This document shows positions 1-64,000 of a stretch of 64,000 nt of DNA, in pieces. The notes beneath the pieces are model-generated. The model was given only the letters and a program-made list of their open reading frames with translations, was not told the DNA's origin and did no database searches. Where the stretch lies: positions 9,284-73,283 of the forward strand of contig CAYNDV010000004.1 of the NCBI GenBank assembly GCA_964396055.1, read 5' to 3'. Origin of the DNA: an uncultured Vicinamibacterales bacterium. GTDB taxonomy: Bacteria; Acidobacteriota; Vicinamibacteria; Vicinamibacterales; JAKQTR01. A program made the translations under genes and the position numbers. Each line of letters begins with the position of its first letter. Position 1 is the stretch's first letter.

Positions 1-1004
1 GGCCGGCCCAGGGCGCCGGCCAGGTGCCCGGCAGACGTGTCGACCGTGATCACGAGATCGAGGCCGGCCATCAGGGCGGCCGTATCGGCAAAGTCGCGAT
101 GGCGGTCCGACAGGTCGACCAGCACCCCGCCCCAGGGGGCGGCGCGCGTTTCGTCCGGCGCCGGGCCGAACTGCAGGCTGTACCACCGGATGCCCGGTAT
201 CTGCGCCAGGGGCGCGAACCGTCCGAGCGGCATCGATCGGCGATCGTCGCGTTTGTGGCCGGGATTGCCCGCCCAGACGATGCCGACGCGCAGCGCGGCG
301 TCCTCCTCGTCCACGGCTGCGAGCGGGGCTGGCTCGGCCGTCAGGTAGGGCACGCCGGCCGGAATGGTGTCGAGGGTGGTTCCGAAGGCGAGCGGCAGGC
401 TCATGAGCGGGCACTGCCACGCGACGGGCGGGAGCGCCTCTCCCTTCATCACGACCTGGCTGACACCCGGCAGGCTCCGCATGAGCCGCACCAGCGGTTT
501 CGGCACCTCCAGGATCACCTCGCCTCCCCGTGCCGCGACCAGCGGGGCGTAGCGCGCGAACTGGATGGCGTCACCCAGCCCCTGCTCGGCGTGGAGCAGG
601 ATGCGGGTGCCCCTCAGCGGTTCACCGCGCCACAGGGGCTGGGTGAATCCCCGCGGCGCGTCGGCGAAGTCCTTCCACCGCCAGCGCCACTCGTATTCAC
701 GCCAGCCTTCCGCGAAGGCGCCCTGGCGCAGCAGTTCGACAGCGAGTCCGAACCGGGCGCCCGCGTGGGAGGGGTCCACCTCGATGGCGCGGCGGTAGGC
801 CGTGAACATCGGCTCCCATGCCCCTCGTTCAGCGTGCCTCGTCGCGAGGGCCACGTGGCCGAGCGTGACGCAGGCGCGTGCGGACGGGTGGCCCGGCGCC
901 AGGGCCAGCGCCCGTTCGAAGGCCGCGAGGCCGGCCTCGGGGTCGGCGCCGAAGAGCCGGTTGCCCTGCTGCAGGAGCGCCAGCACGTCGGGCGGCGCGG
1001 TCAT
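1..1004 (-). CDS. TPR-repeat / GT9-like (heptosyltransferase-fold) glycosyltransferase; the C-terminal end runs off the window start. Absent from the supplied ORF track.
   Basis: Own translation of the minus strand from the ATG at 1004-1002, which forms an ATGA overlap with the stop of the upstream GT4 gene. Sequence: MTAPPDVLALLQQGNRLFGADPEAGLAAFERALALAPGHPSARACVTLGHV...AYRRAIEVDPSHAGARFGLAVELLRQGAFAEGWREYEWRWRWKDFAD...LLHAEQGLGDAIQFARYAPL. TPR-like helices are followed by the EYEWRW and EQGLGDxIQFxRY signatures typical of TPR-GT9-like proteins. I checked the frame at three stretches (~1004-661 and 600-541) and found it open there, but did not translate 1-540 or 601-660. The antisense track ORF 24..1694 has an uninterrupted R/G/P-rich composition. 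Confidence 0.6.
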   Translation of the reverse strand, partial: MTAPPDVLALLQQGNRLFGADPEAGLAAFERALALAPGHPSARACVTLGHVALATRHAERGAWEPMFTAYRRAIEVDPSHAGARFGLAVELLRQGAFAEGWREYEWRWRWKDFADAPRGFTQPLWRGEPLRGTRILLHAEQGLGDAIQFARYAPLVAARGGEVILEVPKPLVRLMRSLPGVSQVVMKGEALPPVAWQCPLMSLPLAFGTTLDTIPAGVPYLTAEPAPLAAVDEEDAALRVGIVWAGNPGHKRDDRRSMPLGRFAPLAQIPGIRWYSLQFGPAPDETRAAPWGGVLVDLSDRHRDFADTAALMAGLDLVITVDTSAGHLAGALGR

Positions 1005-2197
1005 GCGGCCCCCGCCTGCGCCAGCACGAGCGCCTTCAGCGCGCGGGCGTGGTCTCCCCATGTGCGGCCGTTCGCGCGCAGCCATGCCGAGCCGCGCCCG
1101 CCGATGGCCCGGCCACGGTCCCGGTTCGCATGGACGAACTCGAGCGCCTCGACGATCTCGTCGATGTCGCTCTCGCCCCAGCCGTCGGTGCCGCCGGTGC
1201 CCGCAGGCGGGGAGACGGGCCGCTGGGTCCGCAGCGGCAGGCACCATCCGTCACCGGCGCGGTCGTCGGCCAACGCCGGGCTCAGCAGATCGCGCGTGCC
1301 CGTGTTGTCCGACACGATGACCGGGACGCCGCAGGCCATCGCTTCCTTCGCCGGCAGGTTCGTGCAGGCTTCGGCCCGCGACGGCTGCAGGCTGACGTCC
1401 ATCTCGCGCAGCACCTGGGGCATCAACTGGTTCGGGATCGGCCCGATGTCGATCACCTGCGACGGGGGAATCCCGTTGGCGACGGCCCACTGCACCGCGT
1501 CGACGCGGCCCTGGTCATCGAGCGTCACGGGGTGTGCGAGCCGGCCCGAGAATCCCGCCGAGAGCTTCGGCCACGGCGAGTGCCACGAGGTGACGAGCAC
1601 GGCGTCCGGATGGCGCGCGGCAAACGCCCGGAACGCGAGCACCACGAGATCCTGTGCCTTGCGGTACTCGATCTTGCCACCGGAGAAGACGTAGAAGCGC
1701 GAGGGATCGAGCAGGCCGGATCGGGGCCCCGGGCAGAACAGCGAGGCGTCGATGCCCTCATGAATCAGGTGAACGGGCCTTGTCGCGTGGGCGCTCACGA
1801 GGTCGCGCGCCCAGGTGGATGCGACCAGCAGCGTGTCGTACGGGCGCATGCGCGCCTCGAATCCCCGGAACCGGGTGTCCTCGAAAATCAGGCGCCCGAT
1901 GTTGGCCGAGCCCCGGAACCGGGTGGGCGCGAAGCCGTTGCCGAGGCCGTGGATCACCGGGCAGTCGAACTGCAGGACGGCGTCGGCACCGGCGGCCGCG
2001 ATACGGGCGGCGCAGGCGTTGGTCTCGGCGACCGCCGGCGCGATCGCCGCGCGGCGCAGCGGATCCATCCAGCGCAGGTCATCCTGAGCGATGGGCACGA
2101 CCATGAGCGGCGTCACGTTCGGATCCACGGCCCAGTGGCAGAAGACGTTCAAGCCGAGGATGCCCCAGCCGAAGGTGGACGCGGCCTGCCAGGTCAT
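1001..2197 (-). CDS. GT-B glycosyltransferase (GT4 / Glycos_transf_1-like)
   Basis: C-terminal 398 aa of track ORF 1001..3448, trimmed to MTWQAASTFGWGILGLNVF (ATG at 2197). Contains the EX7E-type motif region SRAEACTNLPAKEAMACGVPVIVSDNTGTRDLL. The upstream 417 aa of the track ORF is R/G/P junk. Confidence 0.8.
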   Translation of the reverse strand: MTWQAASTFGWGILGLNVFCHWAVDPNVTPLMVVPIAQDDLRWMDPLRRAAIAPAVAETNACAARIAAAGADAVLQFDCPVIHGLGNGFAPTRFRGSANIGRLIFEDTRFRGFEARMRPYDTLLVASTWARDLVSAHATRPVHLIHEGIDASLFCPGPRSGLLDPSRFYVFSGGKIEYRKAQDLVVLAFRAFAARHPDAVLVTSWHSPWPKLSAGFSGRLAHPVTLDDQGRVDAVQWAVANGIPPSQVIDIGPIPNQLMPQVLREMDVSLQPSRAEACTNLPAKEAMACGVPVIVSDNTGTRDLLSPALADDRAGDGWCLPLRTQRPVSPPAGTGGTDGWGESDIDEIVEALEFVHANRDRGRAIGGRGSAWLRANGRTWGDHARALKALVLAQAGAA

Positions 2198-2208
2198 GAC
2201 GACGGATG

Positions 2209-3144
2209 TCACGAGGCCACCCGCTCTCCGGCCCGGGCCGGGACGCGGCCCGCATCGTTCCGCAGTCGCTGCACGTCGGCCCATTCGAGGCCGACCGGGC
2301 GATCCATGCGCAGCCCGGACCCGGCCAGCGGCAGGGCGACGCCCTTGCCGATGACGTGGGTCGAGAGGTGGACGAGGCGCAGCGGATCGTACGGCGGATT
2401 GGGATCGACGAGGAGCCTTCGGGCCGGGTCCCACGCCGGCACGGCCAGGCAGACCAGCCAGTTGTAGGTGGCCGGGAACCGGCGCACGGGGAGCCGCTGG
2501 GCCTGCAGGGTGACGTTGAAGGCGGCCTGTTCCACGATCCGGCTCTCGTCGTCGATGACCGGCAGGCGATCGAGGCCGTCCTGCAGGTGTCGGCGCCAGC
2601 CGGCCCAGAGCGGCGAGTCGGTCCGGGCTGCCCAGAAGCCGCTGTTGATCACCGGGGCGCCCCGCATGAGGCGGGCCACGTCGCTGCCGAAGCAGCGGTG
2701 GTACATGCGGGCCTCCGCGTCCCAGACACGGAAGCCTTCGACGAACTTGAAGTACCCCCGATCCACCTCCGGCACGGCCGCCATGCCGGTTCCCGACGCC
2801 TCGTGGACGAGTTCCGCCACGGCCGACGCGTCCTGGAACCACGCATCCGCGTCGACCCAGACGAGGATGTCGGCGCCAGAGACGACCTCGTTCAAGTACG
2901 GGCGCGCGAGCATCGCGCCGAAGCCGGGGAACGCGGCCTCCACCTGCGCCCGGGCCGGATAGGCGTGGGGGTAGGTGAACCGTTCGAGGGTCACGCCGCG
3001 GGCGCCGAGCCAGTCGCGCTGCACCGGGTCGAGACCGAGATCCAGGACGACGGGGGCCGCCTCGACCGCCGCAAGCGAGCCAAGCAGGCCCTGCAGGCAC
3101 CCGAAGTACTTCGCGTCGGCGGCGGTGACCACCCGGTACGTCAT
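2209..3144 (-). CDS. GT-A fold nucleotide-diphospho-sugar transferase (GT8-like)
   Basis: Track ORF 2209..3297 trimmed to MTYRVVTAADAKYFGCLQGLLGSL (ATG at 3144). It has a DxD motif in ILVWVDADAWF, and the AADxKY N-terminus is typical of GT8-like enzymes. Confidence 0.6.
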   Translation of the reverse strand: MTYRVVTAADAKYFGCLQGLLGSLAAVEAAPVVLDLGLDPVQRDWLGARGVTLERFTYPHAYPARAQVEAAFPGFGAMLARPYLNEVVSGADILVWVDADAWFQDASAVAELVHEASGTGMAAVPEVDRGYFKFVEGFRVWDAEARMYHRCFGSDVARLMRGAPVINSGFWAARTDSPLWAGWRRHLQDGLDRLPVIDDESRIVEQAAFNVTLQAQRLPVRRFPATYNWLVCLAVPAWDPARRLLVDPNPPYDPLRLVHLSTHVIGKGVALPLAGSGLRMDRPVGLEWADVQRLRNDAGRVPARAGERVAS

Positions 3145-3345
3145 GGCGATGTTCGATCCCTGGCGGCATGTCCGGCCGGCTGGTGTCGGATGACCGACAC
3201 ACCCTCCGTGGACAGGCGCCCTGGCTTGACGGCCTGTGCGTGCGATTCGAAGCCGCCCGCGTCCGCGCGGGCGCGCTGCCATGGTGGGTCTGCACAAAGA
3301 GTTCCATATCCGGCGTCGCTCCCGGCGCGGCCGCGGCGGATGGCG

Positions 3346-3361
3346 TGGCGTTCACTTTGCA
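3346..3361 (+). promoter_or_regulatory. Candidate sigma54 (-24/-12) promoter upstream of maf
   Basis: TGGCGT-TCACT-TTGCA, with GG at 3347-3348 and GC at 3359-3360 (GG-N10-GC spacing and a perfect TTGCA -12 element). It lies in the 383-nt divergent intergenic region. The implied 5' UTR to the GTG at 3528 is ~155 nt. Confidence 0.4.
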
Positions 3362-3527
3362 GCGTGAACCCGCATCCGGCTGTCCGCCGCCTGCCGCCGG
3401 CGGGCCTGGCAGACGGAAGTTCTTGTTCTTGCAGCCACTTGCGCACATGTGCGCGGCTGGCGGGCCTGTATCCGGTGTGGCCGGGTGTCGGGGCGCCGGT
3501 CGGCTCGTGCGTCAACCAGGAGACGAC

Positions 3528-6113
3528 GTGATCGGTCGGAAGGACAAGCACGCGGTGGATGTCCGTCTCGATCCCGGTCCCGGCGGGCCGACGTTGTCGA
3601 TCCGGACACCGGACGGCCGGTGGCTCCAGTACCACAGCCGCCGCGACCCCGTTGCCGAGGCCGACCGCCTGGTCGCACCTGCGTTCGCGTCCGGGACACC
3701 CCCGGTGGTGGTGCTGGTGGGCTCCGGGCTGGGCTACCTGATCGACGCCGTGGAGCGCCGATCGCCAGACACCAGGATCATCACGCTCGAGCCCTGGCCT
3801 GTCACGATTCCGATGCTGCATCAGCGGCGGGACTGGACCGCCGCGATCGACGGCGGGCGCCTGCTGATCCTCGAGGGGCCCGAGTATGGCGGCCGCGTGG
3901 CGGCCGCCACGCGGCTGGGAGACCACGATGCCCCGGTGATCGTTCACCCGATCGTCGAGCGCGAGTTCGCCGGCGAAGCGGCCCGCGCCCGCGCCGTGGT
4001 GTCGCAGTTGATCGATGGCGCCAGGGCCAACGCGGAAGCCAGGCGGGCCTTCGCCGGACGATACCTCCGCAACGTGCTCATCAACACCCCCGTCATCGTC
4101 AGGGAGGCCGACGCGGGGTGCCTGGCCGGTCTCGCGCACGGCCTGCCGGCCGTGGTGGTGGCCGCAGGTCCGTCGCTCGACGACAACCTGCCGGCGCTGC
4201 AGCGCTACCACGGACGGGCGCTGATCATCGCCGTCGACACGGCCCTGCGCCCGCTCGTGGCGGCCGGCATCCGGCCCCACCTCGTTGTCGGCGTCGACCC
4301 GAGCGAGATCAATGCCCGGCATCTCACCGATCTGCCCGACGTCTCCGACGTGCACCTCGTTGCCGAAGGCAGCCTCAATCCGCGGGTGTTCCCCGCGTTT
4401 GCCGGCCGCACGTTTACCTTCAAGGTGAGCCATCACCACCCCTGGCCATGGCTGGCGGCGTACGGGGCCGGCCGCGCGACGCTGAAGGCCTGGGGGTCTG
4501 TGCTCACCACGGCGTTCGACGTCGCCTGCCTGACCGGTGCCGATCCCATCGTGTTTGCCGGCGCCGACCTCGCGTACACGAAGGGGCTGTTGTACTGCCG
4601 GAACACCGCCTACGAGCCAGAGTGGGCGCACCTTGACACCGACGACGCCCGCGCGCGCGAGTTCGCGCCACTGATGACGGGCCCCGGCCGGTTCGTCACC
4701 ACCGACGTGACCGGCGGCCACGTGACCACGGCCGGGCACTTCGTGCAGTTCCGCGACTGGATCGCGGCGCGCGCGGCCGAGGTGCCGGGCCGGCGGGTGG
4801 TGAACGGCACGGGGGCGGGCATCCTCGAAGGTCGAGCCATCGACCAGGCGGATCTGGCGGAGGTGCCGCTGGCCGATGGTGTGGACGCAGGCGCCGTCCT
4901 CCGCGATCGCGTGGCTGCCCGATGGGCGGCGTCGGTCACGGAGTCGCCCGCCGACGGTCTGCGTCTGGCCGGGGCCGCAGACGACGTCGCGCACGGCGCA
5001 TCGCCACTGGATCAGTGGGTGGCGTTCGCGGCCGAGCCGTCGTCCGCCGCCTGGATTCGCCCGTGCCTCGAGCATGCGGCGCGTACGCTTGAGGGGCGGC
5101 CGCATCGGCGCGAACGGCTGCGGCGCTGGGCCGATCTCCGCGCCGAATCCCGGGTCCTGGTCGCCGGCGGCGGTGGCCCGGCGCGCGACCTCCGCCGCAG
5201 GCTTGCCGGCGCGCGGCGCGATGTGGTGATGCTCGGCTTTCTCGCCGATGGCGGGCCCGGCTCCCTCGACGGGTTCCCCGTCCTCCCCGGGTCACGCACG
5301 CTCGAATCGGACTACGACACCGTGCTCGCGCCGGAGTCGGCACCTCCGGACGACAACGGTCCATGCATGCCGCCGCCGGACGTTCCGGTCACGGTGTGCG
5401 ACCCGGCCCTCTGGCGCCGCCGCATCGGCGAGTACTCGCGGCTCGAGACCGTCGTCGGCGATCTGTTCGGCGAACGCCCCGTGCTCATCGCCGGTCCGGG
5501 TGCGGCGCTGACCGACGAGGTGAGCCGGCGTTATGCGGTGGTGGCCGTCAGCGAGGTCGGTCGCGGCGTGCCCCGCGCCGACGTCGTGGTGCTGCTCAAC
5601 CTGCAGAAACTGCTCTCGCTGGTCTTCGATGCGGAGGGCCTCGGGCGCTGGGGTCGCGTGCTCGTGCCGGATGGCCTCATGAAGCGGTTTCCCGATCCGC
5701 ATCCGGCCGGCCGGCCCTTCGGTCCGGACGCCTGCGCCGGTCTGGTCCCGGAATACCGGGACGCCTGGGGCTGGGACCGGCTGGTGCCATTCGAGCAGGT
5801 GGATCGCCTGGTGGACTTCGGCTGGATCGCCGAGCGGCTGGTGTGCGGCCGTCTCGAGAACGTGTACGCCGATCCGTCCGCGCACCCCGAATGGACCCGC
5901 CACGATCCGGGGTTGCAGGCGTTCGATCCGGCCGCCATGAGTCCCGGCCTGGTCAAGTCGGCCTGCAATCCCACCCACCTCGGGATCTGCCTGGCGTACC
6001 ACGCGGGCATCCGGCACGTCCACACGGCCGCCGTCGACGAGACCAGGGTCGACGCCGTACTGGCGCGCCTGGGGATGACCCGCACACGCCTGGATGAAGA
6101 CCACCCGGCCTGA
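3528..6113 (+). CDS. maf: Maf-type motility accessory factor glycosyltransferase (DUF115 / MptE-like) with a ~280-aa C-terminal extension
   Basis: Track ORF 3168..6113 trimmed to the GTG at 3528 (AGGAGA Shine-Dalgarno 5 nt upstream). The core is typical of flagellin-modifying Maf proteins: LPAVVVAAGPSLDDNLPALQRYHGRALIIAVDTALRPLVAAGIRPHLVVGVDP...IVFAGADLAYT. The C-terminal part carries a Rossmann-like RVLVAGGGGPARDLRRRLAGARRDVVMLGFLADGG module plus an unassigned domain. Confidence 0.75.
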   Translation: MIGRKDKHAVDVRLDPGPGGPTLSIRTPDGRWLQYHSRRDPVAEADRLVAPAFASGTPPVVVLVGSGLGYLIDAVERRSPDTRIITLEPWPVTIPMLHQRRDWTAAIDGGRLLILEGPEYGGRVAAATRLGDHDAPVIVHPIVEREFAGEAARARAVVSQLIDGARANAEARRAFAGRYLRNVLINTPVIVREADAGCLAGLAHGLPAVVVAAGPSLDDNLPALQRYHGRALIIAVDTALRPLVAAGIRPHLVVGVDPSEINARHLTDLPDVSDVHLVAEGSLNPRVFPAFAGRTFTFKVSHHHPWPWLAAYGAGRATLKAWGSVLTTAFDVACLTGADPIVFAGADLAYTKGLLYCRNTAYEPEWAHLDTDDARAREFAPLMTGPGRFVTTDVTGGHVTTAGHFVQFRDWIAARAAEVPGRRVVNGTGAGILEGRAIDQADLAEVPLADGVDAGAVLRDRVAARWAASVTESPADGLRLAGAADDVAHGASPLDQWVAFAAEPSSAAWIRPCLEHAARTLEGRPHRRERLRRWADLRAESRVLVAGGGGPARDLRRRLAGARRDVVMLGFLADGGPGSLDGFPVLPGSRTLESDYDTVLAPESAPPDDNGPCMPPPDVPVTVCDPALWRRRIGEYSRLETVVGDLFGERPVLIAGPGAALTDEVSRRYAVVAVSEVGRGVPRADVVVLLNLQKLLSLVFDAEGLGRWGRVLVPDGLMKRFPDPHPAGRPFGPDACAGLVPEYRDAWGWDRLVPFEQVDRLVDFGWIAERLVCGRLENVYADPSAHPEWTRHDPGLQAFDPAAMSPGLVKSACNPTHLGICLAYHAGIRHVHTAAVDETRVDAVLARLGMTRTRLDEDHPA

Positions 6114-6137
6114 ACGTTCCCCGGCCTGCGGGGCGCT

Positions 6138-9100
6138 TCAGTACCCGTGCTCCTTGTAGAACTCCGGGTACTGCGCGCGCATCTCGTCGATCGTCACGTC
6201 GATGACCGGGGCCTTGTCGTATCGTGCGCCATGGCCCTCGAAGAACAGGCTCACCGGATCCCATCGGTCGTGCCGGTACGGCCGGACGGCCGTGCGCCTC
6301 GCCTCAATCTCCGCCAGGACCGCCCGCAGTTCGTCGTCTCCGAGATCGAGGCCCAGCACCCTCGCCACGCGCGCCAGTTCGGCGTGCTGGTCCTCCAGCA
6401 CAGATTCGTAGTGCAGGTCGTAGTGGCCGTGTGGCTTCCACCGCAAGTGGCGGCCGATCAGCGCGTGGGCGTCTTCCGGGTAGTTCGGGAAGCGGAGGAT
6501 CCACGATCGGAGCGCAGCCAACGGCTCGCGATGCGAGGTGAGGATCACGTCTCCAAGGCGCCGGTACAGGGAGAAGTAGTTGTGCGTCTTGATGACGTAG
6601 TTCGTGTCGGCGGTATCGAAGGTCTCGAGCAGCAGCGGCCCGACCTCGTCTCCCAGTTTCGTGAGCACGGGTCTGGGCATCTCGGGATCCGGCAGCCGCC
6701 CTGGCGTCTCGTCCAGGGCGAAGACGGTTCGTCCGGGATAGTACTTCGACACGAGCAGGCTCACCGCGTTGTAGAGCCAGGTGCTGGCCGCCCGCTGCAT
6801 GCCCGCTACGACGATGACGCGCCCGCGCCGCGGCGTCGGCCGATCCGGGCCGGCCACGGGCCGGCCCAGGTCCGGCGGGGCGGTGACTTCCCGGCGTTCC
6901 CAGTCGGGCAGGACGAGGCTCCCGATGCTGCGGGGCACCGGATGGTCCGTGGCCCACGCCCGGTCGGGCGGGGCGACATGCTGCGGGTGACGCCGCGAGT
7001 AGTGGCGCGGGTCGGCGACGGGCTCGCCGTCCACCGGCACCAGCCACTGCGGCTGGTCCGCCCCGACCGGCGGGCCGTCGCAGATGGCGGCCAGGGCACA
7101 CGCCCGGCAGGGGCCGTCGGACGCGAGGTGTGCCGGAGACGCGACGCCCGCGAGACGTTCACGGACAGCGTAGTCGGCGGCGGCGAACCCGGTGACGTCC
7201 GGGCACGCCGGCGAGGCGGCGGGCCGCTCGTAGCGATAGGCCCGGGCGGCAGTCCCGAAACAGTGGATGGCACGGTCCAGCAGGCCCATGCGCTCGAGCC
7301 GTTCGGCGATGGCCAGCCGGGAGGACTCCGACGTGATCAGCACCGCGTCGGCCGGGTGGGAGGTGATCCAGTCGGCCGGGCGCCAGGGGTAGCCGTGCAA
7401 CGTGTCGCTCGTGCACATGCCCGGCGACGAGAGGAAACCGGCCACGATCACGCGGCGCGACAGCCACGGGTGCTCGTGGATGGCCTGGACGACCTCGAGG
7501 CCGACCGACGTGCTGCCGTACAGCCACACGACAAAGTGACGGACGCCGGAGGCGGGCACGCGGACGCTGAGGGCGCAGATGGCCCGGTGGGCGGCGGTAT
7601 CGGGCGGGCTCAGCGATGCGCCCGTGGCCGCCCTCGCGAGCCTGACCTGATCGGCCAGATCGGCTGGCGGATCGAACGCCGGAGCGACGTCACGCTGCCG
7701 CGGGGCCAGTGACCACGCTGCGCCTGACACCTCGGGCACCTGCAGGTCGTACGCCTCCTGCCGGCGGTTCCTGACATGCGGGCGATGGGCGTCGTCGAAG
7801 ACACAGAACGGCAGGCCACGGACCGTCGTTTCGATGCCCACGGCCTCGAGCCGGTCGATGGCCCGGCTGACCGCGGCGGCCAGTTGGGCGGCGGCGCCGC
7901 CGCCGGCAACTGGCGCGGCCGCATGAAACGTGACCGCGCACGCGCCATCGGCAATGGCCAGGTCGGCCGCGCATGCCGGCCAGTCGTTATCGCCGTCCCT
8001 CAGGCGGACGTCGAGCCTGGCCGGCACGCCCGCCTCGCGCAGGTGACCGAGCGCCGCCGACACGTCCCCACGGCGATCCGCCCCGGTGAGGGACAAGCGG
8101 ACGTCGTACGTCAGGCCCTCGGCGATGCGCCGGCAGGCCTCCGGGGTCAGCGTCGCCGCGTCGTCAATGACCAGCGTGGGCGCCAGGCCGATGTCGTGGC
8201 AGTACCCCGTGATCCGGTCACGTTCCGGGTGATCGATCACCTGGACGCCCTGCACGTCGACGGCGGCATGGTCGAACACGTCGACGAGTTGCCGTGCGAG
8301 GGCCATGACCTTGTCCGCGGGGACCCACCCGGCTCCGCCCGGTTCGCCCAGCCACAACACGCCACGCCGGCTGAGCGCCGTCACGGGAACCCGCGTCCCG
8401 CCCCGGCGGCGATCGGGGCCGGCGGATGCGGCGTCGATACGCAGCGCACGCCTGGTGTCGGCCGCCATGACCGTCACGTCGTGGGCCTGCTCCCAGAGCC
8501 GGCGGTTCCGGCGCCCGATCTCCGCGAGCACGCCCGGATCGGTGGCCAGGATGCCCTGCAACTGCTTCTTGATGGCCGCGCGCGAGAAGTTGCCGTCCAT
8601 CGGAATCGAGAATCCGCACCCGTGCTCCTGCACGTACTCGTGCAGGTGCCAGTCGGAGTGGCCCATCGAGATGACGGGCTTGCCCATGCACAGGTATTCG
8701 GAGAGCTTCGTCGAGAGCGAGTGCCTGAAGAGCGAGATGTGCTGATCGCGATAGGTGACCGTCGTGGCCAGGAAGTCCGATCGGCGGTAGATGTCGGTGA
8801 GCTGCTCGCGCCCGACCTGCCCCTTGTAGAACACGGCGTGGGGTACCGCGATCGCGTTGGCTTCCGGCGCGAACTCCCACGGCGTGTAGATGTGCAGGTG
8901 GACCCGCGTGCCCTCCGCGTTCAGTTCGGTGACCGCGCTGGCGAGCACCTTCAGGGTCTCGCCCTGCAGCGTGCGGTTCATCGCGCCGGCGTACGTGATG
9001 ATCGGAATGCGGTTCGGCGCGGTGCGCTCCGGCGCCCGGGCGAACGCCATCAGGTCGGAGCAGCAGTTGTTGGCGGGCACGTGGCGGTACCCGGACCGTT

Positions 9101-9671
9101 CGGTGCAGCGCGCCGCGAGGCGCGGCGAGTTGGTGGTGCTGACCAGGGACCGGGCCGCGGCCCGCCGCATCTGCTCCAGGATCCGGCGGTGCCAGAGGCG
9201 GCCGAGGCGGCCGGCCGCCTCGCGCTCCACCTGCATCCAGTCGTCCATGTGCAGCAGGACCATGGGCAGGTCGTAATGCTCGGCGGCCATCACCGCGAGG
9301 CGCAGGTAGCGGTACGACAGCCCCGAAAAGTACACGACGTCCGGGGTGAAACCGCGCCGCTCGATCTGCTGGCGGACGAAGGCGAAGTCCTGGGCGATGC
9401 ACGACTCGGCGAACAGACCCTTCAGCAGACCCTTCGTCAGGCCGCCGGTCAGCCGGTTCACGGCGGCGTGGGGCGCGGGCGTGCGCCACGGGCCGAGGTA
9501 CACGAACCGGTCGGCGTACTCGGGCGCCGGTGTGATGTTGCGGTAGTCGAAGAAGCCGAGCAGCCGGTCTGGCGGGAGGCCCTTCAGCACCGCATAGACC
9601 ACGATGCCGCCGCCCTGGATGGCGCTGATGGCGTTCTCGGCGAAATACAGCACGCGTCGCGGCTCCGCCAC
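6138..9671 (-). CDS. Three-part fusion protein: N-terminal GT-B glycosyltransferase, central radical-SAM-like domain lacking the Cys cluster, and C-terminal sulfotransferase
   Basis: 1177 aa, GTG start with GGAGGAGA upstream. N-terminus: RVLYFAENAISAIQGGGIVVYAVLKGL ... GKPVISMGHSDWHLHEYV (GT-B-like). Residues ~430-985 are paralogous to the neighbouring rSAM protein: RRGVLWLGEPGGAGW, GLPFCVF, CRACALAAICDG, DPRHYS. C-terminus: RVIVVAGMQRAASTWLYN, VIKTHNYF and LTSHREPLAALRS, which are PAPS-binding-like sulfotransferase motifs. Confidence 0.75.
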   Translation of the reverse strand: MAEPRRVLYFAENAISAIQGGGIVVYAVLKGLPPDRLLGFFDYRNITPAPEYADRFVYLGPWRTPAPHAAVNRLTGGLTKGLLKGLFAESCIAQDFAFVRQQIERRGFTPDVVYFSGLSYRYLRLAVMAAEHYDLPMVLLHMDDWMQVEREAAGRLGRLWHRRILEQMRRAAARSLVSTTNSPRLAARCTERSGYRHVPANNCCSDLMAFARAPERTAPNRIPIITYAGAMNRTLQGETLKVLASAVTELNAEGTRVHLHIYTPWEFAPEANAIAVPHAVFYKGQVGREQLTDIYRRSDFLATTVTYRDQHISLFRHSLSTKLSEYLCMGKPVISMGHSDWHLHEYVQEHGCGFSIPMDGNFSRAAIKKQLQGILATDPGVLAEIGRRNRRLWEQAHDVTVMAADTRRALRIDAASAGPDRRRGGTRVPVTALSRRGVLWLGEPGGAGWVPADKVMALARQLVDVFDHAAVDVQGVQVIDHPERDRITGYCHDIGLAPTLVIDDAATLTPEACRRIAEGLTYDVRLSLTGADRRGDVSAALGHLREAGVPARLDVRLRDGDNDWPACAADLAIADGACAVTFHAAAPVAGGGAAAQLAAAVSRAIDRLEAVGIETTVRGLPFCVFDDAHRPHVRNRRQEAYDLQVPEVSGAAWSLAPRQRDVAPAFDPPADLADQVRLARAATGASLSPPDTAAHRAICALSVRVPASGVRHFVVWLYGSTSVGLEVVQAIHEHPWLSRRVIVAGFLSSPGMCTSDTLHGYPWRPADWITSHPADAVLITSESSRLAIAERLERMGLLDRAIHCFGTAARAYRYERPAASPACPDVTGFAAADYAVRERLAGVASPAHLASDGPCRACALAAICDGPPVGADQPQWLVPVDGEPVADPRHYSRRHPQHVAPPDRAWATDHPVPRSIGSLVLPDWERREVTAPPDLGRPVAGPDRPTPRRGRVIVVAGMQRAASTWLYNAVSLLVSKYYPGRTVFALDETPGRLPDPEMPRPVLTKLGDEVGPLLLETFDTADTNYVIKTHNYFSLYRRLGDVILTSHREPLAALRSWILRFPNYPEDAHALIGRHLRWKPHGHYDLHYESVLEDQHAELARVARVLGLDLGDDELRAVLAEIEARRTAVRPYRHDRWDPVSLFFEGHGARYDKAPVIDVTIDEMRAQYPEFYKEHGY

Positions 9672-9755
9672 GAGACTCTCCTCCTGCCGCCATCCTGGCG
9701 GCGATCGTTCCTCCGTCAGGCCGGCTCAGCGCCCGGCGTGACGGCGCTCTTCACT

Positions 9756-11573
9756 TCAGGCGACGGCTTCGGCCGGCTCCCGGTCGTTCACGATGGGGTA
9801 CCCGGCCGGCAGGGCCCAGTCGAACTCCTGCGCCTCCACCACCTTCATCTGCTCGCACGAGTAGTGGGTCGGGTCGAAGACGGCGGCCGGCAGGTGCTGG
9901 CTGACGGCCTCGCCGAAGCCCAGGAACTCGGCGTAGTCGCGGTGGAACCCGTCGCAGATGCCCATCAGCGAGCACGCGCTGCAGGCCTGCTCCTTCGCGT
10001 ACGGGTGCATGACCTTCGGCATCAGGATCCGGAATTCCTTGTACGCGAGTTCGAGCGGGCTGGCGCCGGCCACCGGCCCGAGTTCGGGCAGGTACGACAC
10101 GTACTCGTAGCCCGAGTCCGCGGCCATGCGCTGGAGGGGGTTGGGGCATCCGTCCCCGCCGGCCGGGACCATCGCCGGCGCAAACACCTCGATGGTGTCT
10201 TCGCCGAAGCCGGCAGCCGCGAGCAGGGCCGAAATGGCCGCGCGCGAACTCTGCGAGGTGTTGATCACGAGATCCGGCGGATGGGCGGCGAGCCACTCGG
10301 GCGTTTCCCACGGCAGGCCGTGCAGGTGCGACGCGGTGCGGTACTGCGCCGAGGAGATGAACGCGACGAAGCGCAGCCGTCCCGCCAGCGCCGGCGACGC
10401 GGCGGCCGCCTGCATCACGGCCACGCCGATCGGCGCGCTGCCGAAGAGCGCGGCCGTCAGGCTCCCGGCCGCGCCGCGGACCCGGTCTTCGAGCGCCGCC
10501 AGCGCGCCGCGCACCGAGGCGCCCCAGCGCTGCGCGGCCGGCAGGCACGCCAACTCGGTCCCGAATGCGCGCGTCCGTACGGCCTCGACATGGCGGAAGA
10601 AGTTCACGGGTTCGTCCAGGGGACCCGTCGCCTGGCGCTGGGCCGGCGCGCCCGTCCAGGATTCGCCCGCGCTCTCCCACTCGTGCAGGTCGTAGATGAT
10701 CTGCTGGAAGTTCTGCACGTACTTGCGGTACCGCTCCGGAAAGAGACAGAAGGGCAGGTACCGGACGTTGGCCTCGACCTCGTGCGCCTCCAGGTAGTCG
10801 AGCACCGGCAACAGGTGATCGACGGCGTCCGAGTAGCGGGGTACGTTCTCGAGGCTGCGCTTGTTGCCCTGGCTCTGATCGACAAAGGGGTTGAAGGCGA
10901 TGAAGTTCACGGCCCGCGCGCCCCGGTCGACGGCCAGGCGCGCCACATCCATGAGATCCGGCAGGGCCTCCTGGCACAGCACGGTGTTGAAACGGAACGG
11001 TACGCCGAGGTCGGCCAGGTTGGCGATGGCGCGCTGCATCCGGTCAGCCGCGCCCGGGACGCGCACCACCTTGTCGTAGCGCGCGCCGAGGCCGTGCACG
11101 CTCAGCAGGAAGTCGTAGACGCCGGCGTCCTGCAACTGGCGGCACTTGTCCCGGCTGGCCAGCGCGAAACCGTTGGAGATGAGCGTGGGCTTCAGCCCGA
11201 TCGCGTTGCAGTACTCGAGCAGGGGCACGATGTGCCGGTAGATGGTCGGCTCGCCGCCCTGGATGTCGACGGCGTTGTTGCCGTACACGTCCACGAGCGT
11301 CCGGCACATCGCCTGGATCTTCTCGAGCGGCATGAACGCATGTTCCGGGTGGTGGCTGTCGGCGATCTTGTCGAGGAAGTAGCAGAAGTGGCACCGCAGG
11401 TTGCACGTCTGCCCGATCCAGAGCACGCCGCGGCGGCAGAGCGCCCGATGGTTGGTCAGGACGTACCCGTCCTTGTGGATGACGCGAATCGCGTGGGGTG
11501 CTGCGCTCGGCACGATGGTTCCTCCTGCTGATCCGGACCGTGTTCCACCGGTCCGCTCTCCGGCCGCGGTCAC
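9756..11573 (-). CDS. Radical SAM enzyme with a long C-terminal extension (Rossmann-like module plus CxxC...C motif)
   Basis: GVLWIGQTCNLRCHFCYF gives the CxxxCxxC cluster and DIQGGEPT gives the SAM-binding GGE motif. The C-terminal part contains RFVAFISSAQYRTASHLHGLPWETPEWL and CSACSLMGICDG. The GTG start forms a GTGA overlap with the upstream stop at 11570-11573. Confidence 0.8.
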   Translation of the reverse strand: MTAAGERTGGTRSGSAGGTIVPSAAPHAIRVIHKDGYVLTNHRALCRRGVLWIGQTCNLRCHFCYFLDKIADSHHPEHAFMPLEKIQAMCRTLVDVYGNNAVDIQGGEPTIYRHIVPLLEYCNAIGLKPTLISNGFALASRDKCRQLQDAGVYDFLLSVHGLGARYDKVVRVPGAADRMQRAIANLADLGVPFRFNTVLCQEALPDLMDVARLAVDRGARAVNFIAFNPFVDQSQGNKRSLENVPRYSDAVDHLLPVLDYLEAHEVEANVRYLPFCLFPERYRKYVQNFQQIIYDLHEWESAGESWTGAPAQRQATGPLDEPVNFFRHVEAVRTRAFGTELACLPAAQRWGASVRGALAALEDRVRGAAGSLTAALFGSAPIGVAVMQAAAASPALAGRLRFVAFISSAQYRTASHLHGLPWETPEWLAAHPPDLVINTSQSSRAAISALLAAAGFGEDTIEVFAPAMVPAGGDGCPNPLQRMAADSGYEYVSYLPELGPVAGASPLELAYKEFRILMPKVMHPYAKEQACSACSLMGICDGFHRDYAEFLGFGEAVSQHLPAAVFDPTHYSCEQMKVVEAQEFDWALPAGYPIVNDREPAEAVA

Positions 11574-13504
11574 GGCGTGAACACGACCGGGTAATGCCGT
11601 TCCACTTCCTCGAAATATCCAACCAGATCCGACAGGGGCGCGAACCGGCGCGTCGGCGCCACGTCATCCACCCTGAAGACCTCAAAGGGACCCAGCGCGC
11701 GCACGCGCGGCACGATGGCGTCGAACGCGCACGAAAAGACGACGACTGCGGTGTCGGCGGCGTCGCAGATCCGCAGCGCCTCCGGATCCGACACGGGGTA
11801 GCCCGCCACGGTCGATCCCCACCGCGCGGCGTCGCCGTCGACGAGCAGGTCCAGCCGCCGCCCGATGGTCCGGTGCGCGGCGTGGAAGAGCGATCCCGTG
11901 CCCCATCCGGCCACCCGGTCGAACCGGTCCAGCGGGCGCGCCCCGGCGGCGGCCCGTGCGTTGGCGCGGATCCAGGACTGCACCTCGCAGTTGGGCCAGT
12001 TGTAGACCGTGTCGGACAGGAAGAAGAGCACCGCCGCGATGTCGGCGCGATCCGTCATCGGGAGGGCCGCCACGCGCTGCTCGACGGCCCGCCAGAAGTC
12101 GGCGAGGCCGGCGCAGCCCGCCGTGTCGGCCTCGTCGAGGCGGTGGGCCGAGCCGAGCCCGGGGATGGCGTTGAACCGCGTGCGGACCCGCGCGTAGTAC
12201 GCCTCGCGTGAGGCGCCCAGGACGGGCTTGAAGCGCGCCGGTTCGCGACGCGCGGCCTCGGCCTGCTCCGGGCGTACGTGCAGGCGGCCGTGGGCCACGG
12301 CCCCCGTCGGCAGCAGGTCGTGCCGGCGCGTCAGCGCCATGGGGTGCGGCGTGGCCGACTCGACCGTCAGCGTCCGGCTCACCCGGTGCGGGATCCCCCG
12401 CCGCTGGCATTCGAGGCCGAACGAGACGTCTTCCCACTCACAGTGGAACAAGGACTCGTCCTGGCCCACCATCGTCCACACGGTGCGGGTCGAAACGTAG
12501 AGGCCGCCGCAGCAGAAGGCCGTCTCCGCGAAGTCGTCGAGGGGCGAGTAGAGGATGCGTTCCCCGGCGTACACGCCGCTCGCCAGCGCCTCACGCAGCC
12601 CCCGCCGCTGGTGCAGCACCTGGTACTCGGCGTACCGCTGCGGGAACCGCCGGTCGAGATCGGCATAGAAGACCTGGGGAAAGGTGCACACCCCGATCGC
12701 GCGGCCGATACCGCGCAGCGCCGCCGCCCAGCCTGGCGTCACGACGTACCGGTCGTGCAGCAGGCACAGGCGCTCGTGGCGGGCCGCCGCGGCGATGAGG
12801 TTCTTCTTGCGGGTGATCCAGCCGCGGGGCTCGGGCTGCTCGAGGTCGATCTGCCGCACGCGCGGATCGTCCGGCACGCCATCCGGCCGCGGGCCGCAGA
12901 AGATCACTTCGACGTCCGGCAGATCGAGGGCGAGCAGGGCGCCGGCCATCTGCGCCGCCCGGTGGGACGGTCCCGCCGTCAGGATGCCGAAGGTCCAGCC
13001 GTCCGCGGCGGCCGCGGCGGCCACGGGCGCCGGCCCGGTCTTGCGGAACACCTGGTGCCGGTACGGCCCCTGTACCGCATCCTCGACCTGGCGCAGGCAG
13101 GACCGGAAATACTCGCGCTGCGGGAAGTCGTCATCACAGAGCGGCGTGCCGCGGGTCCATTCCGCCCGGTCGAGGTCGATCCAGATGCCGCCCGGCGCCA
13201 GGGCGTGCAGCACCTCCCAGAAGAGGAGCGGCGCGAAGCGCGACGAGCGCAGTCCCGTGGTGACCACGGCCGGCTGGCACTCGACGCCGAGGACCGGATC
13301 GAGCCTGAAGCCGCCGTCCACGCCGGCCTCCACGTCCAGCCGTGGCGCGCCGATGCCCGCGGTGGCCGGCGCCGGGCCGTAGCCGCAGTGCACCCAGCCG
13401 GTCCGGTCCAGCACGTGGCGATGCTCCGCCAACGCGCGGGCCAGCCACCGCGCCGGGGGCGCGAACGGCTGTCGGGCGAAGCGGAGCGCCTCGTGCAGGG
13501 CCAT
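11570..13504 (-). CDS. Multidomain protein: N-terminal methyltransferase-like remnant, central GT-A (GT2-like) domain and C-terminal Rossmann-like module
   Basis: 644 aa. FWEVLHALAPGGIWIDLD resembles a SAM-MTase tail. WTFGILTAGPSHRAAQMAGALLALDLPDVEVIFCG...GWITRKKNLIAAAARHERLCLLHDRYVVTPGW resembles a GT-A fold. VAGWGTGSLFHAAHRTIGRRLDLLVDGDAARWGSTVAGYPV is the C-terminal module. Domain calls are by eye only. Confidence 0.55.
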   Translation of the reverse strand: MALHEALRFARQPFAPPARWLARALAEHRHVLDRTGWVHCGYGPAPATAGIGAPRLDVEAGVDGGFRLDPVLGVECQPAVVTTGLRSSRFAPLLFWEVLHALAPGGIWIDLDRAEWTRGTPLCDDDFPQREYFRSCLRQVEDAVQGPYRHQVFRKTGPAPVAAAAAADGWTFGILTAGPSHRAAQMAGALLALDLPDVEVIFCGPRPDGVPDDPRVRQIDLEQPEPRGWITRKKNLIAAAARHERLCLLHDRYVVTPGWAAALRGIGRAIGVCTFPQVFYADLDRRFPQRYAEYQVLHQRRGLREALASGVYAGERILYSPLDDFAETAFCCGGLYVSTRTVWTMVGQDESLFHCEWEDVSFGLECQRRGIPHRVSRTLTVESATPHPMALTRRHDLLPTGAVAHGRLHVRPEQAEAARREPARFKPVLGASREAYYARVRTRFNAIPGLGSAHRLDEADTAGCAGLADFWRAVEQRVAALPMTDRADIAAVLFFLSDTVYNWPNCEVQSWIRANARAAAGARPLDRFDRVAGWGTGSLFHAAHRTIGRRLDLLVDGDAARWGSTVAGYPVSDPEALRICDAADTAVVVFSCAFDAIVPRVRALGPFEVFRVDDVAPTRRFAPLSDLVGYFEEVERHYPVVFTP

Positions 13505-13507
13505 GAG

Positions 13508-14155
13508 TCAGCAGGCCTCCCGGGTGCGCAGGTCGAGTTGATCGAGTTCCACCAGGTCGCTCACCCGCACGAGGGCCGCTCCGGCGGGGACGACGCGCCG
13601 GAGCGCCGCGAGCACCTCATCGTCGGATCGCACGGCGCGGTGGTGGAGCGCGGTCACGACGTTGGTCGATTCGAAGAGGACGAGCGACCCGCGAACGGCC
13701 TCCGGGATGAGCCCGTCGAGCCCGGTGTCGACCGGCACGTACGTGCCGGCATCGCGCCACCCCGAACCTGCGGGGCAGCGGATGGGCCACGGCTCATCGG
13801 CGGGCCCGCGCTGTACGCCGTACACGCCCAGGCCCGCTGCCCACGCGCCCGCCACCAGCGACGCGTCGGGCAGCGTGTCGGCGAGCAGGTAGAGCGGCAA
13901 CTGGTGCCGGTTCACGGCCGGGTCGCAGAGCACGTCCAGGACCTGGCCGAGCACGGGAGTGCCCGGGCCGATGCGGACCAGGCTCGGCACGCCGCGACGG
14001 TACGCCCGCCGCAGGGCGCCGAGGGTGTCGGGGCCGTCGAACTTGTCCCACAAGCCGCGCCAGGCGACGGCCGGGAGCGCCAGGGCATCTGGCCGGCACG
14101 CGTCCCGCGGCGTGGAACCCCGGTGGAGAGCCGTTGCAAACAACACCGCGCCCAT
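13508..14155 (-). CDS. Hypothetical protein (215 aa), translationally coupled within the glycosylation operon
   Basis: Track ORF 13508..14761 trimmed to MGAVLFATALHRGSTPRD. The ATG at 14155 forms an ATGA overlap with the WavE stop, and there is a 3-nt gap to the next gene. No family recognised. Confidence 0.5.
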   Translation of the reverse strand: MGAVLFATALHRGSTPRDACRPDALALPAVAWRGLWDKFDGPDTLGALRRAYRRGVPSLVRIGPGTPVLGQVLDVLCDPAVNRHQLPLYLLADTLPDASLVAGAWAAGLGVYGVQRGPADEPWPIRCPAGSGWRDAGTYVPVDTGLDGLIPEAVRGSLVLFESTNVVTALHHRAVRSDDEVLAALRRVVPAGAALVRVSDLVELDQLDLRTREAC

Positions 14156-15450
14156 CAGTGGATCCTCCCCGTAAGGGTCCGCAGCGACGTGCGGTCCGGG
14201 TCGCAGTCGTCGTCCACGCCCGGCAGGGGACCGGCCTCGAGCTGGTCCCAGAAGGCGGGTGTGACGAGTTGGCGGGGGCCGGTGCGGAGGCTCAGGTCGG
14301 GAATCGCCAGGTTCTTCAGCCAGATCAGGTCGAACCAGTCGTGGCCGACCACGGCGAAGTGATCGCGGTAGAACGCCCAACTGTCGGCCAGCGTGCCGTC
14401 GACGGGCCGGCCGATGGTCCGGTTGAACTGCAGACCGAAGTACGACTCGGCCGGATGGCCGTCGAGACAGACGTCGGTGAGGGGACGATCGGCGCGGTCG
14501 GGAGACAGCAGCGCCCCTTCGCGCTCGTCGAGGGCGGCCGACCAGTACTGCTCCAGGTCGCCGGCGTGGCCCAGCATCACCAGGTCGGACGGGTGGTAGA
14601 GCAGGAAGCGGCGCGTATAGGCGCTGGGGACGATCAGGCGATCCTGGAGCCCCCGGCAGCGGGCCGCCCTCGCGTCGAAGCGTGCCAGATGCCGGCGGGC
14701 GCGATCGAACACCCCGGGGTCCAGCACGGCGAGATCGGTGCGTGTCTTGAGCACCAGGCAAGCGCCGCGTTCGACGGCCCTGCGGATGCCGGCGCGCGTG
14801 GACACGATCTGCCGGTTGCGGTTCTGGATGCCGTCGCGATCCGGCGGCGTACTGAGCACCACCTCGTCCACCGCCGGTCGCACCGCGTCGAGCAACCCGG
14901 GATCCGTGCCGGCCCAGGTGGACAGCACGATCGTGTCGTGCGGGTGCAGGGCCGACAGCGCCCGCAGGACGCGGGGCGTCTCATCGGCGAAAACCGGGCC
15001 CTGGACGACGATCGCGTCGGTTGACGAGGGCGCGCGGGTGGCCGATCGGGCGGCCAGGGCATCGAGGCCGGCCAGTTGCGCCCGCACGGACGCGTCGGCG
15101 AACACGGCGCTGGCGGGCAGGGCCGGCGCGCCGCACAGCGCGGCCACCTGGTCCCGGATCTCCGGCCAGGCCGACGAATAGACGACCACGACCGTCGTAC
15201 CCCGCGGCTCGGCGGCGAGCCGCTCCGGCGGCGCGATCTCGATGCCGCGGCAGCGCCGGCCCCAGCGCGACCGGTCGTTGTCGACCACATAGTCGAGCCG
15301 GACGGGATACAGGCTGTGGAAGTAGTCGAACACGCTCCCCGTTCCCCAGCCCACGAGGGTCGTGGACCGCGCCGACACCAGCCGCGAGACGGCGTCGAGC
15401 GCCTCACGATCGATGCGTCCGGAACCCGGGGCAGGCGACGCGTGCATCAC
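14155..15450 (-). CDS. WavE-family polysaccharide biosynthesis protein with an N-terminal Rossmann-like module
   Basis: IVVQGPVFADETPRVLRALSALHPHDTIVLSTWAGTD...IQNRNRQIVSTRAGIRRAVERGACLVLKTRTDL resembles the WavE lipopolysaccharide-synthesis family. The N-terminus is LVGWGTGSVFDYFHSLYPVRLDYVVDNDRSRWGRRCRGIEI. The start could be GTG 15450 or ATG 15447. Confidence 0.65.
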   Translation of the reverse strand: MMHASPAPGSGRIDREALDAVSRLVSARSTTLVGWGTGSVFDYFHSLYPVRLDYVVDNDRSRWGRRCRGIEIAPPERLAAEPRGTTVVVVYSSAWPEIRDQVAALCGAPALPASAVFADASVRAQLAGLDALAARSATRAPSSTDAIVVQGPVFADETPRVLRALSALHPHDTIVLSTWAGTDPGLLDAVRPAVDEVVLSTPPDRDGIQNRNRQIVSTRAGIRRAVERGACLVLKTRTDLAVLDPGVFDRARRHLARFDARAARCRGLQDRLIVPSAYTRRFLLYHPSDLVMLGHAGDLEQYWSAALDEREGALLSPDRADRPLTDVCLDGHPAESYFGLQFNRTIGRPVDGTLADSWAFYRDHFAVVGHDWFDLIWLKNLAIPDLSLRTGPRQLVTPAFWDQLEAGPLPGVDDDCDPDRTSLRTLTGRIH

Positions 15451-15453
15451 GCC

Positions 15454-16203
15454 TCAGGCCACCGCCCGCAGCGACACGGGGTTGGAGAGGAACAACTGGA
15501 GATCGGACGGGATCCCGAGGCCGTGCATGCCGGCGCCCTCGCGGCCCACGTTGAAGACGGCGATGCGTGCGCCCTCACCGATCAGTTCGTTGTACACGGG
15601 CGCCACGTAGAACTCGTTGTTCACCCGCAGGTTCTTCGCAATCATCCGATCGGCGGCCCGCACGAAGTCGGCGCCGCGGCGGAAGTTGTAGATGCCCACC
15701 GTGGCTTCGCGCGAGATGACCTGCTTCTCGACCACGCGCGTGACACGACCCTCGCCATCGAACCCGACAAACGACCACTTGGGATCGTCAGCCGCCATCG
15801 TCATGATCAGGCCGTCGGCCTGCTGCCGGTCCATGGTGGCCAGGTAGTCGTCGATGTCGAGGTCGACCCACTGATCGCTGTTGGCCAGCATCAGGGCGTC
15901 GCCGTTGTCGATGAGCGTCCGCGCGAGCAGGACGGTGCAGGCCGCGCCCTCCGTCACGCCGTCGACGGGCACCACGGCGCATCCGGGCGCCACGCGCTCG
16001 AGGGTGCGCTGCATGCCGAAACGCTCGAGGTGTTCGCGCAGGGCGACGAAGACGAAACGGTGGGCCTGGCGGGGCCGCACGTTCTGGACGACCACCTCGA
16101 TCATGGGGCGGCCGTGCACGGGAATCAGGGGCTTGGGCAGATCGTAGCCCGCGGTGGCGAAGCGGCTTCCGCGGCCGGCGATGGGCAGGACGATGTTCAG
16201 CAT
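15454..16203 (-). CDS. Sugar-phosphate nucleotidyltransferase (GT-A/NTP_transferase fold), paralogue 1
   Basis: MLNIVLPIAGRGSRFATAGYDLPKPLIPVHGRPMIE carries the G-x-G-x-R nucleotide-binding signature. The C-terminal region FYVAPVYNELI is shared with the adjacent paralogue. Confidence 0.75.
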   Translation of the reverse strand: MLNIVLPIAGRGSRFATAGYDLPKPLIPVHGRPMIEVVVQNVRPRQAHRFVFVALREHLERFGMQRTLERVAPGCAVVPVDGVTEGAACTVLLARTLIDNGDALMLANSDQWVDLDIDDYLATMDRQQADGLIMTMAADDPKWSFVGFDGEGRVTRVVEKQVISREATVGIYNFRRGADFVRAADRMIAKNLRVNNEFYVAPVYNELIGEGARIAVFNVGREGAGMHGLGIPSDLQLFLSNPVSLRAVA

Positions 16204-16212
16204 GGTGACCGT

Positions 16213-16947
16213 TCAGACGGCGGCCGGCAGCGCCGACGCCTCGAATCGCTGCACTTCTTCCGGCGTGCCGAGGCCGTGCATCTGGCCCGCGGAGATCGGG
16301 AAGTGGCCGACGCGGCGGCCGGCGAGAATCAGTTCGTTGTAGACCGGCGCCACGTAGAACTCGCCGGACACGGAGGCGTTCTTCAGCAGCATCCGTTCGG
16401 CGCCGCGCACGAAGTCGCTGCCGCGGCGGAAGTAGTAGAGACCCGCCGTGGCGTTGCGGCTGATGGGCTGCTTCTCCGCCACCGCCACTACCTGGCCGTC
16501 TTCTTCGCGGACGTACGACCAGCGCGGATGGGTGTTCGGGAACGTCATGACGTAGCCGTCCCACTGGCCCACGCGGGCCGCCGCCAGGAACTCGTCCACC
16601 GGGACGTCGATGTACTGGTCCGCGTTGGCGATCAGCAGTTCGTCGTCCTGCGGCAGGTACTCCATCCCGAGCAGGACGCTGCACAAGGCGCCGGCCGTCG
16701 GCTGGCCCATCGTCACCAGCCGGCAGTCGGGGGCGATCAGACGGAGCACGTCGCCCAGGGCGAAGCCCTGCACGTGCTCCTGCCGGCACACGAAGACGAA
16801 CTGGTGGGGTTCGCGCGGCGTGAGGTTGCGGACCACGATTTCGACGAGGGGTTGGCCCGCGACTTCCACGAGGGGCTTGGGGAACGTGTAGCCGCGTTCG
16901 GCGAACTGGCGGCCTTCGCCGCCCATGGGCACGACAATGTGAATCAT
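16213..16947 (-). CDS. Sugar-phosphate nucleotidyltransferase, paralogue 2 (tandem duplicate)
   Basis: Track ORF 16213..17628 trimmed to MIHIVVPMGGEGRQFAERGYTFPKPLVEVAGQPLVE (ATG at 16947, ATGA overlap with the HAD gene stop). It is collinear with paralogue 1 along its whole length (FYVAPVYNELI, MHGLGTPE). Confidence 0.75.
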   Translation of the reverse strand: MIHIVVPMGGEGRQFAERGYTFPKPLVEVAGQPLVEIVVRNLTPREPHQFVFVCRQEHVQGFALGDVLRLIAPDCRLVTMGQPTAGALCSVLLGMEYLPQDDELLIANADQYIDVPVDEFLAAARVGQWDGYVMTFPNTHPRWSYVREEDGQVVAVAEKQPISRNATAGLYYFRRGSDFVRGAERMLLKNASVSGEFYVAPVYNELILAGRRVGHFPISAGQMHGLGTPEEVQRFEASALPAAV

Positions 16948-17603
16948 GCCGCCACCTTGATCCCTTCCACCGGCGCCGCCAGGCGGGCCCGTTCGATGGC
17001 GGCCCGCAGGCGGAAGTAATGCACGTCGCCGAATCCCGGCACCTGGCAGACATGGGCGCCCGACCGGCGGGCCGCTTCCACGCCGTGAGGCGCGTCCTCC
17101 ACGATGAGCGTCTCGGCGGGCGTGACGCCCATGCGCGCCATGGCCGCCAGGTAGATCTCCGGGTCCGGCTTCGGCCGGCTCACGTCTTCGTTGCTGGTGA
17201 GGAACTCGAAGTACTCGTCGAGGCCCGACTGGTGAATCATCAACTGCACGCTGTCGCGCACCGCGTTGGAGCACACCGCCATGCGGTAGCCCTCCTGGCG
17301 CAGGCGGCTCAGCATGTACTCCTTCTCGAAGACGGGCCGGCACTGCCGCAGGACTTCTTCGCGGGTGTAGACCTGCTTGAGTCGGTTCACCATGCCGTGA
17401 ATCGCCGAGGGCAGGCCCTTCTCGACCGTCAGCATCTCCAGCTTCTTGCGGGTTGGGAGGCCGTTGTAGGTGGACAGGTGCTCGTAGCGGGTGATCTCGA
17501 AGCCGAACAGCCGGAGCGCCCGGTTGAGCGCGTCGTAGTGCCACTCGGTGGCGTCCACGAGCACGCCGTCGAGGTCGAACAGCACACAGCTGATGTGATT
17601 CAC
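16944..17603 (-). CDS. HAD-superfamily phosphatase (beta-phosphoglucomutase-like subfamily)
   Basis: VLFDLDGVLVDA is HAD motif I (DxDG), AVCSN is motif II, and KPDPEIY...VEDAPHGVEAA covers motifs III/IV. GTG start at 17603 with a GAGGAG SD 7 nt upstream. Confidence 0.8.
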   Translation of the reverse strand: MNHISCVLFDLDGVLVDATEWHYDALNRALRLFGFEITRYEHLSTYNGLPTRKKLEMLTVEKGLPSAIHGMVNRLKQVYTREEVLRQCRPVFEKEYMLSRLRQEGYRMAVCSNAVRDSVQLMIHQSGLDEYFEFLTSNEDVSRPKPDPEIYLAAMARMGVTPAETLIVEDAPHGVEAARRSGAHVCQVPGFGDVHYFRLRAAIERARLAAPVEGIKVAA

Positions 17604-17614
17604 GATGGTGCTCC

Positions 17615-17953
17615 TCAGGCGGTGACACCCGGGCCGGCCGGGTACTTGTCTCCGATCACGCTCGGCATCTTGACGACGACCGTGGCCGCCTCGGTCAGTG
17701 CCTCGAAGTCGGTTGGTTCGCCCGGCGCGAGCAGGACGATGTCGCCCGCGGTCAGGGTCTCGCCGTTCATCCGGACCGTGCCGGCGGCAATCAGGGTCAG
17801 TTCGGTCGCCACCCGGTGGACGTGGGCGGCCTCGGCCGCGCCAGCCGCATACCGCTTGTACGCGACCTCACAGGCCGACGTCCGGATGCACGACGGCTCG
17901 AAATCGCCGACCATCCAGCCGCCAACCATGTCGGTCAACCGACACCGTGTCAT
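17615..17953 (-). CDS. Cupin-domain protein, first gene of the long minus-strand glycosylation operon
   Basis: Track ORF 17615..17989 trimmed to MTRCRLTDMVGGW (ATG at 17953, GAGGAG SD). The cupin-like core is AHVHRVATELTLIAAGTVRMNGETLTAGDIVLLAPG. Confidence 0.6.
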   Translation of the reverse strand: MTRCRLTDMVGGWMVGDFEPSCIRTSACEVAYKRYAAGAAEAAHVHRVATELTLIAAGTVRMNGETLTAGDIVLLAPGEPTDFEALTEAATVVVKMPSVIGDKYPAGPGVTA

Positions 17954-18034
17954 CGTCGCGCTCCTCGGCAACCGGGGCGAATGGCCCATTCAGGGCCGGG
18001 ACCGCGGGCCCGTGCCGGGTCCCAGGGGGCTGGC

Positions 18035-18050
18035 TGCAAATCCGGATCCA
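18035..18050 (-). promoter_or_regulatory. Candidate sigma54 (-24/-12) promoter for the cupin...sulfotransferase operon
   Basis: The minus strand reads TGGATC-CGGAT-TTGCA, with exact GG-N10-GC spacing and a perfect TTGCA. It is ~70-80 nt upstream of the cupin ATG and immediately downstream, in the minus-strand sense, of the AT-rich palindrome pair. Confidence 0.45.
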
Positions 18051-18054
18051 GCCG

Positions 18055-18118
18055 CATAAACCAATCCCGGATTGATTGATGCGCCCCGGTGAATAAATCA
18101 ATCCGGGATTGATTTGCC
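18055..18118. repeat. Pair of AT-rich ~29-bp palindromic units (locus A); the same unit as at 41044-41110
   Basis: A1 is GCATAAACCAATCCCGGATTGATTGATGC. A2 is ATAAATCAATCC-G-GGATTGATTT, a perfect 10+1+10 dyad centred at 18105. The consensus is GCATAAATCAAYCC(S)GGRTTGATTTATGC. A2 overlaps the last codons and stop (KSIPD*) of the GDPD gene. Confidence 0.85.
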
Positions 18119-18784
18119 GGCGAGTGTCGCGGCCAGTGCTGCGGGATAGTCGGTGCAGATGCCGTGGATGCCCCAGGCCAGGGCCTGGCTCCAGCGGGCC
18201 CTGGACTCGGCCAGGGACCGGCCGTGCAGGTCGGGTGAGACGAGGTGAACCAGGCGCCCGGCCCCTGTCAGCCGCTCGACATCCTCCCGTGCGGCCCATG
18301 GACCGTCGAACTCGTCGAGCCAGATGACGGAGGCCTCCGGGATGGACAGCGCCCGCTCGATGGGCTCTCCACGATCGCTGACCCGGGCCGCGAGCTGAAT
18401 CCGGGGGTGGGCCTCCCTGAACAACCGGGCGGCGCGACCAGGCTCGTCTTCCAGCAGTTCCATGTCGAACAGGAAGACCTGGCCGCTGATGCCCTCTCGG
18501 TCCAGCCAGGACACCAGTTCGGCTTCGTATCCGAGCTCCTTCACGTTGAGTGCGATGAGCGCGTCGGGATACCGACGCACCTCGGCGCAGAACGCGCCGG
18601 CGTCGAGACCGTCGCCGGGCGGCTGCGGATCGTGGGACAGATAGAAACGGCCGTCCGCGTGGCGGCGGATGTCGGTTTCGAGTCCCCAGCCAGATCCGAG
18701 CGCTTCCCGGATGGCGGGGAGGGTGTTTTCCGTGGTCCGGTCGGCGCCGGCAACATTGGCCCGGTGAGCGAGGATGCGGATCAC
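18098..18784 (-). CDS. Glycerophosphodiester phosphodiesterase (GDPD) family protein
   Basis: Track ORF 18098..19315 trimmed to the GTG at 18784 (VIRILAHRANVAGADRTTENTLPAIREALGSGWGLETDIRRHADGRFYLSHD). The HR...ENT...E-x-D pattern is typical of GDPD. The start is uncertain. Confidence 0.65.
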   Translation of the reverse strand: MIRILAHRANVAGADRTTENTLPAIREALGSGWGLETDIRRHADGRFYLSHDPQPPGDGLDAGAFCAEVRRYPDALIALNVKELGYEAELVSWLDREGISGQVFLFDMELLEDEPGRAARLFREAHPRIQLAARVSDRGEPIERALSIPEASVIWLDEFDGPWAAREDVERLTGAGRLVHLVSPDLHGRSLAESRARWSQALAWGIHGICTDYPAALAATLAGKSIPD

Positions 18785-18876
18785 GCCCGGGCGGTTGCAA
18801 GAGACGGGCCGACGCCGGCCAGCCGGACGCCTGCTGCGGGAGGCGGTGGAGGTGTAAGATCCGCGTCGAGGAGCGC

Positions 18877-19155
18877 TTGAACACCCCCTATGAACGGTTC
18901 GACCCGGCTTCGCTGATCCTGCGCGACGAACTGGCCATCGACCGCACCCTGCTGGCCAACGAGCGCACGTTCCTGGCCTACGCGCGATCGGCGGTGGCAC
19001 TGGTGCTGGCGGGGCTGACCTTCGTCCACTTCTCCGAGAGCGGCTGGTACCGTGTGGTCGGGGTGCTGTGCGTCCCGCTCGGCGTGGCCGTCCTGCTCTT
19101 CGGCACCAGGCGTTTCGTGCGCACGCGGGCGCATATCCGGAGGGTACGCAGATGA
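18877..19155 (+). CDS. DUF202 (YidH-like) small membrane protein
   Basis: LRDELAIDRTLLANERTFLAYARSAVALVLAGLTF matches the DUF202 signature (LANERTFLAW-like), followed by a second TM helix. TTG start as given by the track; the start is uncertain. Confidence 0.6.
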   Translation: MNTPYERFDPASLILRDELAIDRTLLANERTFLAYARSAVALVLAGLTFVHFSESGWYRVVGVLCVPLGVAVLLFGTRRFVRTRAHIRRVRR

Positions 19156-20288
19156 CCGTCCGTTGCCGGGCCGCCGCTGTGGGCGCACTGGCCGCAGCGG
19201 TTGCCGCAACGGGGTGGGCCCGGCAGGCGACGCCACGTTTTGTCGATCTCACGGCTGACGCCGTCCGCGTCGTCGTCGACCGCCAGCCGGGGCAGTACCT
19301 CGGACATCCCACCACCGTGCTGCTCGAAGACGGCCGGACGATCGTGGCCGTCTACCCGCAGGGCCACGGCCAGGGCGGCATCGTCCTCAAGCGCAGCGGC
19401 GATGGAGGCGTGACGTGGTCCGGGCGGCAGCCCGTGCCCGCCAGTTGGGCGACCTCGAAGGAGACCCCGACGATTCACCGCGTGGTCGACGGGGCAGGGA
19501 CGAAGCGGCTGATCGTGTTCTCGGGGCTCTACCCGGTTCGTTCGTCGCTGTCGGCCGACGACGGCCGCACGTGGACCAACCTGACACCCATCGGCGAGTT
19601 CGGCGGCATCGTGGCGATGAGCAGCGTCGTCACCCTGCGGTCCGGGCGCGGCCACTACCTGGCGCTCTTCCATGACGACGGGCGCTTCATTCGCGAAGGC
19701 GGTCAGCGCGCCGACCCGCCGGTTTTCACGCTGTACTCCACGCGGTCGTCGGACGGCGGGGTGACGTGGAGCGCGCCGACCGCCATCTTCTCCAGCAGCG
19801 ATGTCCACCTCTGCGAGCCGGGCGCGGTCCGATCGCCGGACGGGACGCGCCTGGCCGTGCTGCTGCGCGAGAACGCGCGCCGGCGCGAATCGCACCTCAT
19901 CACCTCGGATGACGAAGGCGCCACGTGGAGTGCCCCGCGGGAGCTGCCTGCGGCGCTCACCGGCGACCGCCACGTCGGGGCGCACGTCGGCGGCCGGATG
20001 TTCGTCACGTTCCGCGACATGGCCCGCGGGTCGCCGACCCGGGGCGACTGGGTGGCGTGGGTCGGGACCTGGGACGACCTGGTGCTCGGGCGCCCGGGAC
20101 AGTACCGCCTGCGGCTGCAGGACAACCACCACGACTGGGATTGCTGCTATCCGGGCGTCGAAGTCCTGCCGGACGACACGGTCGTGACCACGACCTACGG
20201 GTACTGGACGCCGGGCGAGCCTCCATACGTGCTCAGCCTGCGGCTGTCCCTGGCCGACGTGGACGCCCGTGCGTCCGGGCAACGTTGA
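19152..20288 (+). CDS. Secreted BNR/Asp-box repeat glycosidase (sialidase-family-like)
   Basis: Track ORF trimmed to MTVRCRAAAVGALAAAVAATGWA, a signal-peptide-like N-terminus. The ATG at 19152 forms an ATGA overlap with the DUF202 stop. There are four Asp-boxes: SGDGGVTWS, SADDGRTWT, SSDGGVTWS and SDDEGATWS. Confidence 0.7.
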   Translation: MTVRCRAAAVGALAAAVAATGWARQATPRFVDLTADAVRVVVDRQPGQYLGHPTTVLLEDGRTIVAVYPQGHGQGGIVLKRSGDGGVTWSGRQPVPASWATSKETPTIHRVVDGAGTKRLIVFSGLYPVRSSLSADDGRTWTNLTPIGEFGGIVAMSSVVTLRSGRGHYLALFHDDGRFIREGGQRADPPVFTLYSTRSSDGGVTWSAPTAIFSSSDVHLCEPGAVRSPDGTRLAVLLRENARRRESHLITSDDEGATWSAPRELPAALTGDRHVGAHVGGRMFVTFRDMARGSPTRGDWVAWVGTWDDLVLGRPGQYRLRLQDNHHDWDCCYPGVEVLPDDTVVTTTYGYWTPGEPPYVLSLRLSLADVDARASGQR

Positions 20289-20460
20289 CCCGCGGCCCCG
20301 GAGGTTCCCGGCCGACGGACCTTGCGGCCCTCGCTGTCATCCTGGAAGGTCCCGACGGCATTTCTTCGGGTCAGGAATGGGAGATCCGGTATACGCTCGC
20401 CCCGTAGCCCTCCGTCGGGGCCACCGGAGTGCGGGCCGGATCCCCGCAGGAGCGTGCCCC

Positions 20461-21408
20461 ATGCCCAGCCGCCGTTGGATGATCGTGGTGCTCGGCGTCC
20501 TGGTCGCCTGCGTGGCCGGACCCGCCGCCGCGCAGACCGAGCAGAACGTCTACGTCACCGTGATCGGCAAGTCGGGCATGCCCGTGTTCGGCCTGGGTGC
20601 GGACTTCTTTGCGATTCGCGAAGACGGCCGCGACCGCGAGGTGGTGCGGGCGGCGCCGGCGCAGGGGCCGATGCACGTGGCGTTGCTCGTCGACACGAGC
20701 AGCGCCATCGGTGCGGCCGCCGAGCCCTATCGGTCGGCAATCAACGCGTTTGTCACCCTCGTCTCGCCGGGCAACCGGATGGCGATCTACGAGTTTGGCG
20801 CCAATGCGCTCCAGATGGTGCCGTTCACCGACGACGTGATGCGGCTCAAGGAGGGCGTGGCCCGGATCGTCGCCCGGTCCGATTCCCTTCCGCGCCTGGT
20901 CGACGCCATCGACATGGCGTGCGCCGACCTCAAGGCCCAGCGGCCCGAACGTCCCGTGGTCGTGGTGGTCAGCGTGGCGGGCACCGATACGAGCGCGCGC
21001 ACGGCCGGCAACGTCATCAAGCAGTTGATCGACCTCCCGGCTGCCCTGCACATCGTGGCCGTCTCGGGCGTGCCGGGCGGGCCGTCGAGCCCGTCGCTGA
21101 CCACTTCCGCCGGCCGTGACGAGGTCGCGCGCCGCCAGCGCATCCTCCAGATGGAGGCCGCGGGCGAGGGCGACCGCGAACGGACGCGGCTGATGACGGA
21201 AGGGACGACGAAGTCCGGCGGGGCGGTGCACCGCGTCGCCAGCGTGCTCGCGGTCCAGAACGGGCTGGACCGGGTGAGCGCGGAACTGGCGGCCTGTTAC
21301 CGCGTCACGTTCACGCGCCCGTCGCCGGGCCGGATGAAGGACCTGCAGGTGGGCGTCATGCTGGATGACGTCGTCGTGCGGGCCACGGCGGCCCCGGCGT
21401 CCCGCTGA
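20461..21408 (+). CDS. Secreted von Willebrand factor A (VWA) domain protein
   Basis: Trimmed to MPSRRWMIVVLGVLVACVAGPAAAQ (signal peptide). HVALLVDTSSAI is a MIDAS-like DxSxS motif. The overall layout resembles the VWFA-related proteins common in Acidobacteria. Confidence 0.65.
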   Translation: MPSRRWMIVVLGVLVACVAGPAAAQTEQNVYVTVIGKSGMPVFGLGADFFAIREDGRDREVVRAAPAQGPMHVALLVDTSSAIGAAAEPYRSAINAFVTLVSPGNRMAIYEFGANALQMVPFTDDVMRLKEGVARIVARSDSLPRLVDAIDMACADLKAQRPERPVVVVVSVAGTDTSARTAGNVIKQLIDLPAALHIVAVSGVPGGPSSPSLTTSAGRDEVARRQRILQMEAAGEGDRERTRLMTEGTTKSGGAVHRVASVLAVQNGLDRVSAELAACYRVTFTRPSPGRMKDLQVGVMLDDVVVRATAAPASR

Positions 21409-21417
21409 CGCGGCCGG

Positions 21418-22134
21418 TCACCGGGCCAGATCGGCAGCGGCGGCGTGATCGGCCAGCAGCAGGACGGACGCGCTCCCGCAGACGACCCGTGAGACGGGCA
21501 GGGTGCCCGAGGGATCCTCCACGGCGGCACGCACCGCGTGCCGCTTCTCCCGTCCCAGCGCGAACACGATGAGGTGCGACGCCGCCGTCAGGGCCCGGAG
21601 GGTCAGGGTGACGCGGACGGCCGGTGGCTTGGGCGCATCGCGGACGACAGCCACGGTCCGCGCGTCGTCATCGAGCAGCGGGTGCCCCGGGAAGAGCGAA
21701 CACACATGGGCGTCGGGCCCGAGTCCGAGCAGGATGACGTCGAGGCCGCCGCCCGGCCCCGCGGCCCGCGCGAGGCGGTCCGCGTACGCGTCCGCGACGG
21801 CACCGAGATCGGGGCGCTCGGCCTCGATGCGGTGCACGCGATCGGCGGTTGCCGGGACGCGGTCCAGGCACACTTCGCGCGCCAGCCTGTAATTCGAGTC
21901 CTCGTGATCTGGCGGCACGGCCCGTTCGTCTCCCCAGAAGATGTCCAGGCTGCCCCACGGCAGCGCCGCAGTGGCGAGGGCGGGGCCGAGCGTGCGGAAC
22001 CCGGTGCCCCCGGTGAGGGCCATCGATGCCCGCCCGCGGGACTCCACCGCCCGTGTCAACACGGCCGCGCACCGGGCGGCCAGCAACCGGGCCAGCAGGC
22101 CCTGGTCCGCCACGATGAGGTCGGGCGATCGCAT
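21418..22134 (-). CDS. pgl: 6-phosphogluconolactonase
   Basis: [11 protein letters not shown]...[20 protein letters not shown]...[21 protein letters not shown] are classic Pgl/NagB-superfamily motifs. The gene is divergent from zwf. Confidence 0.85.
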
Positions 22135-22188
22135 GAGGCTGATAGGATAGCCCAGGTGCGCGCAGGGGCGCGCCCTGGAGCACCCGCG

Positions 22189-23547
22189 ATGAGCCCACGT
22201 CCCTCCGTGCCTTCCGACGCCCTCGTCCTGTTCGGATCGAGCGGCGACCTTGCGTCACGCAAGATCTTCCCGGCGCTCTACGCCATGGCGCGTCGAGGAC
22301 GGGTGACGTTCCCGGTGATCGGCGTCGGGCGCTCGGGCTGGTCGCTCGAGACCTTCGTGGCCAGGGCCAGGCGCAGCGTGATCGATCGGGTGGGCCAGAT
22401 CGACGAGACGGCGTTCGCCGCCCTGGCGTCGCGCCTGCAGTACGTGGACGGCGACTATCATGAGGCCGCGACCTTCGAGCGGATTCACGCGGCCCTCGGG
22501 CCGGCATCGCGGCCGGTGTTCTACCTCGCGATCCCGCCGAGCATGTTCACGGTGGTCGTGTCGCAGTTGGCGCGGGCCGGGTGCACGCGTGATGCGCGCG
22601 TGGTGGTGGAAAAGCCCTTCGGCCGCGACCTGGCCAGCGCCGAGGACCTCAACCGCACACTGCACGAGGCCTTTCCCGAGCACTCGGTGTTCCGCATCGA
22701 CCACTACCTGGGCAAGGGCCCGGTCCAGAACATCCTGTACTTCCGCTTCGCCAACGCCTTTCTCGAACCGATCTGGAACCGCCATCACGTGGCGGGGGTG
22801 CAGATCACGCTCGCCGAACAGTTCGGGATGAACGGGCGCGGCAAGTTCTACGAGGAGGTGGGCGTCGTCCGCGACATCATCCAGAACCACCTCCTGCAGC
22901 TGATCTCGTACCTGGCCATGGAGGCGCCGTCGGGCACCTACTCGGAAGCGATCCGCGACGAACAGGCGAAGGTGCTGCGGACGGTGCGCCCGCTGGACCG
23001 GGAGCACCTGGTGCTGGGGCAGTACCGCGGGTACCTGGACGAACCGGGCGTGGCGCCCGGGTCGCAGGTGCCCACCTACGCGGCCGCCCGGCTGCACATC
23101 GATTCATGGAGGTGGTCCGGCGTGCCGTTCACCGTCCGGGCGGGGAAGGGCCTGGCGGCCACCGTGAGCGAAGTCGTCGTGACGCTCCGCAATCCGCCCC
23201 AGGTCGTCTTCGCCGAAGGCCTGCCGGAGCCCTGCAACTACGTGCGGTTCCGGCTGGGTCCGGACGTGGCGATCGCCATCGGCGCGCGCGTCAAGACCGC
23301 CGGCGAGGGCACGACCGGGCACCCCGTCGAACTGGTCCTGACGCACGATCCCCGGGCGGCGGCGATGGGCGACTACGAACGCCTGCTCGGCGACGCCATG
23401 GCGGGCGATCCCCAACTCTTCGCCCGCGAGGACGTCGTCGAAGCCGCCTGGGCCGTGGTGGACCCGGTGCTGGGCGCGGGCGGCCCGCTCCACGTGTACG
23501 AGCCGGGCAGTTGGGGACCCGCCGCCGCAACCCCCTGGTTCCGTTGA
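22189..23547 (+). CDS. zwf: Glucose-6-phosphate 1-dehydrogenase
   Basis: Trimmed to [31 protein letters not shown] (GxxGDLA NADP site). RIDHYLGK is the active-site motif, and [10 protein letters not shown] is also present. Confidence 0.9.
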
Positions 23548-23550
23548 GTG

Positions 23551-23573
23551 AAAAAGGGGCCTGGCCCCTTTTT
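23551..23573. terminator. Bidirectional intrinsic terminator between convergent zwf and ppk2
   Basis: AAAAAGGGGCC-T-GGCCCCTTTTT is a perfect GC stem flanked by an A-tract and a T-tract. It sits 4 nt after the zwf stop and touches the ppk2 stop. Confidence 0.8.
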
Positions 23574-24475
23574 CATTCGGCCAGGAGCAGGCGCCGGGCG
23601 GCCCCGAGTTCTTTCTGCTGCGCCGGCGTCACCACCGGGTAGGCCAGGTCCAGCGATCCGAGCGCGTCGACCGCCGCGGCCGCGACAATCGTGCGCGTGA
23701 ACCACTTGTTGTCGGCCGGCACCACGTACCAGGGCGCTTCCTCGGAGGCGGTGGCGCGGATCATGTCCTCGTAGGCCCGCATGTAGTCCTTCCAGAACCC
23801 CCGCTCGCGGGCGTCGGCCGACGAGAACTTCCAGTTCTTCTCGGGCCGGTCCAGGCGTTCGAGGAACCGGCGCTTCTGCTCGCGTCGTGAGACGTGCAGG
23901 AAGAACTTGCGGATCAGCACGCCGTTGCGGCTGAGATACCGCTCGAAGCTCCGGATGTCCTCGTAGCGCTCGCGCCAGATCCGGCCCGACACGAGGTCCG
24001 GCGGCAGTTTCTGCTTCGCCAGAATCTCCGGGTGCACGCGCACCACGAGTACCTCTTCGTAGTACGACCGATTGAAGATGCCGATCCTGCCGCGCTCGGG
24101 CAGGTGGCGCTGACAGCGCCAGAGGAAATCGTGATCCAGTTCCTCGGCCGACGGGGCCTTGAAGGCCGCGACCTGACATCCCTGCGGGTTGACGCCCGAC
24201 ATGACGTGCTTGATGGCGCCGTCCTTGCCGGCGGCGTCCATCGCCTGGAAGATGAACAGCACCGCCCAGCGGTCCTGGGCGTACAGCATGTCCTGCAGGG
24301 CGGCGAGGGCGTCGATGCCCGTGGTCAGGGCTTCCTTCGCCCGCTCCTTGTCCTCCTGCTTGAGGTTGCCGGTGTCCGAGGGGCTGATGTCGTCCAGCCG
24401 GAACTTCCGGCCATTCGAGATGCGGTACGGGCGCGACAGCTCGCGGGCGGCCTTGACGACGTTCTTCAGTTTCAT
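23573..24475 (-). CDS. ppk2: Polyphosphate kinase 2 (PPK2) family protein
   Basis: FQAMDAAGKDGAIKHV is a Walker-A-like motif. IFNRSYYEEVLVVRVH and RERYEDIRSFERYLSRNGVLIRKFFLHVSRREQKRRFLERL are also present. The start is set at MKLKNVVKAAR (ATG 24475); the track start at 24502 is possible. Confidence 0.85.
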   Translation of the reverse strand: MKLKNVVKAARELSRPYRISNGRKFRLDDISPSDTGNLKQEDKERAKEALTTGIDALAALQDMLYAQDRWAVLFIFQAMDAAGKDGAIKHVMSGVNPQGCQVAAFKAPSAEELDHDFLWRCQRHLPERGRIGIFNRSYYEEVLVVRVHPEILAKQKLPPDLVSGRIWRERYEDIRSFERYLSRNGVLIRKFFLHVSRREQKRRFLERLDRPEKNWKFSSADARERGFWKDYMRAYEDMIRATASEEAPWYVVPADNKWFTRTIVAAAAVDALGSLDLAYPVVTPAQQKELGAARRLLLAE

Positions 24476-24492
24476 CGGCGTAGTATAGGGCC

Positions 24493-24648
24493 ATGAGTAC
24501 ATCTGCAGAAGTCGCGCGCACTGGCATCACGTTCGGGACCGCCCTCGCCATCACGATCTCGTGGAGCCTGCACAAGTCGATTTTCTGGGCGATCCTGCAC
24601 GGCCTCCTGTCGTGGTTCTACGTGCTCTACTTCGCCGTCACGCGGTGA
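24493..24648 (+). CDS. Small (51 aa) two-helix membrane protein, below the ORF-track size cut-off
   Basis: Own translation: MSTSAEVARTGITFGTALAITISWSLHKSIFWAILHGLLSWFYVLYFAVTR*. The composition is hydrophobic and non-antisense-like, and the gene is divergent from ppk2. Confidence 0.45.
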   Translation: MSTSAEVARTGITFGTALAITISWSLHKSIFWAILHGLLSWFYVLYFAVTR

Positions 24649-24686
24649 CCGGGTCCGTGGCTTGGCTGACTGACGCCTGTAAGTGA

Positions 24687-26708
24687 TTGAACGACAGTGA
24701 CGTAGGCCTGATTCCGACGGCCGTGTCGGTTCAAGTTCCGGCTGCGCGCGCCGATTCCTCGTGTGGTGAGGGCCGGTTGCCCGTCCCGATCGTGGGGCGT
24801 CGACCCGGCCCCGGGCCACACACCGTGAACCCCAACAGCCCGCCACAAGCAGCCTGTGCCCCGAATGCCGAGCCCCTGGCACGCGTGCCGGACGCCGCGG
24901 ACGCCCAGCCCGCCTGGGCCGGCGAGCCTGGCGACACGGCACCTGCCCCGGATGGGTCGCTGGCGGACCTGGCGCAGCCGGTGCCCCCGCTGCGGCCTGA
25001 CGTGCTGGGACAGGCCGTGTACGAGACGTTCATGCGCGTGCCCAACCTGTACGCGCTGGCGGTGGTGGACCGGGCCGGCCGCCCGATCGGGGTGCTCAAC
25101 CGGTTCCGCTTCCTCGAAGCCCTGTCGCGGCCGTTCGGGCGCGACCTCTACGTCGGGCGGCCCGTCGAGTCGTTCATGGAGCGCACGCCGCTCGTCGTGG
25201 ACGAGCACACGCCGCTGGACGTGGTGGCGGACCTGCTCGTGGACGACACGACGAAGTACATCTTCGACGGGTTCGTGGTCACGCGGGCCGGCCGGTACCT
25301 GGGCATCGGCACGGGCTTCGGCCTCATGCGCCGGCTGACCGAACGCAAGCAGGCCACGTTGCAGCACCTGGCCCACCACGACGTGCTGACCGACCTGCCG
25401 AACCGGCAGCTCTTCGCCGACCGCCTCGATCAGGCGGTGGCGCGCGCGCGGGTCTCGGGGCGGGCGACGGCCGTGCTGTATGTCGATCTCGACCGCTTCA
25501 AGCGCGTCAACGACACCTACGGCCACGCGATTGGCGACCTGCTGCTGCTGGGCGTGGCCAGCCGGCTGAGCGAATCGGTGCGGGCGCAGGACACCGTGGC
25601 GCGCCTCGGCGGCGACGAGTTCGGCATTGTCCTCGTCGAGCTGTCCGATCCCCGCGACGCGGAGCACGTTGCGGCCAAACTGCTGAAGCGCTGCGCCGAG
25701 CCCCATCAGCTCGAAGGGCACGAGGTCAACGTTTCCTTCAGCATCGGCATCGCGGTGTTCCCCGACGATGCGCACAGCGGGGAGTCGCTGCTGCGGGCCG
25801 CCGACGACGCGTTGTACCACGCGAAAGAAGTCCGCAACACCTGGCTGCGTTTCAGCAACGAGATGCGGCGGGCCACCACGTCCGCGTTCGGGTTCAGCGC
25901 CGTTCAGCGCGGCATCGAGGAGGGGCATCTCGAGACCTACCTCCAGCCGATCGTCGATGTCCGCAGCGGGCGCATCCGGTCCGTCGAGGCCCTGGCGCGC
26001 TGGCGCGACCCGGTGCACGGGCTGATGTCCACGCCGGACCTGATCCGGTTCGCCGAAGAATCGGGGCTCATCGTCGCCCTGAGCGGCCGGATCATGCGCG
26101 ACGCGATGCGCGCCGTCGGCGGCTGGCAGCGGCACCTGGCGCCGGGCCTCTCGCTCGCGGTGAACGTCTCCGGCGTGCAGTTCCGGGAAGGCGGTCTCGT
26201 CCCGATGATCCGCCAGTTCCTGGAGGAGACGGCGTTCCCGCCCGACCTGCTCGAACTCGAGATCACCGAGAGCACCGTGATGCGCCTGGGCGCGGCGACC
26301 TACACCGCCCTGGGCCAGCTGAAGCAGATGGGCATCCGCCTGTCGGTCGACGACTTCGGCACGGGGTACTCGTCGCTCAGCCGCCTGCAGCGCCTGCCGG
26401 TGGACGCCCTGAAGATCGATCGCAGTTTCGTGCAGGTCATCGACGACGAGGGGCGTGGCGGGGAGATCGCCACCGCCATCGTCATGATGGCCCACTCGCT
26501 CGGGCTCTCGGTCACGGCCGAGGGCGTCGAGACGCCGTCGCAACTGGCGGTCCTCTCGACGGAGGGCTGTGATCGGGCCCAGGGCTACCTGTTCAGCCCG
26601 GCGGTTCCCGCACCGGACCTGGAGGCGATGCTCGCGGCGCCGGTGGCTGCTCCCGGAGCGGCGAGCGCCCGCGCGGGCCGCACGCCAGCCGTCATCGGCG
26701 TCGTCTAG
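24687..26708 (+). CDS. GGDEF-EAL c-di-GMP turnover protein with an N-terminal CBS-like sensor region
   Basis: The RLGGDEFGIVL motif is intact. The EAL domain is EALARW...DDFGTGYSSLSRLQRLPVDALKIDRSF...AEGVET...GCDRAQGYLF. The N-terminal ~100 codons are P/A-rich, so the start (TTG 24687) is uncertain. Confidence 0.8.
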   Translation: MNDSDVGLIPTAVSVQVPAARADSSCGEGRLPVPIVGRRPGPGPHTVNPNSPPQAACAPNAEPLARVPDAADAQPAWAGEPGDTAPAPDGSLADLAQPVPPLRPDVLGQAVYETFMRVPNLYALAVVDRAGRPIGVLNRFRFLEALSRPFGRDLYVGRPVESFMERTPLVVDEHTPLDVVADLLVDDTTKYIFDGFVVTRAGRYLGIGTGFGLMRRLTERKQATLQHLAHHDVLTDLPNRQLFADRLDQAVARARVSGRATAVLYVDLDRFKRVNDTYGHAIGDLLLLGVASRLSESVRAQDTVARLGGDEFGIVLVELSDPRDAEHVAAKLLKRCAEPHQLEGHEVNVSFSIGIAVFPDDAHSGESLLRAADDALYHAKEVRNTWLRFSNEMRRATTSAFGFSAVQRGIEEGHLETYLQPIVDVRSGRIRSVEALARWRDPVHGLMSTPDLIRFAEESGLIVALSGRIMRDAMRAVGGWQRHLAPGLSLAVNVSGVQFREGGLVPMIRQFLEETAFPPDLLELEITESTVMRLGAATYTALGQLKQMGIRLSVDDFGTGYSSLSRLQRLPVDALKIDRSFVQVIDDEGRGGEIATAIVMMAHSLGLSVTAEGVETPSQLAVLSTEGCDRAQGYLFSPAVPAPDLEAMLAAPVAAPGAASARAGRTPAVIGVV

Positions 26709-26843
26709 AACCGGAGGTCACGTGAGTCCGGGAGGGATGTGACCCCTCCGTCCGGGTCGCGTCCGGCTGAAGCCGGACGCCACAAAGGCCTGCCCGTCGA
26801 GACACGACGGCCTGATACCCGCCCAGGCTCCCGGACACAACGA

Positions 26844-26875
26844 AACGGCGCGGCGGGTTCCCCCGCCGCGCCGTT
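26844..26875 (-). terminator. Intrinsic terminator of the cheY-cheX unit
   Basis: AACGGCGCGGCGGG-TTCC-CCCGCCGCGCCGTT has a 14-bp perfect stem. On the minus strand it is followed by TCGTTGTGT. It lies 45 nt downstream of the cheX stop. Confidence 0.6.
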
Positions 26876-26919
26876 CCCGTGTCCCGGTTGACCGGCCTGG
26901 CCGACCGGCCGGTTCGCGC

Positions 26920-27393
26920 TTACTGTTTCATCATGATCAGCTCGACGAAGACCTCTTTTTCGCCCATCTGGAACGGGCAGAGGATCCGGCGCACGTCCGA
27001 CACGTACTTCGTGTAGAAATCGGACCCGACCGTGACCGTGGGAATCGAAATGACCCAGGGGTGGCCGGCTTCCGTCATCCTGGTCCGGAACGCGCCGGCG
27101 ATCATGTTGGCTACCTCGCCGATGGCGTCCGGCATTTCGCCGTTCACCTCGGCCGGCTCCATGCCGAGCAGGGATCCGGCGATTTCGTTGGCCGCGTCAA
27201 TCGTGCTGTAGAACACCACGACGCCGGATTCACTGCCGGCGAAACTGACGGTGGCGACCACGTTGGACCGGGGCCGGAGGGCGTCACCCTCGATCGGGAT
27301 CCCGAACGAGAGGTCACGCAGGATCATCTTCTCGAAGACGTCCCGTGTGGAGTCGATCAGCATGTCGATGGATTGCGACATCGTGTCCTGCAT
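26920..27393 (-). CDS. cheX: CheX-type CheY-P phosphatase
   Basis: It has a CheC/CheX-family layout with a single active-site motif, DAIGEVANMIAGAF (D-x3-E-x2-N). 157 aa, immediately downstream of cheY. Confidence 0.8.
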   Translation of the reverse strand: MQDTMSQSIDMLIDSTRDVFEKMILRDLSFGIPIEGDALRPRSNVVATVSFAGSESGVVVFYSTIDAANEIAGSLLGMEPAEVNGEMPDAIGEVANMIAGAFRTRMTEAGHPWVISIPTVTVGSDFYTKYVSDVRRILCPFQMGEKEVFVELIMMKQ

Positions 27394-27414
27394 GGCGGTA
27401 CCTCGATGGCCGGA

Positions 27415-27780
27415 TCACCCGGCGAGGAGAGCCTCGATCTTCTCCCTCATCACATCCGGCGTGAAGGGCTTGACGACGTAGTTGTTCACGCCTGCCCGCA
27501 GGGCCTCGACGATGTCGTCCTTCGCGGCATTGGTGGTGACCATCAGCACCGGGACGCTGGCGGTCTTCTCCTGGGCGCGGATCGTCCGGATGAATTCGAT
27601 GCCCGACACCTCGGGCATGTTCCAGTCGGTGATGATGACATCCACCGGGTTGGCCGTGGCCCGGTCGATGCCCTCCCGACCGTTGGACGCTTCGACCACG
27701 TCCGTGTGGCCGAGCTTGTTGAGTGTGTTGATGATGATCCTCCGCATGGTGGAGGAGTCATCCACGACTAGGAATCGCAT
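27415..27780 (-). CDS. cheY: CheY-like single-domain response regulator
   Basis: MRFLVVDDSSTMRRII...VIITDWNMPEVSGIEFIRTIR...PVLMVTTNAAKDDIVEALRAGVNNYVVKPF shows the DD, D, T and K receiver residues. An alternative GTG start at 27789 is possible. Confidence 0.85.
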   Translation of the reverse strand: MRFLVVDDSSTMRRIIINTLNKLGHTDVVEASNGREGIDRATANPVDVIITDWNMPEVSGIEFIRTIRAQEKTASVPVLMVTTNAAKDDIVEALRAGVNNYVVKPFTPDVMREKIEALLAG

Positions 27781-27843
27781 ACGCTTCACCCATCGGGCCC
27801 GTCATGGGCCTCTGTTCGCGTCCACGCGGCGCGTTCACAGGGA

Positions 27844-27870
27844 CAATCGGCCCGTGCCCGGGGATCTTGA
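27844..27870 (-). promoter_or_regulatory. Candidate sigma28 (FliA) promoter for cheY-cheX
   Basis: The minus strand reads TCAA-N15-GCCGATTG, against the consensus TAAA-N15-GCCGATAA. It lies ~55-65 nt upstream of the cheY start. Confidence 0.4.
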
Positions 27871-27918
27871 GGCCGACCTGCGGCGCCGCCCGGGGGCTGC
27901 CGGCCTGTCGGCGGGGTG

Positions 27919-27924
27919 TAGAAT
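27919..27924 (+). promoter_or_regulatory. Possible -10 box (TAGAAT) placed for a leaderless histidine-kinase transcript
   Basis: In GTGTAGAATGGCGCCGTG the hexamer ends 6 nt before the GTG start at 27931, and there is no SD. No convincing -35 element was identified. Confidence 0.25.
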
Positions 27925-27930
27925 GGCGCC

Positions 27931-28671
27931 GTGACCGACCATGCTGAGGCGCCCGTCACCGTGGCCTTCTCGCCTGATGACCTGGTCCGGATGAACCGCT
28001 GGGCCCTGGCGGCCAGCGTCGTGCGCGGGACGGTTCATTCCGTGAACAACATCCTCCAGACCATCGGCGGCCAGGCGGAGATGCTGCTGCAGCAGCCCGA
28101 CGAACCCGACGGCGTGCGCAGACGCATGGACCGGGTCGTGGCGCAGACGGCCCGCGCCGCCACCTACATGCGCGAACTCTCGGCCGTCGTGCGGGACGCC
28201 CCCGCCGCGCCGGACCGCTGCGATGTCAGGCCCGCCGTGGATCGCGTCTACGCGCTGCGGGAGTACGACCTGGCGCGGGAGCGGATTGCGTTCGAGGTGC
28301 ATGCGGGCGGCGAACCCCTGCCGGCAGTGCCCATCGACCAGCCCGCCCTGTGCACCGTGCTGCTGAACCTGATCCTCAACGCCGAACAGGCGCTGGCCGG
28401 CGCGCCGGACGCCCGGATCGCGGTGCTGCTGGAGCGGAGGGGTGACGCCGTGGTGATCGGCGTGCAGGACAACGGCCCGGGCGTGCCCGCCGGCGACCGG
28501 GACCGGGTGTTCGAGCCGTTCGTCACCACCGGCCGGCCGGGGGCGACGCTCGGCCTGGGGCTGGCTGTCTCGCGGCGCCTGGCGCAGGCGCACGGAGGAC
28601 GGCTCGTCCTCGCGGACGGGCCGGACGCCGCCGGCGCACGCGTCGAGTTGATCCTGCCCGTCTCAGGCTGA
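27931..28671 (+). CDS. Cytoplasmic histidine kinase lacking a recognisable sensor domain (HisKA + HATPase_c only)
   Basis: The H-box is GTVHSVNNILQTIGGQAEML, the N-box is LLNLILNAEQA, G1 is VQDNGPGVP and G2 is GLGLAVS. 246 aa. The 3' end overlaps the convergent sigma54-activator gene by 9 nt. Confidence 0.75.
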   Translation: MTDHAEAPVTVAFSPDDLVRMNRWALAASVVRGTVHSVNNILQTIGGQAEMLLQQPDEPDGVRRRMDRVVAQTARAATYMRELSAVVRDAPAAPDRCDVRPAVDRVYALREYDLARERIAFEVHAGGEPLPAVPIDQPALCTVLLNLILNAEQALAGAPDARIAVLLERRGDAVVIGVQDNGPGVPAGDRDRVFEPFVTTGRPGATLGLGLAVSRRLAQAHGGRLVLADGPDAAGARVELILPVSG

Positions 28672-30069
28672 CATCGTCTGGGTGTCCTGGACGCCCAGCC
28701 GGTTCAGCTTGTCGATGAACGTCGTCCGGCTCAGGTTCAGCAGGCGCGCGGCCTGCCGCTTGTTGCCGCCCGTCTTCTCCAGGCATCGCAGGATGAGGTC
28801 GCGCTCGAGCTGCGACACCACCGACGCGAAGTCGAGCCCGTCGTCCGGGATCGTGACGGGGTTCACTGCCGCCGGCTCGCTGGTGCTGCGGATGTCGTCG
28901 GGCAGCGAGCGCGGCGTGATCTCGCGATCGGCGCCCGACATCGCCACGGAGTGCTCGACGGCGTTCTCGAGCTGGCGGATGTTGCCCGGCCAGGGCGCGG
29001 CCATGAGCTGCCGGATCGTGTCCTGCGACAGGGTCTTGCAGGGGAGGTTGTTGCTGCGGCACGACTTCTGGACGAAGTGGCGCGCCAGCAGCGGGATGTC
29101 CTCGACGCGGTCGCGCAGGGGCGGCAGCGTGATGGGAATCACGTTGAGGCGGTAGTACAAGTCCTCACGGAACTGGCCTTCCTTCACGAGCTTGCGCAGA
29201 TCCGTGTTGGTTGCGGCGATGATGCGGGCGTCGAACTTGACCGGCCGGGAATCGCCGACGCGCTCGATCTCGCGTTCCTGCAGGGCCCGCAGCAGCTTCG
29301 ACTGGAGCGGCAGCGGCATCAGCCCCACTTCATCGATGAAGAGGGTGCCCCGATGGGCGAGCTCGAAGCGGCCGATGCGGGGTGCCACGGCGCCGGTGAA
29401 CGCGCCCTTGGTGTGCCCGAACAGCTCGGCCTCCGCCAGTTGCTCAGGAATCGCGGCGGAGTTGAACGCCACGAACCGGTGCTCGGCCCGCTGGCTGATG
29501 TTGTGGATGGTGCGCGCCACCAGTTCCTTGCCGGTGCCGGTCTCGCCGTGGATCAGGACCGTGCTGTTCATCGGGCTGATCGCATCCAGCGTGGCGAACA
29601 CTTGACGCATGGCCGGGCTCTGGCCGATGATGCCCGACATCCGGCTGTAGTCGTTGAGTTGGGCCCGCAGTTCGGCGTTCTCGCGCTGCAGTTGACGGCG
29701 CTCGAACGCGGCCCGCAGCACCCGGGAGACCTGCGACAGCTGGAACGGCTTGCAGAGGAAGTCGATCGCGCCCTCTTTCATGGCGGTCACGGCTTCGGCC
29801 ACGCCCCCGAACCCCGTGATGACGATGGCGATCAGGTCGGGATACCGCTCGACCGCCGCCCGGAGGATGTCGAGGCCGTCCGCGTCGGGCAGACGCAGGT
29901 CCACGACGCACGCGTCGAACGCGAACGCCGATACGTGTTCGAGTGCCTCGCGGCCGGTCGCGGCCAGCGTGGGGCGGAACCCGTCGGCGGCCAGCGACTC
30001 GCCGAGCAGTTCGCGGAAGTCGGTTTCGTCTTCGATGACGAGGACGGTGGGCTCCTGGTTCAGTGCCAT
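28663..30069 (-). CDS. Sigma54-dependent response regulator (NtrC/FleR/FlrC class: REC + AAA+ + HTH)
   Basis: Trimmed to MALNQEPTVLVIEDE (ATG 30069, GAAGGA SD). Walker A is HGETGTGKE, the sigma54-contact loop is GAFTGA, and the arginine-finger region is RFREDLYYRL. The C-terminal Fis-type HTH is GNKRQAARLLNLSRTTFIDKL. Confidence 0.9.
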   Translation of the reverse strand: MALNQEPTVLVIEDETDFRELLGESLAADGFRPTLAATGREALEHVSAFAFDACVVDLRLPDADGLDILRAAVERYPDLIAIVITGFGGVAEAVTAMKEGAIDFLCKPFQLSQVSRVLRAAFERRQLQRENAELRAQLNDYSRMSGIIGQSPAMRQVFATLDAISPMNSTVLIHGETGTGKELVARTIHNISQRAEHRFVAFNSAAIPEQLAEAELFGHTKGAFTGAVAPRIGRFELAHRGTLFIDEVGLMPLPLQSKLLRALQEREIERVGDSRPVKFDARIIAATNTDLRKLVKEGQFREDLYYRLNVIPITLPPLRDRVEDIPLLARHFVQKSCRSNNLPCKTLSQDTIRQLMAAPWPGNIRQLENAVEHSVAMSGADREITPRSLPDDIRSTSEPAAVNPVTIPDDGLDFASVVSQLERDLILRCLEKTGGNKRQAARLLNLSRTTFIDKLNRLGVQDTQTMSA

Positions 30070-30227
30070 ACGATCCTTCGATGCGAGGAAGAAGGTGACC
30101 GCGTGTCGGGCTGGCTCAGTCGACCCTGGCTGAACCGTCCCGGTGAACCGCCCCAGGTTCATGAAATCGACATCGGTGTCGATTAGTCGTCATGGGGTGG
30201 TCCGGCCAACGTCAGATCGCAACGTCC

Positions 30228-30785
30228 ATGCCACAGACACACGACTTGCCCTCCACCACTGAAGTCCTGGTGGTCGACGATGACCCGGACATCCGGGAAC
30301 TGCTCGTCGAGCACCTCAGGAGCCGGGGATTCCGGGTCGCCGCCGCTGCCGACGGGCGGGCTGCCATCGCAGCCGTGGAGCGGTCTCCCGGCCATTTCGG
30401 TCTGATTCTCACCGACCTGCAGCTGCCGGGCGCCGACGGCCTCGCCGTGTTGAGGGCCGCTAAACTCCTGAATCCACGGTGTCATGTCGTGATCATCACG
30501 GGCTACGCGTCGCTCGACAGCGCCATCGAGGCCGTCCGGTCCGGGGCGTACGACTATCTGACCAAGCCGTTCTCTCTGGGTCAGCTCGACGTCATCATCA
30601 GCCGCATCCGCGACCGTCAGGCCCTCGAGTTGGAAAACCGACAGTTGGCCAGGCAGGTCGGGGATCGGGACCCGGGACCGGCACTCACCGTTCCCGCCAG
30701 GCTCGAGGCGATCGAAGGGCGGCTCGACCGTATCGAGAAGCTTTTGCAGGACTTAGCTGGTCCGAGGCGCCGCCACACCGACTAG
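30228..30785 (+). CDS. Response-regulator receiver protein with a C-terminal coiled-coil tail and no output domain
   Basis: [15 protein letters not shown]...[17 protein letters not shown]...[29 protein letters not shown], followed by the helical [11 protein letters not shown]...[19 protein letters not shown]. The start is ATG 30228, or 30192 as in the track. Confidence 0.7.
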   Translation: [185 protein letters not shown]

Positions 30786-30806
30786 TCCCCCTTGGCTGAG
30801 GCATGA

Positions 30807-30836
30807 CGGTTTTCTGTCTAGTCAGACGGAAAACCG
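30807..30836. promoter_or_regulatory. 30-nt hairpin/palindrome (13-bp stem, 4-nt loop): either a terminator of the REC gene or an upstream activator site for the flgB promoter
   Basis: In CGGTTTTCTGTCT-AGTC-AGACGGAAAACCG all 13 pairs are Watson-Crick or G-U. There is no flanking T-tract. It is centred ~110 bp upstream of the -24 GG of the flgB sigma54 promoter. Confidence 0.5.
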
Positions 30837-30929
30837 ACAGGCCGTGCTCGACAAGCCGATAGCTCGCACAGCAGTCAGGTCTGACCACCACAGGCGATCT
30901 CTCCCTCCCCCGCGAGGCTCCAGATCTCG

Positions 30930-30945
30930 GGGCACTGTTCTTGCA
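30930..30945 (+). promoter_or_regulatory. Sigma54 (-24/-12) promoter of the flgB operon
   Basis: GGGCAC-TGTTC-TTGCA, with GG at 30931-30932 and GC at 30943-30944. This is a near-perfect match to TGGCAC-N5-TTGCA, ~65 nt upstream of the flgB start and its GGGAGG SD. Confidence 0.7.
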
Positions 30946-31010
30946 GTCCTGCCCTCCGTCAGCGGGTGGCCCTCGTGAGGAACCCGGCCACCCCGGGAGG
31001 CAGAATCACC

Positions 31011-31424
31011 GTGCCAGAACTGAGTGATGCCGCATTGGTCGAGGCGTTGCGCCGCCACATGACCGTGGCGGTCGGCCGACAGGTGGTCGCCTCGTCGAAC
31101 CTGGCCAACGTCAGCACCCCCGGGTACAAGGCGAAAGAAGTCGACTTCACCCAGATGCTCGACGAGCAGCTCACCGGGGGCACGCTGCCGATGCAGACGA
31201 CCGGGCCCGGGCACCTGGGCGGGGCGATGCGGCCGGGCGCAACGGCCGATGCCCTCCCGACACGCGAGGTCGCCGGCAGCGGCGAGCGCCGCGACGGCAA
31301 CACCGTGCAACTGGACCGCGAACTGCTGACGATGACCTCTGCCGCCGGCGACTTCGCCCGCGCCCAGACGGCGCTGGCCGCGAAGTTCCGCCTGCTGCGT
31401 TACGCCATCAACGAGGGGCGGTAA
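31011..31424 (+). CDS. flgB: Flagellar basal-body rod protein FlgB
   Basis: GRQVVASSNLANVSTPGYKAKEVDF is the rod N-terminal ANxxTxGY motif. The start is moved from the track (30966) to the GTG at 31011. That start has a GGGAGG SD and lies downstream of the predicted sigma54 TSS. Confidence 0.85.
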   Translation: MPELSDAALVEALRRHMTVAVGRQVVASSNLANVSTPGYKAKEVDFTQMLDEQLTGGTLPMQTTGPGHLGGAMRPGATADALPTREVAGSGERRDGNTVQLDRELLTMTSAAGDFARAQTALAAKFRLLRYAINEGR

Positions 31425-31427
31425 CCC

Positions 31428-31853
31428 ATGCCTTCCACGCTGAGCGCCGCCATCGGAGCCGCCGCCACCGCGCTGGGCGCCGAACGCACCCGGATCGAAG
31501 TGGCCGTCTCGAACCTGGCCAACGCCGAGACCACCCGCGGCGCCAACGGGCAGCCCTACCGCCGGCGTGACGTCGTGCTCGAGAGCGACGGCGAGGCCCG
31601 GTTCGACAACGCCCTGGGCCAGGCCGTCGGCGTCAAGGTGGCTGCCATCGTCGAGGACAAATCGCCGTTCCGCATCGTGCACGACCCCGGGCACCCTGAT
31701 GCCGACGCCGAGGGCATGGTCCGGCTGCCCAACGTGGATACCAACGTCGAGATGGTGGATCTGCTGTCCGCGTCCCGGGCCTATCAGGCGAACCTGACGG
31801 CCGTGAACCTGATCCGCGACATGCTGCAGAAGGCCCTGGACCTGGGCAGGTAG
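31428..31853 (+). CDS. flgC: Flagellar basal-body rod protein FlgC
   Basis: AVSNLANAETTRGANGQPYRRRDV...VRLPNVDTNVEMVDLLSASRAYQANLTAV is a classic FlgC sequence. Confidence 0.92.
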   Translation: MPSTLSAAIGAAATALGAERTRIEVAVSNLANAETTRGANGQPYRRRDVVLESDGEARFDNALGQAVGVKVAAIVEDKSPFRIVHDPGHPDADAEGMVRLPNVDTNVEMVDLLSASRAYQANLTAVNLIRDMLQKALDLGR

Positions 31854-31866
31854 GCGAGGAGACACG

Positions 31867-32157
31867 ATGGCCATCACCCCGATTGGCACCCCCGGATCGC
31901 TGGCGCCGACCATCAAGGCGCCCACCCCGGCCTCGAACGGCCAGCCCTTCGGCGACACCCTCAACCGGATGGTCGAGCAGGTGGAATCGTCGGGCCAGGC
32001 CGCGAACGACGCGGTGGCCAGGATGCTCGACGGCACCGGCGACGTCCACGACGCCATGATCGCCCTGCAGCGGTCCGACATGACGTTCCAGTTCGCCGTC
32101 CAGGTGCGCAACAAGCTGGTGCAGGCGTACCAGGACATCATGCGGATGCCGATCTAG
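31867..32157 (+). CDS. fliE: Flagellar hook-basal body complex protein FliE
   Basis: FGDTLNRMVEQVESSGQAANDAV...VHDAMIALQRSDMTFQFAVQVRNKLVQAYQDIMRMPI matches the FliE C-terminal signature. Confidence 0.9.
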   Translation: MAITPIGTPGSLAPTIKAPTPASNGQPFGDTLNRMVEQVESSGQAANDAVARMLDGTGDVHDAMIALQRSDMTFQFAVQVRNKLVQAYQDIMRMPI

Positions 32158-32190
32158 GCGCGGCCCTGATCCTATCGAGACCACGAATCC

Positions 32191-33921
32191 GTGAACCCGC
32201 AACAGACCCTCGAACGGCTGAAAACCCTGGCGGCCTCGATGACCGTGGCCCAGCGCACGAGCCTCGTCGTGGCGTTCGTGACGGTGGTGGCCCTGGTCAC
32301 CGGGTCGGCCTACCTGCTCAACCACCAGGACTACGTCCTGCTCTACTCGGACATGGATGCCGAGGCCGCCGCCGACGTGGTCGGGCGGCTGAAGGCGGCC
32401 AAGGTGCCGTACGAGCTCGTGGACGGCGGTCGCGCCGTGCGCGTGCCCGAGAACCGCGCCTCCGAGCTGAAGCTCGAGATGGCGTCGCAGGGCCTGCCGA
32501 GCTCCGGCCGGATCGGCTTCGAGATCTTCGACAAGATCTCGTTCGGCGCCACGGAGTTCCTCGAGCAGGTCAACTTCCGCCGGGCCCTCGAGGGCGAGCT
32601 GGCCCGCACGATCGGCACGCTGCAGGAGGTGTCGAGCGCCCGGGTGCACATCGCCGTGGCCCGCACCTCGTTGTTCGAGGCTCGAGAGCAGCCCGCCAAG
32701 GCGTCGGTGGTCCTCAAGCTGCGGGGCAACCGCCCGCTCCCGGCCGCCACGTCGCGCAGCATCACGGCCCTCGTCGCGGCGGCGGTCGAAGGGCTGCGGC
32801 CGGAGTCCGTGGTGATCCTCGACAGCTACGGCCGCTCCCTGGCCAGGCCAGGCGAGGATCAGGACGGGCCCCTCGGCGGGCCGTCGATGGAACGGCAGCT
32901 GGTGCTCGAGCGCGACCTGACGACCAAGCTCGTGAACCTGCTCGAGCCGGTCGTCGGCTCGGGCCGCGTCCGCGTGAACGTGGCCGTCCGCCTGAACGCC
33001 CAGAGCGAAGAGCAGACCGAAGAACGCTGGGACCCCAACGCCGCGGTCATCCGCAGCCGTCAGACCACCAGCGACACGATGCCGCTCGGCGCGGGGGCGG
33101 CCGGGGGCGTGGCCGGCGCGCGCGCCAACCTGCCCGAGGCGACGGCGACGCCGCCCGCCGGGGGCGCGGCCCTGCCGGATGTGCCGAAGCCCGCGACGGC
33201 CGAGGCCGTCCGACTGGCCGGGCGCAGCGCCGAGACCACGAACTACGAGATCAGCCACGTGACCCGGCACACCGTGCGGCCCCACGGCGAGATCGCCCGG
33301 CTGTCGGTGGCCGTCATTCTCGACGATGCGGTGGTGACGGCCAAAGGCCAGGACGGCAACGTGGCGCGGCAGTACAAACCCCGCGAACGCGAGGAACTGC
33401 TGAAGATCCAGAACATCGTTTCGGGCGCGGTCGGCATCGACACGGGCCGCGGCGACCTCCTGACCGTCGAGAACGTGGCGTTCGAGGACCGGCTGCCGCT
33501 CGAAGAAGGCCCCGCCCCGAGCTTCTGGCGCCAGCAACTGGATCAGGTCGGCCAGCCCCACATGGTGGAAGTCGGCCGCGTCGTCGGCATCGTCGTCCTC
33601 GGGCTGCTGGCGTTCCTGTTCGTCGTCCGGCCGATGGTGAAGCGGGCGCTGGCCATCCCGCTCCAGATGCCGGAGCCCATCCCGGCGGCCGCCCAGGCGC
33701 TGCCGGGCGGATCCGGCGGTCCGGCCGAGCTGCCGCCCACAATCGAGGACCTCGAAGGGGCGATTGAAGCGGAGCTGCAGGCGGCCGAAGCGGCCCAGGG
33801 CAGCGACAAGCGTCGCGTGCCCGTGCTGGCGAAGCGGCTGGGCGGCTTGACCATGAAGGAACCCGAAGCGGCGGCCCGGCTCGTCCGGGCGTGGCTCGCG
33901 GAAGACCGCGGCGGCAGGTAG
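32191..33921 (+). CDS. fliF: Flagellar MS-ring protein FliF
   Basis: An N-terminal TM helix is followed by YVLLYSDMDAEAAADVVGRLKAAKVPYELVDGGRAVRVP. A second TM helix lies near the C-terminus. Position is between fliE and fliG. GTG start. Confidence 0.9.
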   Translation: MNPQQTLERLKTLAASMTVAQRTSLVVAFVTVVALVTGSAYLLNHQDYVLLYSDMDAEAAADVVGRLKAAKVPYELVDGGRAVRVPENRASELKLEMASQGLPSSGRIGFEIFDKISFGATEFLEQVNFRRALEGELARTIGTLQEVSSARVHIAVARTSLFEAREQPAKASVVLKLRGNRPLPAATSRSITALVAAAVEGLRPESVVILDSYGRSLARPGEDQDGPLGGPSMERQLVLERDLTTKLVNLLEPVVGSGRVRVNVAVRLNAQSEEQTEERWDPNAAVIRSRQTTSDTMPLGAGAAGGVAGARANLPEATATPPAGGAALPDVPKPATAEAVRLAGRSAETTNYEISHVTRHTVRPHGEIARLSVAVILDDAVVTAKGQDGNVARQYKPREREELLKIQNIVSGAVGIDTGRGDLLTVENVAFEDRLPLEEGPAPSFWRQQLDQVGQPHMVEVGRVVGIVVLGLLAFLFVVRPMVKRALAIPLQMPEPIPAAAQALPGGSGGPAELPPTIEDLEGAIEAELQAAEAAQGSDKRRVPVLAKRLGGLTMKEPEAAARLVRAWLAEDRGGR

Positions 33922-33927
33922 GCGACC

Positions 33928-34935
33928 ATGGCATCGATTGCGACCGGCGTCCGGAAGGCGGCCATCTACAGCATGCTGATCGGCCAGGAGAGCGCCTCCC
34001 TCCTGCTGAAGCAGCTCACGGAGGAAGAGGTCGAGGCCATCGCCAAGGAAGTGGCCACGATCCAGGGCGTGCCGGCGAAGGCCGGCCAGGACGTGCTCGA
34101 GGAATTCCACCAGATGTGGATTGCCGCCGAGCACATCGCCCGGGGCGGCGTGGACACCGCGCGCCAGATCCTGGTGAAGACCTTCGGGCAGGACGAGGCG
34201 AAGAAGCTCATCGACCGCCTGGTGAAGTCGTGCGAATCGACGCTGGTCTTCTCGGTGCTCGACAAGGCCGATCCCCAGCACCTCTCGAAGTTCATCCTCT
34301 CCGAGCACCCGCAGACCATTGCGCTGATCCTGGCGCACCTGAAGCCGGCCCAGGCCGCGCAGCTCGTGGGCCTGCTGCCCGAGCAGCTGCGCGTCAACGT
34401 GCTGACCCGCATGGCGAGCCTCGACGAGATCCCGCTGGATGTCATTGTGCGCATCTCGTCGGTCATCGAGGAGCGCCTGAAGGTGCTCGGCGGGTCGACC
34501 CACGAGTCCTACGGCGGCGTGCGCGCCGTGGCCGAACTGCTGAACCGCATCGATCGCGGCATGAGCCAGACCGTGCTCGGCGCCATCGAAGGGCCGCAGC
34601 CGGAACTCGCGATGGCCATCCGCAACCTGATGTTCGTCTTCGAGGACCTGCTGCACGTCGAGGATCAGTCGATCCGGGAGATCGTCCAGCGGGCGGACAA
34701 GCGGGTCCTGACGCTGGCCCTCAAGGGGTCGTCGGACGAGATCCGGGCGAAGTTCTTCAAGAACATGTCGGCGCGCGCCACCGAGATGATCAAGGAAGAG
34801 ATGGAAGTGCTCGGCGCGGTGCGCCTGAAGGAAGTCGAGAAGGCGCAGCACGACATCGTGTCCATCGCCCGCAAGCTCGAGGAAGAGGGACTGCTGGTGA
34901 CCGGCGCCGCCGGCGGAGAGGCCTATGTCGTCTAG
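33928..34935 (+). CDS. fliG: Flagellar motor switch protein FliG
   Basis: RKAAIYSMLIGQESASLLLKQLTEEEVEAIAKEVA...HPQTIALILAHL...MFVFEDL...ILTLALKG are FliG hallmarks. Confidence 0.93.
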   Translation: MASIATGVRKAAIYSMLIGQESASLLLKQLTEEEVEAIAKEVATIQGVPAKAGQDVLEEFHQMWIAAEHIARGGVDTARQILVKTFGQDEAKKLIDRLVKSCESTLVFSVLDKADPQHLSKFILSEHPQTIALILAHLKPAQAAQLVGLLPEQLRVNVLTRMASLDEIPLDVIVRISSVIEERLKVLGGSTHESYGGVRAVAELLNRIDRGMSQTVLGAIEGPQPELAMAIRNLMFVFEDLLHVEDQSIREIVQRADKRVLTLALKGSSDEIRAKFFKNMSARATEMIKEEMEVLGAVRLKEVEKAQHDIVSIARKLEEEGLLVTGAAGGEAYVV

Positions 34936-35653
34936 AGCGCGCGTCCTGGGGCGCGGCACCCCGGTGTCGGCCTTCGCCTGGGCGGATGCCGCCTTCGTGG
35001 AGCCGCTGCCGGCGGAGGATCTGTTCGCCGTGGCCGGCGCCGGCGCGATGCGGCCTGCGCCGTCGCTGGCGCCCGACGCGCCACCCGCTCCGGAACCGCG
35101 TCCGGAGCCGGCCGAGGACCGCAGCCGGCTGGCGGCGATCGAGCGTGAAGCGTTCGCGACGGCGTACGCGCAGGGCGAGAAGGCGGGCCTGGAAGCCGGC
35201 ACCAAGCGCGCCGACGCGATGCTGCGCCGGCTGTCCGATACGTTGCGCGAGCTCGACGACCTGCGGCGGACGATGATCCGCCAGACCGAGCACCAGATCG
35301 TGCAACTGGCCGTCGAGATGGCGCGGCGCATCCTCCGGCGCGAGGTGCAGACCGACAACGACCTGCTGTGCGCGATGGCCCGCGTGGCCCTCGACCGCCT
35401 CGGCGACAACGCCCCGGCCACCATCCGGCTGAACCCGGAGGACTATCACACCATCGTGGCGCGCCACGGCGGCACCTGGGCCGGCAGCAACGTCACCGTC
35501 GTGGCCGATCCGGCCGTCGGCCGGGGCGGGTGCCTCGTGGAGTCGTCCTTCGGGTTCGTCGATGCGAGCGTCGAGGCCCAGTTCCGGGTCCTCGAGCAGG
35601 CGCTGCTCGCCGAGGAGGGCGCCCCGGCGCCGGCGGGGCACCATGGCGGCTGA
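34925..35653 (+). CDS. fliH: Flagellar export apparatus protein FliH
   Basis: The gene sits between fliG and fliI. EREAFATAYAQGEKAGLEAG...IVQLAVEMARRILRREV...GGCLVESSFGFVDASVEAQF matches the FliH/YscL family pattern. Confidence 0.8.
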   Translation: MSSRARVLGRGTPVSAFAWADAAFVEPLPAEDLFAVAGAGAMRPAPSLAPDAPPAPEPRPEPAEDRSRLAAIEREAFATAYAQGEKAGLEAGTKRADAMLRRLSDTLRELDDLRRTMIRQTEHQIVQLAVEMARRILRREVQTDNDLLCAMARVALDRLGDNAPATIRLNPEDYHTIVARHGGTWAGSNVTVVADPAVGRGGCLVESSFGFVDASVEAQFRVLEQALLAEEGAPAPAGHHGG

Positions 35654-36956
35654 GTTCTCCCTGGCCCGCCAGCGCGACCTGATCCGCCGCACCGAGACCC
35701 TGCCGCTGGCGGGCCGGGTGATGCGCAGCGTCGGGCTGGTCGTCGAGTCGAGCGGCCCCCGCGCGCGCATCGGCGAGATCTGCGAACTGATCCGGGATGG
35801 CGAACGCGGCGGCCTGCCGCTGGAAGTCGTGGGGTTCCGCGACGGCCTCGTGCTCTCGGTGCCCCTCGGCCCGACCTCCGGCATCCGGCCCGGCGACATC
35901 ATCGTCGCGCGCGGCAATACGGCGAGCATTCCCGTCGGCGACGGCCTGCTCGGCCGCGTGATCGACGGCCTCGGCCGGCCCATCGACGGGGCCGGACCGA
36001 TCGCCGCCACCTCCGACTACCCGCTGCACCCGGCACCGCTCAACCCGATGGAACGCGACCCGATCGTGACGCCCATCGGGTCCGGCGTGCGCGCCATCGA
36101 CGGCCTGCTCACGGTGGGCCGCGGCCAGCGCCTCGGGCTGTTCGGCGGCAGCGGCGTGGGCAAGAGCACGCTGCTGGGCATGATGGCCCGGGGCACCGCG
36201 GCGGATGTCACGGTGATCGGCCTGGTCGGCGAGCGCGGCCGCGAGGTGCGGACCTTCCTGGAGCACGACCTGGGGCCCGAGGGGCTGAAGCGCGCCGTGG
36301 TGGTGGTGTCCACGTCGGACAACCCGTCGCTGCTGCGGCTGCGCGCCGCGTACACCGCGACCGCCGTTGCCGAGTACTTCCGCGACCAGGGCCTGCAGGT
36401 GCTGCTGCTGATGGACTCGGTCACGCGCTTCGCCATGGCCCAGCGCGAGATCGGCCTGGCGGCCGGTGAGCCGCCCACGGCCAAGGGGTACCCGCCGTCG
36501 GTGTTCGCCCTGCTCCCGCAGCTGCTCGAGCGCGCCGGCAACGTGCGCGGGCGCGGCGGCATCACCGCGTTCTACACCGTGCTCGTCGAGGGCGACGACC
36601 ACAACGAGCCCGTGGCCGACGCGGTCCGCGCCATCCTCGACGGGCACATCGTCCTGTCGCGGGACCTCGCCTCGGCCAACCACTATCCCGCCATCGACAT
36701 CCTGCAGAGCGTGAGCCGGACGATGCCGGACGTGACGACCGTCGAACACCGCCTGAAGGCCGGGCGCGTGCGCGACTGGATGGCCACCGTGCGCAACGCC
36801 GAGGACCTCGTCAACGTCGGCGCCTACGTCGCGGGCAGCAACCCCCGGATCGACGAGGCGCTGGCCCGACGTGACAGCATCACGTCCTTCCTGCGTCAGG
36901 CGCCCGACAGTCCGTGCAGCCTCGAGCACGCCGTCCAGGATCTGCAGGCCGTCTGA
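35643..36956 (+). CDS. fliI: Flagellum-specific ATPase FliI
   Basis: Trimmed to MAAEFSLARQR (ATG 35643, overlaps the fliH end). Walker A is GGSGVGKSTLLG, Walker B is LLLMDSVTRFA, and HYPAIDILQSVSR is also present. Confidence 0.93.
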   Translation: MAAEFSLARQRDLIRRTETLPLAGRVMRSVGLVVESSGPRARIGEICELIRDGERGGLPLEVVGFRDGLVLSVPLGPTSGIRPGDIIVARGNTASIPVGDGLLGRVIDGLGRPIDGAGPIAATSDYPLHPAPLNPMERDPIVTPIGSGVRAIDGLLTVGRGQRLGLFGGSGVGKSTLLGMMARGTAADVTVIGLVGERGREVRTFLEHDLGPEGLKRAVVVVSTSDNPSLLRLRAAYTATAVAEYFRDQGLQVLLLMDSVTRFAMAQREIGLAAGEPPTAKGYPPSVFALLPQLLERAGNVRGRGGITAFYTVLVEGDDHNEPVADAVRAILDGHIVLSRDLASANHYPAIDILQSVSRTMPDVTTVEHRLKAGRVRDWMATVRNAEDLVNVGAYVAGSNPRIDEALARRDSITSFLRQAPDSPCSLEHAVQDLQAV

Positions 36957-36958
36957 CG

Positions 36959-37423
36959 ATGCGCCCCTTCGTCTTCCGCGCGCAGGCCGCCCTCGATCTC
37001 CGCCAACGCCGCGATGACGACGCCAAACGCGCATTGGCCGAGGCAAATGCCGCCGTCAGCCAGGCCGAAGGGCGCCTGCAGGCCGCCATCGAGGCGCGCG
37101 AGCGGGCGTTTGCCGAGGCGGGCGCGGCCCTCGCCAGCGCGACCTCGGCCCAGAGCGCCGTGTGGTACCGGAATTGGATAACAGGACACCAGCGCGACGT
37201 CGCCGGCCGGCAGGACGACCTGACCCGCCGCCGCGACGACGCCCAGGCCGCCCGCGAGCGCGCCACCCGCACCCACGTGGACCTGCGGGTCCTCGAGCGG
37301 CTGAAGGAACGTGCCCGGCGGACGTACGACGCCGCCGTCCAGCGCGAGGAACAGAAAGCCATCGACTGGCTGGCCGTGCTGCGAAGCATCCCGCACTCAC
37401 GCGGGCAGGAGGAAACGGAATGA
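36959..37423 (+). CDS. fliJ: Flagellar export chaperone/stalk protein FliJ
   Basis: Trimmed to MRPFVFRAQAALDLRQRRDD. It is an all-helical coiled-coil protein of 154 aa, positioned directly after fliI. Confidence 0.7.
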   Translation: MRPFVFRAQAALDLRQRRDDDAKRALAEANAAVSQAEGRLQAAIEARERAFAEAGAALASATSAQSAVWYRNWITGHQRDVAGRQDDLTRRRDDAQAARERATRTHVDLRVLERLKERARRTYDAAVQREEQKAIDWLAVLRSIPHSRGQEETE

Positions 37424-37704
37424 GCATTGAGGCGTTGACGGGAGCCCAGGCCGCGAACGCGGCCACCGGCACCCGCACCGGCTCGCTGTCCGGCATCGCC
37501 GGCAGCCAGCTGGGCCAGGACGCGTTCCTGAAGCTGCTCGTGACGCAGCTGCGTCACCAGGACCCCACCAAGCCGATGGCGGACACCGAGTTCGTCACCC
37601 AGCTCGCCCAGTTCAGCTCGCTCGAGAAGCTCACCACCATCGCCGAATCGACCAGCAACCTGCGCGACCTGTTCCTGTTGCTCGGCAGCTCGTCCAACAA
37701 GTAA
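37420..37704 (+). CDS. flgD: Minimal FlgD (hook-capping protein, N-terminal domain only, 94 aa)
   Basis: GQDAFLKLLVTQLRHQDPTKPMADTEFVTQLAQFSSLEKL is the canonical FlgD N-domain motif. The ATG at 37420 forms an ATGA overlap with the fliJ stop and has a GGAGG SD. The stop TAA lies 15 nt before flgE. Confidence 0.8.
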   Translation: MSIEALTGAQAANAATGTRTGSLSGIAGSQLGQDAFLKLLVTQLRHQDPTKPMADTEFVTQLAQFSSLEKLTTIAESTSNLRDLFLLLGSSSNK

Positions 37705-37719
37705 GAGAGGGAGACTCCC

Positions 37720-39015
37720 ATGGCAGTCGGATCGTTCTCGGCGGGGCTCACCGGCCTCAATGCGTTCTCCGCGTGGCTCAGCGTCATCGGCAACAACCTC
37801 GCCAACCTCAATACCATCGGCTTCAAGGGCAGCACGGTCCAGTTCCAGGACCTCGTGAGCCAGAAGGTCAGCGGCAGCGGCACCAACCCCATGCAGGTCG
37901 GCCTCGGCGTGACGATGGGCGCGATCTCCCCGGTGTTCAGCCAGGGCGCCATCGAGGCGTCACGCGACGCCACGAACGTGGCCATCCAGGGCAACGGCTT
38001 CTTCGTCGTGCGCGACGCGTCGGGCGGGTTGTCCTACACCCGCGCCGGCAACTTCTCCTTCGACTCGAACGGCATGCTCGTCACGCCGGACGGCCTGAAG
38101 GTGCAGGGCTGGAGCACACCCGGCGCCGACGGCAACATCCTGACCAACGGCCCCACGGGCGACATCACCGTGCCGCCGGGCGTGCTGCGCGCCCCCGTGG
38201 CCACCTCCACGTTCCGCACCGTGTCCAACCTCGACGCCGGCGCGGCCGTCAACGACACGTTCGTGACCTCCGTGCAGATGTTCGACTCGCTCGGCACGTC
38301 GCACGTCGTCCAGATCACCTACACGAAGACCGCGGCCAACACCTGGGGCTACAAGATGGAAGTGCCGGGCGCCGACGTCGCCGGCGGCACGCCGGGCACG
38401 CCGTTCGAACTCGCGTCGGGCACGCTCACCTTCGACGCGCAGGGCGCGCTCGCCACCTTCGCCGTGAATCCGCCCGCCACCGGCGGCGGCACCGCGCCGA
38501 ACATCACCGATGTGGGCTTCACGACGCCCGCGTGGACCAGCGGCGCCGGGGCCAGCACCCTGTCGTTCGACCTCGTCGACGCCAACGGCAAGGCGACCCT
38601 GTCCGGGTACGCCGCGCCCTCCGCCACGTCGTCGATCACGCAGAACGGCGGCGCGGCCGGCATGATCGAGAACATCAGCATCGCCGCCGACGGCACGATC
38701 CTCGCCACCTTCGGCGCCGGCCAGACCGTGGCCGTGGGCCAGCTCGCGATGGCGAGCTTCAACAACACCAAGGGCCTCATGAAGCTCGGGTCCAACCGCT
38801 ACGGCGAGAGCCAGTCGGCGGGCCTGCCCAACATCGGCACGGCGGGCACCGGCGGGCGCGGCAGCCTGATCGGCAACGCGATCGAGCAGTCGAACGTGGA
38901 CATCGCCCAGGAGTTCACCTCGATGATCCTGGCCCAGCGCGGGTACCAGGCCAATTCCAAGACCATCACCACGTCCGACGAGATGCTCGTCGAGACGCTG
39001 AACCTCAAGCGGTAA
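37720..39015 (+). CDS. flgE: Flagellar hook protein FlgE
   Basis: MAVGSFSAGLTGLNAFSAWLSVIGNNLANLNTIGFK...EFTSMILAQRGYQANSKTITTSDEMLVETLNLKR shows conserved hook termini. Confidence 0.93.
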   Translation: MAVGSFSAGLTGLNAFSAWLSVIGNNLANLNTIGFKGSTVQFQDLVSQKVSGSGTNPMQVGLGVTMGAISPVFSQGAIEASRDATNVAIQGNGFFVVRDASGGLSYTRAGNFSFDSNGMLVTPDGLKVQGWSTPGADGNILTNGPTGDITVPPGVLRAPVATSTFRTVSNLDAGAAVNDTFVTSVQMFDSLGTSHVVQITYTKTAANTWGYKMEVPGADVAGGTPGTPFELASGTLTFDAQGALATFAVNPPATGGGTAPNITDVGFTTPAWTSGAGASTLSFDLVDANGKATLSGYAAPSATSSITQNGGAAGMIENISIAADGTILATFGAGQTVAVGQLAMASFNNTKGLMKLGSNRYGESQSAGLPNIGTAGTGGRGSLIGNAIEQSNVDIAQEFTSMILAQRGYQANSKTITTSDEMLVETLNLKR

Positions 39016-39051
39016 CGCGCCGCCCGGCCCCGTCGTCACAGGACCTGACCA

Positions 39052-41046
39052 GTGGACGCCGCCCTGTTCCCTCCGTTCGTGACCGCCGCCGGCCAGCCGG
39101 CCGGCGACGGCACCGCGGCCGCCGCCCCGCCCGGGCCGGCCGGCGAGTTGTTCGGGGCGGCGCTCGCCACCGCCCTGGAACGCCCGTCCGCAGCCCCGGC
39201 GGCGCCTGGGGCCACCCCGACCGAGCGGAGCGGCGGAGCCGTCCCGCTTCCGGTGCCCGGACGCCCGGCCGACGATCCGGCGTCAGCACCTGTCCTGTGG
39301 TTTAACCCCGTGGCCTGCGCCCTGGTCTGGCAGCCCGACGCGGCGAGGCCTCCGGCCTCCCTCGACCTGGGCGCCGTCACCAGTCCGTTGGCCGATCCAC
39401 TCGAGGACCAGACCGTCGCCGGAGACGAGCAGACCGAGCCGCCGAGCCCCTTCAGTTGCGCGCACCCCGGTGTGCCCGGAGACCCGACGGCGCTGCCCGG
39501 ATCTGTCGATGTGATTCCCCTCGACACGTCGGGCCGTGAACCAGGCTCGACCGACGAGCCGCCGCCCGACCATGGGGCCGGCGCGCGCGACCGCGAGGAA
39601 GATGCCCCGCCGGCACCGCGGATCGGGCTGCCCGAAACCGCGAGGCCTGATGGCCTTCCGGTCCTGCCTGTCGCAGTGCCCGGCACCATGGGCATCGAGC
39701 CGGTCCGGGTGGACCGACAGCCGGTTCCAGCCGGTGACCCCGCGGCACACCTCGCCGCGCCGGCCGGGTCTGGCGCGTCGAGGCGCGACACAGACTCCGC
39801 CGCGCGAACACCTGCGGCGGGCGACCTGCCGACCTCTGGTGCGTTGGCGGCCGGCGTGGTGCCGGCAACCCAGGGACGCGACCATCTCGGCCCGGCGCAG
39901 GAAGCAGCCGGGCCCGCGTGGGAACCGCAGGGGATCGAGGCGGAGCCCCCCCTGCGGGCGCCTTTGCCGGGGGCCAGGCTCGCCGACGCGCCGGCCCCCC
40001 ATGCCCACGACGTCCGCGCCCGCGAATCCAATGTCGATGTGAACCTACCGACCCGGGAAGCCGAGTCGGGGCGCCGGCCGCTGACCGTCGAAGAACTGGT
40101 CCGCGCGGCCCTGCGCGGAGCCGCGGTCGAGACCGCCCGGCCGGAGCGGATTCCCCTGGGCGCGCCGCTGCCCGCGAATCTGAACGCCACGCTCCAGACC
40201 GATGCCGCCAGGGACCTGTTCGCCTCGGCGACGGCTCTGCGCGAGACCCTGCTCCGGCAGGCCGCCGACCGGCCCGTTCCCGCGGCGGCGGCCGAACCCG
40301 CCGCGTTCGGGACCACCAGGGCCAGGCCGGCGCCCTCGTCCGGACAACAGGCTGACGCGTCCGGGGAGCCGCCAGCGGCCGACCCCCTGCCGGCCAGGCC
40401 CGTGCGCGACGGGGCATGGACCCCGGCAGATAACGAGACCGCGGGTCTCTCTGGCCGGACAGCCGCACCCTCCACCGGCCAGGACGGCGGGGCGCGGTCG
40501 GGCTCCGGTGAGCCTCAGCCACGGCCGAGGCCGCAGACGCACACGTCGGTATCAGCCGACGCGGCCGTGTATGCCGCCGGGACCCGGATGAGCGGCGCGG
40601 AACTGGCCAGCCGTGTGAGCGAACTGGCCCAGCGCCCGGCGGTGGCAACCCCGGCGCCCCCACCGCAGGAACCGACGGCCAACGGCGAACCCCTGAGCCA
40701 CGCGGTGGTCCGGTCGCTCAAGTTCCAGTGGGCGCAGGGCGGGGGCGAGGCCCGGCTGCAGTTGCGGCCGGAGTACCTCGGGGACCTGAGCGTGTCCCTG
40801 CGCGTGAGCGGCGCGTCGGTGACGGCGATTCTGTCGGCCGAGTCAGCCTCCGTCCGCGCGTGGATCGACACGCACCAGTCCGACCTCCGCCGTGCCCTCG
40901 AAGCCCAGGGCCTGAGCCTGGACAGCCTCATCATCGACCCTGACGGCCACCCGCAGGAACGCCAGGAGTCGCCCGGCCGGCAGGAGCACCGCGCACCCCA
41001 CCGCCGCCGCCACCCCGACGCCGGCCGGTTCGAGGCGCTGCTGTAA
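39052..41046 (+). CDS. fliK: Flagellar hook-length control protein FliK
   Basis: A long P/A-rich ruler region is followed by a C-terminal Flg_hook-like domain: EARLQLRPEYLGDLSVSLRVSGASVTAILSAESASVRAWIDTHQSDLRRALEAQGLSLDSLII. Position is after flgE. Confidence 0.8.
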   Translation: MDAALFPPFVTAAGQPAGDGTAAAAPPGPAGELFGAALATALERPSAAPAAPGATPTERSGGAVPLPVPGRPADDPASAPVLWFNPVACALVWQPDAARPPASLDLGAVTSPLADPLEDQTVAGDEQTEPPSPFSCAHPGVPGDPTALPGSVDVIPLDTSGREPGSTDEPPPDHGAGARDREEDAPPAPRIGLPETARPDGLPVLPVAVPGTMGIEPVRVDRQPVPAGDPAAHLAAPAGSGASRRDTDSAARTPAAGDLPTSGALAAGVVPATQGRDHLGPAQEAAGPAWEPQGIEAEPPLRAPLPGARLADAPAPHAHDVRARESNVDVNLPTREAESGRRPLTVEELVRAALRGAAVETARPERIPLGAPLPANLNATLQTDAARDLFASATALRETLLRQAADRPVPAAAAEPAAFGTTRARPAPSSGQQADASGEPPAADPLPARPVRDGAWTPADNETAGLSGRTAAPSTGQDGGARSGSGEPQPRPRPQTHTSVSADAAVYAAGTRMSGAELASRVSELAQRPAVATPAPPPQEPTANGEPLSHAVVRSLKFQWAQGGGEARLQLRPEYLGDLSVSLRVSGASVTAILSAESASVRAWIDTHQSDLRRALEAQGLSLDSLIIDPDGHPQERQESPGRQEHRAPHRRRHPDAGRFEALL

Positions 41047-41110
41047 ATCAACCCCGGGTTGATTTATGCACTGGAGATGCAGGGTGCATAAATCAACCCG
41101 GGATTGGTAC
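41044..41110. repeat. Pair of AT-rich ~29-bp palindromic units (locus B) that together form a 67-nt super-palindrome; the same unit as at 18055-18118
   Basis: B1 is TAAATCAACCC-C-GGGTTGATTTA, a perfect 11+1+11 dyad that contains the fliK TAA stop, followed by TGCAC. The spacer is TGGAGATGCAGG. B2 is GTGCATAAATCAACCCGGGATTGGTA. GATTTATGCAC and GTGCATAAATC are exact reverse complements of each other. Confidence 0.85.
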
Positions 41111-41210
41111 GTGTCGGTCTACCGTCACCTGGTCCGGCCCGGCGGCCGGCCCAGGGTCGGCTTCCATTCCTGAAGATCCATCCAGTCAGCTACTTGCAGC
41201 CTGGCGTGGG

Positions 41211-41226
41211 CGGCATCCTCCTTGCC
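41211..41226 (+). promoter_or_regulatory. Candidate sigma54 (-24/-12) promoter of the fliL...fliN operon
   Basis: CGGCAT-CCTCC-TTGCC, with GG at 41212-41213 and GC at 41224-41225 (GG-N10-GC). It is ~50 nt upstream of the fliL ATG and ~112 bp downstream of the centre of palindrome B2. Confidence 0.55.
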
Positions 41227-41277
41227 TAACACCCTTGCGGACGCACATGACGTGCGCCCCGAGGGTGATTCCGAAAC

Positions 41278-41793
41278 ATGGCCAAAGAGACTCCGGAGAC
41301 GCCGGCGCCCCTGCCCGGGAAGAACAAGTCGAGCAAGAAGGGCCTCATCATCGGCCTGGCCGTGGCGATGGTCGCCGCCGCCGCCGGCGGCGGGGCGGCG
41401 TACTGGAAATGGGGCATGGCCGCCGCCAGCGCGGCTGCGCCGGCCGCCCACGCGGCGCCGGTTCCCGCCGTCGTCGAGGAACCCGGCATGGTGCCGTTCG
41501 AGCCGTTCCTGGTCAACCTCGCCGATGAGGGCGGGCAGTCGTACCTGCGGGTGACGCTGAACCTGCTGGTGGCCAGCGAAGAAGAGGCGAAAACGCTCGA
41601 AGGCAAGCCCGTCGTGCGCACCATGATGCGCTCGGCCGTGCTCGAAGTGCTCTCGACCCAGACGGCCGCCCAGCTCGTCACGCCGGAAGGCAAGGCGGAA
41701 CTCAAGAAGGCGATTGCCGCCAAGATCGACTCCCTCAAGCTTCATGTCCGGGTGCACGATGTCCTCTTCTCCGACTTCGTCGTTCAGCAGTGA
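41278..41793 (+). CDS. fliL: Flagellar basal-body-associated protein FliL
   Basis: An N-terminal TM helix is followed by VPFEPFLVNLADEGGQSYLRVTLNLLVASEEEAKTLEGKPVVRTMMRSAVLEVLS...VHDVLFSDFVVQQ, the FliL family pattern. Confidence 0.88.
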   Translation: MAKETPETPAPLPGKNKSSKKGLIIGLAVAMVAAAAGGGAAYWKWGMAAASAAAPAAHAAPVPAVVEEPGMVPFEPFLVNLADEGGQSYLRVTLNLLVASEEEAKTLEGKPVVRTMMRSAVLEVLSTQTAAQLVTPEGKAELKKAIAAKIDSLKLHVRVHDVLFSDFVVQQ

Positions 41794-42142
41794 CGCCGCT
41801 GCCCAGCCCGGGTGCGTCCAGTCCCCGCAGGCGCCCAGGGCGAACCCGGGGACCCCGGCCGCGCCCGCTGCGGCCCCGGGCAACGAACCACTTTTCCCGG
41901 GCCTGATGGACGTCTCGCTGCCCGTGGCCGTCCGCCTCGGGTCCGGCGCCATCACCGTCGGCGACTGCCTCGCGCTGCGGCCGCACAGCATCGTCCGTCT
42001 GACGCAGAACGTCGGCACGGACCTCGACCTCGTGGTCAACGGCGAAACCGTGGCCCGGGGCGAGGTGGCGATCGTCGACGACAGCACGTCCATTCGCCTC
42101 ACCGACATCTCCGTGACGCCGGGCGACGGAGTGCCCGCATGA
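41759..42142 (+). CDS. FliN-like SpoA-domain protein (extra paralogue at the fliL-fliO junction)
   Basis: LMDVSLPVAVRLGSGAITVGDCLALRPHSIVRLTQNVGTDLDLVVNGETVARGEVAIVDDSTSIRLTDI has a SpoA/FliN C-domain layout. The start is ambiguous: ATG 41759 overlaps fliL by 35 nt, and the internal ATG near 41903 would give a SpoA-only protein. Confidence 0.65.
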   Translation: MSSSPTSSFSSDAAAQPGCVQSPQAPRANPGTPAAPAAAPGNEPLFPGLMDVSLPVAVRLGSGAITVGDCLALRPHSIVRLTQNVGTDLDLVVNGETVARGEVAIVDDSTSIRLTDISVTPGDGVPA

Positions 42143-42501
42143 TCGCGTGGGCCCTGCTGGCGCAGGAGTCGCCCCTGCCGTCCGCGGTGGATGGCACGGT
42201 GCTCCGGGCGTTTGCCGGCGTCGTTCTCGTCCTGGGGCTGGTGATCGGGCTGGCGATCCTGCTGCGCCGCGGCGTGCTCAGGCTGCCGGGGCAGCATGGG
42301 GCGCGGGTCCTGTCGGTGGAGACGGCGCTGTCGCTCGGCGATCGGCGGTCGGTCGTGATCGTCAACGCCGAGGGCCGGCGGTTCCTGCTGGGCCTCTCGA
42401 CGACGCAGGTGAACCTGCTCAGCGAACTCGGGCCCACGCGGGCGAACTTCGACCGGGCCCTCGACCGCGCCACCTCGTCGTCTCCGGTGGAGCCCGCATG
42501 A
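42139..42501 (+). CDS. fliO: Flagellar export-gate assembly protein FliO
   Basis: It has a single TM helix (LRAFAGVVLVLGLVIGLAILL) followed by LSVETALSLGDRRSVVIVNAEGRRFLLGLSTTQVNLLSEL. ATGA overlaps occur on both sides, and it lies upstream of fliP. Confidence 0.75.
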   Translation: MIAWALLAQESPLPSAVDGTVLRAFAGVVLVLGLVIGLAILLRRGVLRLPGQHGARVLSVETALSLGDRRSVVIVNAEGRRFLLGLSTTQVNLLSELGPTRANFDRALDRATSSSPVEPA

Positions 42502-43244
42502 CCCGCTCGCTCGTTCTGGCGGCCGTGCTGCTGGCGCTGACGGCGTCGCCGGTCCTGGCGCAGGCGGCTGCGCCGCAGCCGCCGACGCGCCTCGACGTGC
42601 GGGTGGACGGCCTCGGCAGCGTGTCGGCGCCGATGGAAGTGGCGGTCCTCCTCACGCTGCTCACCTTCCTGCCGGCCATCCTCGTGACGATGACCTCGTT
42701 TACGCGGATCGTGATCGTGTTCCACTTCCTGCGGCAGGCGCTGGGCACGCAGGAGGTGCCGTCGAACCAGATCCTGATCGGGCTGGCGCTGTTCCTGACG
42801 GCGTTCATCATGGCGCCGGTGGGCACGGCCATCAACGACGCGGCGGTGCAGCCGGCCATGGCCGGCACGCTGAGCGTCTCCGATGCCATCTCGAAGGCCG
42901 TGCCGCCCCTGCGCGACTTCATGCTGAAGCAGACGCGCGAGACGGATCTGGCGCTCTTCGTGGAACTCAGCAAGGCGCCCCGCCCGAAGAGCCCGTCGGA
43001 TCTGCCGATGCGGGTGGTCATCCCGGCCTACATCACCTCGGAAGTGAAGACGGGCTTCCAGATGGGGTTCTTCGTGTTCGTGCCGTTCCTGCTCATCGAC
43101 CTGGTCGTCTCGACCACCCTGTTGTCGATGGGCATGATGCAGTTGCCGCCGGCGATGATCTCGCTGCCGTTCAAGCTGCTGCTCTTCGTCACCGTCGACG
43201 GCTGGTCCCTGGTGGTCAGCTCGCTCGTGCGGAGCTTCGCGTAG
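42498..43244 (+). CDS. fliP: Flagellar export-gate protein FliP
   Basis: Signal peptide, then TLLTFLPAILVTMTSFTRIVIVFHFLRQALGTQEVPSNQILIGLALFLTAFIMAP...GFQMGFFVFVPFLLIDLVVSTTLLSMGMMQLPP. Confidence 0.93.
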   Translation: MTRSLVLAAVLLALTASPVLAQAAAPQPPTRLDVRVDGLGSVSAPMEVAVLLTLLTFLPAILVTMTSFTRIVIVFHFLRQALGTQEVPSNQILIGLALFLTAFIMAPVGTAINDAAVQPAMAGTLSVSDAISKAVPPLRDFMLKQTRETDLALFVELSKAPRPKSPSDLPMRVVIPAYITSEVKTGFQMGFFVFVPFLLIDLVVSTTLLSMGMMQLPPAMISLPFKLLLFVTVDGWSLVVSSLVRSFA

Positions 43245-43253
43245 GAGACGCCC

Positions 43254-43523
43254 GTGCCCGAGGCCCTGATTGTCGGCATCACGCGCCAAGCCATCGAGGT
43301 GGCGCTGATCGTATCGCTGCCCATGCTGCTGGCGGGCCTGGTGGCGGGCGTCCTGGTCAGCCTGCTGCAGACGGTGACGTCGATCCACGACAGCGTCCTG
43401 GCGTTCATCCCGCGGGCGCTGGCCATCTTCGCGGTGTTCGCCCTGACGTTCCCCTGGATGCTCCGCGTCATCGCGGCCTTCTCGCGGCAGCTGCTGATGC
43501 GGCTGCCGGAGTTCGTGCGATGA
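43254..43523 (+). CDS. fliQ: Flagellar export-gate protein FliQ
   Basis: 89 aa: LIVSLPMLLAGLVAGVLVSLLQTVTSIHDSVLAFIPRALAIF. GTG start. Confidence 0.9.
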   Translation: MPEALIVGITRQAIEVALIVSLPMLLAGLVAGVLVSLLQTVTSIHDSVLAFIPRALAIFAVFALTFPWMLRVIAAFSRQLLMRLPEFVR

Positions 43524-44278
43524 ACGATCCGCTGCCGCTCGTGGCGCTCGGGATTCTCCTGGTGCGCCCCGGCATGCTGATCCTCGCGACGCCGATCTTC
43601 GGCGGCACCTTCGTGCCGCCGCACGTACGCCTGGCCCTGACCGTTGTGCTCGCCGTGATCCTGCTGCCGGCCGTGCCGGTGCCGCAGCCCGCGTCGGCGA
43701 TCGGGCTCGCGCTCGTCGTGGCCGGCGAGGCGGCTGTGGGCCTGGCGCTGTCGATGTCGATTCGGGCGCTGGTGGCCGGCGCGGAGCTGGCGGGCCAGGT
43801 GGCCGGGTTCCAGATCGGCGTGTCCTACGCGGCCCTGGTCGATCCCCTGACCGGCGCCCGCAACAACGTGCTGTCGCTCCTCTACGGGTCGCTCGCGATG
43901 GTGGCGTTCCTCGGGGTCAACGGCCACCACGCCCTGCTGCGAGCCCTGGTGGCGTCCTACGACGCGCTGCCGCCCGGCAACTGGCCCGTCGTCGCCGGCA
44001 TGGGGGCCGGGGTGGGGCGCCTGCTGGGCCTGGTCTTCACCCTGGGCACGCAGCTGGCGATGCCCATCATCGTCGTCCTGCTGCTCGTCGAGGTGGTGCT
44101 GGGGCTCGTGTCGCGCGTCGCCCCGGCCCTGAACCTGATGGTGGTCGGCTTCCCCCTGCGGGTCGGGGTCGGCCTGCTGGTGCTGGCGACGGGCATCCAG
44201 GTGGTGCCCGGCGCGATCGCGCGGTACGCGCCGGCGGCCCTCGAGGCGGCCGTGCGGCTGGCCTGGGCGCCGCGGTGA
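43520..44278 (+). CDS. fliR: Flagellar export-gate protein FliR
   Basis: A polytopic membrane protein of 252 aa positioned between fliQ and flhB. GAELAGQVAGFQIGVSYAALVDP is the FliR motif. Confidence 0.9.
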   Translation: MNDPLPLVALGILLVRPGMLILATPIFGGTFVPPHVRLALTVVLAVILLPAVPVPQPASAIGLALVVAGEAAVGLALSMSIRALVAGAELAGQVAGFQIGVSYAALVDPLTGARNNVLSLLYGSLAMVAFLGVNGHHALLRALVASYDALPPGNWPVVAGMGAGVGRLLGLVFTLGTQLAMPIIVVLLLVEVVLGLVSRVAPALNLMVVGFPLRVGVGLLVLATGIQVVPGAIARYAPAALEAAVRLAWAPR

Positions 44279-44288
44279 GGGAGCGGGC

Positions 44289-45353
44289 ATGAGCACGGAC
44301 CGCACCGAGAAACCCACCGCGAAACGCCTGCGGGACGCCCGGGAAAAGGGGCAGCTCCCGCGGAGCCGCGATCTGGGCCAGGCCGGCGCGCTGCTCGCGT
44401 GCGTCATCACGCTGGCGTGGATGGGCGATCGGATGGCGGCCATCCTCACGACCGCAATCAAATCGTCGCTCGAGCGGATGGGCGACAACCCGCTGGCCGG
44501 CGTGAGCGCGGGCGAGGTGACCTCCCTGGCCGTGTCGAACTCCTTCGCGCTGGCCGCCATTGTCGGCCCCGTTGCCGCCGCCTCCATCCTGGCGGTGCTG
44601 GCGCTGCAGACGGCGCAGGGCGGGTTCGTGTTCGCCAGCGAGGCCCTGACTTTCGATTTCACCAAGCTGAGTCCCGTCCAGGGGTTCAAGCGCCTCGGGT
44701 TCTCGCAGAGCGGCGTCGAGCTGATCAAGGCCATGGTGGCGGCCACGGTGATCGGCGTCCTGGGCTGGCAGGCCGTGCGCGCCATGCTCGACCAGAGCCT
44801 CGGATTCGCGCGGGTGAATGCCGTGCCGGCCGCCTCCGTGGGCTGGGACGGCCTGCTGTCGCTCCTGCGCAAGGCGGCCATCGCGATGTTCGTCCTGGCG
44901 GCCGCCGACTACGGCGTGCAGCGCTGGCGGTTCATGAAGCAGCAGCGCATGACCAAGCAGGAAGTGCGCGACGAGTTCCGCCTGCAGGAAGGCAATCCGG
45001 AAGTGAAGGGGCGCGTGCGCCGCATCCAGCGCGACCTGGTGCGCCGGCGGATGCTGGCCGCGGTGCCGTCGGCGACGGTGGTCATCACCAACCCGACCCA
45101 CTTCGCCGTGGCGCTCGAATACAACCGCGCCGTGCTGCCCGCGCCGCGGGTGGTGGCCAAGGGCCAGTCCTACATGGCCCTGCGCATCCGCGAGATCGCC
45201 CGCCAGCACGGGGTTCCCATCGTCGAGAACCCGCCCCTGGCCCGCGCGCTCTACAAGGGCGCCGAAGTGGGCGACGTGATTCCGGGCCCGTTGTTCGAGG
45301 CGGTCGCCGAGGTGCTCGCGTACCTGATCCGGCTCCGCCAGTTGGTGCTGTGA
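44289..45353 (+). CDS. flhB: Flagellar export switch protein FlhB
   Basis: MSTDRTEKPTAKRLRDAREKGQLPRS is followed by VVITNPTHFAVAL, the NPTH autocleavage site. Confidence 0.95.
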   Translation: MSTDRTEKPTAKRLRDAREKGQLPRSRDLGQAGALLACVITLAWMGDRMAAILTTAIKSSLERMGDNPLAGVSAGEVTSLAVSNSFALAAIVGPVAAASILAVLALQTAQGGFVFASEALTFDFTKLSPVQGFKRLGFSQSGVELIKAMVAATVIGVLGWQAVRAMLDQSLGFARVNAVPAASVGWDGLLSLLRKAAIAMFVLAAADYGVQRWRFMKQQRMTKQEVRDEFRLQEGNPEVKGRVRRIQRDLVRRRMLAAVPSATVVITNPTHFAVALEYNRAVLPAPRVVAKGQSYMALRIREIARQHGVPIVENPPLARALYKGAEVGDVIPGPLFEAVAEVLAYLIRLRQLVL

Positions 45354-45369
45354 CGCCGCGCTGGAGAGG

Positions 45370-47424
45370 ATGAAGATGTCGGCACAACCCACCATCGCCC
45401 TGCAGGCCCAGCGGGCCGCGAAACTGGTCGGCCCGGGCGCCGTCGTGGCCGCGGTCGGCCTGATGATCGTCCCGCTGCCGCCCTTCATGCTCGACGTGCT
45501 GCTGTCGGCCGACATCGGCCTGGCCGTCGTCCTGCTGCTGACCGCCGTCTACATCCGCAAGCCCATCGAGTTCTCGGCGTTCCCGTCAATCCTGCTGCTG
45601 CTTACGCTGCTGCGCCTGTCGCTCAACGTGGCCGGCACCCGGCTCATCCTGCTGCACGGCCACGAGGGCGTGGACGCCGCAGGCCACGTCATCATGGCCT
45701 TCGGCCAGTTCGTGGTGGGCGCGAACTTCGTGGTCGGCATCGTCGTCTTCCTCGTGCTGATCGCCATCCAGTTCGTGGTCATCAACCACGGCGCGGTCCG
45801 CATCTCGGAAGTCACCGCCCGCTTCACCCTCGACGCCCTGCCCGGCCGCCAGATGGCCATCGACGCCGACCTGAACGCCGGCATCATCGACGACCGCGAG
45901 GCGAAGGCCCGGCGCGACCAGGTGCGGCGGGAGGCCGACTTCTACGGCGCGATGGACGGCGCCATCCGCTTCACCCAGCGCGACGCGGTGGCCGCCATCC
46001 TCATCACGGGCATCAACATCGTCGCGGGCCTGCTCATCGGCGTGCTGCAGCAGGGCATGGACATCGGCGCCGCGGCCGAGACCTTTACCATCCTGACCGT
46101 CGGCGAGGGCCTCGTCACGGCCGTGCCGGCCCTGCTCGTGTCGATGGCCGGCGCCCTGGTGACGACCCGGGCCACCACCGAGTCGGACCTCGGCGAAGAA
46201 GTGGCGAGCCAGCTGCTGACCGGGGTCCGGCCCATGGCCGTCGGCGCCGGCGTGCTGGTGGCCCTGGCGCTCATCCCGGGCCTGCCGAAGATGGCCTTCT
46301 TCATGGTCGCGGGCCTGATGGGGACGGCCGCCTACCTCAACCGGCAGCTGGCGAAGGCCGAGCCCGAGAAGGCCGAGGAAACGGCGGCGCCGCCCAGCGA
46401 CTCGCTCGACGCGGCGGTGACCGTCGACCCGATTGCCGTCGAGATCGGGTACGCGCTCGTGTCGCTCGTGGACGAGCAGCAGGGCGGGACGCTGCTGTCC
46501 AGGGTGCGCGGCATCCGGCGCCAGATTGCCACCGACACCGGCGTGGTCGTGCCGCCGGTGCACGTGGCCGACAACCTCCAGCTGGCGCCGCGCGGCTACG
46601 CCATCCTCATCAAGGGCGTGGAAGTGGCCAAGGCCGAGCTCTATCCGGATCGGATGCTCGCCATCAACCCGGGCACCGCGACGCTGCCGCTCGACGGCAT
46701 CCAGACGCGGGAGCCGGCGTTCGGGCTGCCGGCCTGGTGGATCCAGAGCGAACACCGCGACCGGGCTTCAGCGGCCGGGTACACCGTCGTGGACGCCACG
46801 ACGGCCCTGTCCACGCACGTGTCCGAGACCGTCCGCGCCTTCCTGCCGGACCTCCTCGGCCGCCAGCAGGTGAAGGACATGGTGGACCGGCTGGCCCAGA
46901 CGGCCCCGAAGCTGGTCGAAGACGTGGTGCCGAAGGTGCTGTCGCTCGGCGACGTGCAGCGCGTGCTGCGGCAGCTGCTGCGCGAGCGGGTGCCCGTCAA
47001 GGACCTGGCGACCATCATCGAAACCATGGCCGACGCCGCGGCGCTCTCCAAGGACACCGACCTGCTGACCGAAGGCGTCCGGCAGGCCCTGGGACGGGCG
47101 ATCTGCCGCCAGTACCAGAACGAACGCGGCGAGCTGCCCACCATCAACCTCGCCCCGTCCCTGGAAGAGCGGCTGCTGGGGTCGCTGGTCCGCACCGAGC
47201 AGGGGCCGGTCCTGGCGCTGGACCCGCGGGAGGCCCAGAACCTGGCGGCCAAAATCGGCCGGGCCTTCGAAACCGCGATGGCACAACCCGTGCTTCTGTG
47301 CTCGGCGGGGTTGCGTCCGCACCTCTGGCGGTTGTTCTCGCGGGTGCTGCCTCATGTCGGGGTGCTGTCGCATCCCGAGGTTCCCACTCACGTGAAGGTG
47401 GCGCCTGTCGCCGTGCTCGACTGA
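45370..47424 (+). CDS. flhA: Flagellar export-gate protein FlhA
   Basis: FPSILLLLTLLRLSLNVAGTRLILLHG...VVINHGAVRISEVTARFTLDALPGRQMAIDADLNAGIIDDREA contains the FHIPEP motifs. 684 aa. Confidence 0.95.
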   Translation: MKMSAQPTIALQAQRAAKLVGPGAVVAAVGLMIVPLPPFMLDVLLSADIGLAVVLLLTAVYIRKPIEFSAFPSILLLLTLLRLSLNVAGTRLILLHGHEGVDAAGHVIMAFGQFVVGANFVVGIVVFLVLIAIQFVVINHGAVRISEVTARFTLDALPGRQMAIDADLNAGIIDDREAKARRDQVRREADFYGAMDGAIRFTQRDAVAAILITGINIVAGLLIGVLQQGMDIGAAAETFTILTVGEGLVTAVPALLVSMAGALVTTRATTESDLGEEVASQLLTGVRPMAVGAGVLVALALIPGLPKMAFFMVAGLMGTAAYLNRQLAKAEPEKAEETAAPPSDSLDAAVTVDPIAVEIGYALVSLVDEQQGGTLLSRVRGIRRQIATDTGVVVPPVHVADNLQLAPRGYAILIKGVEVAKAELYPDRMLAINPGTATLPLDGIQTREPAFGLPAWWIQSEHRDRASAAGYTVVDATTALSTHVSETVRAFLPDLLGRQQVKDMVDRLAQTAPKLVEDVVPKVLSLGDVQRVLRQLLRERVPVKDLATIIETMADAAALSKDTDLLTEGVRQALGRAICRQYQNERGELPTINLAPSLEERLLGSLVRTEQGPVLALDPREAQNLAAKIGRAFETAMAQPVLLCSAGLRPHLWRLFSRVLPHVGVLSHPEVPTHVKVAPVAVLD

Positions 47425-47425
47425 T

Positions 47426-48427
47426 ATGTATCTGAGGACCTACCGCGGATCTTCCGTCAGGGACCTGCTGGCGCAGGCCAAAATCGAGCTCGGGCCCGAC
47501 GCCCTGGTGCTGTCGACCCGGATGGTCTCGGCCGGCGGCCTGCGTGGCCTGCTGGGCGGCCGGGCCATCGAACTGGTGGCCGCCACGGAGCGGCAGGTGT
47601 CGAAAAACCGGACGGCCGAGCCTTCCCGCCGTCACGTGCCGGCTCCGATTCCGGCCCCCGAAAACGAAATCGCCGCCCGCCTGTGTGCGACCGGGCTCGA
47701 CCGGAGCCTGGCCCTGGAAGTGGCCGCCGCAGTCCCGACCGGCCGCCGCAGAGCCGCGTCGGCCACCGCCATCCGTCAGGTGCTGGCCGAGCGGCTGACC
47801 CCTCTGGCGACGGGCGGAGAGGACTACCGGCCCATCGAAGTGTTTGTCGGCCCCCCGGGCGTAGGTAAGACCACGACGATTGCCAAGATCGCCTCGCAGG
47901 AACGGGCGAAACACGGTCGCCGGCTGACGCTGGTGTCGGCTGACGGCTACCGCGTGGGCGCGGTCGAACAGCTGCGCCTCTATGCGGACATCGTCGGGTC
48001 GCCGTTCAAGGTCGCGCGCAACGCCGCCGAGCTCGACAAGGTCCTGACCGAGACCCGCGGGCCGGTGCTCGTGGACACCGCCGGCCGCACGCCCCGTGAC
48101 GGGGTGGCGCAGGACCTGTTCACCGTGCTGCGCGGCCGCCGGGACGTGCGCACGCACCTCGTGTTGTCGGCGGCCCTCGGGGCGGCCGACATGGATCGGA
48201 CCATCGACCAGTACCGGTGCGCGGAGCCGCACCGCATCGCCTTTTCCCGCCTCGATGAAGCCGAGACGCTCTCGCCGCTGGTCGGCCTGCTGCGTTCTCA
48301 GCAGTTGCCCGTGTCGTATCTGGGAACCGGCCAGCGCGTGCCGGAGGACCTGGACCGGGCCACCGGGGCCCTGCTCGCCGCGCTGGCGCTCGGCGAGTCC
48401 CCCTGCCTGGCAGCGAGGCCCGCATGA
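47426..48427 (+). CDS. flhF: SRP-type GTPase FlhF (short N-terminal domain)
   Basis: VFVGPPGVGKTTTIAKIA is the P-loop. LVSADGYRVGAVEQLRLYADI and LVDTAGRTPRD are also present. Position is flhA-flhF-flhG. Confidence 0.88.
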   Translation: MYLRTYRGSSVRDLLAQAKIELGPDALVLSTRMVSAGGLRGLLGGRAIELVAATERQVSKNRTAEPSRRHVPAPIPAPENEIAARLCATGLDRSLALEVAAAVPTGRRRAASATAIRQVLAERLTPLATGGEDYRPIEVFVGPPGVGKTTTIAKIASQERAKHGRRLTLVSADGYRVGAVEQLRLYADIVGSPFKVARNAAELDKVLTETRGPVLVDTAGRTPRDGVAQDLFTVLRGRRDVRTHLVLSAALGAADMDRTIDQYRCAEPHRIAFSRLDEAETLSPLVGLLRSQQLPVSYLGTGQRVPEDLDRATGALLAALALGESPCLAARPA

Positions 48428-49272
48428 GCGAGACCGCCACCCAGCCGCGTCGTCCCATCACCATTGCCGTCACGTCCGGCAAGGGCGGCGTCGGCAAGAC
48501 CAACGTCGTGGTCAACCTGGCCGTGTCACTGGCGCGCCTGCACCACCGCGTCGTCGTGCTCGACGCGGACTTCGGGCTCGGCAACGTCGACGTGCTGCTG
48601 GGGCTGGCGCCCCAGTACCACATCGGCCACGTCCTGACGGGCGAGCGCTCGCTGCAGGACGTCATGGTGCCCGGCCCCCTCGGCATCCAGATCATTCCGG
48701 CGAGCTCGGGCCTGCGCGAACTCGCGGCCCTGACCGGCCGCCAGCGGCGCCGGCTGTCGGAGGCCGTGGAGCAGCTCTGCGGGGGGTTCGACTTCCTGCT
48801 GGTCGACACCGCGGCGGGCATTTCCGACAACGTCATCGAAATGGTGCGCGGGTCGCACCTGGCGCTGGTGGTGACGTCGGTGGATCCGACGGCGGTCGTG
48901 GACGCCTACGCGATGGTCAAGCTGCTGACGCGCAGCGACGCGCGCCTCGAGCTCGGGGTGCTGGTCAACGACGCGCGCGACAGCGACGATGCGCAGCTGG
49001 TCCACACGCAGCTCGAGATTGCCGCCACGCGGTTCCTTCAGCGGCGGATCGCCTACTACGGCCACATCGCCCACGATCCGGCGCTGCGCGACGCGGTGCT
49101 GGTGCAGCGGCCCGTGGTGGACCACGAGCCGCAGGCGCCGTCGAGCCGCTGCTTCCGGTCCCTCGCCTGCCGGTTGTCGAGCATGAGCCAGGGCGGGCCC
49201 GGCCTGCGCGTCGTGTCCCCGCGCGTGGCGGCGTGTCCGCCCGCCCAGACGGAGGTGCTGCAGTGCGCATGA
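48424..49272 (+). CDS. flhG: MinD/ParA-type ATPase FlhG (FleN/YlxH)
   Basis: ITIAVTSGKGGVGKTNVVVNLAVSLA carries the deviant Walker A motif. It lies downstream of flhF and upstream of fliA. Confidence 0.88.
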   Translation: MSETATQPRRPITIAVTSGKGGVGKTNVVVNLAVSLARLHHRVVVLDADFGLGNVDVLLGLAPQYHIGHVLTGERSLQDVMVPGPLGIQIIPASSGLRELAALTGRQRRRLSEAVEQLCGGFDFLLVDTAAGISDNVIEMVRGSHLALVVTSVDPTAVVDAYAMVKLLTRSDARLELGVLVNDARDSDDAQLVHTQLEIAATRFLQRRIAYYGHIAHDPALRDAVLVQRPVVDHEPQAPSSRCFRSLACRLSSMSQGGPGLRVVSPRVAACPPAQTEVLQCA

Positions 49273-50006
49273 CCACTCCCGACGAGAACCTGCCCGAACG
49301 GGATCGGCTCGTCGTGTCGCACGTCGGGCTCGTCAAGGCGATGGCCCAGCGGCTGGCGCGGCGGCTGCCCGCCCAGGTGGAAGTGGCCGACCTCGTGAGC
49401 ATCGGCGTGCTGGGCCTGGTGGAGGCGGCCGGCCGGTACCAGCCGGCGACCGGCGTGCCCTTCGATGCCTTCGCCCGCCGCCGGGTGCACGGCGCGATGC
49501 TGGACGCCCTGCGCGACCTGGACTGGGCCCCGCGGTCGCTGCGCAAGCTGCGCCGCCACGTCGACAGCACGATCGCGCAGCTGCGGTCGCAGGTGGGGCG
49601 CGAGCCGACGGAAGCCGAGATCTCCACGGCGCTGGGCATGAACGCCGAGCAGTACGCGGCGGCGCTGGAACAGCTGCGCACGCTGGAGGTGGCCATGATC
49701 CGGCCCCTCGAGGACACGACCTCGGACCGCCAGCCGCTGCTCGACGTCTGCATCGACCCCGACGAGGGACCGGACCTGCGTCTCGAGCGCCGCGAGCTGC
49801 GCCAGTTGCTGGCGGCGGCCATCACCGAGCTGCCCGAACGTGAACGCCAGGTGCTGGCCCTCTACTACGAAGAAGAAATGACGATGGCCGAAATCGGCGA
49901 GGTGCTTGGCGTGTGCGAGTCGCGCGTGTCGCAGCTGCGCTCGCTGGCCATCTCGCGCCTGCGCTCGGCGCTCCGGCCGCCGAAGGCCCTCGCGAAGGCA
50001 AGCTGA
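49269..50006 (+). CDS. fliA: Flagellar sigma factor FliA (sigma28)
   Basis: Trimmed to MTTPDENLPERDR (ATG 49269, ATGA overlap). Region 2 is DLVSIGVLGLVEAAGRYQPATGVPFDAFARRRVHGAMLD. Region 4 is ERERQVLALYYEEEMTMAEIGEVLGVCESRVSQLRSLAISRLR. Confidence 0.92.
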   Translation: MTTPDENLPERDRLVVSHVGLVKAMAQRLARRLPAQVEVADLVSIGVLGLVEAAGRYQPATGVPFDAFARRRVHGAMLDALRDLDWAPRSLRKLRRHVDSTIAQLRSQVGREPTEAEISTALGMNAEQYAAALEQLRTLEVAMIRPLEDTTSDRQPLLDVCIDPDEGPDLRLERRELRQLLAAAITELPERERQVLALYYEEEMTMAEIGEVLGVCESRVSQLRSLAISRLRSALRPPKALAKAS

Positions 50007-50998
50007 TGGGCAAGATCCTCACCCAGGAAGAAATCGACCTGCTGCTGGGATCGGCCAGCGAGCTCCGCAAGGAGTCGCCGACGTCGATGCCGTCGGTGAA
50101 CTCCGTCACCTACGACTTCCGGCGCCCCGACCGGGTGTCGAAGGAGCAGCTGCGAGCCCTGCACCTGCTCCACGACCGCTTCGCCCGCAACGTATCGGCC
50201 TCGCTGTCCGCGTACCTGCGCACGGTCACCGACGTGTCGATCGTGTCGGTCGAGCAGTTGACCTACGCCGAATTCCTGATGTCGCTGCCGGACCCGACGG
50301 CCTTCTACGCCCTCACGCTGTCGCCGATGGACGGCGTCGGTGCCCTGGAGCTGAACCCCACGCTGGCCTTCACGATGATCGACCGGATCCTCGGCGGCAG
50401 CGGCAAGGGCGTGCAGCTGAACCGTGCGCTGACGGAGATCGAGCAGAACGTCGTCGATGGCATCATCAAGCTCGTCCTCGAGAACCTCGGCGAGGCGTGG
50501 AAGTCCATCCACGAAGTGCAGTTCCGCATCACCGGCCGCGAGACCCGCCCGCAGATGCTGCAGGTGGCCGCGCCCAACGAAACGGTGCTGCTCCTGGTCT
50601 TCGACATCCGCCTCGGCGAGGCGCGCGGCATGCTCAACTTCTGCCTGCCGGCGGCCACCATCGAGGCCTTCGGCGACCTCTTCACCCAGGGCTGGTACCG
50701 CTCGCGCCGCGAGCCGTCGGCCGCCCAGCGCGAGGCCCTCTTCCGGTCCCTCGGGCGCGTGCCGCTGCCCGTGACGGCGTTCCTCGAGACGTCGATGACC
50801 GCGCGCGAGGTCGTCCAGCTGACCCCGGGCGACGTGATCTCGCTCGGGCGGCAGATTACACACCCGGTGAAGGTCCGGGTGGGCGCCACCACGAAGTACG
50901 CGGGCCGCCTCGTCCGGCACGGCGGCCGCATGGCCATCGCCGTGAGCGACGCGCCCGGCCGGCCGGGCGCCCAGACGCAGACAGGGAGCGCAGCGTGA
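50006..50998 (+). CDS. fliM: Flagellar motor switch protein FliM
   Basis: MGKILTQEEIDLLLG is the CheY-P binding LSQxEIDALL-type N-terminus. YDFRRPDRVSKEQLRALHLLHDRFARN follows, and the C-terminus is SpoA-like. Confidence 0.93.
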   Translation: MGKILTQEEIDLLLGSASELRKESPTSMPSVNSVTYDFRRPDRVSKEQLRALHLLHDRFARNVSASLSAYLRTVTDVSIVSVEQLTYAEFLMSLPDPTAFYALTLSPMDGVGALELNPTLAFTMIDRILGGSGKGVQLNRALTEIEQNVVDGIIKLVLENLGEAWKSIHEVQFRITGRETRPQMLQVAAPNETVLLLVFDIRLGEARGMLNFCLPAATIEAFGDLFTQGWYRSRREPSAAQREALFRSLGRVPLPVTAFLETSMTAREVVQLTPGDVISLGRQITHPVKVRVGATTKYAGRLVRHGGRMAIAVSDAPGRPGAQTQTGSAA

Positions 50999-51765
50999 CT
51001 GAACGGGACGTCCTCCGGGCGCTGATCGAGGAACTGGCCAACGTCGCCGCGGCCATGGTCGGCGGCGACGCCCGCGTCGAGCCCGGCACGGGCGAGCAGG
51101 CGGCTGTCCAGGTGCTGACCTTCGGCGTGACCGGGCCCGTGGAGGGCCATGCGGTGCTCGGGCTGCACACCGATGACGCCCGCATGCTGGCCGGGCTCGT
51201 CATGGGATTCGACGAGCCGCCCTCCGACGATGTCATCACCGACAGCCTGCAGGAAATGTCGCAGCAGGCGGCCAGCGCCGTGACCGTCAGCCTCGGCGCG
51301 CCGCTCAAGGTCGTCGTGGACGGCCCGGTGCACGTCTCGGCCGCCGTGCCGACCACGGCCGACTGGGCGACGCTCTCGGCCGGCAGCCTCACCTTGCGCG
51401 TGGCCATGTGGCACAGCCTGGCGCCCGCGCGCACCGCCGCGCCCAGGCCCGCGGCTGCCCCGTCGGCGCCCGCGCCCCAGGGCCGCCCGCCCGCCGCATC
51501 CGCCGGCAACCTGGATCTGATCCTCGACATCGAACTGCCCTTGTGGGTACGGTTCGGATCGACCGCCATGACGCTGCAGGCGCTCTGCAAGGTCGGGCCC
51601 GGGACCACGATCGACCTCGAGCGATCGCCGGACGACCCGGTGGACGTCATGGTCAACGACACCGTCATCGCCCGGGGCGAGGTGGTCGTCGTGGCGGGGA
51701 ATTACGGCGTGCGCGTGACCGAGGTCGTGAGCACGACGGACCGCATCCGGTCCATGGCCGGATAG
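50995..51765 (+). CDS. fliN: Flagellar motor switch protein FliN with a ~170-aa CheC-like N-terminal extension (FliY-like architecture, degenerate phosphatase motifs)
   Basis: GTG 50995 (GTGA overlap, GGGAG SD). The C-terminus NLDLILDIELPLWVRFGSTAMTLQALCKVGPGTTIDLERSPDDPVDVMVNDTVIARGEVVVVAGNYGVRVTEVV is a canonical FliN. The N-domain has ALIEELAN and DSLQEMSQ in place of D/S-x3-E-x2-N. Confidence 0.85.
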   Translation: MTERDVLRALIEELANVAAAMVGGDARVEPGTGEQAAVQVLTFGVTGPVEGHAVLGLHTDDARMLAGLVMGFDEPPSDDVITDSLQEMSQQAASAVTVSLGAPLKVVVDGPVHVSAAVPTTADWATLSAGSLTLRVAMWHSLAPARTAAPRPAAAPSAPAPQGRPPAASAGNLDLILDIELPLWVRFGSTAMTLQALCKVGPGTTIDLERSPDDPVDVMVNDTVIARGEVVVVAGNYGVRVTEVVSTTDRIRSMAG

Positions 51766-51784
51766 CCGAGGCTGAGGAGGCCGC

Positions 51785-52183
51785 GTGATCTACGTCGTCA
51801 CGGTGCTGATTGTCGTTGCCCTGGTGCAGAGCTGGCTGCTGTGGCGTCTGGTCCGCCTGATGGGGCAGATGGCGCGCTTCGACGAGCGCCTGACCCGCTG
51901 CACCCAGGGGCTGAACCTGCTGGTGGACACCACCGAAGCGGGATTCGCCATGCTCGGCGGGGAACTGGGGAAGGTCACGGCGGCGCCGCCGCCGCGCGCC
52001 GCCGGCAAGGGCACTACCAGACGCATCGTCAACGCCGCCAAGCGCGGGCGCTCGGTGCCCGAGATCGCCGCCCGCGAGGGGCTGTCGGAAGGCGAGGTGC
52101 GCCTGCGCATGCACCTGGCCGATACGCCGCCGGCCGACACGCCGGCCCGCCCGGGAGATCGCCGTGGTCCAGTGCGCCCGTAA
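51785..52183 (+). CDS. Membrane-anchored DUF2802-like protein with a C-terminal HTH-like tail
   Basis: An N-terminal TM helix (MIYVVTVLIVVALVQSWLLW) and a helical segment are followed by AAKRGRSVPEIAAREGLSEGEVRLRMHL. This resembles the C-terminal motif of DUF2802 proteins found in flagellar/chemotaxis loci. GTG start with a GAGGAGG SD. Confidence 0.5.
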   Translation: MIYVVTVLIVVALVQSWLLWRLVRLMGQMARFDERLTRCTQGLNLLVDTTEAGFAMLGGELGKVTAAPPPRAAGKGTTRRIVNAAKRGRSVPEIAAREGLSEGEVRLRMHLADTPPADTPARPGDRRGPVRP

Positions 52184-52973
52184 CGGCTGCCGCCGCCGCA
52201 TCCCCGACATCCTGGCGGCCTACACGCCGCTGGGCATGTCCATCGACGACCACTGGTACTGCTCGACGCGGTGCGTCGAAGAGGCCGTGCGCTGCCGCAT
52301 CCGGGACCTGCCGCCGGTGGAACCGGCCTACCAGCAGGGCTGGCGTTCGATGCGGCTGGGCTCCCTGTTGATCCAGCAGGCCGGCCTGTCGCGCGACACG
52401 GTCGAAGCCGCCCTGGCCGAGTTCGGCGGGGCGAACGTGCCGATCGGCCGCGCCCTGCGCGAACTGGGGCTCGTGTCGGCCGAAGACGTGCTGCGCGCCC
52501 TCGCCACCCAGGCCGGCGTCCGCTACCTGGCTGCGGTCAACCCGCAGGTGGTGGCCCACCGGCCCGGCGAGTTGCCGCGGGACGTCGTGCGCGCCCTCGG
52601 GATCGTGCCGCTTGCCGCCGATGCCCGCAAACGCGAGATGCAGGTGGCCTGTGCCGCGCCCGTGCCCGGCCTGGCCGTGCGCGCCCTGACGCGGCTCACC
52701 GCCTGGTCGGTCGAACCGCTCCTGGTCGCCGACGAGGTGTTGCCGCACCTGGTGGAACTCTACGCGTCGGCCCGCCACCCGCGGGCGGTGCCCGTCGGGG
52801 CCGTTTGCGACCCGCGGTCCGGCCCGGCGCGCGTCGCGCAGTTCGCAAAGCGACGCCGCGCCGTCCGGATGGTGCACGAGCGCTGCGACCCGTACGTGTG
52901 GGTCCGCCTGGACGGCAACGGATCGACAGCCGACGTCCTGATGATGATGCCCGAGCCCGGGAGGGGGTACTGA
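52164..52973 (+). CDS. Zn-ribbon-like + T2SSE_N/MshEN-like domain protein encoded inside the flagellar operon
   Basis: The N-terminus has CARNGC...(x32)...CSTRC, four Cys residues. This is followed by RLGSLLIQQAGLSRDTVEAALAEF-GGANV-PIGRALRELGLVSAEDVLRALATQAGVRYL...LPRDVVRALGIVPLAADARKREMQVACAAP, which has the layout of a GspE/MshE N-terminal domain. GTG start, overlapping the previous gene by 20 nt. Confidence 0.6.
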   Translation: MVQCARNGCRRRIPDILAAYTPLGMSIDDHWYCSTRCVEEAVRCRIRDLPPVEPAYQQGWRSMRLGSLLIQQAGLSRDTVEAALAEFGGANVPIGRALRELGLVSAEDVLRALATQAGVRYLAAVNPQVVAHRPGELPRDVVRALGIVPLAADARKREMQVACAAPVPGLAVRALTRLTAWSVEPLLVADEVLPHLVELYASARHPRAVPVGAVCDPRSGPARVAQFAKRRRAVRMVHERCDPYVWVRLDGNGSTADVLMMMPEPGRGY

Positions 52974-53698
52974 TGGCCGGAGGGATCTACTCGGCGCTCA
53001 GCGGACTGCAGTCGAACACCGCGCGGCTGGATCGCCTGGCGACGGACATCGCCAACGCGGGCACCACCGGCTACCGGTCCGAACGTTCGGCCATGCAGCA
53101 GGCCGACCGGCCCAATTTCTCCGACATGCTCGACTCGGCCGTCGATGTCGCGCTGGCGCCGTCCTCGTCGGACTTCCGGACCGGCGCCATCGCGCCAACG
53201 GGCCGCGACCTGGACGTGGCGGTGGAGGGCGACGGATTCTTCGCCGTGCAGACCTCCGCTGGCGTCCGCTACACCCGCAACGGCCACTTCACACGCTCGG
53301 GTGACGGAATCCTGACCGCCACGGACGGCAGCACGGTCCTCGGGACCGACGGCAAGCCCATCAAGATGGCGTCGGGCGAGGTCGAGATCGAGCCCGACGG
53401 CACGATCAAGGCCGGCGGCGTCAGCGCCGGGCGCCTCCAGGTGGTGACCTTCGCCGATCCGTCGAAGCTCGTACGCGGGGATGGCGTGCGTTTCCGGGCC
53501 CCTGAGGGCGTGACGGCGCAGCCGGCCGAGGACATGCGGGTGAAGGCCGGCGCGCTCGAGCAGGCCAACGTCACCCTGCCCGAACGGATGGCACAGTTGG
53601 TGCAGTTGTCACGAGGGTTCGAAGCGCTGCAGCGCGGGCTGTCGGTGCTGACCAACGAGATCGACGGCCGGGCCATCGTGGAGCTGGGCCGTCGCTGA
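52973..53698 (+). CDS. flgF: Flagellar basal-body rod protein FlgF
   Basis: Trimmed to MAGGIYSALSGLQSNTARLDRLATDIANAGTTGYRS (ATG 52973, GGGAGGGGG SD). GFFAVQTSAGVRYTRNGHF is present, and the C-terminus is VQLSRGFEALQRGLSVL. Confidence 0.88.
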   Translation: MAGGIYSALSGLQSNTARLDRLATDIANAGTTGYRSERSAMQQADRPNFSDMLDSAVDVALAPSSSDFRTGAIAPTGRDLDVAVEGDGFFAVQTSAGVRYTRNGHFTRSGDGILTATDGSTVLGTDGKPIKMASGEVEIEPDGTIKAGGVSAGRLQVVTFADPSKLVRGDGVRFRAPEGVTAQPAEDMRVKAGALEQANVTLPERMAQLVQLSRGFEALQRGLSVLTNEIDGRAIVELGRR

Positions 53699-53724
53699 CG
53701 GCAGCGGGGCAGGAGAACGGAACG

Positions 53725-54513
53725 ATGATCAGGGCGCTCTACACGGCGGCCAGCGGGATGTCGGCCCAGCAGGCCAACATCGACAACGTCGCGCACAACC
53801 TCGCCAACGTGAACACCACCGGCTTCAAGAAGAGCCGCATGGAGTTCGAGGACCTGGTGTACCAGCAGGCCAAGGCCGCCGGCAGCCCCACGTCCACCAG
53901 CGGCGAGGCGCCCATCGGCCTCGAAATCGGCCTCGGCACCAAGCCCGTGGCCACCGCCCGCGACTTCAGCACGGGCAACCTGCGATCGACCAGCAATCCC
54001 CTCGACCTCGCCGTCGAGGGCCGCGGCTTCTTCCAGGTGTCGCTGCCCGACGGCAGCCTGGCCTACACCCGCTCGGGGTCCCTGCACCTCGACGCGCAGG
54101 GCAACCTCGTCACCGCCGAGGGCTACCCGCTCGATCCGCAGATCACGATTCCGCCCAACGCCACCGCCGTGACGATCGCCAGGACCGGCATCGTCTCGGT
54201 GTCGATGCCCGGACAGTCGGCGCCGCAGGAAGTGGGCACGCTCGAGCTGGCGAGCTTCCAGAATCCCGCGGGGCTCGAGGGCCTCGGCGCGAACCTCTTT
54301 GCCGTCACCACCGCCTCGGGCGAACCCACGACGGGCGTGCCCGGCTCGGACGGCATGGGCACCCTGGCCCAGGGCTTCCTCGAAGAGTCCAACGTGAGCG
54401 TGGTCGAGGAGATGGTCAACATGATCCTCGGCCAGCGCGCCTACGAAGCGAACTCCCGCGTCGTGAAGGCCGCCGATGAAATGCTGCAGCAGGTCAATCA
54501 GCTGGCGCGGTAG
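53725..54513 (+). CDS. flgG: Flagellar distal rod protein FlgG
   Basis: MIRALYTAASGMSAQQANIDNVAHNLANVNTTGFKKSR...VEEMVNMILGQRAYEANSRVVKAADEMLQQVNQL. Confidence 0.95.
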   Translation: MIRALYTAASGMSAQQANIDNVAHNLANVNTTGFKKSRMEFEDLVYQQAKAAGSPTSTSGEAPIGLEIGLGTKPVATARDFSTGNLRSTSNPLDLAVEGRGFFQVSLPDGSLAYTRSGSLHLDAQGNLVTAEGYPLDPQITIPPNATAVTIARTGIVSVSMPGQSAPQEVGTLELASFQNPAGLEGLGANLFAVTTASGEPTTGVPGSDGMGTLAQGFLEESNVSVVEEMVNMILGQRAYEANSRVVKAADEMLQQVNQLAR

Positions 54514-54523
54514 CGCGCGGCTC

Positions 54524-55201
54524 GTGACGGCTGCCGTCCTGCTGCTGGCCTGGGCCGCAGGCGCCGCCGCCGACGAGGCGTCCGTGCGCGCCGCCATCCT
54601 GCAGGCCGTGCAGGCCCGCATGGGGACGACGGCCGAGGTGCGGCTCGACGACCTGCGCGTGGACGTGCCCGCGGGCGCCGTGTCCATCACGGCCAGCCCC
54701 GAGCCGGGATCGCGCTGCGGCCGGCCGGTCCGCTTCGCGCTGATCGCGCCCCGGTCCGACGGCAAGCCCGGCGTCCGGCGGATCGGCTCGGCGGTGGCGG
54801 TCGTCCACGTCGCCGTCGCGCACGCCCGCGTGGCCCGCGTGGTCCCGAGAGGCACGACGATGGGCGGCGCGGACCTGGTCGAGAGCCGCGAGGATGTCGG
54901 CGTCATGCCGCTCACGCGGCCGATGACCGTCGAGGACGCCGCCGGCGGCCGGGCGGCCCGCGACCTGGTGCCCGGCGAGGTCGTCACGCCCGCCCTGGTG
55001 CGCCCGCAGCCGGCCGTTCGCAGCGGTGACGAAGTGGTCGTGACGGTGCTCGTCGGCAACGTGACGGTCACCGGGAAGGCCGTCGCGCAGCAGAGCGGCC
55101 ACCGCAACGACCGTATCAAGCTGATCAATCCGGACAGCCGCCGCACCCTGGTCGGGCGCGTGACCGCGCCCGGCCGTGTCGAGGTCATCCATGGATCGTA
55201 A
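54524..55201 (+). CDS. flgA: Flagellar P-ring assembly chaperone FlgA
   Basis: A signal-peptide-like VTAAVLLLAWAAGAAA is followed by the SAF-domain-like LVPGEVVTPALVRPQPAVRSGDEVVVTVLVGNVTVTGKAVAQQSGHRNDRIKLINPDSRRTLVGRV. The start (GTG 54524) is uncertain. Confidence 0.75.
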   Translation: MTAAVLLLAWAAGAAADEASVRAAILQAVQARMGTTAEVRLDDLRVDVPAGAVSITASPEPGSRCGRPVRFALIAPRSDGKPGVRRIGSAVAVVHVAVAHARVARVVPRGTTMGGADLVESREDVGVMPLTRPMTVEDAAGGRAARDLVPGEVVTPALVRPQPAVRSGDEVVVTVLVGNVTVTGKAVAQQSGHRNDRIKLINPDSRRTLVGRVTAPGRVEVIHGS

Positions 55202-55886
55202 GTGCCGTGCGTCCGCCGCCCGCCTGGCCGCCGCCGTTGTCCTGGCGTGGACGACGGCTGCCGCCGCGCAGGAGCCGATTCCGAGCAAGAACGCCTACGA
55301 GACGCTGTACCCGCGCTACCTGCAGGCCGCGCGCGAAATGGCCGCGGCCGATACCAACTCGATCCGGTGGATGACCGGGCTCGGCGCCGACCGCCGCGCG
55401 CGCGAGGTGAACGACCTCGTCACCATCCGCGTGCTGGAGAACATCGTCGCCGAGGGCTCGGCCGACACCGCGCTGAACAAGGAGGGCAGCTCGTTCGGGG
55501 CGCTCACCAAGTTCTTCGGGCTCGAGACCAAGCTGCCGGACTTCATGGATCCGACGGCGCTCATCGACACCGCGAGCAAGACCGACTTCAAGGGCGGCGG
55601 CACGACCAACCGCACCGGCCTGCTGATGGCCACCATCACCGCGCGCGTCGTGGAGGTGCTGCCGAACGGCGACCTCGTCCTCGAGGGCGTTCGCGAGGTG
55701 GACATCAACGGCGACCGCCAGATCATCGTGCTCACGGGCGTCGTCCGCACGGCGGACGTGCTGCCCGACAACTCGGTGCTGTCGCCCAAGGTCGGGCAGT
55801 TCCGCATCCGCTATTTCGGGCAGGGCCTCATCAAGGACAACCTGAAGCCCGGCTGGCTCGTGCGTGTCCTGAACAAGATCTTCTGA
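55191..55886 (+). CDS. flgH: Flagellar L-ring protein FlgH (no lipobox cysteine visible)
   Basis: ATG 55191 with a GAGG SD. REVNDLVTIRVLENIVAEGSADT...GDLVLEGVREVDINGDRQIIVLTGVVRTADVLPDNSVLSPKVGQFRIRYFGQG is present. The signal peptide ends AAAAQEP without an L-x-x-C motif. Confidence 0.88.
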   Translation: MDRKCRASAARLAAAVVLAWTTAAAAQEPIPSKNAYETLYPRYLQAAREMAAADTNSIRWMTGLGADRRAREVNDLVTIRVLENIVAEGSADTALNKEGSSFGALTKFFGLETKLPDFMDPTALIDTASKTDFKGGGTTNRTGLLMATITARVVEVLPNGDLVLEGVREVDINGDRQIIVLTGVVRTADVLPDNSVLSPKVGQFRIRYFGQGLIKDNLKPGWLVRVLNKIF

Positions 55887-55899
55887 GGACGACCGACAC

Positions 55900-57018
55900 A
55901 TGACCCGCTCACGATTCGCCCTCTGGTTGGTGGTATTCCTGGCTGTCGCCACCGCGGCGCCCCTCGCGGCGGGGCCCGGCACGGTACGGATCAAGGACGT
56001 GGCCAGCCTCCAGGGCGTGCAGGCGACGCCGCTCATCGGGTACGGCCTCGTCGTCGGGCTGAACAAGACCGGCGATCGGCGTCAGACGCTGTTCTCGGCC
56101 CAGACGCTGGCCAACATGCTCGAACGTTTCGGCGTCTCCGTGCCGGGCGAACGCATCAAGGTCGAGAACGTGGCCGCCGTCCTGGTGACGGCCGAGCTTC
56201 CGCCCTTCGTCCGCAACGGCGTGCGCATCGACGTCACCGTGTCGTCGGCCGGCGACGCCCGCAGCCTCCAGGGCGGCACGCTGCTCGCCACCCCGCTGCG
56301 CGGGCCCGACGGGTCGGTGTTCGTGCTGGCGCAGGGACCGCTGTCGATTGGCGGCTTCGGCGGGGGCTCCGGGGGCAACTCGGTGCAGGTGAACCACCTG
56401 ACGGCCGGGCGCGTGCCCGCAGGGGGGCTCGTCCAGGTGACCTCGCGTGTCCAGCTTCCCGTGGCCCGCGAAGTCTCGCTGGCGCTGCGCGAGCCGGACT
56501 TCGTGAGCGCCCGCCGGATCAGCGAGGCCATCAATGCCGAGATCGGCACGCCCGTCGCCCGGGCCGTCGATGCCGCCACCGTGGTAGTGCGGGTGCCCGA
56601 CGCCTACGTGGACGCGCTCCCCGAACTCATGGCGCGCCTCGAGCCTCTGGACGTCGCGATGGATGTCACCGCCCGCGTCGTGATCAACGAACGCACGGGC
56701 ACCGTGGTCGTCGGCTCGCACGTGCGCCTCGGGGCCGCGGCGGTCGCCCACGGGAACCTGTCGGTCCGGATCCGGACCCGATACGACGTGTCGCAGCCTG
56801 CGCCGTTCGCGGAGCGCGGCGAGACCAAAGTGGTGCCCCAGCAGGACGTGGACGTCGAAGAAGGCGAGAACAAGCTGGTGGCGTTCGAGGAAGGCGCCAC
56901 CCTGGATGCCGTCGTCAAGGCGCTGAACGCCCTCGGCGCGACGCCCCGGGACATCATCGCCATCATGCAGGCGCTCAAGGCCGCCGGCGCACTCCAGGCC
57001 GAGCTGGTCATCCTCTAG
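55900..57018 (+). CDS. flgI: Flagellar P-ring protein FlgI
   Basis: Signal peptide, then RIKDVASLQGVQATPLIGYGLVVGLNKTGD...TLDAVVKALNALGATPRDIIAIMQALKAAGALQAELVIL. Confidence 0.95.
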   Translation: MTRSRFALWLVVFLAVATAAPLAAGPGTVRIKDVASLQGVQATPLIGYGLVVGLNKTGDRRQTLFSAQTLANMLERFGVSVPGERIKVENVAAVLVTAELPPFVRNGVRIDVTVSSAGDARSLQGGTLLATPLRGPDGSVFVLAQGPLSIGGFGGGSGGNSVQVNHLTAGRVPAGGLVQVTSRVQLPVAREVSLALREPDFVSARRISEAINAEIGTPVARAVDAATVVVRVPDAYVDALPELMARLEPLDVAMDVTARVVINERTGTVVVGSHVRLGAAAVAHGNLSVRIRTRYDVSQPAPFAERGETKVVPQQDVDVEEGENKLVAFEEGATLDAVVKALNALGATPRDIIAIMQALKAAGALQAELVIL

Positions 57019-57035
57019 GCGAACAGAACGGGAAG

Positions 57036-57965
57036 GTGGATGCCGTGTCGGTGGACCGACTCCTCGCCTCGCCAGTGTCGATTTCCGGACCATCGCAGGT
57101 CGGCCGGGACCGCGAGGGACTGGAGCAACTGCGCGGCGAAGAACTGGCCCGGGAGTTCGAATCGATGCTGCTCCTGCAGATGCTCAGGCAGATGCGGCAG
57201 TCGATCCGGGACGGGTCCGAGGGCGAAGAGGGCCTGTCGGCCGACACGATGCTCGACACGGTAGATGCCGAACTGGCGCGCCAGCTCAGTCAGGCGGGAG
57301 GCCTGGGCCTGGCCGACATGATGGCCAAGGCGATCCGGACGCAGGCCGAGGCGAGGAACGCTGCAGCCAGCGGCCCTGTGTCGGCACCGGCTTCATCGTC
57401 TCAAATGACTGTGGAACAGGCATTTAGCCATGGTCACACAGCCGTAGCCAGGACCACCGTTCCCCTGGCTGGCCAGGCGGAGACCGGCGTCGAGGCGACC
57501 AAGGTGACGTCTGAGTTCGGCTGGCGTAACGACCCCTTCACCGGGGCCCTTCGTTACCACCGGGGCATCGACTTCAAGGCCGCGTATGGCGAGGGCGTGC
57601 CCGCTGCCGGCGACGGCCGTGTCGTGGAGGCGGCCGACAACGGCGCCTACGGCCTCACCGTAGTGGTGGAACACACAAACGGGATGAAGACCCGCTACGC
57701 GCACCTGTCGGCGATGGGGGTTGGCGTGGGGGATCGGGTCTTGCAGGGACAGGAGATCGGGCGCGTCGGTCAGTCCGGACGCGCGACGGGGCCGCACCTG
57801 CACTTCGAGGTCATTCAGGATGGGCGGCGCGTCGACCCCTCGATGGTCGTCGCGCTTCGAGGTTCGGGACTGGGCGGGTTAAAGTTGGCAGGCACGGCTG
57901 CCGATTTCCCCACTGGCGGGCGTACGTCCGCGCCTGCCATTTCAGGAGTCGACGATGAAGATTGA
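57036..57965 (+). CDS. flgJ: FlgJ-like protein: rod-binding domain fused to an M23 (LytM) peptidase instead of a muramidase
   Basis: The rod-binding motif is LAREFESMLLLQMLRQMRQS. The M23 motifs are YHRGIDF (HxxxD) and GPHLHFEV (HxH). The start is GTG 57036 or GTG 57045. Confidence 0.8.
   Translation: MDAVSVDRLLASPVSISGPSQVGRDREGLEQLRGEELAREFESMLLLQMLRQMRQSIRDGSEGEEGLSADTMLDTVDAELARQLSQAGGLGLADMMAKAIRTQAEARNAAASGPVSAPASSSQMTVEQAFSHGHTAVARTTVPLAGQAETGVEATKVTSEFGWRNDPFTGALRYHRGIDFKAAYGEGVPAAGDGRVVEAADNGAYGLTVVVEHTNGMKTRYAHLSAMGVGVGDRVLQGQEIGRVGQSGRATGPHLHFEVIQDGRRVDPSMVVALRGSGLGGLKLAGTAADFPTGGRTSAPAISGVDDED
57880..57907 (+). promoter_or_regulatory. Candidate sigma28 promoter for flgM, internal to the flgJ 3' end
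   Basis: TAAAGTTG-N12-GCCGATTT, against the consensus TAAAGTTT-N11-GCCGATAA; the spacer is one nt long. It lies ~48 nt upstream of the flgM ATG. Confidence 0.45.
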
Positions 57966-58248
57966 GGGTAACCGACCCAACCTCGAATCCGTCGCCGCCC
58001 AGCGAGCGGACCGCGTCACCATCGGGCGGGGCAAGACCCCGGCCGGCGTATCCTCGGCCCAGGGTACCGACAGGGTCCAGGTGTCTGACAGCGCAGCGCT
58101 GGCGGCTTCGGCCCGCCGGGCGGCTGACCAGGCCCCGGACATCCGCCGGGACCTCGTTGAGAAGATGCGGGCGAAGCTGGCGGCGGGCGAAGTGGGTTCG
58201 GATGCGGAGCGGCTGGCCGATCGGATGATCGACCACATGCTCGGCTGA
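57955..58248 (+). CDS. flgM: Anti-sigma28 factor FlgM
   Basis: 97 aa. DRVQVSDSAALAASARRAADQAPDIRRDLVEKMRAKLAAGEVGSDAERLADRMI matches the FlgM C-terminal pattern. Confidence 0.85.
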   Translation: MKIEGNRPNLESVAAQRADRVTIGRGKTPAGVSSAQGTDRVQVSDSAALAASARRAADQAPDIRRDLVEKMRAKLAAGEVGSDAERLADRMIDHMLG

Positions 58249-58372
58249 TCGCCCCTTCCCGCCACCTGGCGCGGCGCGGCGCGTGAAGACCGGCTCCTCC
58301 CCGGGGCCGGCGCGCACCGTTGCCGGCGCGACTCTCGCCCAGAAAGGGACCGGCACGTCCGGTCGACGAACG

Positions 58373-58738
58373 ATGACGACCACCGACCGCGATCCGCGGC
58401 CGCACCCGGCCGCCCTGCGCCTGCGTGAGGCGCTCGAGACGCTCGCCGGCGCGCTGGCCACCGTGCAGCTCGACCCGCTGCTGGCTTCGGAGGCGACGCT
58501 GGCCCAGGCCCTGTCGGCGAGCGGGCACCCGGCGCCGGACGGCGCCTGGGACCGCGCGGCGACCGCCCGGGAACTGGCGGCGGCGCGCGCCACGCTGACG
58601 CGCTGCCGGCGGCTCGGCGCCACGCTCAACGATGTCATCCGGCTCTCGCTGGCGGCCCAGGGCCGTGCGAGCGGCTACGGCCGTCCAACCGATCTGCAGG
58701 GGAACGTGCCGGTGCACTCCCTGGAGGCGAACGCGTAG
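58373..58738 (+). CDS. FlgN-like helical export chaperone (assignment by position and composition)
   Basis: Trimmed to MTTTDRDPRPHPAALRLREALETLAGALATVQLDPLL. It is all-helical, 121 aa, lies between flgM and flgK, and its stop overlaps the flgK GTG. Confidence 0.4.
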   Translation: MTTTDRDPRPHPAALRLREALETLAGALATVQLDPLLASEATLAQALSASGHPAPDGAWDRAATARELAAARATLTRCRRLGATLNDVIRLSLAAQGRASGYGRPTDLQGNVPVHSLEANA

Positions 58739-60108
58739 TGTCCGGACTCTTCAGCTCGTTGACGTCGGCGTCGCGGGCCCTCGAGGCCCAGCGGTTCGGC
58801 CTGGACGTGACCGGCCAGAACATCGCGAACGTGAACACGCCCGGCTTTGCCCGCCGCGAGATCCTGTTGACGGCGGCGCCGCCGGCCGATGCCTGGAGCG
58901 CGGGTTCCGGCGTGGACATCCAGGGCGTGCGCGCGGCACGCGACCGCCTGCTCGAGCGGCGGCTGCAGATCGAACGCCCCGCCGAGCAGCGGGAAGGTGC
59001 CATCGCCGATTCGTTGAGCATCGTCGAGGTGGCGATTGGCCGGCCGGGCGAGTCGATCGACGCGCAGCTGGATGTCTTCTTCAACTGGGCGGCCCAGCTC
59101 TCGGCCGACCCGGCGTCGTCGACGCTGCGGCATGAGTTCGTGTCCGCGGGCGAGCGGCTGGCGAGTGCCTTCGGGGAAATGTCCGAGCGGCTCTCGACGG
59201 CGCGCCGCCAGGCCGATGCGAACGTGCGGTCGGCGGTGACCGAGGCCAACGACCTGGCCGCGCAGATCGCGGCGCTCAACGCCAACATCGCCCGGGCGGG
59301 CTCGAATTCCCCGGGCGTCACGGCCCTGCGCGACCAGCAGAAGGTGCTGCTCGACCAGTTGACCGGCGTCATGGACGTGACGGTGATCGAGCGCGGCGAC
59401 GGCGGGATCGACGTGGCGACGGCCGGCGGGCGGTCGCTGGTGATCGGCAACGAGTCGCGCGCCATCACGCTGCAGTCGATGCCGCCCGAGGGGTTGGCCG
59501 AACTGCAGTACGACGGCGTGGCCATGTCCCGGGACATCACCGGGGGCACGCTGGGCGGCTACCTGCACGCGCGCGATGGGCTGGTTCCCGACTACCTCTC
59601 GCGGCTCGACACGCTGGCCGGCAGCGTGGCGTCCGAGGTGAACGCGCTGCACATGACGGGGTTCGACAACGCCGGCAACCTGGGTGGCGCGTTCTTCACG
59701 TTCCAGGCCGGCCCCGGCGCGGCGGCCAGCCTGGCCGTGGAAGCGGCGATCGTCGCGGACCCGGGCCGGGTGGCGGCGGCCGGGCTGCCGATCGCCGGCG
59801 ACAACCAGAACGCCCGGGCGCTGGCGGCCCTGCGCGATGCCCGGGTGCTCAACGGCGGCACGTTCAGCGATGCGTGGGCCCAGCTGGTCTACCGCGTCGG
59901 CAGCGATGCCCAGTCCGCGCGCCAGGAGCAGATCAGCCGCCAGGAAATCGTGCGCCAGGTCGAGGCGCTGAACGACGCCGTGTCGGGCGTCTCGCTGGAC
60001 GAGGAGGCGATGATGATGCTCCGCTTCCAGCGCGCATACGAGGCGAACGCCCGGTTCTTCCAGACCGTGGATCAGGCGATCGAGACCCTGCTCTCGATGG
60101 TCCGGTAG
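58738..60108 (+). CDS. flgK: Hook-associated protein 1 FlgK
   Basis: MSGLFSSLTSASRALEAQRFGLDVTGQNIANVNTPGFARR...SLDEEAMMMLRFQRAYEANARFFQTVDQAIETLLSM. Confidence 0.93.
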   Translation: MSGLFSSLTSASRALEAQRFGLDVTGQNIANVNTPGFARREILLTAAPPADAWSAGSGVDIQGVRAARDRLLERRLQIERPAEQREGAIADSLSIVEVAIGRPGESIDAQLDVFFNWAAQLSADPASSTLRHEFVSAGERLASAFGEMSERLSTARRQADANVRSAVTEANDLAAQIAALNANIARAGSNSPGVTALRDQQKVLLDQLTGVMDVTVIERGDGGIDVATAGGRSLVIGNESRAITLQSMPPEGLAELQYDGVAMSRDITGGTLGGYLHARDGLVPDYLSRLDTLAGSVASEVNALHMTGFDNAGNLGGAFFTFQAGPGAAASLAVEAAIVADPGRVAAAGLPIAGDNQNARALAALRDARVLNGGTFSDAWAQLVYRVGSDAQSARQEQISRQEIVRQVEALNDAVSGVSLDEEAMMMLRFQRAYEANARFFQTVDQAIETLLSMVR

Positions 60109-60130
60109 GGACCGGGAACAGCGAGGGAAC

Positions 60131-61030
60131 ATGGCCGGCATCCGGGTGACGTTCAACACGAGCTATCGCGAGGCCTCCGAGTCGATCGCCGACGCCGCGG
60201 CCGAAATGGCCCTGCGCCAGCGGCAGGTGGCGTCCGGCCGTCGTATCCACGCCCCGAGCGACGATCCGGCGGCCGCGGCATCGGCGGTCACCGAGCGCAC
60301 CGAACTTGCCATCACCGAGCAGTACCGCCAGGCCGCCGACACCGTCACGTCGCGGCTCACGGTGCTCGACACCGTGCTCTCCCAGCTCCTCGACGAGACC
60401 ACGGCCGCCAAGGTGGCGGTGCAGTCCGGCCGGGGGACCGTGCCGGCGCCCCAGCGCAATGCGGCCGCGGACCAGATCCTGGCCATCCGGGACGCGATCT
60501 TCTCGACGGCCAACACCCAGTACCGCGGGGTGTATGTCCTGTCGGGCAGCGATTCGACCCGGGCGCCCTACACGAAGACGGCCGGCGGCATCTCCACGTA
60601 CCAGGGCACGCACGCCCCGATCGAGATCGACGTCGACCGGCAGACCGCCGTGGACGTGGCGCTCGACGGCGACTCCGTGCTGCGCGGGGGCGATGCCGAC
60701 GACCTGTTCACGGTGCTCGAGCACCTGGCGGCCGCGGTCCGCGCCGGGGACGAGACGGCCCTCAACGACGGGTCGGCGGCGCTCGATCGCGCCTTCGAGC
60801 GCATGAATCGCGCCCTGGGCCGCGTCGGCGCGGACATGGCGCAGGTCGACCTGCACAAGACGCACCTCGAGTCGCGCCGCCTCGCCAGCCGGGGCCGCGT
60901 GGACAGCCTGGAGAACGTCGATCTCGCCGAGGCGATCTCGGCCATGCAGCAGAGTGAAACCGCGTACCGCGCCGCACTGGGCGCGGTCGGACAGGGTACC
61001 CGCGTGTCCCTGATGGACTACCTCAAATGA
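60131..61030 (+). CDS. flgL: Hook-associated protein 3 FlgL
   Basis: The termini are flagellin-like: RQRQVASGRRIHAPSDDPAAAA...DLAEAISAMQQSETAYRAALGAVGQ. Position is after flgK. Confidence 0.88.
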   Translation: MAGIRVTFNTSYREASESIADAAAEMALRQRQVASGRRIHAPSDDPAAAASAVTERTELAITEQYRQAADTVTSRLTVLDTVLSQLLDETTAAKVAVQSGRGTVPAPQRNAAADQILAIRDAIFSTANTQYRGVYVLSGSDSTRAPYTKTAGGISTYQGTHAPIEIDVDRQTAVDVALDGDSVLRGGDADDLFTVLEHLAAAVRAGDETALNDGSAALDRAFERMNRALGRVGADMAQVDLHKTHLESRRLASRGRVDSLENVDLAEAISAMQQSETAYRAALGAVGQGTRVSLMDYLK

Positions 61031-61497
61031 TCACAGCCGAATGCCAGGCCGACGATGTGAAGCCCATGGTTGCCGACACCGGACGCCTCCGCGTCCAGAC
61101 CCGCTTCGGCGAGTTCGAGTCGGATCCCCGGAATCTGGTGCACTTCCCCATGGGCATCCCGGGGTTCGAACAGTGCCGCCGCTTCGTGATCCTCTCGTCG
61201 ATCACGATGGCCCCGGTTCAGTGCCTGCACGCCGTGGACGGCCCGTCCGCGTCGTTCCTCGTCGTCGATCCGCGGATCGTGCTGCCCGACTACCGGTGCC
61301 TGCTGAGCGGGCCCGACAAGGAGCGGCTTGGCGTGACCGAGGACAGCCCGCAGCTGTGGCTGGCCGTCGTGACCGTCCAGGACGACGGCAAGGCGTCGGT
61401 CAACCTGCGGGCGCCCATCGTGGTGAACCCCTCGCGCATGATCGGCTACCAGGTCATGCCCTACGACAGCCTCTACCCGGTGCGGTTCCCGCTCTAG
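61027..61497 (+). CDS. fliW: Flagellar assembly factor FliW (CsrA antagonist)
   Basis: VQTRFGEFESDPRNLVHFPMGIPGFEQCRRFVIL...FLVVDPRIVLPDY...NLRAPIVVNPSRMIGYQV shows the FliW family pattern. It lies upstream of csrA. Confidence 0.9.
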   Translation: MITAECQADDVKPMVADTGRLRVQTRFGEFESDPRNLVHFPMGIPGFEQCRRFVILSSITMAPVQCLHAVDGPSASFLVVDPRIVLPDYRCLLSGPDKERLGVTEDSPQLWLAVVTVQDDGKASVNLRAPIVVNPSRMIGYQVMPYDSLYPVRFPL

Positions 61498-61591
61498 GCA
61501 GCCGGATGCGCATCCATTCACCTGCGCGCCCACAGGATCCCGGGCGCCGGCACCTGCAGTCACTCAACAGGATGTTGGGGAGGGCGGAATC

Positions 61592-61867
61592 GTGCTCGTC
61601 GTGACACGCAAACGGAACGAGGCCATCATCATCGGCGACGGGATCGAGGTGCGCGTGCTGCGCGTCGGGCGCGACGGCGTGCGCCTGGGCGTCACCGCGC
61701 CGCCCAGCGTGCCCGTGCATCGGACGGAGATCTACCGGCTCATCTGCGACGAGAACCGCGCGGCCGCCGGCGGGTCCCACGTGCCCGGGGACCTGGCGGC
61801 CCGTATCCGCCGCCAGAGCGCGCCGGACCCGGCGCCCGCCGCACCGGTCGAACCGTCAGCACCATGA
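61592..61867 (+). CDS. csrA: Carbon storage/translational regulator CsrA with an extended P/A-rich C-terminus
   Basis: MLVVTRKRNEAIIIGDGIEVRVLRVGRDGVRLGVTAPPSVPVHRTEIY. GTG start with a GGGGAGGG SD. 91 aa. Confidence 0.92.
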   Translation: MLVVTRKRNEAIIIGDGIEVRVLRVGRDGVRLGVTAPPSVPVHRTEIYRLICDENRAAAGGSHVPGDLAARIRRQSAPDPAPAAPVEPSAP

Positions 61868-62829
61868 CCTTCGAAGACTGGCGCGACGCCGACGACCGCA
61901 CCGTGGCGGCGCTGTTCGAGGCCGAGCAGGCGCGTTGGCTGGACACGCTCGGCTGGGACACGCGCGCGTCGTGGGCCATCGTGGACGAGGGGCGGCGCCA
62001 CGGGCACGTGCCCGGCTGGATCCTCCGCGAACGGTCGGGCGCGGTGGCCGGCTGGACCTACTACCTGCTCCACGACGGCGACCTGCAGATCGGGGGCCTG
62101 ACGGCGCCGCGCGCCACCGACCTCCGCCGCCTGCTCGATCGCGTGCTCGACGCGCCAGAAGCCACGCTGGCCTCGTCGGTGAGCGCCTTCGTGTTTCCCG
62201 CGCCGCCGTCCCTGGTGAGCGCCCTGACCCGCCGCCGGTTTGCCGTCCGCCGGTCGTTGTACCTCGCCCGTCCGATCGAGGCGGGGGCCCCCACGCCGGA
62301 GGGGAGCGGCCTCCGTCTCCGGCCCTTCGTGGAACGTGATCTCTTTCCCGCGGTGCGCCTGCTGGCGGCGGCCTACGCCGGCGTGGCCGGCGCCGAGTGT
62401 TTCGCGCCGCACGGCCGCCCCGACGAGTGGGCCCGCTACCTGCGTCAGCTCATCGACACGCCGGCGTGCGGGCGGTGGCTCCCCGAGGCGAGTTTCGTCG
62501 TGGCGGACGAGCGGCTGGAGCATCTCCGGGGACTCGTGCTCACCACGGCGGTCTCGGCAACAACCGCCCACGTGGCGCAGCTCGTCGTCGCGCGCGAGGC
62601 CCGCGGGCAGGGGATCGCCGACGCGCTCATCGCACGGGCCTGCGCGTCGGCCGCCGGATCCGGTCACGCGGCCATGACCCTGATGGTCGACGAAGGCAAC
62701 GCCGCCGCCCGGCGCCTCTACGCCCGCCAGCAGTTCGTCGAAACCTCCGCGTTCGTGACCGCGCGCCGCCGGGGCCAGGTCCGCCTGCCGGTGGGGCGTG
62801 GGGCATGGGGCGTGGGGCGTGGGGCGTAG
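61864..62829 (+). CDS. Two-domain GNAT-family N-acetyltransferase, translationally coupled to csrA
   Basis: There is an ATGA overlap with the csrA stop. The C-terminal GNAT motif A region is VAQLVVAREARGQGIADALIARACASAA...MVDEGNAAARRLYARQQF. The last ~13 codons (VGRGAWGVGRGA*) are encoded by the GTGGGGC heptamer array. Confidence 0.7.
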   Translation: MTFEDWRDADDRTVAALFEAEQARWLDTLGWDTRASWAIVDEGRRHGHVPGWILRERSGAVAGWTYYLLHDGDLQIGGLTAPRATDLRRLLDRVLDAPEATLASSVSAFVFPAPPSLVSALTRRRFAVRRSLYLARPIEAGAPTPEGSGLRLRPFVERDLFPAVRLLAAAYAGVAGAECFAPHGRPDEWARYLRQLIDTPACGRWLPEASFVVADERLEHLRGLVLTTAVSATTAHVAQLVVAREARGQGIADALIARACASAAGSGHAAMTLMVDEGNAAARRLYARQQFVETSAFVTARRRGQVRLPVGRGAWGVGRGA

Positions 62830-62839
62830 GGCGTAGGGC
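62791..62839. repeat. Tandem heptamer array (GTGGGGC-like x7), a canonical G-quadruplex-forming motif
   Basis: GTGGGGC GTGGGGC ATGGGGC GTGGGGC GTGGGGC GTAGGGC GTAGGGC. This gives five GGGG runs and two GGG runs separated by 3-nt loops. The array contains the GNAT stop codon (TAG, 62827-62829). Confidence 0.9.
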
Positions 62840-62846
62840 TCGTCAG

Positions 62847-62897
62847 AAGCAAGAAGCAAGAAGCAAGAAGCAAGAAGCAAGAAGCAAGAAGCAAGAA
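62847..62897. repeat. Tandem heptamer array (AAGCAAG x7 plus a partial unit), the left arm of a long inverted repeat
   Basis: Seven exact copies of AAGCAAG were counted by position at 62847-62895. The array is preceded by CGTCAG. Confidence 0.92.
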
Positions 62898-62943
62898 TGG
62901 ATCACGCTGTCACGCTGTACTGCGTGTACCGTGTCCCTTCTGG

Positions 62944-63025
62944 ATTCTTGCTTCTTGCTTCTTGCTTCTTGCCTCTGACGAACCCCAAACTCCACGCCCT
63001 GAGCCCCTAGCCCCTCCGGTCAACC
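62944..63025. repeat. Right arm of the inverted repeat: (CTTCTTG-type) x4, then CCTCTGACG, then degenerate C-rich heptamers
   Basis: ATTCTTG CTTCTTG CTTCTTG CTTCTTG CCTCTGACG is the reverse complement of CGTCAGAGG(CAAGAAG)n. GCCCTGA GCCCCTA GCCCCTC follows and mirrors the G-rich array. The stop (TAG on the minus strand, 63007-63009) of the convergent gene lies inside it. Confidence 0.85.
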
Positions 63026-63480
63026 AGCCCCGCGCCCATCAGCGGCGGCGCGACGACGCGCCGGTACGCCGCCAGCGTGGAGCCGGCCGCGCCGACCGTC
63101 TGGGCCGCGAGGCGCCGTGCCATCTCGGCGTCCTGGAGCGCGCGGACGGTATCTTCATCGGAATGGATGATGGTCGCCACCAACTCGGCGGCGACGCGGT
63201 GCAGGGCCGCGATCTCCGCGAAGCCGTCCAGCGTGGCGGCGTCCTCGCGGTGGTTCGCCAGCGCCTCACGGGCCGGCCGCAGCTCGTGCTCGACCTTGAC
63301 GAGCGCGGCCATGACGCGGTCCCGTTCCTGGGCGATGACGCCGAGCTGGCGGGCGTCCTGCTGGGCGGTGGCGTCGCGCTGGGCCAGGGCGAGGCGTTTC
63401 AGCGTGTGGAGCAGCGCGACCTCGGCGTCGAGCCCGGGCCCGTAGATGGCCAGCCACTGCCGCAGGTCGTCGCGGGTCAT
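63007..63480 (-). CDS. Helical hypothetical protein downstream of fliS (FliT/FlgN-like by position only)
   Basis: Track ORF 63007..63825 trimmed to MTRDDLRQWLAIYGPGLDAEVALLHTLKRLALAQRD. The ATG at 63480 forms an ATGA overlap with the fliS stop. 157 aa, with helical, coiled-coil-like composition. Confidence 0.45.
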   Translation of the reverse strand: MTRDDLRQWLAIYGPGLDAEVALLHTLKRLALAQRDATAQQDARQLGVIAQERDRVMAALVKVEHELRPAREALANHREDAATLDGFAEIAALHRVAAELVATIIHSDEDTVRALQDAEMARRLAAQTVGAAGSTLAAYRRVVAPPLMGAGLVDRRG

Positions 63481-63878
63481 GGGGCGCCGACGGCGCCGGG
63501 CTTGCCGGCCGCAATCTGCTGCCAGCCGTCCCGCAGCGTGGTGAGGAGGCGCTGGGCCTCGTCCAGGACGGCCGGATCCCGCGAGGCGTTGAAGGCGACG
63601 ATGCGGCCGGTGACGTAGGTGTACAGCTGGTCGAGTTGCGTGGCGATCTCGCCGCCGGCCTTCAGATCGAGGGCGCTCTGGAGTTCGGAGACAATGGCGA
63701 GCGCCTTGGACACCGCGTCGCGTTTGGCGCGCAGGTCGCCCGTCCGGAGGCCTTCGCGGGCCCGCACGAGATTGGTGATGGCTCCGTCGTAGAGCTTGAC
63801 CACGAGTTCCAGCGGCGTGCCGCACTGCACCTGTGTCTGCTGGTAGGCTGCGGCGCCCCGCACCGGCGCGTACATCAT
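63477..63878 (-). CDS. fliS: Flagellin-specific chaperone FliS
   Basis: AYQQTQVQCGTPLELVVKLYDGAITNLVRAREGLRTGDLRAKRDAVSKALAIVSELQSALDLKAGGEIATQLDQLYTYVTGRIV shows the FliS four-helix pattern. Confidence 0.9.
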   Translation of the reverse strand: MMYAPVRGAAAYQQTQVQCGTPLELVVKLYDGAITNLVRAREGLRTGDLRAKRDAVSKALAIVSELQSALDLKAGGEIATQLDQLYTYVTGRIVAFNASRDPAVLDEAQRLLTTLRDGWQQIAAGKPGAVGAP

Positions 63879-63900
63879 CGGCTCTCCTCGCGATTCCGGA

Positions 63901-64000
63901 TCAGAACAGGCTGTACTGGTTGCCGAGCGACGACAGGGATCCGGCCTGGCTGTTGAGCTGCCCGATCAGCATGTCCGCCGCGATGTACTCCTTCTGCAGG
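63901..64000 (-). CDS. fliD: Filament cap protein FliD, C-terminal end only (the gene starts beyond the window)
   Basis: Own translation of the minus strand gives ...LQKEYIAADMLIGQLNSQAGSLSSLGNQYSLF*, which resembles the conserved FliD C-terminus (…F.AMD.L…LNSQ.S.L). It lies upstream of fliS. Confidence 0.6.
   Translation of the reverse strand, partial: LQKEYIAADMLIGQLNSQAGSLSSLGNQYSLF

Follow-up and report, generated by a model that had tools for sequence, protein, structure and literature searches.

In a Vicinamibacterales-like acidobacterium, the junction between a GNAT acetyltransferase gene and a convergent 157-aa gene, both bordering flagellar units, contains a composite palindrome made of heptanucleotide arrays. 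This palindrome is probably a lineage-specific copy of a dispersed, mosaic heptanucleotide SSR family that is common in Vicinamibacterales-like Acidobacteriota; it was gained at this junction and would have a generic, dispensable effect. Heptanucleotide SSR arrays are already known from bacteria, and the family falls within this class: the 7-nt units are repeated head to tail in tandem, they extend further than chance allows, and the element is non-coding, lying between two stop codons and overlapping only the final 12 codons of GNAT. Most likely, the element is a dispensable, REP-like 3′-end hairpin, and neither a flagellum-specific regulator nor a phase-variation switch. Below, we describe its anatomy, the state of the same junction in related genomes, the family to which it belongs, and the known repeat systems that it resembles.

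Anatomy of the composite palindrome

The original prediction, a composite palindrome of ~235 bp, was confirmed in the raw sequence, by Tandem Repeats Finder and by folding within the 64-kb window (the whole stretch of DNA analyzed here; Table 1). From left to right, the palindrome consists of (GTGGGGC)x7, TCGTCAG, (AAGCAAG)x7, a 51-nt centre, (CTTGCTT)x3-5, CTGACGA and a C-rich arm. Tandem Repeats Finder delimits GTGGGGC x7.0 at 62791-62839 (92% matches), AGAAGCA x7.6 at 62845-62897 (100% matches), TCACGCTG x2.1 at 62902-62918, CTTCTTG x5.7 at 62937-62976 (87% matches) and a degenerate C-rich stretch at 62997-63015. A search for AAGCAAGAAGCAAG with at most 2 mismatches gives 10 matches, where 0.03 would be expected by chance.

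Table 1. Features of the GNAT/157-aa gene junction, with positions in the 64-kb window
Feature	Position	Strand	Description
GNAT acetyltransferase gene	61864..62829	+	ORF; last gene of the flgK-flgL-fliW-csrA-GNAT unit
Left junction CTGCCG	62785..62790	none	Final bases common to the element-free relative (L116 alignment)
Whole composite palindrome	62788..63019	none	Long imperfect hairpin on either strand
(GTGGGGC)x7 array	62791..62839	+	G4 motif on the GNAT sense strand; holds the GNAT stop
TCGTCAG linker	62840..62846	+	Left copy of the inverted junction GGGYTCGTCAGARGCAAG
Seven exact AAGCAAG units	62847..62895	+	Left arm of the inner stem; purine-rich, sense for GNAT
Palindrome centre	62896..62946	none	Direct repeat TCACGCTG x2 (62902-62918), small inner hairpin, motif CCCTTCTGGATTCTTG
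Right arm, AAGCAAG units	62947..62974	-	Three exact units and one with one mismatch; degenerate unit at 62940-62946
CTGACGA	62975..62981	+	Right copy of the inverted junction, complement of TCGTCAG
C-rich outer arm ACCCCAAACTCCACGCCCTGAGCCCCTAGCCCC	62982..63015	none	Pairs with the G-rich array; includes the shared CTAG
157-aa gene, convergent	63007..63480	-	Downstream of fliS; C-terminus LMGAGLVDRRG*

The inverted arms are 91-97% complementary over 33-43 nt, and a longer pair of 78 nt is 82% complementary. When folded as RNA, the region forms one hairpin per strand (-155.7 and -157.1 kcal/mol, z = -12), and its DNA fold gives z = -13.7. Both arms are purine-rich on the sense strand of the adjoining gene, the right arm being so for the minus-strand 157-aa gene. 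Some details of the predicted layout had to be adjusted. The left array indeed holds seven exact AAGCAAG units, whereas the right one, counted before as four units, consists of three exact and two degenerate ones. Similarly, the five GGGG and two GGG tracts of the G-rich array stand, with loops of 3-4 nt; the uniform 3-nt loops do not, as the final two are 4 nt long.

Both stop codons lie inside the outer arms as predicted (GNAT TAG at 62827-62829; minus-strand stop, read as CTA, at 63007-63009), and the final 12 GNAT codons (VGRGAWGVGRGA) together with the stop are embedded in the G-rich array. Each convergent mRNA would consequently run from a G-rich array through a purine-rich array into a long stem, which agrees with the earlier description. 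Based on the sequence alone, both G4 potential and an RNA 3′-end hairpin are plausible, and folding predicts a hairpin with the C-rich arm that competes with the candidate G4. A search of Rfam 15 at a permissive E-value returned no match at gathering score; the sub-threshold matches were only to plant and animal microRNA models and psbA hairpin models, and we dismissed these look-alikes as generic matches expected of any long stem.

The junction in related genomes

In the closest relative (L116), the GNAT protein is 82% identical and the synteny is the same, but the convergent genes overlap at CTAG without any spacer, and the element therefore represents a gain of ~190-197 bp in the lineage studied here. 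At the left junction, the aligned L116 sequence reads ATGCCG, followed directly by AACC, while the same alignment places the right limit of the insert at ~62980-62987. The gain swapped 5 non-conserved terminal GNAT codons for 12 array-encoded ones and left the end of the opposing gene intact, with the LMGAGLVDRRG* C-terminus and stop as in L116. Most of the C-rich outer arm is what remains of the former GNAT 3′ end (in L116: AACCTCACGCCCCTCTAG), to which ~12 bases have been added. The three GCCCYnn heptamers once read as a separate array are thus mostly ancestral gene-end sequence that is present in the element-free L116. For annotation, the region is repeat DNA, and the last 12 residues of GNAT are an array-encoded insertion artefact and not a functional tail.

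More distant relatives differ in what they carry at this position. L147 and L148 have ordinary spacers of 58 nt and 43 nt, respectively, without the element, while L117 and L122 carry different heptamer arrays. The latter are not exceptional in their folding (z of -1.4 to +0.8 against shuffled sequence). We therefore rejected a conserved hairpin at the junction: as the L117 and L122 arrays fold no better than shuffles, the hairpin is not what the arrays at this position have in common. Judged by these sequence comparisons, the element is a recent gain in one lineage, and not a conserved part of the flagellar junction. A special, locus-specific function, as proposed originally, finds no support here, with the element absent from L116 and two more relatives and other arrays in the remaining two.

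These comparisons also bear on the possibility that the long stem is a selected bidirectional terminator, insulator or mRNA-stabilizing hairpin, retained for terminating or protecting the two convergent flagellar transcripts and for keeping transcription from colliding. An exceptionally stable hairpin follows directly after both stops, heptamer arrays recur at the junction in L117 and L122, and purine-rich arrays prefer the sense strand right after stops (see below); these points favour such a role, but we doubt it. Neither arm is followed by a T/U tract, and a canonical Rho-independent terminator, in which such a tract follows a short GC-rich stem-loop, is thereby not what the sequence offers; a scan of positions 61500-64000 found no terminator-like site or relevant promoter. 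The element is missing from the nearest relative L116 and from L147 and L148, the arrays in L117 and L122 lack exceptional folding, and the further convergent gene pairs in the window abut with spacers of just -9 to 25 nt. Moreover, when a stem is perfect over 30-40 bp, cleavage by RNase III is a likelier outcome than protection of the RNA end.

The contig appears to be of metagenomic origin, and short-read assembly can go astray at perfect 53-nt arrays and 33-nt inverted arms, for which reason the copy numbers may be wrong. That the composite as a whole is an assembly artefact of a low-complexity or inverted-repeat region is nevertheless extremely unlikely: both flanks continue in the synteny of all relatives, the remnant of the former GNAT end sits exactly where it is expected, and numerous assemblies made independently contain similar composites, some of them on contigs of 1.3-2.0 Mb.

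A probable dispersed family of mosaic arrays

Other acidobacterial assemblies contain related mosaics at loci unrelated to this one, where they have CGTCAGAAGCAAG, TGGATTCTTGC and CTTCTGAC-type motifs in common, as well as CGTCAGAAGCA and CCCTTCTGG. The GGGYTCGTCAGARGCAAG junction is also found at the unrelated loci L013, L125 and L128, and the CCCTTCTGGATTCTTG motif of the centre is common to other family members. L013, L026 and L105 additionally carry a 14-20 nt palindrome, CTTCTGAC-AATC-GTCAG(AAG), which the element in the window lacks. Mosaics elsewhere differ in length and in the order of their modules and are without fixed termini; because they cannot be aligned end to end, it is only through these short motifs that whole elements would be linked by common descent. 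A generic repeat family had been named beforehand as an outcome that would speak against a special function. Related copies at unrelated Acidobacteriota loci were indeed found, although they are mosaic and not identical as had been envisaged.

Period 7 accounts for 376 of the ~600 tandem arrays in the fetched loci, which had been chosen for carrying an AAGCAAG array, and L071, L105 and L096, likewise chosen for one array, hold several independent period-7 arrays per 8 kb. These abundance figures come from loci of other assemblies, among them related MAGs. The 64-kb window itself contains a single period-7 composite: repeat and motif searches of the window revealed no second one, nor a further copy of CTTCTGAC-N4-GTCAG or of the junction motif.

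How would such an element arise? We envisage an illegitimate or microhomology-guided insertion or an inverted duplication of a module composed of the G-rich array, TCGTCAG and the AAGCAAG array. Later replication slippage would have altered the unit numbers, leading to 7 units in one arm and 3-5 in the other, and the element may persist because a 3′/3′ junction tolerates insertion. Each convergent transcript would gain a 3′ region that is rich in purines and prone to G4 formation. If transcription reads through, a very long stem could form that impedes both the read-through and 3′ exonucleases, or that attracts RNase III.

Alternatively, the element might be a MITE-like non-autonomous transposon that was moved by a transposase and inserted with a 6-bp target duplication, which we consider unlikely. 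MITEs are small non-coding elements with inverted repeats, and like them, the palindrome has inverted symmetry at its termini and is present as a filled site in one genome with a clean empty site in a relative (L116). In addition, the junction GGCTCGTCAGAA.CAAGAAGCAAG is found again at unrelated loci, and CTGCCG at the left flank is identical in 5/6 bases to CTGACG, with which the insert ends on the right, a match that could reflect microhomology, target duplication or coincidence. CTGACG, however, forms an inverted repeat with CGTCAG inside the element and is also seen in other copies, so that it is not clearly target-derived. No transposase could be linked to the element from the loci analyzed. 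Unlike MITEs, the family lacks fixed termini, a clear target-site duplication and uniform copies: those elsewhere vary widely in length and module order, the window holds no second one, and uniformity was found neither there nor in the other assemblies.

As units of 7 nt do not preserve the reading frame, the GNAT stop lies within an array and the copy numbers of the arms are unequal, slippage might switch the C-terminus of GNAT or how the flanking genes are expressed, and the locus had been suggested to be hypervariable or a contingency locus. We regard phase variation as very unlikely. Simulated changes of +/-1 and +/-2 units give GNAT lengths of 321, 328 or 366-373 aa and alter only residues past ~308, beyond the end of the Pfam domain at ~295 (Acetyltransf_1/7/10 matches span residues 206-295). 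They thus reach only the post-domain tail; among GNAT homologues, ...RRRGQVR is common to all and the tails that follow it vary. A Pfam search of the minus-strand 157-aa protein gave no match. Furthermore, the arrays are situated at 3′ ends, and neither in a promoter nor in a 5′ coding region. Across several metagenomes, related arrays are identical in 2-5 independent samples each, without copy-number change, and one low-GC pair (L124 and L137) has kept its array spacing without a 7-nt indel over 939 aligned nt with 88% identity. For the locus in the window, exact-protein look-ups with GNAT, FlgL, P0001 and the 157-aa protein yielded no further sample, and the one with FliS led to two short contigs that end ahead of the element. 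Rehm et al. likewise concluded against phase variation for their heptamers (PMC4692102).

Relation to known repeat systems

The closest architectural counterparts are the G4-forming heptamers that Rehm et al. (2015) described in Xanthomonas (GGGAATC) and Nostoc (GGGGA(C/T)T), which lie within 50 bp of stop codons on the sense strand and form either single arrays or inverted pairs, the latter with the potential to fold into stem-loops (PMC4692102). No function was assigned to these repeats, they were not tied to surface or virulence genes, and their length and sequence vary among related species (PMC4692102). Like them, the array described here consists of more than three consecutive 7-nt units that each contain a single tract of three or more G, and its G-rich sense strand is at or overlaps the stop; on the minus strand, the G-rich tract begins at the stop of the 157-aa gene. 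The unit differs (GTGGGGC, not GGGNATC or GGGGA(C/T)T), as does the phylum, while the architecture is alike. Unlike in the Rehm repeats, the G-rich array is nested outside an unrelated AAGCAAG array, resulting in a two-tier palindrome. Their position is mostly conserved between Xcc and Xac (PMC4692102), whereas the palindrome is missing from the closest relative L116.

Heptanucleotides are the most abundant class of long SSRs in many bacteria, according to the summary of Mrazek (2007) in PMC4679880. The tandem 7-nt units, intergenic location and proposed origin by slippage given there are found here as well, while the arrays in that summary are simple and those described here are mosaics with common linker motifs and inverted symmetry. 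Acidobacteriota are not among the taxa named in the summary (PMC4679880). Other heptamers have been found in specific groups: MacGregor (2015) described TAACTGA direct repeats in Beggiatoaceae, Cyanobacteria and Bacteroidetes, mainly just upstream of start codons and with a proposed role in translation control (PMC4679880), and Geobacter metallireducens has heptanucleotide elements with the units MTYCTGA x5 and GGACCGG x4 (PMC2700814). As in these cases, the arrays reported here are intergenic, with one heptamer spread across distant phyla and no evident transfer mechanism, and the CTTCTGA(C) unit of the family fits the Geobacter consensus MTYCTGA. In contrast to the TAACTGA arrays before starts, AAGCAAG-type arrays are found just after stop codons. 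The cyanobacterial STRR heptamer repeats, reportedly described by Mazel et al. in 1990, also consist of tandem 7-nt units. A literature search for AAGCAAG arrays retrieved only two unrelated Bacillus/Pseudomonas papers in which the string happens to be present.

With respect to its probable effect, the element can be compared with the REP/BIME sequences of enterobacteria, which are dispersed, mosaic, palindromic extragenic elements found after 3′ ends or between convergent genes. Individually, these are dispensable, and they can stabilize the upstream mRNA or terminate weakly. The palindrome shares with them its dispersed, mosaic, palindromic and extragenic nature and its position at convergent gene 3′ ends. 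A REP is a single imperfect palindrome of ~35 bp linked to RAYT transposases, in contrast to the tandem heptamer arrays found here, and there is no sequence similarity.

For the TAACTGA repeats, MacGregor proposed S1, Csp or CsrA-type binders (PMC4679880), and the present arrays may similarly be recognition sites for a nucleic-acid-binding protein, such as a nucleoid protein, a G4 binder or CsrA. They are regular and strand-biased relative to transcription, the same heptamer (AAGCAAG) recurs across phyla, and the centre of the palindrome contains GGA motifs (AUGGAU and CUGGAU) with csrA encoded just upstream. Even so, such a platform seems quite improbable, as close relatives with the same csrA operon lack the element, GGA triplets are expected by chance, and the unit sequences at the same junction differ between lineages.

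Strand bias at gene 3′ ends

A genome-collection scan found (AAGCAAG)n arrays in many phyla, including matches to the unit in Microcoleus, Okeania and Oscillatoria. Among arrays of at least three AAGCAAG units with a stop codon as the nearest gene boundary, 37 have the purine-rich strand as the sense strand and 4 as the antisense strand (p = 1e-7); within this subset, the high-GC loci are divided 8 to 0. Other heptamer units show a weaker sense bias (33 vs 15). Arrays inside predicted genes make up 8/52 in high-GC and 97/400 in low-GC fetched loci; genes were called there with a GC3-based caller with 5′ trimming that misses some genes, so that intergenic-type counts are approximate. At the convergent junction, the strand asymmetry switches mid-spacer in three independent lineages.

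Together, the strand bias and the constant spacing in L124 and L137 suggest selection or a directed mechanism acting on such arrays, and describing them as merely tolerated may therefore understate their function. A far-reaching reading would be that purine-rich heptamer arrays (AAGCAAG, GGGGCNN and relatives) constitute a widespread, transcription-oriented 3′-end module across phyla; we think this distinctly unlikely. Such a module may, for example, be a U-tract-independent R-loop or G4 pause or termination signal, or a binding platform in the 3′-UTR. If so, the palindrome would be two modules placed face to face at a convergent junction, and the 37:4 sense bias after stops would be a sign of function rather than tolerance, as would the spacing constancy of L124 and L137 and the strand switch in the middle of the spacer.

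Compared with previous work, this analysis adds a further phylum rich in heptanucleotide arrays, a clean filled versus empty site, and a strong rule across phyla, by which (AAGCAAG)n arrays right behind a stop codon have their purine-rich sequence in the sense strand. This sense-strand rule is worth testing if it reflects a 3′-end mechanism in bacteria without canonical terminators. A G-rich sense strand near a stop codon is also seen in L117, L122 and L071.

Anatomy of the palindrome

The heptamer-repeat palindrome between the convergent GNAT acetyltransferase and 157-aa genes is genuine and striking. Its layout was read from the raw sequence (62400-63400) together with Tandem Repeats Finder (see table), and the anatomy given in the original prediction was correct, including the position of both stop codons inside the outer arms (GNAT, 62827-62829; minus-strand gene, 63007-63009). 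Two details needed adjustment. A complementary array is present on the right, but with three exact and two degenerate units instead of four, and the right arm is indeed C-rich, but much of what had been read there as a heptamer array is ancestral, as judged from alignment with the closest relative. The pattern lies far above chance (10 matches versus 0.03 expected), and the inverted arms (33-43 nt) are 91-97% complementary. Either RNA strand is predicted to fold into one hairpin of about -156 kcal/mol (z = -12), and the DNA fold of the palindrome has a z of -13.7. The composite is unique within the 64-kb window. No T-tract was read beside it, the terminator scan gave no terminator-like site there, and an Rfam search of the palindrome returned zero families at threshold.

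Features of the window palindrome and of related acidobacterial mosaics
Feature	Position	Source
(GTGGGGC)x7	62791-62839	Tandem Repeats Finder + sequence
TCGTCAG	62840-62846	sequence
AAGCAAG, seven exact units	62847-62895	Tandem Repeats Finder + sequence
Centre, 51 nt, with TCACGCTG x2	repeat at 62902-62918	Tandem Repeats Finder + sequence
CTTGCTT-type complementary units, three exact and two degenerate	62940-62974	Tandem Repeats Finder + sequence
CTGACGA	62975-62981	sequence
C-rich stretch	ends ~63015	sequence
Mosaics with CTTCTGAC-AATC-GTCAG(AAG)	L105 870-1050 and 2240-2385; L026 885-1080; L013 5725-5845	

A recent gain at the 3′/3′ junction

The closest relative, L116 (GNAT 82% identical), has the same order, FliW-CsrA-GNAT facing 157-aa-FliS-FliD, without any spacer. 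Its convergent genes overlap by 4 nt on a common CTAG (L116 2004-2007), their opposite-strand stops overlapping, and this CTAG is retained in the window at 63007-63010. Aligning the two places a gain of ~190-197 bp between ...CTGCCG and AACYCCACGCC... in the window. Past the right edge of the insert, AACCCCAAACTCCACGCCCTGAGCCCCTAG preserves the old GNAT end (AAC CTC ACG CCC CTC TAG in L116), which makes the C-rich array on that side in good part ancestral. The final five codons of GNAT (NLTPL in L116) were swapped for 12 array-encoded codons, and the C-terminus of the 157-aa protein (LMGAGLVDRRG*) is the same in both. These comparisons show that the palindrome, a mosaic heptanucleotide-repeat element, is specific to this lineage and was gained recently, and that its arrival altered only a non-conserved protein tail, that of GNAT.

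Other relatives have ordinary spacers without arrays (L147, 69%, 58 nt; L148, 63%, 43 nt) or carry different heptamer arrays at this junction (L117, 66%; L122, 63%), with AAGAAGC-like and AGTAGTC units continuing with CCCTTGC or CGAGCCC units and folding no better than shuffles (z -1.4 to +0.8). The long hairpin is therefore not conserved at the junction, leaving the proposed locus-specific special function without support; the element is dispensable here. Heptamer arrays do recur, with the purine/G-rich strand as the sense strand of the gene they follow. Four other convergent pairs in the window have very compact junctions (spacers of -9 to 25 nt), so this genome generally needs no structured spacer there.

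Homology between the arms extends beyond the arrays (GGGCTCGTCAGAAGCAAG versus the complement of CTTGCCTCTGACGAACCCC), which suggests that a [G-rich]-TCGTCAG-[AAGCAAG] module was duplicated in inverted orientation or inserted; we infer that slippage later altered the number of units. On the left flank, CTGCCG matches the right-end CTGACG at five of six bases, a likeness that could reflect microhomology, target duplication or coincidence. The ancestral flank in L116 contains ACGCCCC, to which the G-rich unit is complementary when read as GGGGCGT, so the array may have been seeded by an inverted copy of local sequence. As a consequence of the gain, both transcripts would acquire purine-rich, predicted G-quadruplex-prone 3′ regions, and read-through transcripts a very long stem, a putative generic REP-like 3′-end effect that relatives can do without.

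Copy-number stability

The palindrome had also been proposed as a contingency locus, which was not borne out. When one or two GTGGGGC units were added or removed in simulation, only residues after ~308 changed (tails of 321, 328 or 366-373 aa), beyond the GNAT Pfam domain, which ends near residue 295, which makes a switch unlikely. Nor are related arrays visibly unstable: they are identical across 2-5 independent assemblies, and two low-GC loci (L124 and L137) keep their copy numbers despite 88% identity over 939 aligned nt, arrays included (gaps of 4 and 1 nt). Another pair, 90.5% identical, does contain indels of 7, 10 and 24 nt. By eye, in 350-nt excerpts (L124 3372-3721 and L137 607-956), a ~150-nt AAGCAAG palindromic mosaic is nearly identical in the two, which suggests constraint on the element or recent exchange.

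A dispersed family of heptamer mosaics

Scanning a genome collection with (AAGCAAG)x3 gave at least 113 loci, and the matches listed span many phyla (e.g. Acidobacteriota, Streptomyces, Cyanobacteria, Bacteroidota and Chloroflexota). Similar intergenic mosaics occur in six high-GC acidobacterial loci (L003, L013, L026, L071, L105 and L110), palindromic in L013, L026 and L105 (two copies within 8 kb). In metagenomes, a search for this palindromic layout returned 23 loci, among them further high-GC contigs (L125, L128, L131, L134 and L140) and low-GC contigs that probably belong to Bacteroidota. Apart from the pure arrays, the window element has short motifs in common with several of these: CGTCAGAAGCA with L125 and L128, GGCTCGTCAGAA.CAAGAAGCAAG with L013, TGGATTCTTGC with L131 and L140, and CCCTTCTGG with L026, L105, L125 and L128. 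AAGCAAG arrays are repeatedly adjoined by G/C-rich heptamer arrays (e.g. CCCGAGC), and in the fetched loci as a whole, most of which were chosen for carrying an array, 376 of ~600 tandem arrays have a 7-nt period.

A small palindromic module, CTTCTGAC-AATC-GTCAG(AAG), also occurs once or twice in acidobacterial mosaics, accompanied by GGGCYCAC-type spacers. In L105 the two copies are separated by 1.3 kb and have runs of ~30 nt in common. The module is a possible REP-like core for the family, and the half-sites TCGTCAG and CTGACGA are its sole trace in the window copy. A second palindromic mosaic type, built solely of G-rich (TTGGGGA, TTAGGGG) and C-rich (GAGCCCC, TGCCCCT) heptamers, lies between convergent genes of a Vicinamibacterales metagenome-assembled genome (L071 1790-1890); it is similar to the outer tier of the window palindrome.

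The window element belongs to an already known kind of heptamer repeat. In many bacteria, heptanucleotides are reported to outnumber all other classes of long simple-sequence repeats, polymerase slippage being the proposed cause (Mrazek 2007, as summarised in PMC4679880). Rehm et al. described G-quadruplex-forming heptamers in Xanthomonas and Nostoc that are mostly non-coding, on the sense strand within 50 bp of a stop, single or in inverted pairs, and variable between related species; phase variation was considered unlikely and no function is assigned (PMC4692102). This description fits the window element closely, although unit sequence, phylum and two-tier nesting differ. MacGregor reported a single heptamer common to distant phyla (PMC4679880), and Geobacter metallireducens carries MTYCTGA x5 elements (PMC2700814), whose consensus is matched by the CTTCTGA unit of the window element's family. 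In an incomplete coverage of the literature, we found no paper on acidobacterial AAGCAAG arrays or heptamer mosaics.

Strand bias after stop codons

The most interesting by-product is a sense-strand rule for purine-rich heptamer arrays after stops. The sample comprised the genome-scan loci (L003-L115), from a scan that did not select orientation, with genes called by a simple custom caller (GC3 for high-GC loci, ORF length for low-GC loci). Among the matches listed, the gene boundary nearest to arrays of at least three AAGCAAG units was a stop in 41 cases and a start in 19; by stops, across many phyla, AAGCAAG lay on the sense strand 37 times versus 4 (p = 1e-7; 8 versus 0 in high-GC loci), and other units leaned the same way more weakly (33 versus 15), counts that are only loosely readable because the caller misses genes and arrays within one composite are non-independent. 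Both arms of the window palindrome follow the rule, one per convergent gene. Degenerate units often bridge out of the stop codon itself (e.g. ...TAGAAGCAAG). In four low-GC loci (L014, L066, L129 and L051), an AAGCAAG array directly follows an apparent intrinsic terminator (stem, TTTTTT, AG-AAGCAAG...); it would then lie beyond the transcript end, which argues against a purely RNA-level role.

Flagellar gene neighbourhood

By Pfam, the plus strand of this ~72% GC region encodes FlgK, FlgL, FliW, CsrA and the GNAT acetyltransferase, facing the 157-aa gene, without a Pfam match, and then FliS on the minus strand. Gene-caller gaps of 600-2200 nt in the window are probably missed genes, not true intergenic DNA. 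At 61592-62829, the acetyltransferase gene (~320 aa) lies directly 3′ of csrA with a 4-nt start/stop overlap, an arrangement within the FlgK-FlgL-FliW-CsrA unit that is kept in all five relatives examined (L116, L117, L122, L147 and L148); its possible partnership with the FliW-CsrA module may merit attention. CsrA itself has 91 aa in the window, its Pfam domain covering only residues 1-50. The 157-aa ORF (63007-63480, minus strand) likewise keeps its position and length in all relatives and, judged by position, may encode a FliT-like chaperone.
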